Source: Escherichia coli
GTDB lineage: Bacteria > Pseudomonadota > Gammaproteobacteria > Enterobacterales > Enterobacteriaceae
Assembly: GCF_016903815.1 (NCBI RefSeq)
Contig: NZ_CP069973.1
Strand: one strand, 5' to 3'
DNA length: 64,000 bases
Shown: positions 1-64,000 of the stretch, one piece after another
Layout: each line of letters opens with the position of its first letter
Position numbering within the stretch: position 1 is the stretch's first letter
Made by a program: the position numbers and the translations under genes
The notes under the pieces: model-generated
Seen by the model: the letters and a program-made list of their open reading frames with translations, nothing else
Database searches by the model: none
What the model was told of the DNA's origin: nothing

Positions 1-678
1 ATTTTTGCCGTTTTATCGCTGCTGGTGGCGGGGAAATTGCAGGCAGGAGTGGTGGTTGGCGGAACGCGATTTATCTTCCCGGCAGACAGAGAATCGATAT
101 CTATTTCACTGACTAATACCAGTCAGGAATCCTGGCTTATTAACAGTAAAATCAATCGCCCAACGCGTTGGGCCGGGGGGGAAGCGTCGACAGTGCCAGC
201 ACCATTACTGGCCGCGCCGCCACTTATTCTCCTTAAGCCCGGTACTACAGGCACATTGCGCTTGCTGAGAACGGAAAGCGACATCTTGCCTGTGGATCGC
301 GAAACGCTATTTGAGTTAAGCATTGCCAGCGTACCATCCGGCAAAGTTGAAAATCAGAGCGTAAAAGTGGCGATGCGCTCGATATTTAAACTGTTCTGGC
401 GACCCGAAGGTTTGCCGGGCGACCCGCTGGAAGCTTATCAACAATTACGCTGGACACGGAATTCGCAGGGTGTACAACTCACTAACCCAACGCCTTACTA
501 CATTAACCTGATTCAGGTGAGCGTAAATGGTAAAGCGTTAAGTAATGCGGGAGTTGTGCCACCTAAAAGCCAGCGTCAGACAAGCTGGTGTCAGACAATA
601 GCACCGTGTCATGTCGCCTGGCGGACGATAAATGATTACGGCGGGTTGAGTGCAAAGAAGGAGCAAAATCTGCTCTGA
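1..678 (+). CDS. ycbF: Periplasmic fimbrial (pilus) chaperone, 5' end truncated by window edge
   Basis: Frame is open from base 1 (…LLVAGKLQA/GVVVGGTRFIFP resembles signal-peptide end plus chaperone N-terminus); position directly upstream of pyrD as in K-12. Confidence 0.7.
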   Translation: MFAVLSLLVAGKLQAGVVVGGTRFIFPADRESISISLTNTSQESWLINSKINRPTRWAGGEASTVPAPLLAAPPLILLKPGTTGTLRLLRTESDILPVDRETLFELSIASVPSGKVENQSVKVAMRSIFKLFWRPEGLPGDPLEAYQQLRWTRNSQGVQLTNPTPYYINLIQVSVNGKALSNAGVVPPKSQRQTSWCQTIAPCHVAWRTINDYGGLSAKKEQNLL

Positions 679-788
679 AACAGGCTCGGAAAACGTTTGC
701 GCTTTTTTTGCCACAGGTCAATTCCCTTTTGGTCCGAACTCGCACATAATACGCCCCCGGTTTGCACACCGGGAATCCAGGAGAGTTC

Positions 789-1799
789 ATGTACTACCCC
801 TTCGTTCGTAAAGCCCTTTTCCAGCTCGATCCAGAGCGCGCTCATGAGTTTACTTTTCAGCAATTACGCCGCATTACCGGAACGCCGTTTGAAGCACTGG
901 TGCGGCAGAAAGTGCCTGCGAAACCTGTTAACTGCATGGGCCTGACGTTTAAAAATCCGCTTGGTCTGGCAGCCGGTCTTGATAAAGACGGGGAGTGCAT
1001 TGACGCGTTAGGCGCGATGGGATTTGGATCGATCGAGATCGGTACCGTCACGCCACGTCCACAGCCAGGTAATGACAAGCCGCGTCTCTTTCGTCTGGTA
1101 GATGCCGAAGGTTTGATCAACCGTATGGGCTTTAATAATCTTGGCGTTGATAACCTCGTAGAGAACGTAAAAAAAGCCCATTATGATGGCGTCCTGGGTA
1201 TTAACATCGGCAAAAATAAAGATACGCCGGTGGAGCAGGGTAAAGATGACTATCTGATTTGTATGGAAAAAATCTATGCTTATGCGGGATATATCGCCAT
1301 CAATATTTCATCGCCGAATACCCCAGGACTACGCACACTGCAATATGGCGAAGCGCTGGATGATCTCTTAACCGCGATTAAAAATAAGCAAAATGATTTG
1401 CAAGCGATGCACCATAAATATGTGCCGATCGCAGTGAAGATCGCGCCGGATCTTTCTGAAGAAGAATTGATCCAGGTTGCCGATAGTTTAGTTCGCCATA
1501 ATATTGATGGCGTTATTGCAACCAATACCACTCTCGATCGTTCTCTGGTTCAGGGAATGAAAAATTGCGATCAAACCGGTGGCTTAAGTGGTCGTCCGCT
1601 TCAGTTAAAAAGCACAGAAATTATTCGCCGCTTGTCACAGGAATTAAACGGTCGCTTACCGATCATCGGTGTTGGCGGCATTGACTCGGTTATCGCTGCG
1701 CGTGAAAAGATTGCTGCGGGGGCCTCACTGGTGCAAATTTATTCTGGTTTTATTTTTAAAGGTCCGCCGCTGATTAAAGAAATCGTTACCCATATCTAA
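789..1799 (+). CDS. pyrD: Dihydroorotate dehydrogenase (quinone)
   Basis: Translation [21 protein letters not shown]… matches PyrD; start moved to internal ATG at 789 preceded by GGAG; ORF track starts at 762. Confidence 0.95.
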
Positions 1800-1972
1800 T
1801 TATTTCTTCGAATTCCTCTTTATAAGATAATCAGGGCTTTATTTTAAGCCCTGGTTGTTTTATATTCATCGCTGTTGCTTATTTAGACATTTTGTACTTT
1901 TATTGTTGAGGTTATTAAGCGAAGCGACAATGGATTGTGTTGCTGCGGTTTTATAGGGTAGGGGAGAGGCAG

Positions 1973-2515
1973 ATGCGAATTAAACCAGACGATAACTGGC
2001 GTTGGTATTACGATGAAGAGCACGATCGAATGATGCTCGATTTAGCCAATGGTATGCTATTTCGCTCACGTTTTGAGCGCAAAATGTTGACTCCAGATGC
2101 CTTTTCTCCCGCAGGCTTTTGCGTTGACGATGCTGCGCTCTATTTCTCGTTTGAAGAAAAGTGCCGCGATTTTAATTTATCTAAAGAACAAAAAGCCGAA
2201 CTGGTGCTGAATGCACTGGTAGCAATTCGTTATCTCAAACCGCAAATGCCGAAAAGCTGGCATTTTGTTTCCCATGGAGAAATGTGGGTGCCCATGCCGG
2301 GCGATGCGGCCTGCGTTTGGTTGAGCGATACTCACGAGCAAGTCAATTTGCTGGTCGTTGAATCTGGCGAAAATGCCGCGCTATGTCTGCTAGCCCAACC
2401 CTGCGTTGTTATTGCGGGTCGCGCGATGCAGTTGGGCGACGCCATTAAAATCATGAACGACAGGCTGAAACCGCAGGTGAATGTTGACAGCTTCAGCCTC
2501 GAACAGGCAGTCTAA
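1973..2515 (+). CDS. zapC: Cell division protein ZapC
   Basis: [30 protein letters not shown]… ; start at internal ATG of the ORF-track ORF. Confidence 0.85.
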
Positions 2516-3621
2516 CGCGCCAACTTAAGTGCAGTCTTCGGTACACAGCTACAGCAAAGAATGGTGCCATCATCGCCCATTGCTGATTTTTTCAGCGGCG
2601 TGACTTCGCCTTCTAAAAGCTGAACACGGCAACTTCCACAAATGCCCGCGCGGCAAGAATAAGGGATACGAATTCCCTGATTTTCTAATTGCTCCAGCAA
2701 CACCTGCTGGTTATTTCCACGAAATGCCTGTCCCTGCCAGTCAATATCTACATTTGCGTCCGGTTGTTGCGTGATGTTGACGGTATCATCAGCGGCGGCT
2801 GCGCCGTAAATTTTAGCCGGAGCCGTTGCCAGAATTTCCACCTCATCGCCAATGCGAATTACGCCACTATTACGGGCAATTAAATTCTGGCCAAAATCGA
2901 CATCGCCGTTATCCTGGGCAGTGCGGAAAGATTGCAATGTTTTTAATGGTTCGCCTGCCGGATGTTTTTGCCCTTTTTCTGGGCTGACGGTGGTGAAAAT
3001 ACAGCGGCTACAAGGTTTAACCACATCAAACACCACATCACCAATACGAATCACTTTCCAGCTATCTTCTTCCCAGGCTGACGCGCCGGAAACCACCAGA
3101 TTAGGGCGGAATTGCTCCATTTTTACACTGGCCGGACAACGTTGTTGGAGATCACGTAACGAGGCTTCGTTAGCAAGAAGGTAAGGATAGCCATCAGCAA
3201 ATGACAGGGGTACAGTGTTGTGGCGTTTCACGCGCCGCGTCATTTGTGGCCCCACCCAGCGCAACTGCACTTCGCGGGAGAAAAATCCACTTAGCCATTT
3301 GTTGATCGCGTCTGGCGCAATTCGCGCGGTAAAATGTGTGCCCCAAACTTCGGTTGGTGCGTCTTGTGTGGCGAAATCAGCAAAACGAACATATGCGCTA
3401 CTGCCATCTGGTGCGGTGAGATGCAAGCCATCATGCACAGGTGAAGGAGTAAACCGTACCATTTGCGGAAACTGGCGAGCGGTAATAAACGTACCGTCAG
3501 GTTCCGTGATCATAAAGATGCGATCGAAGGCCAGACCACTGACATCTGCCAGAGCATGTGTAAGACCAATGCCGCGCATCGATTTAACAGGATGAATAAA
3601 AAGCCGGGTTAATGTCGCCAC
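2512..3621 (-). CDS. ycbX: MOSC-domain 2Fe-2S protein YcbX
   Basis: 369 aa ORF; C-terminal CxxGxCGxC ferredoxin-like cysteines (CRAGICGSC); conserved position. Confidence 0.85.
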
Positions 3622-3864
3622 GGTGCGGTCCTCAAATGAAAATAAGCCCTCAACTTTATGACATGACGCGCTTATTAGCTATAATGCGCAACAATTTTCT
3701 TAGCGCCTGTCCCATTAGGCTATTTTATTTGTCAGTTTGGCCCAGGGAAGTGCTCGAAATCCTCACGTACTTGTGTACGCTCCGGTTTCTCCGCGCTGTC
3801 CATGTCCAGACTGACTGCAACAATTACGCCTACTGCGGTAGGCTCTTAGAGTAAAAGTGACGAT

Positions 3865-5973
3865 ATGAATTCTCTGTTTGCCAGTACGGCCCGTGGGCTG
3901 GAAGAGCTGTTAAAAACTGAACTGGAAAACCTGGGGGCCGTTGAATGCCAGGTGGTTCAGGGTGGGGTCCATTTCAAGGGCGACACACGGCTTGTTTACC
4001 AGAGCCTGATGTGGAGCCGCCTGGCCTCGCGTATTATGTTGCCGCTGGGCGAGTGTAAGGTTTACAGCGATTTAGACCTCTATCTCGGTGTTCAGGCGAT
4101 CAACTGGACAGAGATGTTTAATCCTGGCGCGACCTTCGCTGTCCACTTCAGTGGTTTGAATGACACCATCCGCAACAGTCAGTACGGTGCGATGAAAGTG
4201 AAAGACGCGATTGTCGATGCTTTCACGCGGAAAAATCTGCCGCGTCCAAATGTTGATCGCGATGCGCCGGATATCCGCGTTAACGTCTGGCTGCATAAAG
4301 AAACCGCCAGTATCGCCCTTGATCTCAGTGGTGATGGTTTACATCTGCGTGGCTATCGCGATCGTGCTGGTATTGCGCCGATCAAAGAAACCCTGGCAGC
4401 CGCTATTGTGATGCGATCCGGCTGGCAGCCAGGAACACCGCTGCTCGATCCGATGTGTGGTTCCGGTACGTTGCTGATTGAAGCGGCGATGCTGGCGACC
4501 GATCGCGCACCAGGCTTGCACCGTGGGCGTTGGGGCTTTAGCGGCTGGGCGCAGCATGATGAAGCTATCTGGCAGGAAGTGAAAGCGGAAGCGCAAACTC
4601 GCGCCCGTAAAGGTCTGGCTGAGTACAACTCTCATTTATACGGTTCCGACAGCGACGCACGGGTGATTCAACGTGCGCGCACTAACGCCCGTCTTGCGGG
4701 GATTGGTGAACTGATCACCTTTGAGGTGAAAGATGTCGCGCAACTGACCAATCCGCTGCCGAAAGGGCCGTACGGTACAGTGTTGAGCAACCCGCCATAC
4801 GGTGAACGTCTGGACAGCGAACCGGCGCTGATTGCGCTGCATAGTCTGCTGGGCCGAATCATGAAAAACCAGTTCGGTGGCTGGAATCTCTCTTTGTTTA
4901 GTGCCTCGCCGGATCTGTTAAGTTGCCTGCAGTTGCGTGCAGACAAACAGTACAAAGCGAAAAACGGTCCATTAGACTGCGTGCAGAAAAATTACCACGT
5001 TGCCGAAAGCACACCAGACAGCAAACCGGCAATGGTGGCAGAAGACTACGCCAACCGTCTGCGTAAGAACCTCAAAAAATTCGAGAAGTGGGCGCGTCAG
5101 GAAGGCATTGAATGCTACCGCCTGTACGACGCCGATCTACCGGAATACAACGTTGCAGTTGACCGTTATGCCGACTGGGTGGTGGTGCAGGAGTATGCGC
5201 CGCCAAAAACTATTGATGCGCACAAAGCGCGTCAGCGTCTGTTCGATATTATCGCTGCAACCATTTCGGTACTGGGGATTGCGCCAAACAAACTGGTGCT
5301 GAAAACCCGTGAACGCCAGAAGGGCAAAAATCAGTACCAGAAACTGGGCGAGAAGGGCGAGTTTCTCGAAGTCACCGAATATAACGCTCACTTGTGGGTG
5401 AACCTGACGGATTACCTCGATACCGGTCTGTTCCTCGATCACCGTATCGCCCGTCGTATGCTCGGTCAGATGAGCAAAGGCAAAGATTTCCTCAACCTGT
5501 TCTCTTATACCGGCAGCGCCACCGTGCACGCGGGATTAGGCGGTGCACGCAGCACCACCACCGTGGATATGTCGCGTACTTATCTGGAGTGGGCAGAACG
5601 CAACCTGCGTCTGAATGGCCTAACCGGGCGTGCGCATCGCCTGATTCAGGCCGATTGCCTGGCGTGGCTGCGTGAGGCAAATGAACAGTTCGATCTGATC
5701 TTTATCGATCCACCAACCTTCTCTAACTCAAAACGAATGGAAGATGCGTTTGATGTTCAGCGCGATCATCTGGCGCTGATGAAAGATTTGAAACGTCTGC
5801 TGCGTGCTGGTGGGACGATCATGTTCTCGAACAACAAACGTGGCTTCCGTATGGATCTTGACGGACTGGCAAAACTGGGACTGAAAGCACAAGAAATTAC
5901 GCAAAAAACGCTCTCCCAGGATTTCGCCCGAAACCGCCAGATCCACAACTGCTGGCTGATTACCGCAGCCTGA
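3865..5973 (+). CDS. rlmL: Bifunctional 23S rRNA methyltransferase RlmKL
   Basis: 702 aa; SAM-MTase motifs ([27 protein letters not shown]). Confidence 0.9.
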
Positions 5974-5984
5974 AAGGAATAGTA

Positions 5985-7892
5985 ATGTCATTAATCAGTA
6001 TGCATGGCGCATGGCTGTCGTTCAGCGACGCGCCGCTTCTCGATAACGCAGAACTGCATATCGAAGATAACGAACGTGTTTGTCTGGTAGGCCGCAACGG
6101 CGCAGGCAAATCGACGTTAATGAAAATCCTCAACCGTGAACAAGGGCTGGATGACGGTCGCATTATTTACGAGCAAGATTTGATTGTAGCTCGTCTGCAA
6201 CAGGATCCGCCGCGTAACGTTGAGGGGAGTGTTTATGATTTCGTTGCCGAAGGCATTGAAGAACAAGCGGAATACCTGAAACGCTATCACGATATTTCGC
6301 GCCTGGTGATGAACGACCCGAGCGAGAAAAATCTCAACGAACTGGCGAAGGTTCAGGAACAGTTGGATCACCACAACCTGTGGCAGCTGGAAAACCGCAT
6401 TAACGAAGTGCTGGCGCAACTGGGGTTAGATCCTAACGTTGCGCTGTCGTCGCTTTCCGGCGGCTGGTTGCGTAAAGCGGCATTAGGACGCGCGCTGGTG
6501 AGCAATCCGCGCGTATTGCTGCTCGACGAACCGACTAACCACCTGGATATCGAAACCATCGACTGGCTGGAAGGATTCCTTAAAACCTTCAATGGGACGA
6601 TAATTTTCATCTCCCACGACCGTTCGTTTATCCGCAATATGGCGACGCGCATTGTTGATCTCGATCGCGGCAAGCTTGTGACCTATCCTGGGAATTACGA
6701 CCAGTACCTGCTGGAAAAAGAAGAAGCCCTGCGCGTGGAAGAACTACAAAATGCCGAGTTCGATCGCAAACTGGCGCAGGAAGAGGTGTGGATCCGCCAG
6801 GGGATCAAAGCACGCCGTACCCGTAATGAAGGCCGCGTACGCGCCCTGAAAGCAATGCGTCGCGAGCGTGGCGAACGTCGCGAAGTGATGGGTACCGCAA
6901 AAATGCAGGTGGAAGAAGCCAGTCGCTCCGGTAAGATCGTTTTCGAAATGGAAGACGTTTGCTACCAGGTTGACGGTAAGCAACTGGTGAAAGATTTTTC
7001 GGCCCAGGTTCTACGTGGCGACAAAATTGCCCTGATTGGCCCGAATGGGTGCGGCAAAACCACGCTGCTGAAACTGATGCTCGGTCAGCTTCAGGCGGAC
7101 AGCGGGCGTATTCACGTTGGCACCAAACTGGAAGTGGCTTATTTCGATCAGCACCGTGCGGAACTGGATCCCGATAAAACGGTGATGGATAACCTTGCTG
7201 AAGGTAAGCAAGAGGTGATGGTTAACGGCAAGCCACGCCATGTTTTGGGCTATTTGCAGGACTTCCTGTTCCATCCGAAACGGGCAATGACGCCGGTACG
7301 TGCGCTTTCTGGCGGTGAGCGTAACCGCTTGTTGTTGGCGCGTTTGTTCCTCAAACCAAGCAACTTATTGATTCTTGACGAACCGACCAACGATCTTGAT
7401 GTTGAAACGCTGGAACTGCTGGAAGAACTGATCGACAGCTACCAGGGCACGGTATTGCTGGTGAGCCACGATCGTCAGTTTGTCGATAACACCGTTACAG
7501 AATGCTGGATCTTCGAAGGCGGCGGTAAAATTGGTCGTTATGTCGGCGGTTATCATGATGCCCGTGGTCAGCAAGAACAGTATGTGGCGCTCAAACAGCC
7601 TGCGGTGAAAAAAATCGAAGAAGCCGCCGCGCCAAAAGCAGAAACTGTAAAACGCAGCAGTAGCAAACTAAGCTATAAATTGCAGCGCGAACTGGAGCAG
7701 CTACCGCAATTGCTCGAAGATCTGGAGGCGAAGCTGGAAGCCCTACAGACGCAGGTGGCGGATGCTTCCTTCTTCAGTCAGCCCCATGAGCAGACACAAA
7801 AAGTGCTCGCCGATATGGCTGCTGCAGAGCAGGAGCTGGAGCAAGCCTTTGAACGCTGGGAGTATCTTGAAGCGTTAAAAAATGGTGGCTGA
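5985..7892 (+). CDS. uup: ABC-F family ATPase Uup
   Basis: 635 aa with two Walker A boxes (GRNGAGKST, GPNGCGKTT) and two ABC signatures (LSGG). Confidence 0.9.
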   Translation: MSLISMHGAWLSFSDAPLLDNAELHIEDNERVCLVGRNGAGKSTLMKILNREQGLDDGRIIYEQDLIVARLQQDPPRNVEGSVYDFVAEGIEEQAEYLKRYHDISRLVMNDPSEKNLNELAKVQEQLDHHNLWQLENRINEVLAQLGLDPNVALSSLSGGWLRKAALGRALVSNPRVLLLDEPTNHLDIETIDWLEGFLKTFNGTIIFISHDRSFIRNMATRIVDLDRGKLVTYPGNYDQYLLEKEEALRVEELQNAEFDRKLAQEEVWIRQGIKARRTRNEGRVRALKAMRRERGERREVMGTAKMQVEEASRSGKIVFEMEDVCYQVDGKQLVKDFSAQVLRGDKIALIGPNGCGKTTLLKLMLGQLQADSGRIHVGTKLEVAYFDQHRAELDPDKTVMDNLAEGKQEVMVNGKPRHVLGYLQDFLFHPKRAMTPVRALSGGERNRLLLARLFLKPSNLLILDEPTNDLDVETLELLEELIDSYQGTVLLVSHDRQFVDNTVTECWIFEGGGKIGRYVGGYHDARGQQEQYVALKQPAVKKIEEAAAPKAETVKRSSSKLSYKLQRELEQLPQLLEDLEAKLEALQTQVADASFFSQPHEQTQKVLADMAAAEQELEQAFERWEYLEALKNGG

Positions 7893-8021
7893 TCGCAAAA
7901 TAGTCGATTTAAACAGAGACAGCTGACAACGGTAAAATTGCCTGATGAACTGGGTTTATCAGGCATGAAAACCAACACTTTGTTAGTCATCTGTAAAATA
8001 GCGCATCATTAAGGAGTACCA

Positions 8022-9275
8022 ATGTGCGAACATCATCATGCCGCGAAGCACATCCTGTGCTCGCAGTGTGACATGCTGGTGGCGTTACCGCGCCTTGAGC
8101 ATGGTCAGAAAGCGGCATGTCCCCGGTGTGGCACAACGTTAACCGTGGCGTGGGATGCCCCTCGGCAGCGTCCCACCGCCTATGCGTTGGCTGCACTGTT
8201 CATGCTGTTGCTGTCCAACTTGTTTCCTTTTGTGAATATGAACGTTGCAGGAGTTACCAGTGAAATTACATTACTGGAAATTCCCGGCGTGCTTTTTTCT
8301 GAGGACTACGCCAGCCTCGGCACCTTTTTCCTGTTGTTTGTGCAACTGGTTCCCGCGTTTTGTCTGATAACCATTCTGTTACTGGTGAATCGCGCGGAAT
8401 TACCGGTCCGTTTAAAAGAGCAACTGGCACGGGTGCTTTTTCAACTCAAAACCTGGGGAATGGCGGAGATTTTCCTCGCGGGTGTGCTGGTCAGTTTCGT
8501 TAAACTGATGGCCTACGGCAGCATTGGTGTCGGCAGCAGCTTTCTCCCCTGGTGTTTATTTTGTGTCCTGCAACTGCGCGCCTTTCAGTGCGTTGATCGT
8601 CGCTGGTTATGGGACGATATCGCCCCGATGCCAGAACTGCGCCAGCCGCTAAAACCTGGCGTCACGGGGATACGTCAGGGGCTGCGTTCGTGCTCCTGTT
8701 GTACGGCAATCCTTCCTGCTGACGAACCCGTGTGCCCGCGTTGTAGTACCAAAGGGTACGTTCGACGTAGAAACAGCCTGCAATGGACACTCGCGCTGCT
8801 TGTTACGTCCATCATGCTGTATCTTCCGGCTAATATTTTGCCCATCATGGTGACGGATTTATTAGGCTCGAAGATGCCATCGACGATTCTCGCTGGGGTC
8901 ATCCTGTTATGGAGCGAAGGCTCTTACCCCGTCGCTGCGGTTATCTTTCTGGCCAGTATTATGGTGCCAACGTTAAAGATGATCGCCATAGCGTGGTTGT
9001 GTTGGGATGCCAAAGGGCATGGCAAGCGCGACAGTGAAAGAATGCATTTGATTTATGAAGTTGTTGAGTTTGTAGGCCGCTGGTCGATGATTGACGTTTT
9101 CGTTATCGCGGTGCTCTCGGCGCTGGTGCGTATGGGAGGTTTAATGAGTATTTATCCGGCAATGGGTGCATTAATGTTTGCTTTAGTCGTCATAATGACA
9201 ATGTTTTCTGCTATGACGTTTGACCCGCGTTTGTCGTGGGATCGTCAACCTGAATCAGAGCATGAGGAGTCCTGA
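8022..9275 (+). CDS. pqiA: Paraquat-inducible membrane protein PqiA
   Basis: 417 aa integral membrane ORF, N-terminal Cys pairs; conserved position. Confidence 0.9.
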   Translation: MCEHHHAAKHILCSQCDMLVALPRLEHGQKAACPRCGTTLTVAWDAPRQRPTAYALAALFMLLLSNLFPFVNMNVAGVTSEITLLEIPGVLFSEDYASLGTFFLLFVQLVPAFCLITILLLVNRAELPVRLKEQLARVLFQLKTWGMAEIFLAGVLVSFVKLMAYGSIGVGSSFLPWCLFCVLQLRAFQCVDRRWLWDDIAPMPELRQPLKPGVTGIRQGLRSCSCCTAILPADEPVCPRCSTKGYVRRRNSLQWTLALLVTSIMLYLPANILPIMVTDLLGSKMPSTILAGVILLWSEGSYPVAAVIFLASIMVPTLKMIAIAWLCWDAKGHGKRDSERMHLIYEVVEFVGRWSMIDVFVIAVLSALVRMGGLMSIYPAMGALMFALVVIMTMFSAMTFDPRLSWDRQPESEHEES

Positions 9276-9279
9276 CAGT

Positions 9280-10920
9280 ATGGAATCTAATAATGGGGAA
9301 GCCAAAATCCAGAAAGTGAAGAACTGGTCTCCCGTGTGGATATTTCCTATCGTCACGGCGCTCATTGGGGCCTGGGTTCTTTTTTATCATTACAGCCATC
9401 AGGGGCCGGAAGTGACCCTGATCACCGCGAATGCGGAAGGAATAGAAGGTGGTAAAACCACCATTAAAAGCCGTAGCGTTGACGTCGGCGTGGTTGAAAG
9501 CGCCACACTGGCTGATGATTTGACGCACGTTGAAATCAAAGCGCGGCTGAATTCCGGTATGGAAAAATTGCTGCATAAAGATACCGTCTTTTGGGTGGTT
9601 AAACCGCAGATTGGTCGAGAAGGGATTAGCGGCCTGGGAACTCTGCTGTCTGGTGTTTATATCGAACTGCAGCCAGGCGCGAAAGGCAGCAAAATGGATA
9701 AATACGATTTGCTGGACTCACCACCGTTGGCCCCGCCTGATGCGAAAGGTATCCGTGTGATTCTCGATAGCAAAAAAGCCGGGCAGCTCTCGCCAGGAGA
9801 TCCCGTGCTGTTCCGTGGCTATCGGGTAGGTTCGGTTGAAACCAGCACCTTCGATACGCAAAAACGCAATATCAGCTATCAACTGTTCATCAATGCACCT
9901 TATGACCGACTGGTGACCAGCAATGTTCGCTTCTGGAAAGATAGTGGCATTGCGGTTGATCTGACGTCAGCGGGGATGCGTGTGGAGATGGGCTCATTGA
10001 CAACGCTGCTTAGTGGCGGTGTTAGCTTTGATGTGCCGGAAGGTCTGGATTTAGGGCAGCCAGTGGCACCGAAAACAGCTTTCGTTTTGTATGATGATCA
10101 GAAGAGCATTCAGGATTCGTTGTACACCGATCACATTGATTATCTGATGTTCTTTAAAGATTCGGTACGCGGCCTGCAACCGGGAGCTCCGGTAGAATTC
10201 CGGGGTATTCGCCTTGGTACCGTAAGCAAAGTGCCATTCTTTGCACCGAATATGCGTCAGACATTTAACGATGATTACCGTATTCCGGTACTGATTCGTA
10301 TCGAGCCAGAGCGGCTGAAAATGCAGCTTGGCGAAAATGCGGATGTTGTTGAGCACCTTGGCGAATTGTTGAAACGTGGTTTACGCGGATCGCTGAAAAC
10401 CGGAAACCTGGTCACTGGCGCACTGTATGTTGATCTCGATTTCTATCCAAATACGCCTGCAATAACCGGTATTCGTGAATTTAATGGCTATCAGATTATC
10501 CCGACCGTTAGCGGCGGTCTGGCGCAAATCCAACAACGACTGATGGAAGCGTTGGATAAGATCAACAAACTGCCATTGAATCCGATGATTGAACAGGCAA
10601 CCAGTACGCTTTCTGAAAGTCAGCGCACAATGAAAAACCTGCAAACGACGCTGGATAGCATGAACAAGATCCTCGCCAGCCAGTCGATGCAGCAGCTGCC
10701 GATGGATATGCAGTCAACGTTGCGTGAATTGAATCGCAGCATGCAGGGCTTCCAGCCTGGCTCCGCAGCCTACAACAAGATGGTGGCGGATATGCAGCGC
10801 CTTGATCAGGTGTTGCGAGAACTGCAACCGGTGCTGAAAACGCTCAATGAGAAGAGTAACGCGCTGGTATTTGAAGCGAAGGACAAAAAAGATCCAGAGC
10901 CGAAGAGGGCGAAACAATGA
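9280..10920 (+). CDS. pqiB: MCE-domain periplasmic lipid transport protein PqiB
   Basis: Start at internal ATG (MESNNGEAKIQKVKNW…); N-terminal TM helix followed by long periplasmic region. Confidence 0.85.
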   Translation: MESNNGEAKIQKVKNWSPVWIFPIVTALIGAWVLFYHYSHQGPEVTLITANAEGIEGGKTTIKSRSVDVGVVESATLADDLTHVEIKARLNSGMEKLLHKDTVFWVVKPQIGREGISGLGTLLSGVYIELQPGAKGSKMDKYDLLDSPPLAPPDAKGIRVILDSKKAGQLSPGDPVLFRGYRVGSVETSTFDTQKRNISYQLFINAPYDRLVTSNVRFWKDSGIAVDLTSAGMRVEMGSLTTLLSGGVSFDVPEGLDLGQPVAPKTAFVLYDDQKSIQDSLYTDHIDYLMFFKDSVRGLQPGAPVEFRGIRLGTVSKVPFFAPNMRQTFNDDYRIPVLIRIEPERLKMQLGENADVVEHLGELLKRGLRGSLKTGNLVTGALYVDLDFYPNTPAITGIREFNGYQIIPTVSGGLAQIQQRLMEALDKINKLPLNPMIEQATSTLSESQRTMKNLQTTLDSMNKILASQSMQQLPMDMQSTLRELNRSMQGFQPGSAAYNKMVADMQRLDQVLRELQPVLKTLNEKSNALVFEAKDKKDPEPKRAKQ

Positions 10921-11480
10921 AAAAGTGGCTAGTGACGATTGCAGCACTGTGGCTGGCCGGATGCAGCTCCGGCGAAATTAATAAAAACTATTACCAGTTA
11001 CCTGTGGTGCAGAGCGGTACACAAAGTACCGCCAGCCAGGGTAATCGCCTGTTATGGGTAGAGCAGGTCACTGTTCCTGACTATCTGGCGGGGAATGGTG
11101 TGGTTTATCAAACCAGTGATGTGAAGTATGTGATTGCCAACAACAACTTGTGGGCCAGCCCGTTGGATCAACAGTTGCGCAACACTCTGGTTGCCAACCT
11201 GAGCACGCAACTGCCCGGCTGGGTGGTTGCCTCCCAGCCTCTGGGAAGCGCCCAGGATACGCTCAATGTTACCGTAACGGAGTTTAACGGGCGATATGAT
11301 GGCAAGGTCATTGTCAGTGGTGAGTGGCTGTTGAACCACCAGGGACAACTGATCAAACGTCCGTTCCGTCTGGAAGGGGTGCAAACTCAGGATGGTTACG
11401 ATGAAATGGTTAAAGTGCTGGCCAGTGTCTGGAGTCAGGAAGCCGCTTCTATTGCGCAAGAGATAAAGCGTCTACCGTAA
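10917..11480 (+). CDS. pqiC: Lipoprotein PqiC (YmbA)
   Basis: Lipobox LAGCSS; ATGA overlap with pqiB stop suggests translational coupling. Confidence 0.85.
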   Translation: MKKWLVTIAALWLAGCSSGEINKNYYQLPVVQSGTQSTASQGNRLLWVEQVTVPDYLAGNGVVYQTSDVKYVIANNNLWASPLDQQLRNTLVANLSTQLPGWVVASQPLGSAQDTLNVTVTEFNGRYDGKVIVSGEWLLNHQGQLIKRPFRLEGVQTQDGYDEMVKVLASVWSQEAASIAQEIKRLP

Positions 11481-11735
11481 TCATAAAGATTTGTAAATAT
11501 AACCGTCTCCGGTATGTTGCCTGAGGCGGTTTTTTTGTTTCTAACTTGCGGAAAAAGTTGTTCCTCTTCACATTTTTTGTACAACTGACATGCCCGTGTA
11601 GCTCACAAATATGACAGTGGCGTGAATTTTGCGCATTGACGGCAGTTATGATTCGCGGTATTGCTTAACTGTGATTGCACATTTAGTAATCACTGTTTTC
11701 TTTTCCACCAGAAACCAGTATGAGGGAAACGAGGC

Positions 11736-11903
11736 ATGAAGAGACAAAAACGAGATCGCCTGGAACGGGCACATCAACGTGGTTATCAGGCCGGCATCGC
11801 CGGACGCTCAAAAGAAATGTGTCCCTATCAGACGCTGAATCAAAGGTCACAATGGCTGGGAGGCTGGCGAGAAGCCATGGCGGACAGGGTAGTAATGGCC
11901 TGA
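11736..11903 (+). CDS. rmf: Ribosome modulation factor (55 aa), below ORF-track cutoff
   Basis: Manual translation MKRQKRDRLERAHQRGYQAGIAGRSKEMCPYQTLNQRSQWLGGWREAMADRVVMA; RBS GAGG upstream. Confidence 0.9.
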   Translation: MKRQKRDRLERAHQRGYQAGIAGRSKEMCPYQTLNQRSQWLGGWREAMADRVVMA

Positions 11904-11916
11904 TTCTGTCTCTTTA

Positions 11917-11955
11917 AAAAGAAACCTCCGCATTGCGGAGGTTTCGCCTTTTGAT
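11917..11955. terminator. Bidirectional rho-independent terminator between rmf and fabA
   Basis: Hairpin AAACCTCCGCATTGCGGAGGTTT flanked by A and T runs. Confidence 0.6.
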
Positions 11956-11972
11956 ACTCTGTCTGATTATAA

Positions 11973-12491
11973 TCAGAAGGCAGACGTATCCTGGAACAGA
12001 CCGACTTTCAGGTCGCTGGCGGTATAGATCAGACGACCATCAACCAGCACTTCGCCATCCGCCAGGCCCATAATCAGACGACGGTTAACAATGCGTTTAA
12101 AGTGAATACGGTAGGTCACTTTTTTCGCTGTCGGCAGTACCTGACCAGTGAATTTCACTTCGCCAACGCCCAGCGCGCGGCCTTTACCTTCGCCGCCCAG
12201 CCAGCCGAGGTAGAACCCTACCAGCTGCCACATTGCGTCCAGGCCCAGACATCCTGGCATAACCGGATCACCAATGAAGTGGCATCCGAAGAACCACAGA
12301 TCCGGATTGATATCCAGTTCTGCTTCAACATACCCTTTGTCGAAGTTACCACCCGTTTCGGTCATTTTGACCACACGGTCCATCATCAGCATGTTCGGTG
12401 CTGGCAATTGCGGACCTTTAGCGCCAAACAGTTCACCGCGACCAGAGGCAAGAAGGTCTTCTTTTGTATAGGATTCGCGTTTATCTACCAT
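11973..12491 (-). CDS. fabA: 3-hydroxydecanoyl-ACP dehydratase/isomerase
   Basis: [40 protein letters not shown]… (172 aa); ORF-track ORF extends upstream of the real start. Confidence 0.95.
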
Positions 12492-12529
12492 GTTCTCTGT
12501 AAGCCTTATTTTATTGAAGCACGCAGGAT

Positions 12530-12565
12530 AGCTAACACGTGTACGCTGAACAAGTCCGATCAGTT
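12530..12565 (-). promoter_or_regulatory. fabA operator region: FabR-type palindrome plus FadR-type box
   Basis: AGCGTACACGTGTTAGCT palindrome and AACTGATCGGACTTGTTCAGCG in fabA orientation, just upstream of fabA start. Confidence 0.55.
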
Positions 12566-14320
12566 CGGAATAAACCAGTTCAGCCAACGTAATGGCCATG
12601 GAAAACGGTGACGTCCTTCCTGTTGCGATGCTTGCGCGATACGTTCCTGGATGGTTTGCATCAGCGTCGTTTGGCCTTCGCCATCCCACACCAGATTTAA
12701 TAATAACGGCAGTGCGTCAGTTACATCGTCTACTGCCCAGATGGTGAATTTGCCTTCTTCTACCGCTTTCACCAGTTCACTGTGAAGACTTAAATGGCGA
12801 ATGTTAGCAGTGGGGATAATGACACCTTGTTTCCCGGTTAACTCACGTTGCTGGCAAATAGCAAAGAAGCCTTCGATTTTCTCATTTAAACCACCGACCG
12901 GCTGGGCACGACCGAACTGATCGACTGAACCTGTGATAGCGATACTCTGATTCACCGGCACATCGGCGAGGGCGCTTATCAGGGCGCAGAGTTCAGCCAT
13001 CGAGGCACTATCGCCATCCACTTCACTGTATGACTGCTCAAATGTCAGCGATGCTGAGAAGGGGATCTGTTGCTCAAGCTGTAGTTCCGACATCAGGAAC
13101 GCCTGCATGATCATCATCCCTTTCGCATGGATATTGCCGCCAAGCTCCGCTTTGCGTTCGATGTCGGTGAATTCACCATCGCCAATATGCACAACGCAGC
13201 TAATGCGAGAAGGTTCGCCAAAAGCGCGTGGATGACCCGGAAATTCAATGACCGAAAGGGCGTTAATTTGCCCGATGCGTTCGCCTTCGGTTTCAATCAG
13301 GATTTGCTCCTGAAGAATCTCATCCTGCATGCGTTCAGCGAGGAAACCTTCGCGCCATTCACGCTGCTGTAGCATTAAGTTTAGCTGCTCGCCGGAGAAG
13401 GTGTCGCCATCGCACAGGGAGGCGACCTCTTTACACTGGCGGAGGATCCACTGCGGGCTAAGCGGAAGTGTTTCTTGTTCACCGGTGTAGCGTGCTGCTT
13501 CGCGGATAAGCACCGGCCAGGCATCCGCTCCCGGTGCAGGTAAGTGATTATGTCTGGCGGTCAATGTTACCCAGCGACACCACTGGCTTACTGACTCCGC
13601 ATCGACAATCTGCAGAGTATCTTCAAATTCGCTATAAATAGCCTGCTCTGAAAGCTCTGGTTCCATCTCCTGGAAATCAGCCAATGATTCGCGTTCGCCT
13701 ACCAGAATGACTTTCAGCTTCAATGGCATCGAAGGCACAGAGACGGGGAGAGGGCGCGACTCATCAAACGCAACCCAGTCAAAACGCTCGCGGTTAACGA
13801 TATTTTTCAGCCGCATCCACAGCAGAGGTTGCGCCAGCAGTGTACGCAAAGAGATGATGAGAATACCGCCATTTGCCTGATGCACCAGACCTGGCTGCAG
13901 GGTAATGTCGCCATTAAACTGGCGCAGGCAGCCAAAGAGTTGTTCCGCTTCTACCCAGTCGGCAGCGACAACTTGCGTTAAAGTCGCAAAATTATCATCT
14001 GCACTCACTGCGTTACGTAAGCGGATGGTGTGCCCGGAAACCTCATAGTGACCGCCCACCAGTTGGCCTGCATCGCTTTGTAGCGCACGCGCGGCATCGG
14101 CAATAAGATTCAGATACTCAGACTCTTCCGGGGCCTTCGCCAGCATAAAAGAGGAGGATGCTCGCGTATGCAGCAACTGCTCCATCGCAAATTGCAGTCG
14201 CGGTTGAGTATCACTGAATAAAGGATCGTTTTCGTCAATCAAATGTGGCTGAGCAAATATTTCCTGATAGCTATCGGTATCAGGAACCAGGTCACGCCAT
14301 GCAAGTTTCGTAATGGTCAA
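12560..14320 (-). CDS. ycbZ: Lon-protease-like protein YcbZ
   Basis: 586 aa ORF, conserved neighbour of fabA. Confidence 0.85.
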
Positions 14321-14505
14321 AGTTGATGTTTTTTAGTCTGTTGTCAAAGCCGCGATTATACCGTAACCGGCACTGCAGCACACGTAGAAAGCACCGACAA
14401 TACTCCTGGCATGGGCGTTAAAGCTCACAGGATGGAGATTCTTTTCTTCACTGGCCCAAAAAGCTGATATTCTGTAAAGAGTTACACGGTAACATTGAGA
14501 TCGCT

Positions 14506-14958
14506 ATGAAATATCAACAACTTGAAAATCTTGAAAGCGGTTGGAAATGGAAGTATCTGGTGAAGAAGCATCGCGAAGGGGAGTTAATCACCCGTTACAT
14601 AGAAGCCAGTGCCGCCCAGGAAGCCGTCGATGTGTTGCTCTCGCTGGAAAATGAACCCGTGCTGGTAAATGGCTGGATTGACAAGCATATGAATCCGGAA
14701 CTGGTCAATCGCATGAAGCAAACCATTCGGGCCAGACGGAAGCGCCATTTTAATGCGGAACACCAGCATACGCGCAAAAAATCGATCGATCTGGAATTTA
14801 TTGTCTGGCAACGTCTGGCTGGTCTTGCGCAGCGTCGCGGTAAAACGCTTTCTGAAACGATTGTTCAGCTGATTGAAGATGCGGAAAACAAAGAGAAATA
14901 CGCGAATAAAATGTCTTCTTTGAAGCAGGATCTGCAGGCATTGCTGGGTAAGGAATAA
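14506..14958 (+). CDS. matP: Macrodomain Ter protein MatP
   Basis: 150 aa, [35 protein letters not shown]…. Confidence 0.9.
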
Positions 14959-14991
14959 CTGACGAAAGTCAGTTCAATTTTCTATAGACGA

Positions 14992-15022
14992 AAAAAAACC
15001 CCGCAGCAGCGGGGTTTTTACC
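14992..15022. terminator. Bidirectional terminator between matP and ompA
   Basis: A-run, GC hairpin CCCCGCAGCAGCGGGG, T-run. Confidence 0.7.
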
Positions 15023-15032
15023 AGACGAGAAC

Positions 15033-16085
15033 TTAAGCCTGCGGCTGAGTTACAACGTCTTTGATGCCTTTAACTTCGATCTCTACGCGACGATCCGGAG
15101 CCAGGCAGTCGATCAGTGCAGCACGCTGTTTCACGTTGTCACAGGTGTTGCCAGTAACCGGGTTGGATTCGCCCATACCACGTGCGGAGATTTTGTCTGC
15201 CGGGATACCTTTAGAGATCAGGTAATCAACAACAGACTGAGCACGGCGCTCGGACAGACCCTGGTTGTAAGCGTCAGAACCGATGCGGTCGGTGTAACCC
15301 AGAACAACTACGGAACCGTCTTTCGGATCCAGGTTGCTCAGCTGGCTGTACAGCTGATCCAGAGCAGCCTGACCTTCCGGTTTCAGGGTTGCTTTGTTGA
15401 AGGTGAACAGAACGTCAGACTTCAGAGTGAAGTGCTTGGTCTGTACTTCCGGTGCCGGAGCTGGAGCCGGAGCAACTACTGGAGCTGCTTCGCCCTGACC
15501 GAAACGGTAGGAAACACCCAGGCTCAGCATGCCGTTGTCCGGACGAGTACCGATGGTGTGTGCGTCACCGATGTTGTTGGTCCACTGGTATTCCAGACGG
15601 GTAGCGATTTCAGGAGTGATCGCATACTCAACACCGCCAGCGAAGACCGGAGAAACGCCGGTATCGTGGTCTTTAAAAGATGCGCCACCAGGTACGTTAG
15701 CCTTGGTGTCTGCACGCCATACCATACCACCCAGACGAGTGTAGATGTCCAGATCGTCAGTGATTGGGTAACCCAGTTTAGCGGTCAGCTGAACGCCCTG
15801 AGCTTTGTATGCGCCGTTGATGTTGTCGCCTTTGTACGGCATACGACCTAACCAGTCGTAACCCATTTCAAAGCCAACATACGGGTTAACCTGGTAACCA
15901 CCAAAAGCACCTGCACCCAGTTGGTTTTCGTGGGTCGGACCATTGTTAGGAATAAAACCAGTGTCATGGTACTGGGACCAGCCCAGTTTAGCACCAGTGT
16001 ACCAGGTGTTATCTTTCGGAGCGGCCTGCGCTACGGTAGCGAAACCAGCCAGTGCCACTGCAATCGCGATAGCTGTCTTTTTCAT
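15033..16085 (-). CDS. ompA: Outer membrane protein A, variant loop allele
   Basis: [21 protein letters not shown] signal peptide, Ala-Pro hinge, C-terminal OmpA domain; loop segments differ from the K-12 sequence as I recall it. Confidence 0.95.
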
Positions 16086-16441
16086 TTTTTGCGCCTCGTT
16101 ATCATCCAAAATACGCCATGAATATCTCCAACGAGATAACACGGTTAAATCCTTCACCGGGGGATCTGCTCAATATTAACTCTACCGATATCTTCGGCTT
16201 ATGCCGAGCACCCCTGGCGATGTAAAGTCTACAACGTAGTTGAAAACTTACAAGTGTGAACTCCGTCAGGCATATGAAAAAAAAGTCTTGTATAAGGTAC
16301 GTTTAATCTTTTTTGTCAGCGACAATTTACAGAAGAAAATCGCGGAAACCGCTTCAGACAAGCCTCCGCAAGGAAAATTAGTCACGACTGAAAGCATTGG
16401 CTGGGCGACAAAAAAAGTTCCAGGATTAATCCTAAATTTAC

Positions 16442-16951
16442 TTAATGATACAAATTAGAGTGAATTTTTAGCCCGGAAAGTTGTCTCGTTGCGTGAGAGG
16501 ATGCGCTTACCGGACGCATAATAAACCCCATAGCGTTACCTTCATTTGCCGCATCAACAAGTTCAGCATGCTCTTCTTCAGTCAAATCATCTGCCAACCA
16601 ACCGATCACCACGCTGTAATTGCCCGTGCGTAAAGCGCGAACCATTGACTCCACGGTGTGGCAAGGGGAGAGCTGGCTAATCTGCATTACTTTCGTTAAG
16701 GGTAGCCCAGATGCCTGAACCCATTCGCGACTCAGTTTTTGTTGCGGTGTTAACCAAAGTTGCCAGCGCGATTGCTGACCGAGTTGCTGTAACAATGGCA
16801 ACAGTAGAAGTTGCGTCATCATGGGCTGATCTTCGCGATAGACAACTTCACTGATAAGCCCGGCTGTAGTGTTTTCCGTAGAGACACGCGCAATTTTACT
16901 TGCTGCGGATGAGAACGACGAAGAACGATGTGCATAGCCTGAAGTGTACAT
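16442..16951 (-). CDS. sulA: SOS cell-division inhibitor SulA
   Basis: [41 protein letters not shown]…. Confidence 0.9.
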
Positions 16952-16973
16952 AATCAATCCAGCCCCTGTGAGT

Positions 16974-16993
16974 TACTGTATGGATGTACAGTA
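16974..16993 (-). promoter_or_regulatory. LexA operator (SOS box) of sulA
   Basis: TACTGTATGGATGTACAGTA (CTGT-N8-ACAG) about 25 bp upstream of the sulA start. Confidence 0.85.
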
Positions 16994-17169
16994 CATCCAG
17001 TGACAACAAAGATCAACCCTATTTTCGGAAAGAGCCTCGCAAATTTTGTCGTTGGTGACGGGAAAACATAAATTAATCTTGCCCCTTAAGAATAAGTTGC
17101 CTATTTTCGTAGTTAACGGATCCGTTAATGTGAATCATTCTTTTATGTTATGATTTTAAAAGGAATTTT

Positions 17170-17799
17170 ATGAAAAGCCTCTCCTATAAGCGGATCTATA
17201 AATCACAAGAATACCTGGCAACGTTGGGCACAATTGAATACCGATCATTGTTTGGTAGTTACAGCCTGACCGTTGACGACACGGTGTTTGCGATGGTTTC
17301 TGATGGTGAGTTGTATCTTCGGGCTTGTGAGCAAAGTGCACAGTACTGTGTAAAACATCCGCCTGTCTGGCTGACATATAAAAAGTGTGGCCGATCCGTT
17401 ACCCTCAATTACTATCGGGTTGATGAAAGTCTATGGCGAAATCAACTGAAGCTGGTGCGTCTGTCGAAATATTCTCTCGATGCAGCGCTGAAAGAGAAAA
17501 GCACGCGCAATACCCGGGAAAGACTGAAAGATTTGCCCAATATGTCTTTTCATCTGGAAGCGATTCTCGGGGAGGTGGGGATTAAGGATGTACGGGCGTT
17601 ACGTATACTTGGGGCAAAAATGTGTTGGTTGCGACTGCGGCAGCAAAACAGTCTGGTGACAGAAAAGATTCTGTTTATGCTTGAAGGGGCCATTATCGGC
17701 ATTCATGAAGCTGCGCTCCCGGTGGCACGCCGCCAGGAGCTTGCAGAATGGGCTGACTCTCTTACGCCGAAACAGGAGTTTCCTGCGGAACTTGAGTAA
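17170..17799 (+). CDS. sxy: Competence regulator Sxy/TfoX
   Basis: 209 aa, MKSLSYKRIYKSQEYLATLGTIEYRSLFGSYSLTVDD…. Confidence 0.9.
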   Translation: MKSLSYKRIYKSQEYLATLGTIEYRSLFGSYSLTVDDTVFAMVSDGELYLRACEQSAQYCVKHPPVWLTYKKCGRSVTLNYYRVDESLWRNQLKLVRLSKYSLDAALKEKSTRNTRERLKDLPNMSFHLEAILGEVGIKDVRALRILGAKMCWLRLRQQNSLVTEKILFMLEGAIIGIHEAALPVARRQELAEWADSLTPKQEFPAELE

Positions 17800-19915
17800 T
17801 CTGGCGTTGCAGACGACCAATCTCTGGCAGTAATGCAATCAATAACCCAACTTGTTGTACGACCAGAGGTTCTTTGCTGTCTGCCCGAGGTTCAAGTTGC
17901 TGCATCCGCTGTTTCAGGCCAGCTAATGCCTGATTGACGCGTTCTTCATCAGCAGGTTGATGATGTAGCGCGTCATCAACATAGCAAACGGCGTCATCAA
18001 GAAACGCCAGAATTTCAGGATTAGTTAACTGCTCCCGGTGAGCACCGAGGGCTGAGATATAGCTGGTAAACGTATGGTTAAGGCACAGCAACCGAAACGC
18101 GGCTTCGCGAATTTGCGGGGTAACGTTCGGTTCGCTGGACATATTTGATACCACCGACGCCAGTTCAGCATCACGGTTGTGTGCATCGCGGCGGGCAATA
18201 CGATACGCCAGACGGTTATCACGCCCCTGATGGTATTGTTCCAGTATGGCATCGAGATACCGACAGTTGGCCTCTGTGGCGCGTTCGAGCATTCGCGGCA
18301 GATTGCGAAACTTCCAGTCAGGCCAGATGTAGCTCACCGCCGCCCACGCAATGGCACAACCAATCAGCGTATCGATTACGCGAGGTAACGCCACTTCAAA
18401 ACCTTCACCCAGCAAGTTAAAACACAGTAGCACCAAAAGTGTGATGAACATCGTTGCATGGGCGTATTGCACATTACGGAAGGCAAAAAAGAGCACGCCG
18501 GTAATAACCAGCAGCACCAGCTGCCCTTCCAGTGATGGCACAAACCACAGCACAGGAATGCCAATTGCGATACCTACCAGCGTACCAATAATCCTTAACT
18601 TCAGGCGGTGGCGCGTGGCGTTATAGTTTGGCTGGCAGACAAACAAACTTGTCAGCAAGATCCAATACCCGTGATGCATTCCGGTTATCTGAATGATGGC
18701 GTAGCCGAAGCACAACACCAGCGACATTCTTACCGCATGACGGAAGAGGGCGGATTCCGGCGTGAAGTGACGGCTAAGACGCAGCCAGATATCACTCAAT
18801 CCGTGCGGGCTGTCATCAGCGAGCTCATTTTCGTCATTATTATGGGGCAGTGCCTGGGCCTGTTCTGATTCAATTGTTGCCAGTTGGGCATCAATAGCGC
18901 GTAAATTGTTCAGCAAAAATCCCAGTGTTTTGAGTAAATCGGCAGGTGCGCCGTTATCGCGCATCCGCTCCAGCGCAGCATCAATATGCGTAAAAGCGCG
19001 CTCGAAATGCGGATCATGTTGATAAGGCTGACGCAACAAAATACAGCGTGACAGTTGCTGGCACGCCTGGCCCTGCATCGACATCAGCCGCTGAAAACGG
19101 AACAGCACGTCGCTGTGGCGAAAATGTTCACGCAATGTTTGATACTGAATATGAGAAGAGCTGGCACGCTCGTGAATATCCTGCGCGACGAAGTAATAAT
19201 GCAGCGTGCGACGCGTTCCCCGTTGACCACGATCGCCACGTAAGCGGGTCAGCAGCGAGAGTTTCGTCTGATTCAATGTCGCCATCAGCTGACCGTTGGC
19301 GAGAGCCAAATCGTACAGCGGTGCCTGGCTTTCATCTTCAATATCAGGATCAAACATGCGCGACTTGAGCTCAAGGTAACGCGCCAGTTGTTCATAGCAA
19401 CGCGCCAGGTTGTCCTGCAGCGGGCGGACCGGGAACAGTAGATGACCAATAAGTGTCAGGACGTTGTACCAGACGGCACCGGCCAGCAGATACATCGGCT
19501 GCTGATACCAGTGCTCATACAGTGACGTCCCCAACATAGTGTAAATGGCGATCAGTAACGCACCGAAGGCAATTGTTGCATAGCGTTGACCCAGACCGCC
19601 GAGCAAAATGAAGCCGCTGGTTGAGAGCGTTAAGCCAATCGCAAATAGCCAGGGCCAGGGAAACAGCAGTTCTACTGAGGCCGAGGCGATAAAAAAGCAG
19701 AACAGCGTAATGATGAGGTTACGCAAACGTCCCGCCAGCCGGTCATCGAGATCGGTCAGCGCCGCTGCCACCATCCCCAGCGTCAGCGGAATCGTCAGTT
19801 TTACATCACCCAGCCACCACGGAAACGCTGTGGTTCCACAAAGCGCAATAAAAATACGCGCGTAATACAGCCAGGCGCTGTTCCAGGTATAGCGTTTGAG
19901 CAAAGGACTTAGCAT
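17762..19915 (-). CDS. yccS: Inner membrane protein YccS (FUSC-like)
   Basis: Multi-TM ORF; start chosen at MLSPLLKRYTWNSAW; ORF track begins 3 codons earlier. Confidence 0.8.
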   Translation of the reverse strand: MLSPLLKRYTWNSAWLYYARIFIALCGTTAFPWWLGDVKLTIPLTLGMVAAALTDLDDRLAGRLRNLIITLFCFFIASASVELLFPWPWLFAIGLTLSTSGFILLGGLGQRYATIAFGALLIAIYTMLGTSLYEHWYQQPMYLLAGAVWYNVLTLIGHLLFPVRPLQDNLARCYEQLARYLELKSRMFDPDIEDESQAPLYDLALANGQLMATLNQTKLSLLTRLRGDRGQRGTRRTLHYYFVAQDIHERASSSHIQYQTLREHFRHSDVLFRFQRLMSMQGQACQQLSRCILLRQPYQHDPHFERAFTHIDAALERMRDNGAPADLLKTLGFLLNNLRAIDAQLATIESEQAQALPHNNDENELADDSPHGLSDIWLRLSRHFTPESALFRHAVRMSLVLCFGYAIIQITGMHHGYWILLTSLFVCQPNYNATRHRLKLRIIGTLVGIAIGIPVLWFVPSLEGQLVLLVITGVLFFAFRNVQYAHATMFITLLVLLCFNLLGEGFEVALPRVIDTLIGCAIAWAAVSYIWPDWKFRNLPRMLERATEANCRYLDAILEQYHQGRDNRLAYRIARRDAHNRDAELASVVSNMSSEPNVTPQIREAAFRLLCLNHTFTSYISALGAHREQLTNPEILAFLDDAVCYVDDALHHQPADEERVNQALAGLKQRMQQLEPRADSKEPLVVQQVGLLIALLPEIGRLQRQITQVPQETPVSA

Positions 19916-19933
19916 AAAGGCCATATTAGTGGA

Positions 19934-20380
19934 TTATTCAAAACGACGACGTGCATTGGCTTCACGCGCAGCTTGCGCTGTTTCTACCGATACCACGCGA
20001 CGACCGACCGGCCATAGTGCAATAGCGGCAATTTTAAAGTTCGCAATGCCGACAGGAATGCCAATGATGGAAATACATTGTGCGATGCCCGTTGCAATGT
20101 GCATCAGGCATAACCACCAGCCAAAGAAAATCAGCCAGAAAATATTCAATACCGTACCGCCAGTATTCAGCAGCACATTTTTGCCAGCCGGGTTCAGTTC
20201 ATCGACATGAATAGCCTCATTGCCATAAGGCACCAGAGACAGTTTAGTAATCTCCCAGCAGGATCGTGTCAGCGGTAAGGTAAAAATCAGCACAATACTG
20301 ACCAGAGTCGCCAACAGCCAGCCCAGAGTGGTGGCAAATCCGCCAAGCACAAAGTTCAGAATGTTCAAAACGGTACGCAT
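19934..20380 (-). CDS. yccF: Inner membrane protein YccF
   Basis: 148 aa hydrophobic ORF, conserved position. Confidence 0.85.
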   Translation of the reverse strand: MRTVLNILNFVLGGFATTLGWLLATLVSIVLIFTLPLTRSCWEITKLSLVPYGNEAIHVDELNPAGKNVLLNTGGTVLNIFWLIFFGWWLCLMHIATGIAQCISIIGIPVGIANFKIAAIALWPVGRRVVSVETAQAAREANARRRFE

Positions 20381-20502
20381 AAAACCTCGCTTTACTGTGG
20401 TTTTCAGTAATGGGCGGCAATTGTAACGTTTTTTTGGGCTGGAGCACGTTTTCTCTGACGGTTACACTGATAAGAAATCATTTCGTGTGGATCTACAGAG
20501 TC

Positions 20503-22557
20503 ATGGAACTGAAAGCGACAACGCTTGGAAAACGTCTGGCACAGCACCCTTACGATCGGGCGGTGATCCTCAATGCCGGGATTAAAGTCTCCGGCGATCG
20601 CCACGAATACCTTATTCCTTTCAATCAATTACTGGCGATTCACTGTAAGCGCGGTCTGGTATGGGGCGAGCTGGAGTTTGTACTGCCGGACGAAAAAGTG
20701 GTGCGTCTGCACGGCACCGAATGGGGCGAGACGCAGCGTTTTTACCATCATCTTGATGCTCACTGGCGGCGGTGGAGTGGCGAGATGAGCGAAATTGCGT
20801 CTGGTGTTTTACGCCAGCAACTGGATTTGATTGCCACGCGTACTGGAGAAAATAAATGGCTGACGCGTGAGCAAACCTCTGGCGTGCAGCAACAAATCCG
20901 CCAGGCTTTGTCGGCGTTGCCGTTGCCGGTTAACCGACTGGAAGAATTCGATAACTGCCGTGAGGCGTGGCGTAAATGTCAGGCCTGGTTGAAAGATATT
21001 GAAAGCGCTCGGTTGCAGCATAATCAGGCGTATACCGAAGCCATGCTTACCGAGTATGCGGATTTTTTCCGCCAGGTCGAGTCTTCACCGCTGAATCCGG
21101 CGCAGGCCCGGGCAGTCGTTAATGGCGAGCATTCTTTGTTAGTGCTGGCTGGTGCAGGAAGCGGAAAAACGTCGGTGCTGGTGGCCCGTGCAGGCTGGTT
21201 GCTGGCGCGTGGTGAAGCGTCCCCTGCGCAAATTTTATTGCTGGCGTTTGGTCGCAAAGCCGCTGAAGAGATGGACGAGCGTATTCGCGAACGGCTACAT
21301 ACCGAAGACATTACCGCACGCACGTTTCATGCGCTGGCGCTGCATATTATTCAGCAGGGCAGCAAAAAAGTTCCGATAGTCAGCAAACTGGAAAATGATA
21401 CCGCTGCCCGTCATGAACTCTTTATTGCTGAGTGGCGCAAGCAATGCAGCGAAAAGAAAGCGCAGGCGAAGGGCTGGCGGCAATGGCTGACGGAAGAAAT
21501 GCAGTGGTCAGTGCCAGAAGGTAACTTCTGGGATGATGAAAAATTACAGCGTCGTCTTGCCTCACGCCTCGATCGTTGGGTAAGTCTGATGCGGATGCAC
21601 GGTGGTGCACAGGCAGAAATGATTGCCAGTGCACCCGAAGAGATTCGCGATCTGTTCAGTAAACGTATCAAGTTGATGGCCCCGTTATTAAAAGCCTGGA
21701 AAGGTGCGCTGAAGGCAGAAAACGCTGTCGATTTTTCGGGCCTTATTCATCAGGCGATTGTGATTCTGGAGAAAGGTCGCTTTATCAGCCCGTGGAAGCA
21801 TATTCTGGTTGATGAATTTCAGGATATCTCGCCGCAGCGGGCAGCGTTGTTAGCGGCATTACGCAAGCAAAACAGTCAGACGACGTTGTTCGCCGTTGGT
21901 GATGACTGGCAGGCGATTTACCGATTCAGCGGTGCGCAAATGTCGCTCACCACCGCTTTCCATGAAAACTTTGGTGAAGGCGATCGCTGTGACTTAGACA
22001 CGACTTACCGTTTTAACAGTCGTATCGGTGAGGTGGCAAACCGGTTTATTCAGCAGAACCCAGGCCAGCTGAAAAAGCCGCTAAACAGCTTAACCAATGG
22101 AGACAAAAAAGGCGTCACGTTATTGGATGAGAGCCATCTTGACGGTTTGCTGGATAAGCTCTCTGGTTATGCCAAACCGGAAGAGCGCATTCTGATCCTG
22201 GCGCGTTACCATCACATGAGGCCTGCCAGCCTGGAAAAAGCGGCAACACGCTGGCCGAAGTTGCAAATCGACTTTATGACCATTCATGCCAGCAAAGGGC
22301 AACAGGCGGATTATGTCATTATCGTTGGCTTGCAGGAGGGAAGTGATGGTTTTCCGGCTGCGGCGCGGGAGTCGATTATGGAAGAGGCGCTACTGCCACC
22401 GGTTGAGGATTTCCCGGACGCTGAAGAACGGCGGTTAATGTACGTGGCGCTAACCCGGGCACGCCATCGGGTATGGGCACTGTTTAACAAAGAGAATCCC
22501 TCTCCCTTTGTGGAAATACTGAAAAATCTGGATGTGCCGGTGGCGAGAAAACCGTAA
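20503..22557 (+). CDS. helD: DNA helicase IV
   Basis: Start at MELKATTLGKRLAQ; Walker A GAGSGKTS; UvrD-like motifs. Confidence 0.9.
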   Translation: MELKATTLGKRLAQHPYDRAVILNAGIKVSGDRHEYLIPFNQLLAIHCKRGLVWGELEFVLPDEKVVRLHGTEWGETQRFYHHLDAHWRRWSGEMSEIASGVLRQQLDLIATRTGENKWLTREQTSGVQQQIRQALSALPLPVNRLEEFDNCREAWRKCQAWLKDIESARLQHNQAYTEAMLTEYADFFRQVESSPLNPAQARAVVNGEHSLLVLAGAGSGKTSVLVARAGWLLARGEASPAQILLLAFGRKAAEEMDERIRERLHTEDITARTFHALALHIIQQGSKKVPIVSKLENDTAARHELFIAEWRKQCSEKKAQAKGWRQWLTEEMQWSVPEGNFWDDEKLQRRLASRLDRWVSLMRMHGGAQAEMIASAPEEIRDLFSKRIKLMAPLLKAWKGALKAENAVDFSGLIHQAIVILEKGRFISPWKHILVDEFQDISPQRAALLAALRKQNSQTTLFAVGDDWQAIYRFSGAQMSLTTAFHENFGEGDRCDLDTTYRFNSRIGEVANRFIQQNPGQLKKPLNSLTNGDKKGVTLLDESHLDGLLDKLSGYAKPEERILILARYHHMRPASLEKAATRWPKLQIDFMTIHASKGQQADYVIIVGLQEGSDGFPAAARESIMEEALLPPVEDFPDAEERRLMYVALTRARHRVWALFNKENPSPFVEILKNLDVPVARKP

Positions 22558-22561
22558 GGAA

Positions 22562-22582
22562 CAGGTGGCGTTTGCCACCTGT
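22562..22582. terminator. Bidirectional hairpin between helD and mgsA
   Basis: CAGGTGGCGTTTGCCACCTG inverted repeat. Confidence 0.5.
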
Positions 22583-22588
22583 GCAATA

Positions 22589-23047
22589 TTACTTCAGACG
22601 GTCCGCGAGATAACGCTGATAATCGGGGATCAGAATATCGACCGCGTCGTTGAAATGCGGCGACTGGATAATGAAGTCTGCCGTTGCCACGTTGGTGGCG
22701 ACCGGAATGTTCCATACCGTCGCCAGACGCAACAGGGCTTTCACGTCAGGATCGTGCGGCACGGCATTTAGTGGGTCCCAGAAGAAAATCAATACATCAA
22801 TTTTCCCTTCTGAGATCAATGCGCCAACCTGCTGGTCACCCCCCATTGGGCCACTCAACATCGCGTTGACGTTCATGCCGGTTGCACGGGAAATCAAGTT
22901 ACCGGTAGTGCCTGTTGCATACAGTACGTGTTGTTCCAGTAACGGTTGATGCCGTTCCACCCAGCTCATCAGCATTTGTTTGCAGTGATCGTGTGCCACC
23001 AGCGCAATATGTTTCCGCGCAGGTAAAGTGCGAGTCGTCAGTTCCAT
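22589..23047 (-). CDS. mgsA: Methylglyoxal synthase
   Basis: [24 protein letters not shown]… (152 aa). Confidence 0.9.
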
Positions 23048-23142
23048 AATGTACATCCGTAGTTAACTTTCCTACAGATTACTGTAAGCACTTATCGCTG
23101 CAAGATAAAGACCGAAAAAGCCTGCGCACAGGCACAAAAATC

Positions 23143-23805
23143 TCAGGAAGATGGTTGTTTTTCCGCCCATTGCAGGAAAGTATTTCGCGTTTGTGGGTCA
23201 GCCAGTTTAAACCAATACTTCAACCGTTGTTCTGTGAGCACCTGAGACTGCGGTGGAATAGCATCCAGCTCGGAAACACCCGAAAGCAGCGTACTGTCAT
23301 CTGCCATCATCGTGGCAAATTGCGGTAGTGAAGCGCGTTTCGCGGATTTGTTATAGCGTTCAACCTCGACCTCATAATCAATCGTTTTTGCCGTTGAGGT
23401 AATGGCGAGAATATCCAGCTTTACCGGAATCGGCGTCGCATCGCCATCCAACAATTCAAGGCGCGGCGCGGCATCAAAATGGTTAGCTTCCCGCTCATTC
23501 TCCAGGCGAGGCAGGCGAAAATTGACCTGGTTGATGAGCTGGGTGTTAAAACTGACCACCAGCGGTGGGGAGATATACAGCCGTTCTTCACTATTGGAAA
23601 GATGAATCGTCTTCTCAACGCGAAACACTAACTGATGCGGTCCGTTATCCAGTTCAATGCTGTCCGCACCGCGCAGCAGAGAGCTGGAAACCTTCTTGCC
23701 GTCGAGTACCAGAAGATCGACATCGGTTGAAAGCCGCAGCGTGGTGGCAAAAACGGATACCGGCAAACATAATGCAATCAAGGTGGTCACGATGCCGGTT
23801 TTCAT
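23143..23805 (-). CDS. yccT: Periplasmic protein YccT (signal peptide)
   Basis: 220 aa with N-terminal signal peptide [20 protein letters not shown]. Confidence 0.85.
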
Positions 23806-23977
23806 AGGTAGCTCCTGTCAAAAGACCGCCCGAATAATAATGTGTCAAAATTTTTCTTTAATCATACTTACTAACATATAGACATATTTCCCGCTTTTGC
23901 TCTCATTCATTCGTATTAGCTGCATGGTTGGCATGTCGGCTTTGTCGTACACTTTGTTAAACAGTCTGGAGGAAATA

Positions 23978-24391
23978 ATGAAAGAAACCGATATTGCAGG
24001 CATTTTAACGTCCACTCACACCATTGCGCTGGTGGGGGCAAGCGACAAACCCGATCGTCCCAGCTATCGCGTGATGAAATATCTACTCGACCAGGGGTAT
24101 CACGTCATTCCGGTTTCGCCAAAAGTTGCCGGCAAAACACTGCTGGGCCAGCAGGGGTATGGCACGCTGGCAGAAGTTCCTGAAAAAGTCGATATGGTCG
24201 ATGTTTTCCGGAATTCAGAAGCGGCGTGGGGCGTAGCGCAGGAAGCTATTGCCATTGGCGCGAAAACCCTCTGGATGCAACTGGGGGTGATTAATGAGCA
24301 AGCGGCAGTACTGGCACGGGATGCCGGGTTAAATGTAGTGATGGATCGCTGCCCGGCTATTGAGATCCCTCGCCTGGGCCTGGCCAAATAA
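23978..24391 (+). CDS. yccU: CoA-binding protein YccU
   Basis: Start at [11 protein letters not shown] (RBS GGAGGA upstream); 137 aa. Confidence 0.85.
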
Positions 24392-24395
24392 AAAA

Positions 24396-24430
24396 TCCCC
24401 GGAAGGCAAAAACCTTCCGGGGATTTGTTC
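24396..24430. terminator. Bidirectional terminator between yccU and hspQ
   Basis: ATCCCCGGAAGG-loop-CCTTCCGGGGAT hairpin. Confidence 0.65.
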
Positions 24431-24435
24431 AGGGA

Positions 24436-24810
<375 letters not shown>

Positions 24811-26001
24811 TTACATGACGCGACAGGCAAACCCTTTCAGATATAGCCCTTCCGGATAGGTAGCGATCACCGGATGATCGGCTGCCTGACGGAACTGCTC
24901 TATAAATTGTACATCACGACCGGCATCAATTGCGGCATCCGCGATGATTTTCTGAAATAAATCGCTGGTCATCAGACCGGAACAGGAGAAAGTCAGGAGA
25001 ATACCGCCTTCATTCAGCAACTGAATCGCCAGCATGTTGATATCTTTATAGCCACGACACGCGCCCATCAACTGGCTTTTATTCTCAACAAATTTCGGCG
25101 GGTCCATCACGATAACGTCAAATTTTTCACCGCGATCGCGATAAGTACGCAGCAATTTAAAGACATCATCACGGACAAACTCAGCCTTGCTCAGATCCAG
25201 TTTGTTCAGCTCAACGTTCTGCCGTGCAATATCCAGGGCTTCCTGGGAGGTATCAACGCTGACAACCTGGCTGCAACCGCCCATCAGTGCCGATACGGCG
25301 AAACCACCGGTATAGGAGAAACAGTTCAGTACGCGTTTATTTTCAACGTAGCGGCGGGTAGCCAGGCGGCTATCACGCTGATCCAGGTAGTAACCCGTTT
25401 TGTGTCCGTGCTGAATATCCACCAGCAGCTTCATGCCGTGTTCTTCAATCGGCAGCAGGGCAGGCGGCAACTCGCCGGTGACGGGGCCCTGGGTCAGCTC
25501 CATCCCTTCTTTTTTACGTACCGCAACATCGCTGCGATCGTAAATCGCACATTCCGGGTACAGCGTTTGCAGGGCGCTAATTAATGCCGCGCGCTGATAT
25601 TCTGCGCCAGCACTCAGTAGTTGCAGCACCAGAAAATTACCGAAACGATCGATAGTAATACCCGGCAGGCCATCAGATTCACCGGCGATTAAACGATAGC
25701 TGTCGAGGCCATCTTTTTGCGCCAGCCAGTCACGCCATTTTTGTGCTTGTTGCAAACGGCGGGAAAAAAAAGCAATGTCGATAGACTCAGACGGGTCAAA
25801 CGTCCAGACGCGTGCCCGGATTTGCGAAGCTGGCGAATAAGCGCCGCGTGCTAACCATTTTCCCTGATGATCAACAATATCGATGGTTTCACCGAGGCTG
25901 GCTTTACCTTCCATGCGGGCAACGGCCCCGGAAAAGACCCACGGATGGCGACGAAGTAATGATTTTTCGCGCCCTTTGGCTAACACTAAACGTACACTCA
26001 T
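24811..26001 (-). CDS. rlmI: 23S rRNA m5C1962 methyltransferase RlmI
   Basis: 396 aa; PUA-like N-terminus plus SAM-MTase motifs (DPPKF). Confidence 0.9.
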
Positions 26002-26095
26002 AATTTACTTTTCTGTCGATGCAAAGAAATGGGCGTCATTGTCCGGAGTTTTCCATGGATTTGCAACGCGTCCATTAAGGATAAGGAGAGCAACA

Positions 26096-26374
26096 ATGTC
26101 GAAAGTCTGCATAATTGCCTGGGTTTACGGGCGAGTTCAGGGCGTAGGATTTCGCTACACCACGCAGTACGAAGCGAAAAGACTGGGCTTAACCGGGTAC
26201 GCCAAAAATCTTGACGATGGCAGCGTGGAAGTGGTTGCCTGCGGTGAAGAAGGGCAGGTAGAAAAATTAATGCAGTGGTTAAAGAGTGGCGGCCCGCGTT
26301 CTGCGCGTGTAGAACGGGTGCTCAGCGAGCCGCATCATCCCTCGGGGGAATTAACCGATTTTCGTATCCATTAA
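26096..26374 (+). CDS. yccX: Acylphosphatase
   Basis: [24 protein letters not shown]… (acylphosphatase signature VxGxVQGVxFR); RBS AGGAGAG. Confidence 0.9.
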
Positions 26375-26700
26375 ATACATTTTACCGGTTTTGGCAGGCC
26401 AGCAATTTTGGTTGCTTGCTTAGCCGGACCTTTCGGAAACAGTCGGTATAAATAGCGGCTGTTACCTTTTTCTTCGCCAAATTTATTCGCCATCGCTTTT
26501 ACCAGCATACGAATCGCCGGAGACGTATTAAATTCCTGGTAGAAGTCACGTACAAAACGCACCACTTCCCAGTGTTCTGGCGACAGCGAAATCCCTTCGT
26601 TCTCTGCAATCACCACTGCCAGCGGCTCACTCCACTGGCTGCTTTCTTTGAGATAGCCTTCGGTATCCGTTTCTATCTCTTTACCTTCGAAGATCAGCAT
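26371..26700 (-). CDS. tusE: Sulfurtransferase TusE
   Basis: [23 protein letters not shown]… (109 aa), C-terminal Cys. Confidence 0.9.
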
Positions 26701-26790
26701 AATTATTACTACCTTAATCAGACTGGCGGCAGTGTAACAAAAAACAAAGCCCCGCATAAAGCGAGGCTCGGTAAGTAACCCTGGGCGAGA

Positions 26791-27450
26791 TTAATCGCGG
26801 CTGGCGAAGCCCAGAATGCTCAGCAGGCTGACGAAGATGTTGTACAGCGAAACATACAGGCTAACTGTGGCACGAATATAGTTCGTTTCACCGCCATGAA
26901 TGATGTTGCTGGTTTCAAACAAAATAGCGCCAGAGGAGATCAGAATGAAGACCGCGCTGATCGCCAGATGCAGAGCAGGCAGTTGCAGGAAGATATTAGC
27001 AACCATACCAATCAGCACCACCACAATACCCGCCATCAGCATACCGCCAAGGAATGACATATCTTTGCGGGTGGTCAGCACATATGCAGAACAGCAGAAG
27101 AACACTAACGCCGTTCCGCCCAGTGCCATAGCGATTACGTCACCCATTCCGGCAGACAGATAGGTGTTCAGAATTGGTCCGAGGATATAACCCAGAAAAC
27201 CGGTAAAGGCGAATGCGGAGATAATCCCGGTCGGCTTATTCGCCGTTTTATAGGTCAGGAACATCAAACCATACATACCCACCAGCGTCAGAATCAGACC
27301 CGGAGATGGCAGCATCAGCACCGTACTGGCAGTTGCGGTAATCGCAGAAAAGGCCAGCGTCAGGCTCAGCAGAAAATAGGTATTACGCAGCACCTTATGG
27401 GTGCTAAGCAGCGATGTACGGTCATGTGAAGAACTAACAATACGATCCAT
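26791..27450 (-). CDS. yccA: Bax-inhibitor-1 family membrane protein YccA
   Basis: 219 aa, 7 predicted TM helices. Confidence 0.9.
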
Positions 27451-27620
27451 TGAGTCACTCTCTATGACAGATGTAATTAATTAAGCAGCATAATGATAAT
27501 GCGTAAGGGCACCCAGAAGTTTTACCCATCTTTACGCATTTGATCTGGAACAGGTTTAACAGCGGATTATCAGGTCATTAAGCAAATATAACGCCCTGAG
27601 AATTTCGACAGGCAAAAGAA

Positions 27621-27648
27621 AAAGGGGTTAGCATTTAGCTAACCCCTT
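27621..27648 (-). terminator. serT terminator hairpin
   Basis: AAAGGGGTTAGC-ATTT-AGCTAACCCCTT immediately 3' of the tRNA. Confidence 0.65.
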
Positions 27649-27656
27649 ATCTTATT

Positions 27657-27744
27657 TGGCGGAAGCGCAGAGATTCGAACTCTGGAACCCTTTCGGGTCG
27701 CCGGTTTTCAAGACCGGTGCCTTCAACCGCTCGGCCACACTTCC
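27657..27744 (-). tRNA. serT: tRNA-Ser (anticodon UGA)
   Basis: Reverse complement GGAAGTGTGGCCGAGCGGTTGAAGGCACCGGTCTTGAAAACCGGCG…GCGCTTCCGCCA; long variable arm, 3' CCA encoded. Confidence 0.9.
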
Positions 27745-28170
27745 AGAATGACGCGCACTATAAACATCCCGATGCGGCGTGTAAACCCCTAATTTGTTTG
27801 TTTGCCTGAAAAACAGCCAAAAGTGCATTGATAGCGTGAAATAACAGCAGATTGATCATTTCATCACCATGAATTCCTTCTCTTTTACTCGTTTAGCAAC
27901 CGGCTAAACATCCCCACTGCCCGGCAAAAAGAAAAATAGGTCCATTTTTATCGCTAAAAGATAAATCCATACAGTTTGTATTGTTTTGTGCAAAAGTTTC
28001 ACTACGCTTTATTAACAATACTTTCTGGCGACGTGCGCCAGTGCAGAAGGATGAGCTTTCGTTTTCAGCATCTCACGTGAAGCGATGGTTTGCCTTGCTA
28101 CAGGGACGTCGCTTGCCGACCATAAGCGCCCGGTGTCCTGCCGGTGTCGCAAGGAGAAGAGACGTGCGAT

Positions 28171-29289
28171 ATGAATAACGAGGAAACATTTTACCAGGCC
28201 ATGCGGCGTCAGGGCGTTACCCGGCGCAGCTTTCTCAAATATTGTAGTCTGGCTGCCACGTCGCTGGGATTAGGCGCGGGAATGGCACCAAAGATTGCCT
28301 GGGCGCTGGAGAACAAACCGCGCATTCCGGTGGTATGGATCCACGGTCTGGAATGCACCTGCTGTACCGAATCTTTTATCCGCTCCGCTCACCCGCTGGC
28401 AAAGGACGTCATCCTTTCCCTGATTTCCCTCGATTACGACGATACTTTGATGGCTGCCGCCGGAACCCAGGCGGAAGAAGTCTTTGAAGACATCATCACG
28501 CAATACAATGGCAAATATATCCTCGCAGTAGAAGGTAATCCGCCGCTGGGCGAGCAGGGGATGTTCTGTATCAGCAGCGGTCGACCGTTTATTGAGAAAC
28601 TCAAACGTGCCGCTGCCGGAGCCAGCGCGATTATCGCCTGGGGAACCTGCGCGTCCTGGGGCTGCGTGCAGGCCGCGCGACCCAATCCGACGCAGGCAAC
28701 GCCTATCGACAAAGTCATCACCGACAAACCTATTATCAAAGTACCTGGCTGCCCGCCGATCCCGGATGTGATGAGCGCCATCATTACTTACATGGTGACC
28801 TTTGATCGCTTGCCAGATGTCGACAGAATGGGCCGTCCACTGATGTTTTATGGTCAGCGTATCCACGATAAATGTTATCGCCGCGCTCACTTCGACGCCG
28901 GAGAGTTCGTCCAGAGTTGGGATGATGACGCTGCCCGCAAAGGTTACTGCCTGTACAAAATGGGCTGCAAAGGGCCTACCACCTATAACGCCTGTTCCTC
29001 CACACGCTGGAACGATGGCGTTTCCTTCCCGATCCAGTCAGGTCACGGCTGCCTGGGTTGTGCGGAAAATGGTTTCTGGGATCGCGGTTCGTTCTACAGC
29101 CGCGTGGTCGATATTCCACAAATGGGTACTCATTCCACCGCCGACACCGTCGGTTTAACCGCGCTTGGCGTGGTGGCAGCGGCTGTTGGTGTGCACGCAG
29201 TCGCCAGCGCCGTTGACCAGCGCAGACGTCATAACCAGCAACCTACAGAAACCGAACATCAGCCAGGCAATGAGGATAAACAGGCATGA
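28171..29289 (+). CDS. hyaA: Hydrogenase-1 small subunit (Tat signal)
   Basis: [29 protein letters not shown]… twin-arginine motif; FeS cysteines. Confidence 0.95.
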
Positions 29290-31079
29290 GCACTCAGTAC
29301 GAAACTCAGGGATACACCATCAATAATGCCGGACGCCGCCTGGTGGTCGACCCGATTACGCGCATTGAAGGCCACATGCGCTGCGAAGTGAATATTAACG
29401 ATCAGAATGTGATCACCAATGCCGTCTCCTGCGGCACCATGTTTCGCGGGCTGGAGATCATCCTGCAAGGGCGTGACCCGCGCGATGCGTGGGCGTTCGT
29501 TGAACGTATCTGCGGCGTCTGTACCGGCGTACACGCTCTGGCTTCGGTCTATGCCATCGAAGATGCTATCGGCATTAAAGTGCCGGACAACGCTAATATC
29601 ATCCGCAACATTATGCTGGCGACGCTCTGGTGCCATGACCATCTGGTGCACTTTTATCAGCTTGCCGGGATGGACTGGATCGATGTGTTAGATGCGCTGA
29701 AAGCCGATCCGCGGAAAACCTCCGAACTGGCGCAAAGCCTCTCCTCATGGCCGAAATCATCCCCTGGCTATTTCTTCGACGTACAAAATCGCCTGAAGAA
29801 ATTCGTTGAAGGCGGGCAGTTGGGGATCTTCCGCAATGGCTACTGGGGGCACCCGCAGTACAAACTGCCGCCAGAAGCCAACCTGATGGGCTTTGCCCAC
29901 TATCTCGAAGCTCTCGATTTCCAGCGTGAAATTGTCAAAATCCACGCGGTCTTTGGCGGTAAAAACCCGCATCCAAACTGGATTGTCGGCGGGATGCCTT
30001 GCGCCATTAACATTGACGAAAGCGGCGCGGTCGGGGCGGTCAATATGGAACGCCTGAACCTGGTGCAGTCGATTATCACCCGCACGGCGGATTTCATTAA
30101 CAACGTGATGATCCCTGACGCCTTAGCCATTGGTCAGTTCAACAAACCGTGGAGCGAAATCGGCACGGGTCTTTCTGATAAATGTGTCCTCAGCTACGGC
30201 GCATTCCCGGATATTGCCAACGACTTTGGCGAGAAAAGTCTGCTGATGCCTGGCGGCGCGGTGATTAACGGCGACTTCAACAATGTGCTGCCAGTGGATT
30301 TGGTTGATCCGCAGCAGGTGCAGGAGTTTGTCGACCACGCCTGGTATCGATATCCCAACGATCAGGTCGGGCGTCATCCGTTCGATGGCATCACCGACCC
30401 GTGGTACAACCCCGGCGATGTCAAAGGCAGCGATACCAACATTCAGCAGCTGAATGAACAGGAACGCTACTCGTGGATCAAAGCGCCACGCTGGCGCGGT
30501 AATGCGATGGAAGTGGGGCCGCTGGCACGCACGTTAATCGCTTATCACAAAGGCGATGCGGCGACCGTTGAGTCGGTCGATCGCATGATGTCGGCGTTGA
30601 ACCTGCCGCTTTCCGGCATCCAGTCAACGTTAGGCCGCATTTTGTGTCGCGCGCACGAAGCGCAGTGGGCCGCAGGCAAGTTGCAATATTTCTTCGACAA
30701 GCTGATGACCAATCTCAAAAACGGCAATCTCGCCACCGCCTCTACTGAAAAATGGGAACCAGCAACCTGGCCGACAGAGTGCCGTGGTGTCGGTTTTACC
30801 GAAGCGCCGCGCGGGGCGTTAGGCCACTGGGCCGCCATTCGCGATGGCAAGATTGATCTCTACCAGTGCGTGGTACCGACCACCTGGAACGCCAGCCCGC
30901 GCGATCCCAAAGGGCAAATTGGCGCTTATGAAGCAGCGTTAATGAACACCAAAATGGCGATCCCCGAGCAACCGCTGGAGATCCTGCGTACTCTGCACAG
31001 CTTTGACCCGTGCCTCGCATGTTCAACACACGTGCTGGGCGACGACGGTAGCGAGCTGATCTCCGTGCAGGTGCGTTAA
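29286..31079 (+). CDS. hyaB: Hydrogenase-1 large subunit
   Basis: 597 aa; N-terminal RICGVC and C-terminal DPCLAC NiFe-binding motifs. Confidence 0.95.
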
Positions 31080-31097
31080 CAGCGAAGGAGAATCATC

Positions 31098-31805
31098 ATG
31101 CAACAGAAAAGCGACAACGTTGTCAGCCATTATGTCTTTGAAGCGCCAGTGCGTATCTGGCACTGGCTGACGGTGTTATGCATGGCGGTGTTGATGGTCA
31201 CCGGATACTTTATCGGCAAGCCGCTACCTTCCGTCAGCGGCGAGGCGACGTATCTGTTTTACATGGGCTACATCAGGTTAATTCACTTCAGCGCCGGGAT
31301 GATTTTTACCGTGGTCTTGCTGATGCGGATCTACTGGGCTTTTGTTGGCAATCGTTACTCCCGCGAGCTGTTTATCGTGCCGGTATGGCGTAAAAGCTGG
31401 TGGCAGGGCGTGTGGTATGAAATCCGCTGGTATCTGTTTCTGGCAAAACGTCCGAGTGCCGATATAGGCCATAACCCCATCGCCCAGGCGGCGATGTTCG
31501 GCTATTTCCTGATGTCAGTTTTTATGATCATCACCGGCTTTGCGCTGTACAGCGAACACAGCCAGTACGCTATTTTTGCGCCGTTCCGTTATGTGGTGGA
31601 ATTTTTCTACTGGACGGGCGGCAACTCAATGGACATTCACAGCTGGCATCGGCTGGGGATGTGGCTGATTGGCGCGTTTGTGATCGGTCATGTCTACATG
31701 GCGCTGCGTGAAGACATCATGTCCGACGACACGGTGATCTCCACCATGGTCAACGGCTACCGTAGCCACAAATTTGGCAAAATAAGTAACAAGGAGCGTT
31801 CATGA
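31098..31805 (+). CDS. hyaC: Hydrogenase-1 cytochrome b subunit
   Basis: 235 aa multi-TM protein. Confidence 0.9.
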
Positions 31806-32389
31806 GCGAGCAACGCGTGGTGGTAATGGGGCTGGGCAACCTGCTGTGGGCCGATGAAGGCTTCGGCGTGCGGGTGGCGGAACGGCTGTATGCCCATTAC
31901 CACTGGCCCGATGAAGTCGAGATTGTTGATGGCGGCACTCAGGGACTGAACTTGCTGGGGTATGTCGAAAGCGCCAGCCACTTGCTGATTCTCGACGCCA
32001 TTGATTACGGGTTGGAACCCGGAACGCTGCGAACATATGCCGGAGAACGCATTCCGGCTTATCTCAGCGCGAAGAAAATGAGCCTGCACCAGAACAGCTT
32101 CTCCGAAGTGCTGGCGCTGGCGGATATACGTGGTCATCTGCCAGCACATATTGCCCTCGTCGGTCTGCAACCCGCGATGCTCGACGACTACGGCGGCAGC
32201 CTGAGCGAACTGGCACGAGAGCAACTGCCCGCTGCTGAACAATCGGCGCTGGCGCAGTTGGCTGCGTGGGGAATTGTGCCGCAACCGGCTAATGAATCGC
32301 GTTGTCTCAATTATGACTGTCTGTCGATGGAAAATTACGAAGGCGTTCGCTTGCGCCAGTACCGGATGACACAGGAGGAGCAGGGATGA
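31802..32389 (+). CDS. hyaD: Hydrogenase-1 maturation endopeptidase
   Basis: 195 aa, [22 protein letters not shown]. Confidence 0.9.
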
Positions 32390-32784
32390 GCAACGACACG
32401 CCATTTGATGCGTTGTGGCAACGAATGCTGGCGCGCGGCTGGACGCCGGTCAGTGAATTCCGTCTTGACGACTGGCTTACGCAAGCGCCAGACGGCGTGG
32501 TGTTATTAAGCAGTGACCCGAAACGCACGCCAGAGGTCAGCGATAATCCGGTAATGATTGGCGAATTACTGCGCGAGTTTCCCGACTACACATGGCAGGT
32601 GGCGATTGCTGACCTTGAGCAGAGCGAAGCCATCGGCGATCGCTTTGGCGTCTTTCGCTTTCCCGCCACATTAGTGTTTACCGGCGGAAACTATCGCGGC
32701 GTGCTGAATGGTATTCACCCGTGGGCGGAACTGATAAACCTGATGCGTGGGCTTGTCGAACCACAACAGGAGCGTGCCTCATGA
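32386..32784 (+). CDS. hyaE: Hydrogenase-1 operon protein HyaE
   Basis: 132 aa, overlapping start/stop codons with neighbours. Confidence 0.9.
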
Positions 32785-33638
32785 GCGAAACTTTTTTCCA
32801 TCTGCTGGGGCCAGGAACGCAACCGAACGATGACAGTTTCAGCATGAATCCACTGCCGATCACCTGTCGGGTGAATGGTGAACCGAGTATGGCGGCCCTG
32901 GAGCAATGTGCTCACAGCCCGCAGGTGATTGCGCTGTTAAACGAGTTACAACATCAACTAAGCGAACGCCAGCCGGCGCTGGGTGAGGTACTGGCAGTCG
33001 ATCTGTTAAATCTCAACGCCGACGATCGTCACTTTATCAATACGCTTCTCGGGGAAGGGGAAGTGTCAGTGCGCATTCAGCAGGCTGATGGTAGTGAAAG
33101 TGAAATTCAGGAGGCGATCTTCTGCGGATTATGGCGGGTGCGCAGACGTCGCGGCGACAAGTTGCTGGAGGACAAACTGGAGGCTGGCTGCGCTCCGCTG
33201 GCATTGTGGCAGGCGGCAACGCAAAACGTCTTGCCGACAGATTCGCTGTTACCGCCGCCCATTGATGGCCTGATGAATGGCCTACCGTTGGCGCATGAGT
33301 TACTGGCGCATGTACGTAACCCCGACGCGCAGCCGCACAGCATTAATCTGACGCAATTACCCATCAGCGAGGCTGATCGGCTTTTTCTCTCACGTCTCTG
33401 TGGGCCGGGAAATATTCAGATTCGCACCATTGGCTACGGCGAGAGCTATATCAACGCCACGGGGTTACGCCATGTCTGGCATTTACGCTGCACGGACACC
33501 TTAAAAGGCCCGTTACTTGAGAGTTATGAAATCTGCCCGATACCGGAAGTGGTTCTGGCAGCGCCAGAAGATTTGGTCGACTCAGCGCAGCGGCTTAGCG
33601 AGGTATGTCAGTGGCTGGCGGAAGGGGCACCTTCGTAA
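32781..33638 (+). CDS. hyaF: Hydrogenase-1 operon protein HyaF
   Basis: Start at [12 protein letters not shown] (ATGA overlap with hyaE stop). Confidence 0.85.
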
Positions 33639-33771
33639 AAAGACGGTAAGTATCGCTTTCAGGCTTATGAATATCGCAATCGGCGAATACCTCTGGTCGT
33701 AGAGTTTCAGGATAAAGAGGGAGATCTACCATTAACGGGTTATTTTTCTCTCTTCGCCTACAGGAGTGCGC

Positions 33772-35316
33772 ATGTGGGATGTCATTGATTTATCGCGCTG
33801 GCAGTTTGCTCTGACCGCGCTGTATCACTTTTTATTTGTACCCCTTACCCTGGGGCTGATTTTTTTGCTGGCTATCATGGAAACCATTTACGTGGTCACC
33901 GGCAAAACAATCTACCGCGATATGACGCGCTTCTGGGGTAAGCTCTTCGGTATCAACTTTGCTCTTGGCGTGGCTACCGGCCTGACCATGGAGTTTCAGT
34001 TTGGTACTAACTGGTCATTCTATTCCAACTATGTGGGCGATATTTTTGGCGCACCGCTGGCGATGGAAGCATTAATGGCCTTCTTCCTCGAATCCACCTT
34101 TGTCGGGCTGTTCTTCTTCGGCTGGCAGCGGCTGAATAAATACCAGCACCTGCTGGTGACGTGGCTGGTGGCGTTCGGTTCAAATCTCTCTGCATTGTGG
34201 ATATTGAATGCCAACGGTTGGATGCAATACCCGACCGGTGCGCATTTTGATATCGACACCCTTCGTATGGAAATGACCAGCTTCAGCGAGCTGGTCTTTA
34301 ACCCGGTCAGCCAGGTGAAATTTGTGCACACCGTAATGGCGGGCTACGTGACTGGGGCCATGTTTATTATGGCGATCAGCGCCTGGTATTTACTGCGCGG
34401 ACGGGAGCGCGATGTCGCATTACGCTCGTTTGCCATCGGTTCCGTCTTCGGTACTCTGGCGATTATCGGCACGCTGCAACTCGGAGACAGTTCTGCGTAT
34501 GAAGTCGCGCAAGTACAACCGGTAAAACTGGCGGCGATGGAAGGGGAATGGCAAACGGAACCTGCACCTGCACCGTTCCATGTGGTTGCCTGGCCGGAAC
34601 AGGATCAAGAGCGTAACGCCTTTGCTATCAAAATTCCCGCGCTGCTAGGGATCCTCGCCACTCACTCATTAGATAAACCCGTGCCGGGTCTGAAGAATTT
34701 GATGGCTGAAACCTACCCACGCTTGCAACGCGGACGTATGGCCTGGCTGTTAATGCAGGAAATATCGCAAGGCAATCGTGAGCCGCATGTGTTGCAGGCA
34801 TTTCGGGAGCTGGAAGGCGACCTTGGTTACGGCATGTTGCTCTCCCGCTATGCGCCGGATATGAATCATGTCACAGCCGCACAGTACCAGGCGGCGATGC
34901 GTGGCGCGATACCTCAGGTTGCGCCGGTATTCTGGAGTTTCCGCATCATGGTGGGCTGTGGTTCCCTGCTGCTACTGGTGATGCTTATTGCGCTTGTCCA
35001 GACGCTGCGTGGCAAAATCGACCAGCATCGCTGGGTGCTGAAAATGGCGCTCTGGAGTTTGCCGCTGCCGTGGATTGCGATTGAAGCCGGGTGGTTTATG
35101 ACCGAGTTTGGTCGTCAGCCGTGGGCGATACAGGACATCTTACCGACATACTCCGCGCACTCCGCCTTAACCACAGGACAACTGGCTTTCTCACTGATCA
35201 TGATCGTAGGGCTTTACACCCTGTTCTTAATCGCCGAAGTCTACCTGATGCAGAAATATGCCCGTCTGGGGCCGAGCGCGATGCAGAGTGAACAACCGAC
35301 GCAGCAACAGGGGTAA
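33772..35316 (+). CDS. appC: Cytochrome bd-II oxidase subunit I
   Basis: [26 protein letters not shown]…. Confidence 0.9.
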
Positions 35317-35327
35317 AGGAGAAAATC

Positions 35328-36464
35328 ATGTTTGATTATGAAACATTGCGCTTCATCTGGTGGCTGCTGATTGGCGTGATCCTGGTAGTCTTTATGATCT
35401 CCGACGGATTTGACATGGGGATCGGCTGTCTGCTGCCGCTGGTGGCGCGTGATGATGATGAACGCCGGATAGTGATTAATAGCGTTGGTGCGCACTGGGA
35501 AGGCAATCAGGTCTGGTTGATCCTCGCAGGTGGGGCATTATTTGCCGCCTGGCCCAGAGTGTATGCAGCGGCGTTTTCCGGCTTTTATGTGGCGATGATC
35601 CTGGTGCTGTGCTCGCTGTTCTTCCGCCCGCTGGCCTTTGATTATCGCGGAAAAATTGCCGATGCACGCTGGCGTAAAATGTGGGATGCCGGTCTGGTTA
35701 TCGGCAGTCTGGTGCCGCCGGTAGTCTTCGGTATCGCCTTCGGCAACTTGTTGCTAGGCGTGCCGTTTGCCTTTACACCGCAATTACGCGTGGAGTATCT
35801 CGGCAGCTTCTGGCAACTGCTGACGCCATTCCCTTTATTGTGCGGATTGCTCAGCCTTGGGATGGTGATTTTGCAAGGTGGCGTCTGGTTACAACTGAAA
35901 ACTGTTGGTGTGATTCATCTGCGTTCACAGCTGGCGACCAAACGCGCCGCACTGCTGGTGATGCTGTGCTTTTTGCTGGCGGGTTACTGGCTGTGGGTCG
36001 GTATTGATGGCTTTGTACTGCTCGCCCAGGATGCTAACGGTCCTTCCAATCCGTTAATGAAACTGGTGGCAGTGCTACCTGGTGCCTGGATGAATAATTT
36101 TGTCGAGTCGCCCGTTTTGTGGATCTTCCCGCTGCTGGGGTTCTTCTGCCCATTGCTGACGGTGATGGCGATTTATCGTGGTCGCCCGGGTTGGGGATTT
36201 TTGATGGCGTCATTGATGCAATTTGGCGTGATTTTCACGGCAGGCATCACGCTGTTCCCCTTTGTCATGCCGTCAAGCGTGAGTCCGATCTCCAGCCTGA
36301 CGTTGTGGGACAGTACTTCCAGCCAGCTGACGCTGAGCATTATGTTGGTAATCGTGCTGATATTTTTGCCCATTGTGTTGCTCTACACTCTCTGGAGCTA
36401 CTACAAAATGTGGGGGCGCATGACGACAGAAACTCTCCGCCGTAACGAAAACAAGTTGTACTAA
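35328..36464 (+). CDS. appB: Cytochrome bd-II oxidase subunit II
   Basis: 378 aa multi-TM ORF. Confidence 0.9.
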
Positions 36465-36476
36465 GGAGTAGGAACA

Positions 36477-36569
36477 ATGTGGTATTTACTTTGGTTCGTC
36501 GGCATTTTGTTGATGTGTTCGCTCTCCACCCTTGTGTTGGTATGGTTGGACCCGCGTCTGAAAAGTTAA
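36477..36569 (+). CDS. appX: Small membrane subunit AppX (30 aa), below ORF-track cutoff
   Basis: Manual translation MWYLLWFVGILLMCSLSTLVLVWLDPRLKS; RBS AGGAG 7 nt upstream. Confidence 0.8.
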   Translation: MWYLLWFVGILLMCSLSTLVLVWLDPRLKS

Positions 36570-36579
36570 CGAACGTAAG

Positions 36580-36612
36580 CCTGATGAGGCGCATTAGCGT
36601 CGCATCAGGCAA
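36580..36612. repeat. REP (palindromic unit) element
   Basis: GCCTGATGAGGCGCATTAGCGTCGCATCAGGC imperfect palindrome. Confidence 0.7.
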
Positions 36613-36648
36613 TCAATAATGTCGGATATGAAAAGCGGAAACATATCG

Positions 36649-37959
36649 ATGAAAGCGATCTTGATCCCATTTTTATCTCTTCTGATTCCGTTAACCCCGC
36701 AATCTGCATTCGCTCATAGTGAGCCGGAGCTGAAGCTGGAAAGTGTGGTGATTGTCAGTCGTCATGGTGTGCGTGCACCAACCAAGGCCACGCAACTGAT
36801 GCAGGATGTCACCCCAGACGCATGGCCAACCTGGCCGGTAAAACTGGGTTGGCTGACACCGCGCGGTGGTGAGCTGATCGCCTATCTCGGACATTACCAA
36901 CGCCAGCGTCTGGTAGCCGACGGATTGCTGACGAAAAAGGGCTGCCCGCAGCCTGGTCAGGTCGCGATTATTGCTGATGTCGACGAGCGTACCCGTAAAA
37001 CAGGCGAAGCCTTCGCCGCCGGGCTGGCACCTGACTGTGCAATAACCGTACATACCCAGGCAGATACGTCCAGTCCCGATCCGTTATTTAATCCTCTAAA
37101 AACTGGCGTTTGCCAACTGGATAACGCGAATGTGACTGACGCGATCCTCAGCAGGGCAGGAGGGTCAATTGCTGACTTTACCGGGCATCGGCAAACGGCG
37201 TTTCGTGAACTGGAACGGGTGCTTAATTTCCCGCAATCAAACTTGTGCCTTAACCGTGAGAAACAGGACGAAAGCTGTTCATTAACGCAGGCATTACCAT
37301 CGGAACTCAAGGTGAGCGCCGACAATGTCTCATTAACCGGTGCGGTAAGCCTCGCATCAATGCTGACGGAGATATTTCTCCTGCAACAGGCACAAGGAAT
37401 GCCGGAGCCGGGGTGGGGAAGGATCACTGATTCACACCAGTGGAACACCTTGCTAAGTTTGCATAACGCGCAATTTTATTTACTACAACGCACGCCAGAG
37501 GTTGCCCGCAGTCGCGCCACCCCGTTATTGGATTTGATCATGGCAGCGTTGACGCCCCATCCACCGCAAAAACAGGCGTATGGTGTGACATTACCCACTT
37601 CAGTGCTGTTTATTGCCGGACACGATACTAATCTGGCAAATCTCGGCGGCGCACTGGAGCTCAACTGGACACTTCCAGGTCAGCCGGATAACACGCCGCC
37701 AGGGGGTGAACTGGTGTTTGAACGCTGGCGTCGGCTCAGCGATAACAGCCAGTGGATTCAGGTTTCGCTGGTCTTCCAGACTTTACAGCAGATGCGTGAT
37801 AAAACGCCGCTGTCATTAAATACGCCGCCCGGAGAGGTGAAACTGACCCTGGCAGGATGTGAAGAGCGAAATGCGCAGGGCATGTGTTCGTTGGCCGGTT
37901 TTACGCAAATCGTGAATGAAGCACGCATACCGGCGTGCGCTCTCCATCAAGACAAATAA
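36649..37959 (+). CDS. appA: Periplasmic acid phosphatase/phytase; C-terminus differs from the K-12 sequence as I recall it
   Basis: [22 protein letters not shown] signal peptide; RHGVRAP histidine acid phosphatase motif; ends …[10 protein letters not shown]. Confidence 0.9.

Positions 37960-64000: not shown

Follow-up and report, generated by a model that had tools for sequence, protein, structure and literature searches.

Ribosome modulation factor (RMF) has long been known as a key factor of ribosome hibernation, the formation of 100S particles, in gammaproteobacteria. It is induced at the transition into stationary phase, where it is controlled by ppGpp and by many transcription factors, cAMP-CRP among them (PMC6904343), and it is under the indirect control of CsrA (PMC10746276). 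The protein occupies the site on the 30S subunit where an mRNA's Shine-Dalgarno (SD) sequence would otherwise pair with the 16S rRNA's anti-SD sequence; two 70S ribosomes joined by RMF form a 90S dimer, and the action of HPF on this dimer yields the inactive 100S particle (PMC10746276). The gene, rmf, is transcribed from a single RpoD promoter in the 256-bp spacer between pqiC and rmf, starting at -58 relative to the start codon, and the same spacer holds many regions bound by transcription factors (Yoshida et al. 2018, PMC6134199).

Translation of rmf is also controlled, and the gene is regarded as a member of the polyamine modulon (PMC7177335; PMC10917681). Two SD sequences have been described. 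SD1, which is responsible for polyamine stimulation, lies in a bulged-out region at 11 nt upstream of the AUG; for SD2 the distance is 2 nt, and this motif lies in double-stranded RNA. This unusual placement makes the translation of RMF polyamine-dependent (PMC7177335).

Here, we analyse a copy of this gene in a 64-kb stretch of Escherichia coli DNA, the whole of which we call the window. We put the probability at about 99% that positions 11736-11903 are the chromosomal E. coli rmf gene, a monocistronic unit between pqiC and the convergent fabA, whose product is the ribosome hibernation factor of stationary phase and stress; no observation of substance speaks against this. The copy matches the reference; rmf is a textbook gene that essentially all E. 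coli genomes already carry in their annotation, and nothing about it here is new. The interest of the case is methodological only, and lies in ORF-length cut-offs and in the quality control of a genome scan. The features discussed are collected in Table 1.

Table 1. Positions of the rmf locus features and of other small genes and RNA elements in the window
Feature	Position	Strand	Evidence
PyrD leader	721-794	+	Rfam 97.9 bits, above gathering
pqiC-rmf intergenic regulatory region, 255 bp	11481-11735	+	spacer length computed; rmf promoter and 5' UTR from literature
Overlapping 65-aa ORF	11720-11917	+	ORF listing; frame differs from rmf, ATG 16 nt upstream of rmf ATG
Distal GAGG, SD-like (published SD1)	11722-11725	+	motif position; 10 nt between motif and ATG
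Proximal GAGG, SD-like (published SD2)	11731-11734	+	motif position; 1 nt between motif and ATG, too close
rmf CDS	11736-11903	+	translation, PDB identity, PF04957, NF011162, RefSeq WP_000828648.1
Bidirectional intrinsic terminator hairpin	11921-11945	both	terminator scan, fold, distances to stops
tRNA (RefSeq: tRNA-Ser)	27657-27744	-	Rfam, above gathering
appX/cbdX, 30-aa cytochrome bd-II oxidase small subunit	36477-36569	+	NCBIfam NF011333 equivalog 80.8 bits; Pfam PF08173; RefSeq cbdX
cspA-type thermoregulator, from cspG 5' leader into coding sequence	38289-38711	+	Rfam 161 bits, above gathering
gnsA, 57-aa GnsA/GnsB family protein, GTG start	39051-39224	+	Pfam PF08178 (GnsAB_toxin) 122.3 bits; RefSeq gnsA
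ymdF, 57 aa, annotated general stress protein	56440-56613	+	RefSeq; Pfam KGG repeat 67 bits

The rmf coding sequence and its product

Translation of the plus strand from position 11736 yields an unbroken frame of 55 codons, from ATG to TGA, with the product MKRQKRDRLERAHQRGYQAGIAGRSKEMCPYQTLNQRSQWLGGWREAMADRVVMA, a small, basic and Arg/Lys-rich protein of 55 aa. The first-pass annotation had proposed a complete ribosome modulation factor at this position, a claim that a stop or a frameshift on retranslation would undo; there is neither, and the frame is intact. Family models, solved structures and RefSeq coordinates all bear the claim out. In a phmmer search, chain v of PDB entry 6h4n has the same residue as the product at all 55 positions (E = 2.7e-34), a match far beyond chance, and the same full identity extends to the RMF chains of 6H58, 9IOT and 4V8G (4v8g_AV), which are E. 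coli structures of the 100S ribosome or of hibernation complexes. The product passes two family models: Pfam PF04957, RMF (79.6 bits, cut-off 27.9, E = 1.7e-22, model positions 1-52 of 53), and NCBIfam NF011162, an equivalog named "ribosome modulation factor" (92.1 bits, cut-off 40, model positions 1-47 of 47). The RefSeq rmf CDS of E. coli strain 7/2, WP_000828648.1, coincides exactly with window positions 11736-11903. Compared with the described E. coli Rmf (WP_000828648.1; 6H4N chain v; 4V8G chain AV), the locus has the same residues, the same CDS coordinates and the same neighbours, and the gene shows no differences. The identity and boundaries of the gene, like the SD geometry and the terminator hairpin described below, are thus established by the present analysis.

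A more distant relative is informative about the reading frame. The RMF structure 2JRM, a 65-residue chain that we take to be a Vibrio orthologue, is homologous to the product over residues 1-50 (E = 4.1e-19, 70.5 bits). Its sequence has diverged and its chain length is different; it belongs to another organism and is an orthologue, not the same protein. Consequently, it is the rmf frame, and not the frame that overlaps it, whose protein sequence is conserved beyond E. coli.

We infer the function of this copy from its 100% identity to the characterised protein; its promoter, its regulation and its mechanism of ribosome binding are likewise taken from published studies of the same protein and locus. 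Cells that enter stationary phase or come under stress would make the 55-residue basic RMF from rmf. The protein would then bind the 30S subunit at the anti-SD region of the 16S rRNA, leading two 70S ribosomes to dimerise as 90S, and maturation of the 90S dimer by HPF would give the "hibernating" 100S ribosome, which is translationally silent. Control of rmf would be exerted by ppGpp, cAMP-CRP and other transcription factors, together with polyamine-dependent translation by way of two badly spaced SD motifs.

An ORF-length cut-off and the overlapping frame

When ORFs are listed at the default cut-off of 60 aa, the sole entry for positions 11600-11970 is a 65-aa ORF that begins with ATG and overlaps rmf in a different frame. 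When the cut-off is lowered to 20 aa, a 55-aa ORF is listed at exactly 11736..11903. The absence of rmf from the ORF track is therefore due to the size cut-off, as the first-pass annotation had said, because its product of 55 aa falls below 60 aa. A cut-off of this kind can have two effects: it conceals real and well-characterised small genes, which in this window are rmf, cbdX (appX), gnsA and ymdF, and it can bring to the fore a longer ORF that is spurious and lies in the wrong frame.

The longer ORF could itself be proposed as the true gene, or as a second, overlapping gene, with the RMF frame incidental. It is open from ATG to stop, it exceeds rmf in length, no other ORF in the region is listed at 60 aa, and the ATG of the 65-aa ORF is located just 5' of the GAGG at 11722. 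We nevertheless give this proposal almost no credence. The 65-aa product has no match to Pfam or NCBIfam families at E <= 1, the ORF is unannotated in every RefSeq record examined, and a reading of the sequence upstream of its ATG at 11720 reveals no SD-like motif, whereas the alternative frame, that of rmf, encodes a protein identical to one experimentally seen on ribosomes. The conservation of the 65-aa ORF within E. coli is fully accounted for by its overlap with rmf. The 65-aa ORF is thus very probably non-coding, and its description as a wrong-frame ORF stands, borne out by the lack of a family match and of RefSeq annotation. It is equally far-fetched that the 65-aa frame is translated alongside rmf, in which case competition between starts could be part of why rmf translation is unusual and sensitive to polyamines, given an ATG 16 nt upstream and the odd placement of the rmf SD sequences. 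Two antisense ORFs that lie over rmf, at 11683-11850 (-) and 11646-11777 (-), have no Pfam matches.

We compared the locus with six other E. coli genomes, including the K-12-derived DH1, that are 99.0-99.8% identical to it over positions 11560-11960 (401 bp). The rmf CDS is nucleotide-invariant in all six. It is thus strongly conserved, but comparison within the species is uninformative on which frame is under selection, and the choice of frame is made by the family models, the PDB matches and the annotation. The seven variable sites found among these genomes are all intergenic, at -150, -148, -144, -62 and -56 from the ATG, with two more past the stop, at +49 and +50. At position 11586, 150 nt before the ATG, all six genomes have C, whereas T occupies this site in the window and in strain 7/2; some of the six also differ from the window at a few further intergenic bases.

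A second proposal, that the product is a paralogue of the Rmf/CrpP fold, either the CrpP associated with integrative conjugative elements (ICEs) or an Rmf-like phage protein, and not the hibernation factor, is refuted: the product does share the signature of the small Rmf/CrpP fold with the Rmf-CrpP family associated with integrative conjugative elements and phages (Rmf_CrpP_fam, NF041886, 51.1 bits against a cut-off of 28), but this match is secondary to the RMF equivalog, the specific phage (Rmf_like_phage, 24.1 bits against a cut-off of 40) and CrpP (CrpP_fam, 19.8 bits against a cut-off of 55) models score below threshold, the product is fully identical to E. coli RMF, and the gene sits in the conserved core chromosomal locus pqiC-rmf-fabA, not in a mobile element.

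The translation initiation region

The first-pass annotation had credited rmf with a good ribosome binding site, and this claim is correct in part. Two SD-like GAGG motifs are present, and they match the published SD1 and SD2 (PMC7177335). Their spacing is non-optimal: a canonical SD core is found about 5-9 nt before the start codon, and the two motifs are separated from the ATG by 10 nt and by 1 nt, respectively, so that neither has the canonical position.

In the minimum free energy fold of positions 11678-11760, a U-rich tract (11694-11706) pairs with the SD/AUG region, but with no more stability than shuffled sequences have (z = 0.32). The fold of the 43-nt initiation region is likewise no more stable than shuffles (z = 0.88). 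The structure of the leader, with its bulged hairpin, is accordingly taken from published experiments.

The pqiC-rmf spacer

The published start site of rmf, at -58, corresponds to about position 11678 in the window, a position that derives from the literature. A simple consensus scan of positions 11400-12100 found no canonical sigma-70 pair of -35 and -10 elements, and consequently the location of the rmf promoter is also taken from the literature. When positions 11300-12200 were searched against Rfam at E <= 1, we obtained only sub-threshold chance matches, with scores of 21-26 bits against gathering cut-offs of 50-59, three of the four overlapping the terminator hairpin. This region contains no known cis-regulatory RNA.

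Several further features of the spacer were observed. At 11671-11693 (+) there is an 8-bp inverted repeat, GTGATTGC-ACATTTA-GTAATCAC; a T-rich run comes after it, and the element was flagged as terminator-like. It spans the published start site of rmf, and two E. coli single-nucleotide polymorphisms fall inside it, 11674 A>G in the left arm and 11680 C>T in the loop. The repeat could be a protein-binding site or a stem at the 5' end of the mRNA. Closer to pqiC, a short hairpin at 11516-11530 (+) is followed by T7 and lies 36 nt past the pqiC stop. It is likely the terminator of the pqiABC operon, which would make rmf a separate transcription unit.

The spacer is interrupted in E. coli strain 350 (NZ_CP018243.1), which carries the IS3-family element IS1203 between pqiC and rmf (1194-2500 of the extracted locus), at the equivalent of about 11614-11619 in the window. 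Counted from the insertion, the published start site is about 60 bp downstream and the rmf ATG about 120 bp downstream; the insertion separates the rmf promoter from roughly the distal half of the 255-bp regulatory spacer. It might alter the regulation of rmf in that strain.

A terminator common to rmf and fabA

Downstream of rmf, a terminator scan reported, on both strands, a hairpin with the sequence GAAACCTCCGC-ATT-GCGGAGGTTTC, which has 11 base pairs, 7 of them G-C, and a loop of 3 nt. Its minimum free energy is -20.2 kcal/mol (z = -4.67), and none of 200 shuffled sequences folds as well, which upholds the call of a strong hairpin terminator after rmf in the first-pass annotation. With a G+C-rich stem-loop and a U-tract, the element has the form of an intrinsic (Rho-independent) terminator. 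The tail on the plus strand is GCCTTTTGAT, where a run of four T is offset by 3 nt (GCCTTTT); the tail on the minus strand is TTTTTAAAGA, where the run is the better one (TTTTT). The hairpin lies 17 nt past the rmf stop and 27 nt past the fabA stop. Because it is reported on both strands, lies past both stops and has the better T-run on the fabA strand, the hairpin is a bidirectional terminator, common to rmf (+) and the convergent fabA (-) and somewhat weaker in the rmf direction.

Genomic context

The window is identical to positions 1084112-1148111 of NZ_CP023820.1, the chromosome region of E. coli strain 7/2 (human faeces, Sweden), with the exception of one base. This single mismatch is at window position 22112 (G versus C), inside helD (20503-22557). 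According to the RefSeq annotation of the matching genome, the gene order is pqiA-pqiB-pqiC (+), rmf (+), fabA (-) and ycbZ (-), so that rmf is found in the enterobacterial chromosomal context pqiABC-rmf-fabA.

This context is almost universal in the species. Of 5,426 complete E. coli genomes, 5,425 match a 701-bp query that contains rmf, and in these the gene is always annotated as rmf and always has pqiC and fabA as neighbours. The one other genome has no match to the rmf region, and four of the matches in the collection are on records labelled as plasmids.

Other small genes and features of the window

Two other small genes had been placed in the window by the same manual translation that recovered rmf, and both calls agree with RefSeq to the base. 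The gene called appX, now named cbdX, encodes a protein of 30 aa, MWYLLWFVGILLMCSLSTLVLVWLDPRLKS, and gnsA encodes a protein of 57 aa from a GTG start. A fourth RefSeq CDS below 60 aa, ymdF, is also located in the window and was absent from the small-gene claim made for rmf in the first-pass annotation. The RNA elements that score above their Rfam gathering cut-offs are given in Table 1.

Between torD and cbpM, the annotation of the matching genome places an IS1397 transposase of the IS3 family, which contains a programmed frameshift, at 49464-50812 (+). Only 1,679 of the 5,426 E. coli genomes cover at least 80% of the stretch cspH-cspG-ymcE-gnsA (36300-39400), and this part of the window is therefore variable.

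Follow-up and report, generated by a model that had tools for sequence, protein, structure and literature searches.

The FadR–FabR dual operator upstream of fabA in a 64-kb stretch of Escherichia coli DNA: a probable assignment and its conservation

Introduction

The fabA promoter of Escherichia coli is a textbook case of a promoter that reads two lipid signals, the supply of acyl-CoA through FadR and the ratio of unsaturated to saturated acyl thioesters through FabR. FadR activates fabA and FabR represses it (PMC11226057; PMC7083825), and two fabA transcription starts have been described, one of them FadR-activated and the other FabR-repressed (PMC7083825; PMC11226057). In E. coli, FadR overlaps the -40 region and FabR the -10 region (PMC3462791). 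Long-chain acyl-CoA releases FadR (PMC4259882; PMC4804515), unsaturated thioesters strengthen the binding of FabR (PMC4804515), and deletion of fabR leads to higher fabA expression (PMC4537474; PMC11226057). Moreover, a 56-nt fabA probe, on which both the FadR site and the FabR palindrome are marked, has been used for FadR gel shifts (PMC4259882; PMC4537474).

Here we analyse a stretch of E. coli DNA of 64,000 nt (the window), in which a model reading the raw sequence had proposed that a FadR-like sequence is followed by a FabR-like sequence upstream of fabA. The stretch in question, AACTGATCGGACTTGTTCAGCGTACACGTGTTAGCT, is 36 nt long and is present exactly as the model wrote it, at window positions 12565..12530 of the minus strand, the strand of fabA. 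We conclude that it is very probably (about 95%) the dual operator within the fabA promoter of E. coli, with the evidence for binding and regulation taken from the literature. The analysis brings no new biology; its by-products are exact operator coordinates and predicted core promoter coordinates (Table 1), together with a quantification of how well the module is conserved.

Table 1. Window coordinates of the operators, the predicted core promoter and the neighbouring features.
Feature	Coordinates	Strand	Remarks
FadR operator, putative, 17 bp	12549..12565	-	5′ end over the ycbZ stop; 3′ end over the predicted -35
Single C separating the FadR and FabR sites	12548	-	
FabR operator, putative, 18-bp imperfect palindrome	12530..12547	-	14/18 self-complementary; core ACAnnTGT
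Predicted -35 hexamer TTGTTC of the FadR-dependent fabA promoter	12548..12553	-	Relaxed scan; 3/6 to TTGACA
Predicted -10 hexamer TATCCT	12525..12530	-	First base is the last T of the FabR palindrome
Predicted approximate +1 of the FadR-dependent promoter	12517..12519	-	6-8 nt past the -10; leader of 26-28 nt
fabA CDS, the regulated gene	12491..11973	-	172 aa
ycbZ CDS	12560..14320	-	Stop TGA at 12562..12560, within the FadR operator
Strong two-way terminator-like hairpin between convergent fabA and rmf	11921..11945		11-bp stem with 7 G-C pairs; T-runs on both strands

Results and Discussion

Identity of the locus

The dual-operator stretch is sited between ycbZ and fabA, both on the minus strand, with 38 nt between the end of the palindrome and the fabA ATG (12491). 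Over window positions 12440-12640 every base (201 nt) is identical to K-12 MG1655, the stretch itself corresponding to K-12 coordinates 1016509-1016544, and the genes follow the K-12 order pqiB-pqiC-rmf-fabA-ycbZ-matP. The surrounding 501 nt (12300-12800) were matched in 5,425 of the 5,426 complete E. coli genomes, in many of them at 100%. Moreover, the published 56-nt probe is window 12574..12519, and both operators are inside it. Judged from its sequence, then, the locus is the already known K-12 fabA regulatory region itself and not a mere relative. All defining features that a sequence can reveal were found here, while the binding of the two proteins rests on published work.

The stop codon of the upstream gene ycbZ and its last sense codon both fall inside the FadR operator (12560-12565), and thus the fabA control region begins inside ycbZ. 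Among the matches listed from the cross-species search given below, AACTGA forms the start of the 17-mer at 32 of the 70 fabA loci of other genomes. Conservation by way of ycbZ coding was considered as a cause of operator conservation, and can account for the first 6 nt only.

The FadR site

The putative FadR operator, AACTGATCGGACTTGTT, differs from the FadR consensus ANCTGGTCNGAYNTGTT by 1 mismatch and is the best match to it in the 64 kb. When the FadR 17-mer of fabB, GGCTGATCGGACTTGTT, was used as the query, the sole match in the window was again the fabA site (1 mismatch; 0.12 matches expected). We also scored 127,968 positions with a FadR weight matrix made from six published sites, the fabA site being left out. 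With fabB among the six, the fabA site ranks first of 127,968; when the matrix was restricted to the five fad-gene sites, it came 3rd in plus-strand orientation and 6th in fabA orientation. Therefore, the FadR match alone is good yet not unique in the 64 kb, whereas the pair of sites is unique. The fabA site carries A for a consensus G (CTGATC versus CTGGTC) and has a lower score on the fad-only matrix.

Counted from a predicted +1 at 12518, the FadR site would span about -47 to -31 and includes TTGTTC. Its sequence, its likely position near -40 over a weak -35 and its conservation at orthologous and paralogous targets all point to a FadR operator. The model had drawn the FadR-like string at 22 nt; the site itself holds, but not this extent, which runs 5 nt beyond the canonical 17-mer. 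It is owing to this over-extension that the two strings of the original prediction overlap by 4 nt (AGCG). A second FadR half-site was considered at the upstream repeat AACTGGT (12580..12574) and discarded, its conservation tracking the YcbZ C-terminus codons Asn-Trp-Phe, with variable third positions.

The FabR site

The adjoining putative FabR operator, AGCGTACACGTGTTAGCT, conforms to the rough FabR consensus AGCGTACANGTGTNNGCT, including the core ACAnnTGT. A search with the FabR 18-mer of fabB, allowing up to 3 mismatches, returned 12530-12547, at 3 mismatches, as the sole match in 64 kb, where 0.05 were expected and shuffled sequences gave 0/100. Similarly, the degenerate FabR core GCNTACANGTGTNNGC has one exact match in the window, at the fabA site; with 1-2 mismatches, its other matches in the window occur at chance level. 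The model had called this sequence a palindrome, and a FabR-like site it is, but an imperfect one, with only 14 of 18 positions self-matching. The palindrome would span about -29 to -12, which is the whole 17-nt spacer and the first T of the -10, and such a position over the core promoter is consistent with repression.

Conservation within and across species

Of 5,426 complete E. coli genomes, 5,387 carry without any change the 41-mer that takes in the two sites and the -10, whereas for the surrounding 501 nt there are 1,029 E. coli genomes that are only 95-99% identical. Therefore, the control region is more tightly constrained than its neighbourhood.

Across species, we searched for the composite FadR+FabR pattern CTGRTCNGANNTGTTNNGCNTACANGTGTNNGCT (49 bits) in one genome per species, amounting to 298 Gb, in which about 0.001 chance matches are expected. 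At least 120 matches were obtained, and for 119 of these a fabA or fabB gene begins 32-69 nt downstream, in every case on the same strand. Among the matches listed, 70 are found at a FabA homologue (32-69 nt upstream) and 49 at a FabB homologue (41-62 nt upstream), the one exception lying 85 nt from a contig end. The hosts among the matches listed are many Enterobacterales, Shewanella, Parashewanella and, from the Vibrionaceae, Photobacterium, Salinivibrio, Grimontia and Enterovibrio.

These counts bear on the idea that the stretch resembles both consensus sequences by chance and has no function. The several equally good matches of the fad-gene-only matrix within the 64 kb would be in keeping with that idea, as would the chance rate at which the FabR core is matched with 1-2 mismatches. 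However, the pair of sites has no second occurrence in the window, their sequence is identical to tested K-12 DNA, the composite stands at least 119 times ahead of fabA or fabB against an expectation of about 0.001, and it is near-invariant in E. coli. We give chance resemblance no credence.

Since the cross-species set was chosen by the pattern, the specified bases and the 1-nt spacing are conserved in it by construction, and only the free positions provide independent evidence. Two such positions, A2 and T6 of the -10, were left free by the search pattern, and the hexamer beginning with the final T of the palindrome reads TAnnnT at each of the 117 analysable fabA and fabB loci among the matches listed. 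Moreover, the first T of the -35, also free in the pattern, is invariant in 117/117 promoters among the matches listed. Information content drops in both flanks of the composite (matches listed).

A further idea is that the composite forms a rigid module, made up of a 17-mer, 1 nt and an 18-mer, with the -35 in the first site and the -10 starting from the last base of the second, in which FadR, FabR and RNA polymerase interact or compete in a manner that depends on the exact spacing. If true, this would exceed the usual view of independent activation and repression. We regard it as very unlikely; the 1-nt spacing was preset by the search pattern, so that the result speaks for that spacing and other spacings fall outside its scope.

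Among the matches listed, Shewanella and Vibrionaceae genomes match the composite at fabA only, and Photorhabdus, Providencia, Tatumella, Pantoea, Mixta and Yersinia aldovae match it at fabB only, absences being unreliable in both cases. The fabA-only matches in Shewanella fit the report that fabB of this genus lacks a FadR site (PMC4537474).

The core promoter

A relaxed promoter scan returned TTGTTC (12553..12548), a spacer of 17 nt and TATCCT (12530..12525). A strict sigma-70 scan found no promoter at the locus, as is expected of a promoter that needs an activator. The reporter described for fabA ends at +27 from the annotated start (PMC11226057), and with +1 at 12517-12519 this end coincides with the ATG at 12491 or falls immediately before it. 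The predicted start and geometry thus agree with that reporter and with the operator positions given in PMC3462791. The -35, -10 and +1 given here, as well as occlusion of the promoter by FabR, are predictions from sequence.

A published G>A mutation within the FabR site made the promoter more active, about equally so in the wild type and in fadR and fabR mutants, and its authors assigned it to a second promoter (PMC11226057). The change is given as -19G>A and, depending on the numbering convention, both G 12538 and G 12536 fit. With either change the second base of a possible -10 would become A, CGTGTT turning into CATGTT or TGTTAG into TATTAG. As the effect is independent of FabR, the palindrome would also carry elements of a second, weak promoter. 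It could then be argued that the palindrome is conserved chiefly as core-promoter sequence, that is as a spacer and part of a second weak promoter, and that FabR has a secondary or minor role at fabA. This argument draws on the same mutation, which acts regardless of fadR or fabR status, and on a ChIP-chip experiment in Salmonella that missed fabA (PMC4804515). Against it, FabR occupancy of the Salmonella fabA promoter was found in vivo by ChIP-qPCR (PMC4804515), and loss of fabR raises fabA expression. Furthermore, the palindrome is also present at fabB, within different flanks, and in distant genera, and a promoter spacer is not normally conserved as a dyad. A core-promoter role and FabR binding are compatible, and we consider it very unlikely that the former is the chief reason for conservation. 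The reading of the palindrome as a FabR operator is kept.

A sigma-70-like pair, TTAGCT-16 nt-TAAAAT (12535..12508; 8/12), was considered as a promoter and not adopted, with a leader of only ~10 nt and no source found in its support. This pair scores better than the accepted promoter, and the right half of the FabR palindrome holds its -35. Two further reported elements were mapped to the window. The CpxR footprint, at -287 to -255 from the ATG (PMC7083825), maps to GAACTGGTGAAAGCGGTAGAAGAAGGCAAATTC in ycbZ (12746-12778), with a possible GTAGA-N5-GCAAA box. An acid-induced third fabA start at -203 (PMC7083825) maps to 12694, with TATTAT ahead of it at 12705..12700.

Inverted repeats as RNA

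Instead of binding proteins as DNA, the inverted repeats might work in the ycbZ transcript, folding its 3′ end into a hairpin that terminates or stabilises it. The ycbZ gene does end at 12560, within the operator region, and a perfect 7-nt inverted repeat, GCTGAAC/GTTCAGC (12545-12551 and 12578-12584), flanks the FadR site and is paired in the minimum-energy fold. However, the RNA fold is no better than that of shuffled sequences (z = -1.43; 17 of 200 shuffles fold equally well), no terminator-like site, T-run or Rfam family match was found at the operator region, and the composite also occurs ahead of fabB and, in genomes whose upstream sequence differs, ahead of fabA. A ycbZ terminator or RNA hairpin was rejected on the z-score and the two negative searches, and we rate an RNA function of the repeats as extremely improbable. 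Elsewhere in the window, unrelated to the operators, Rfam matches were obtained for the cspA thermoregulator (38289-38711), the PyrD leader (721-794) and one tRNA (27660-27744).

A model of fabA control

For the dual operator, the following mechanism is proposed. Ligand-free FadR, a GntR-family protein, would bind AACTGATCGGACTTGTT over the weak -35 TTGTTC and, placed at about -40, would help RNA polymerase to use an intrinsically poor promoter. When exogenous fatty acids are present, long-chain acyl-CoA would free FadR, and activation would be lost. FabR, of the TetR family, would bind the abutting palindrome AGCGTACACGTGTTAGCT, with unsaturated acyl thioesters strengthening its binding. Bound FabR would exclude RNA polymerase because the palindrome makes up the whole spacer and the first base of the -10. 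The two sites would jointly tune fabA output to the supply of fatty acids and their saturation state, and fabB is under the same FadR-FabR module.

Taken together, K-12 identity, the published probe, the literature, promoter anatomy and conservation agree with the dual control of unsaturated fatty acid synthesis that the model had proposed, and a true regulatory site was thus recognisable by a model from raw sequence. Its remark that this control is legible directly in the DNA was overstated, as the sites can be recognised only by a reader who already knows the two operators. The comparison with footprint coordinates that the model had proposed as a check was made by way of probe sequences and secondary sources.

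Comparison with known systems

In Pseudomonas aeruginosa a FabR-type palindrome, bound by the FabR homologue DesT, is also located upstream of fabA in fabAB. The order differs from that at the present locus, with the DesT site upstream of a separate 30-bp activator element and without a FadR site (PMC3462791). The FadR operators of the fad genes (fadBA, fadL, fadD and others) belong to the same 17-bp sequence family and are sites of the same protein. However, at the fad genes the FadR site is over or after the core promoter and represses, whereas at fabA the site is at about -40 and activates.

In the K-12 fabB promoter the two sites stand in the same order, again 1 nt apart (GGCTGATCGGACTTGTT-C-GGCGTACAAGTGTACGCT), and TATTGT comes next as a TAnnnT -10. 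Between fabB and fabA there are differences at 1 of 17 positions in the FadR site and at 3-4 of 18 in the FabR site, and the fabB palindrome (AGCGTACAAGTGTACGCT, the 18-mer used as query) is nearer to perfect than that of fabA. The distance to the start codon is 41-62 nt at fabB against mostly 32-41 nt at fabA (matches listed), and published work describes FadR as dominant at fabA and FabR as dominant at fabB. The closest known system is the K-12 fabA promoter, with its FadR site and its FabR (YijC) site. It has the same sequence over the 201 nt compared and the same gene order pqiC-rmf-fabA-ycbZ; no difference was detected, and it is the same locus in another strain or the same one.

Follow-up and report, generated by a model that had tools for sequence, protein, structure and literature searches.

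Does the ompA gene in this part of the Escherichia coli chromosome encode a new protein with unusual surface loops, or a form that is already established in the species? The stretch of DNA analysed here (the window) is 64,000 nucleotides long, and a first-pass annotation made from its letters had described the gene as an ompA allele with a canonical barrel and periplasmic domain and with loops that diverge from those of K-12. The allele proves to be already known: it is a common one that has been catalogued, crystallised and studied for its function. The departures from K-12 are nonetheless real, and they raise the further questions of where the loop sequences came from and what they might do at the cell surface.

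The gene and its departures from K-12

An ATG at position 16085 opens the ompA reading frame, which specifies a 350-aa product with the C-terminus ...VVTQPQA, and the RefSeq annotation places 'porin OmpA' (WP_000750418.1) of E. coli strain 222 at the same coordinates. A longer frame of 374 aa that begins with a GTG at 16157 was rejected, since the ATG at 16085 agrees with both K-12 and the RefSeq annotation. The gene and its domains are laid out as follows.

15033..16085, minus strand: ompA coding sequence, 350 codons plus stop (translation, RefSeq coordinates, Pfam, nucleotide identity)
16023..16085, minus strand: signal peptide, codons 1-21, equal to K-12 in the alignment, cleavage after residue 21 according to PMC9560509
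15501..16022, minus strand: eight-stranded beta-barrel, residues 22-195, 100% identical to PDB 9FZD chain A, Pfam PF01389
15123..15410, minus strand: periplasmic OmpA-like (peptidoglycan-associated) domain, residues 226-321, PF00691

The first-pass reading of a canonical barrel and periplasmic domain was borne out by the Pfam matches: OmpA_membrane (PF01389) spans residues 23-199 and the full profile (1-180/180) with E = 1.2e-79, and the OmpA domain (PF00691) spans residues 226-321 with E = 8.7e-24. PMC9560509 gives the OmpA signal peptide as 21 residues, and residues 1-21, a predicted cleavable signal peptide on sequence grounds, match K-12 fully. The C-terminal domain matches the solved structures 2MQE and 4ERH, and the proline-rich hinge and both cysteines (C315 and C327) are unchanged relative to K-12. 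The neighbouring genes (ycbZ, matP, ompA, sulA, sxy and yccS) have the order and orientation found in MG1655, and the matP-ompA-sulA arrangement is likewise conserved in Salmonella. K-12 OmpA (ompA1, OmpA-short or I, alpha in the scheme of Liao; PDB 1BXW, 1QJP and 9FZC) thus occupies the same chromosomal position among the same neighbours.

Alignment with MG1655 OmpA (346 aa) shows 338/346 aligned residues to be identical, with eight substituted residues and one four-residue insertion. The positions that differ are listed below.

15948..15950, minus strand: loop 1, codon 46, CCT, proline (mature P25; asparagine in K-12; alignment)
15819..15827, minus strand: loop 2, codons 87-89, GAC AAC ATC, DNI (SVE in K-12; alignment and PMC5413513)
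15669..15701, minus strand: loop 3, codons 129-139, ANVPGGASF(KD) (SNVYGKN in K-12; alignment)
15402..15404, minus strand: C-terminal domain, codon 228, ACC, threonine (mature T203; asparagine in K-12; alignment)

Position 25 is assigned to loop 1 (PMC5413513). The loop 2 substitutions are S87D, V88N and E89I in the precursor, equivalent to S66D, V67N and E68I in the mature protein. Loop 3 carries S129A, Y132P, an inserted GASF and N139D (mature S108A, Y111P and N114D), and the 12-nt insertion responsible lies inside the loop at ~15675-15686. Outside the loops, N203T is the sole difference from K-12 in the periplasmic domain, and the signal peptide, every transmembrane residue, loop 4 (GDAHTIG) and the hinge are the same in both proteins. 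Both peptide strings that the first-pass annotation had quoted are present in the 350-aa translation, and its statement that loop 3 is longer than that of K-12 is correct, by four residues; its more general claim that the loops differ from K-12 applies to loops 1, 2 and 3 but not to loop 4, which is unchanged in the pairwise alignment.

The 12-nt length difference from the K-12 reference might be taken as a sign of a damaged gene or of an assembly artefact, such as an indel error in loop 3. The indel is, however, in frame and leaves the open reading frame intact, the Pfam architecture is complete, hundreds of complete genomes carry the same sequence, and it has been possible to express, purify and crystallise the protein. 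Damage or artefact is next to impossible as an explanation, and a pseudogene or artefact is excluded by the intact frame, the full set of domains and the many identical genomes.

The crystal structure provides a close comparison. Over 174 residues (query 2-175, chain 3-176), all four loops included, the window protein is identical to PDB 9FZD chain A, which is the OmpA-long/Nb39 complex; the crystallised construct is the barrel alone, and the 100% identity therefore refers to the barrel and leaves out the C-terminal domain and residue 203. PMC12259851 gives the 9FZD sequence as the most frequent one of OmpA-long. Set against the K-12-type barrel 9FZC, the window barrel differs by exactly N25P, SVE66-68DNI and the loop 3 changes.

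Two features of the flanking sequence bear on how the gene may be transcribed.

16086..16199, minus strand: ompA upstream leader, 0 substitutions relative to K-12 in the 200-nt bin 16000-16199
14994..15019, minus strand: intrinsic-terminator-like hairpin, 11 pairs followed by a T run (hairpin scan, sequence)

The 114 nt directly upstream of the start codon hold no substitutions relative to K-12, and from what is known of K-12 we take the region 16086..16199 to be a putative 5' UTR. Expression of ompA is assumed here because this upstream region is conserved. With a simple sigma-70 consensus, no promoter-like site was picked up in the ompA-sulA interval on the strand of ompA, but such a crude scan says little either way; an Rfam scan of the whole window placed no curated RNA family in or adjoining ompA. 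Downstream, the GC-rich hairpin at 14994-15019, with A and T runs on either side, sits in the 74-nt spacer between the convergent genes matP and ompA; it resembles a terminator and could serve both. Three of the five terminator-like matches lie inside the ompA coding sequence and were set aside as chance.

Allele class, prevalence and lineage

The loops have been described under three names: ompA2 (Power 2006), pattern III with beta (Liao 2017) and OmpA-long (Commun Biol 2025). Pattern III is defined by P25, DNI in loop 2, ANVPGGASF in loop 3 and H in loop 4 (Liao 2017, PMC5413513), and the translation of the window gene has P46, D87-N88-I89, A129...F137 and GDAHTIG, which assign it to that pattern. 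Pattern beta, in the accompanying classification of linker and C-terminal domain, consists of A175, T203 and G251 in mature K-12 numbering (PMC5413513); the corresponding residues here are A200, T228 and G276, the offset being the 21-residue signal peptide plus the four-residue insertion, and the C-terminal domain is accordingly beta. I93, Y129 and M161 of the window protein fit pattern III/beta as well. The long loop 3, ANVPGGASF(KD), is both the site of Power's diagnostic PCR primer (PMC5413513) and the criterion for 'OmpA-long' (PMC12259851), and residues 129-139 are of this long type, which places the protein in the ompA2 / OmpA-long isoform.

Typing against the known ompA allele classes, as had been proposed at first pass, therefore gives pattern (III, beta) / ompA2 / OmpA-long with agreement at all diagnostic positions. 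The region is almost certainly an intact chromosomal ompA of the major long-loop-3 isoform, and nothing contradicting the identification was seen in the form of a frameshift, a premature stop or a mismatch to the pattern III/beta positions. A closely similar catalogued class is Liao's pattern II, to which Power's original ompA2 isolate B194 belongs: its loops 1, 2 and 3 are the same as those of the window allele, but it has N for H in loop 4 and L for M at 161, where the window allele has H and M. The sequences P0003, P0006 and P0015 carry the loop 4 N and L161 that mark pattern II. Power's ompA2 covers patterns II and III, according to Liao 2022 (PMC9560509).

The (III, beta) combination accounts for 3.8% of 78 isolates and pattern III overall for 14.1% (PMC5413513), and Power's PCR screen, as summarised in PMC5413513, found ompA2 in 43% of 524 isolates. 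In the present survey, just one of the 5,426 complete E. coli genomes lacked ompA, and the long loop-3 DNA, counted as at least 80% coverage of a 90-nt loop-3 probe, was found in 2063/5426 (38%), which agrees with the published 39-43%. Whole-gene identity to the window ompA is at least 99% in 460 complete genomes, and many complete E. coli genomes are 100% identical at the nucleotide level, including E. coli 7/2 and ST405 (phylogroup D) strains; in matches sampled evenly down the identity ranking, the second was still 100.0% identical. At least 1000 contigs encode the exact protein, which NCBI names 'MULTISPECIES: porin OmpA [Enterobacteriaceae]', and at 90% clustering the OmpA proteins of E. 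coli, Salmonella and Yokenella form one cluster. The long loop 3 is one of two major species-wide OmpA isoforms, and the allele is an ordinary one.

The wider window allows the strain to be placed. Strains 222, WCHEC96200 and KY 1497 are 100% identical over window positions 5000-29000 (24 kb) and 44000-64000 (20 kb); publications assign WCHEC96200 and KY1497 to ST405, and the former also to phylogenetic group D. Judged by these tested stretches, the source strain is indistinguishable from ST405 (phylogroup D) genomes.

Several other features were noted elsewhere in the window. The ends of appA (36649-37959, plus strand) and cspH (37947-38159, minus strand) overlap, and at their junction (37938-37946) a 9,055-bp segment of K-12 is missing, which holds IS1D and the group 4 capsule operon, etk-etp-gfcEDCBA; appA also ends in other codons than in K-12 and encodes 436 aa instead of 432 aa. 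The absence of this segment is a common presence/absence polymorphism, since 1669/5426 complete E. coli genomes match the junction with a coverage of at least 80%. Between torD and cbpM, 49464-50812 holds an IS3-family IS1397 transposase with a programmed frameshift, and in matching ST405-like genomes ∼10 places match this segment, consistent with a multi-copy insertion sequence. Rfam matches above the gathering score comprise a cspA-type thermoregulator leader at cspG (38289-38711, plus strand, 161 bits), a PyrD leader upstream of pyrD (721-794, plus strand, 97.9 bits) and a tRNA-Ser (27657-27744, minus strand), all of them expected for this chromosomal region.

Origin of the loop block

At the DNA level the window ompA differs from K-12 by 36 substitutions and the 12-nt indel, and 31 of the 36 substitutions fall within codons 44-154, which make up 31% of the aligned gene (binomial P = 9e-12).

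15624..15956, minus strand: divergent haplotype block, codons 44-154, with 31 substitutions and a 12-nt indel relative to K-12

The block contains 15 synonymous and 7 non-synonymous codon differences, and the remaining 239 codons just 4 synonymous and 1 non-synonymous. Divergence from K-12 rises from 0% over codons 1-43 to 9.7% over codons 44-154 and falls back to 0.9% over codons 155-350; the genes that flank ompA differ from K-12 by ∼1.2%.

The history of the block was examined against ompA from two Salmonella contigs and 29 usable sequences, one genome per species, from a DNA-pattern scan; a sequence entered the sample when it matched 47 nt at the ompA 5' end exactly, and the distances given are uncorrected and come from a small sample. 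Loop 2 DNI is common to E. albertii, two Escherichia sp., 4/4 Salmonella sequences, C. sedlakii and C. amalonaticus. E. albertii, C. sedlakii and two of the three C. amalonaticus genomes encode exactly the 12-residue loop 3 peptide of the window protein, and the loop 3 of Salmonella is equally long and closely similar in sequence. Loop 1 is more varied: S. enterica subspecies arizonae, diarizonae and houtenae have P, as does the window allele, whereas E. albertii has D, and C. sedlakii and C. amalonaticus have N. Loop 4 is mostly N in E. albertii, Citrobacter and Salmonella, where the window allele has H. The K-12 versions of loop 2 (SVE) and loop 3 (SNVYGKN) were absent from the 29 other-species sequences compared.

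These comparisons bear directly on the possibility that the allele is a novel, strain-specific product of recent diversifying mutation. Viewed from K-12 alone, intense local selection might be suspected, as loop codons lie two or three nucleotides away from their K-12 counterparts (CCT/AAC, AAC/GTT, ATC/GAA). However, the block combines 7 non-synonymous with 15 synonymous differences, a mixture that points to an old haplotype and not to recent point mutation, and an ompA identical at 100% in many independent complete genomes, or at 99% or more in 460, is hardly that of one strain. The exact protein is, moreover, spread over at least 1000 contigs, its loops have been published as pattern III / ompA2 / OmpA-long and crystallised, and its loop 2 and loop 3 peptides recur in E. 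albertii and Citrobacter. Recent mutation is accordingly an exceedingly improbable origin; prevalence, crystal structure and the presence of the loops in E. albertii and Citrobacter exclude a new strain-specific allele.

The ompA genes of E. albertii, Citrobacter and Salmonella show 3-10% nucleotide divergence from the window gene, in line with species distance. Divided between the block and the downstream part of the gene, the distances from the window allele are as follows.

E. albertii: block, codons 44-154, 3.3%; codons 155-350, 3.4%
Escherichia sp. E1V33: block, codons 44-154, 2.4%; codons 155-350, 2.9%
Salmonella: block, codons 44-154, 8.7-10.8%; codons 155-350, 9.4-10.4%
Citrobacter: block, codons 44-154, 6.6-8.4%; codons 155-350, 8.3-9.5%

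A divergence from K-12 that is limited to a ∼330-nt block with sharp edges, together with loop 2 and loop 3 peptides identical to those of C. sedlakii and C. amalonaticus, might be expected if recombination with a different genus, for instance Citrobacter or Salmonella, had recently brought in the block. Yet the block is about as far from both of these genera as is the rest of the gene (8.3-10.4%), and its distance to other Escherichia species is just 2.4-3.3%, once more as in the remaining codons. It is instead the K-12 block that lies 8.4-13.7% from every sequence compared, other Escherichia species included, although the rest of the K-12 gene is only ∼3% from other Escherichia species. Recent import into the window lineage is thus very unlikely.

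By these distances the window block follows the species tree, as would be expected under vertical descent. Because the K-12 block is far from all of the sequences and the window block tracks the species tree, K-12 is the outlier among the sequences compared, and not the window allele. The description of the allele as 'divergent' in the first-pass annotation consequently holds with respect to K-12 but is reversed among related species, where the K-12 loops are the divergent ones. The K-12 block would have been imported long ago, or it would represent an alternative lineage maintained over a long time. A fuller account, to which we give an even chance, is that the short/long dimorphism is ancient: the long form would be the ancestral, vertically inherited one, and the K-12 short block (SVE / SNVYGKN) would either have been imported from a donor outside the compared Escherichia, Salmonella and Citrobacter or have been under balancing selection since before the radiation of the genus.

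A third deep loop class, AHNNVTG.SEKN, was encountered in Escherichia sp. MOD1-EC7003 (L035; ompA from locus position 7454). Its OmpA has D in loop 1, DNI in loop 2 and KAHNNVTGVSEKN in loop 3, the last resembling the loop 3 of Liao's pattern V (AHNNVTGESE). Against either E. coli block, long or short, its codons 44-154 diverge by ∼10%, compared with 3.4-3.9% for the remainder of the gene.

Recognition by phages, antibodies and nanobodies

Loop variants of OmpA decide infection by Gp38-type phages (PMC12032242). Earlier work, as cited in PMC12032242, names residues 25, 70, 110 and 154 as those whose alteration abolishes the phage-receptor function of K-12 OmpA, and variant positions of the window allele lie at or beside three of these four (25, 70 and 110). 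When eight natural OmpA variants were compared in one MG1655 background, broad-range phages with type 1 Gp38 infected 8/8, and narrow-range phages with type 2 Gp38 infected variants 1, 3 and 4 only; the authors attribute type 2 infection to loop 3a or 3b in combination with loop 2a, and the modelled contacts for variants 1, 3 and 4 include E89 of loop 2 (PMC12032242). The window allele has I89 in place of E89 and a long loop 3, and it is predicted from its sequence to be refractory to type 2 Gp38 phages because E89 is lost and loop 3 is different. Reduced phage sensitivity has also been attributed to ompA2 (Power 2006, as relayed in PMC9560509 and PMC5413513).

Nanobodies discriminate between the isoforms. 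Nb39 binds OmpA-long and not OmpA-short, Nb01 does the reverse, and both touch all four loops, loop 3 extensively (PMC12259851). Because its barrel is identical to the crystallised antigen, there is strong reason to expect that the window OmpA would bind Nb39, and it should not bind Nb01. Effects beyond binding have been reported for alleles placed in MG1655 delta-ompA, which altered surface charge, hydrophobicity, biofilm formation and sensitivity to neutrophil elastase; the seven isogenic alleles of Liao (PMC9560509) include (III, gamma) and do not include (III, beta). In our reading, the literature supports a functional effect of loop variants on phage and antibody recognition.

A plausible mechanism can be proposed on this basis. 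OmpA-specific phage adhesins, antibodies and nanobodies bind the tips of loops 1-3 (P25, DNI66-68 and the long loop 3), so that the allele would alter which of these can attach while the structural role of OmpA would be unchanged. Both isoforms may have been kept over the long term by phage or immune selection, as the literature suggests.

It might be argued that the loop differences are neutral and merely follow phylogroup history. OmpA patterns do track phylogroup (PMC6995065), and patterns I and II performed equally in a corn-stover attachment assay (PMC5413513). Neutrality is, however, difficult to reconcile with nanobodies that bind one isoform and fail wholly on the other (PMC12259851), with narrow-range Gp38 phages that infect a subset of variants in a single genetic background (PMC12032242), or with the changes in charge, hydrophobicity, biofilm and elastase sensitivity among isogenic alleles (PMC9560509); the variant positions at or beside phage-receptor residues 25, 70 and 110 (as cited in PMC12032242) also speak against it. 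Neutral loop differences are very unlikely, and an effect of the loops on recognition is the preferred reading.

The practical value of the result lies in typing: the strain carries OmpA-long of pattern (III, beta). It is predicted to be stained and captured by Nb39 and not by Nb01, and it probably escapes type 2 Gp38 phages and would still be open to broad-range ones. The set of loop epitopes that it presents to antibodies and to OmpA-based vaccines would differ from that of K-12. K-12 OmpA, the basis of most structural and phage-receptor work, is atypical among the related species compared, and the window allele is close to the form that those species share.
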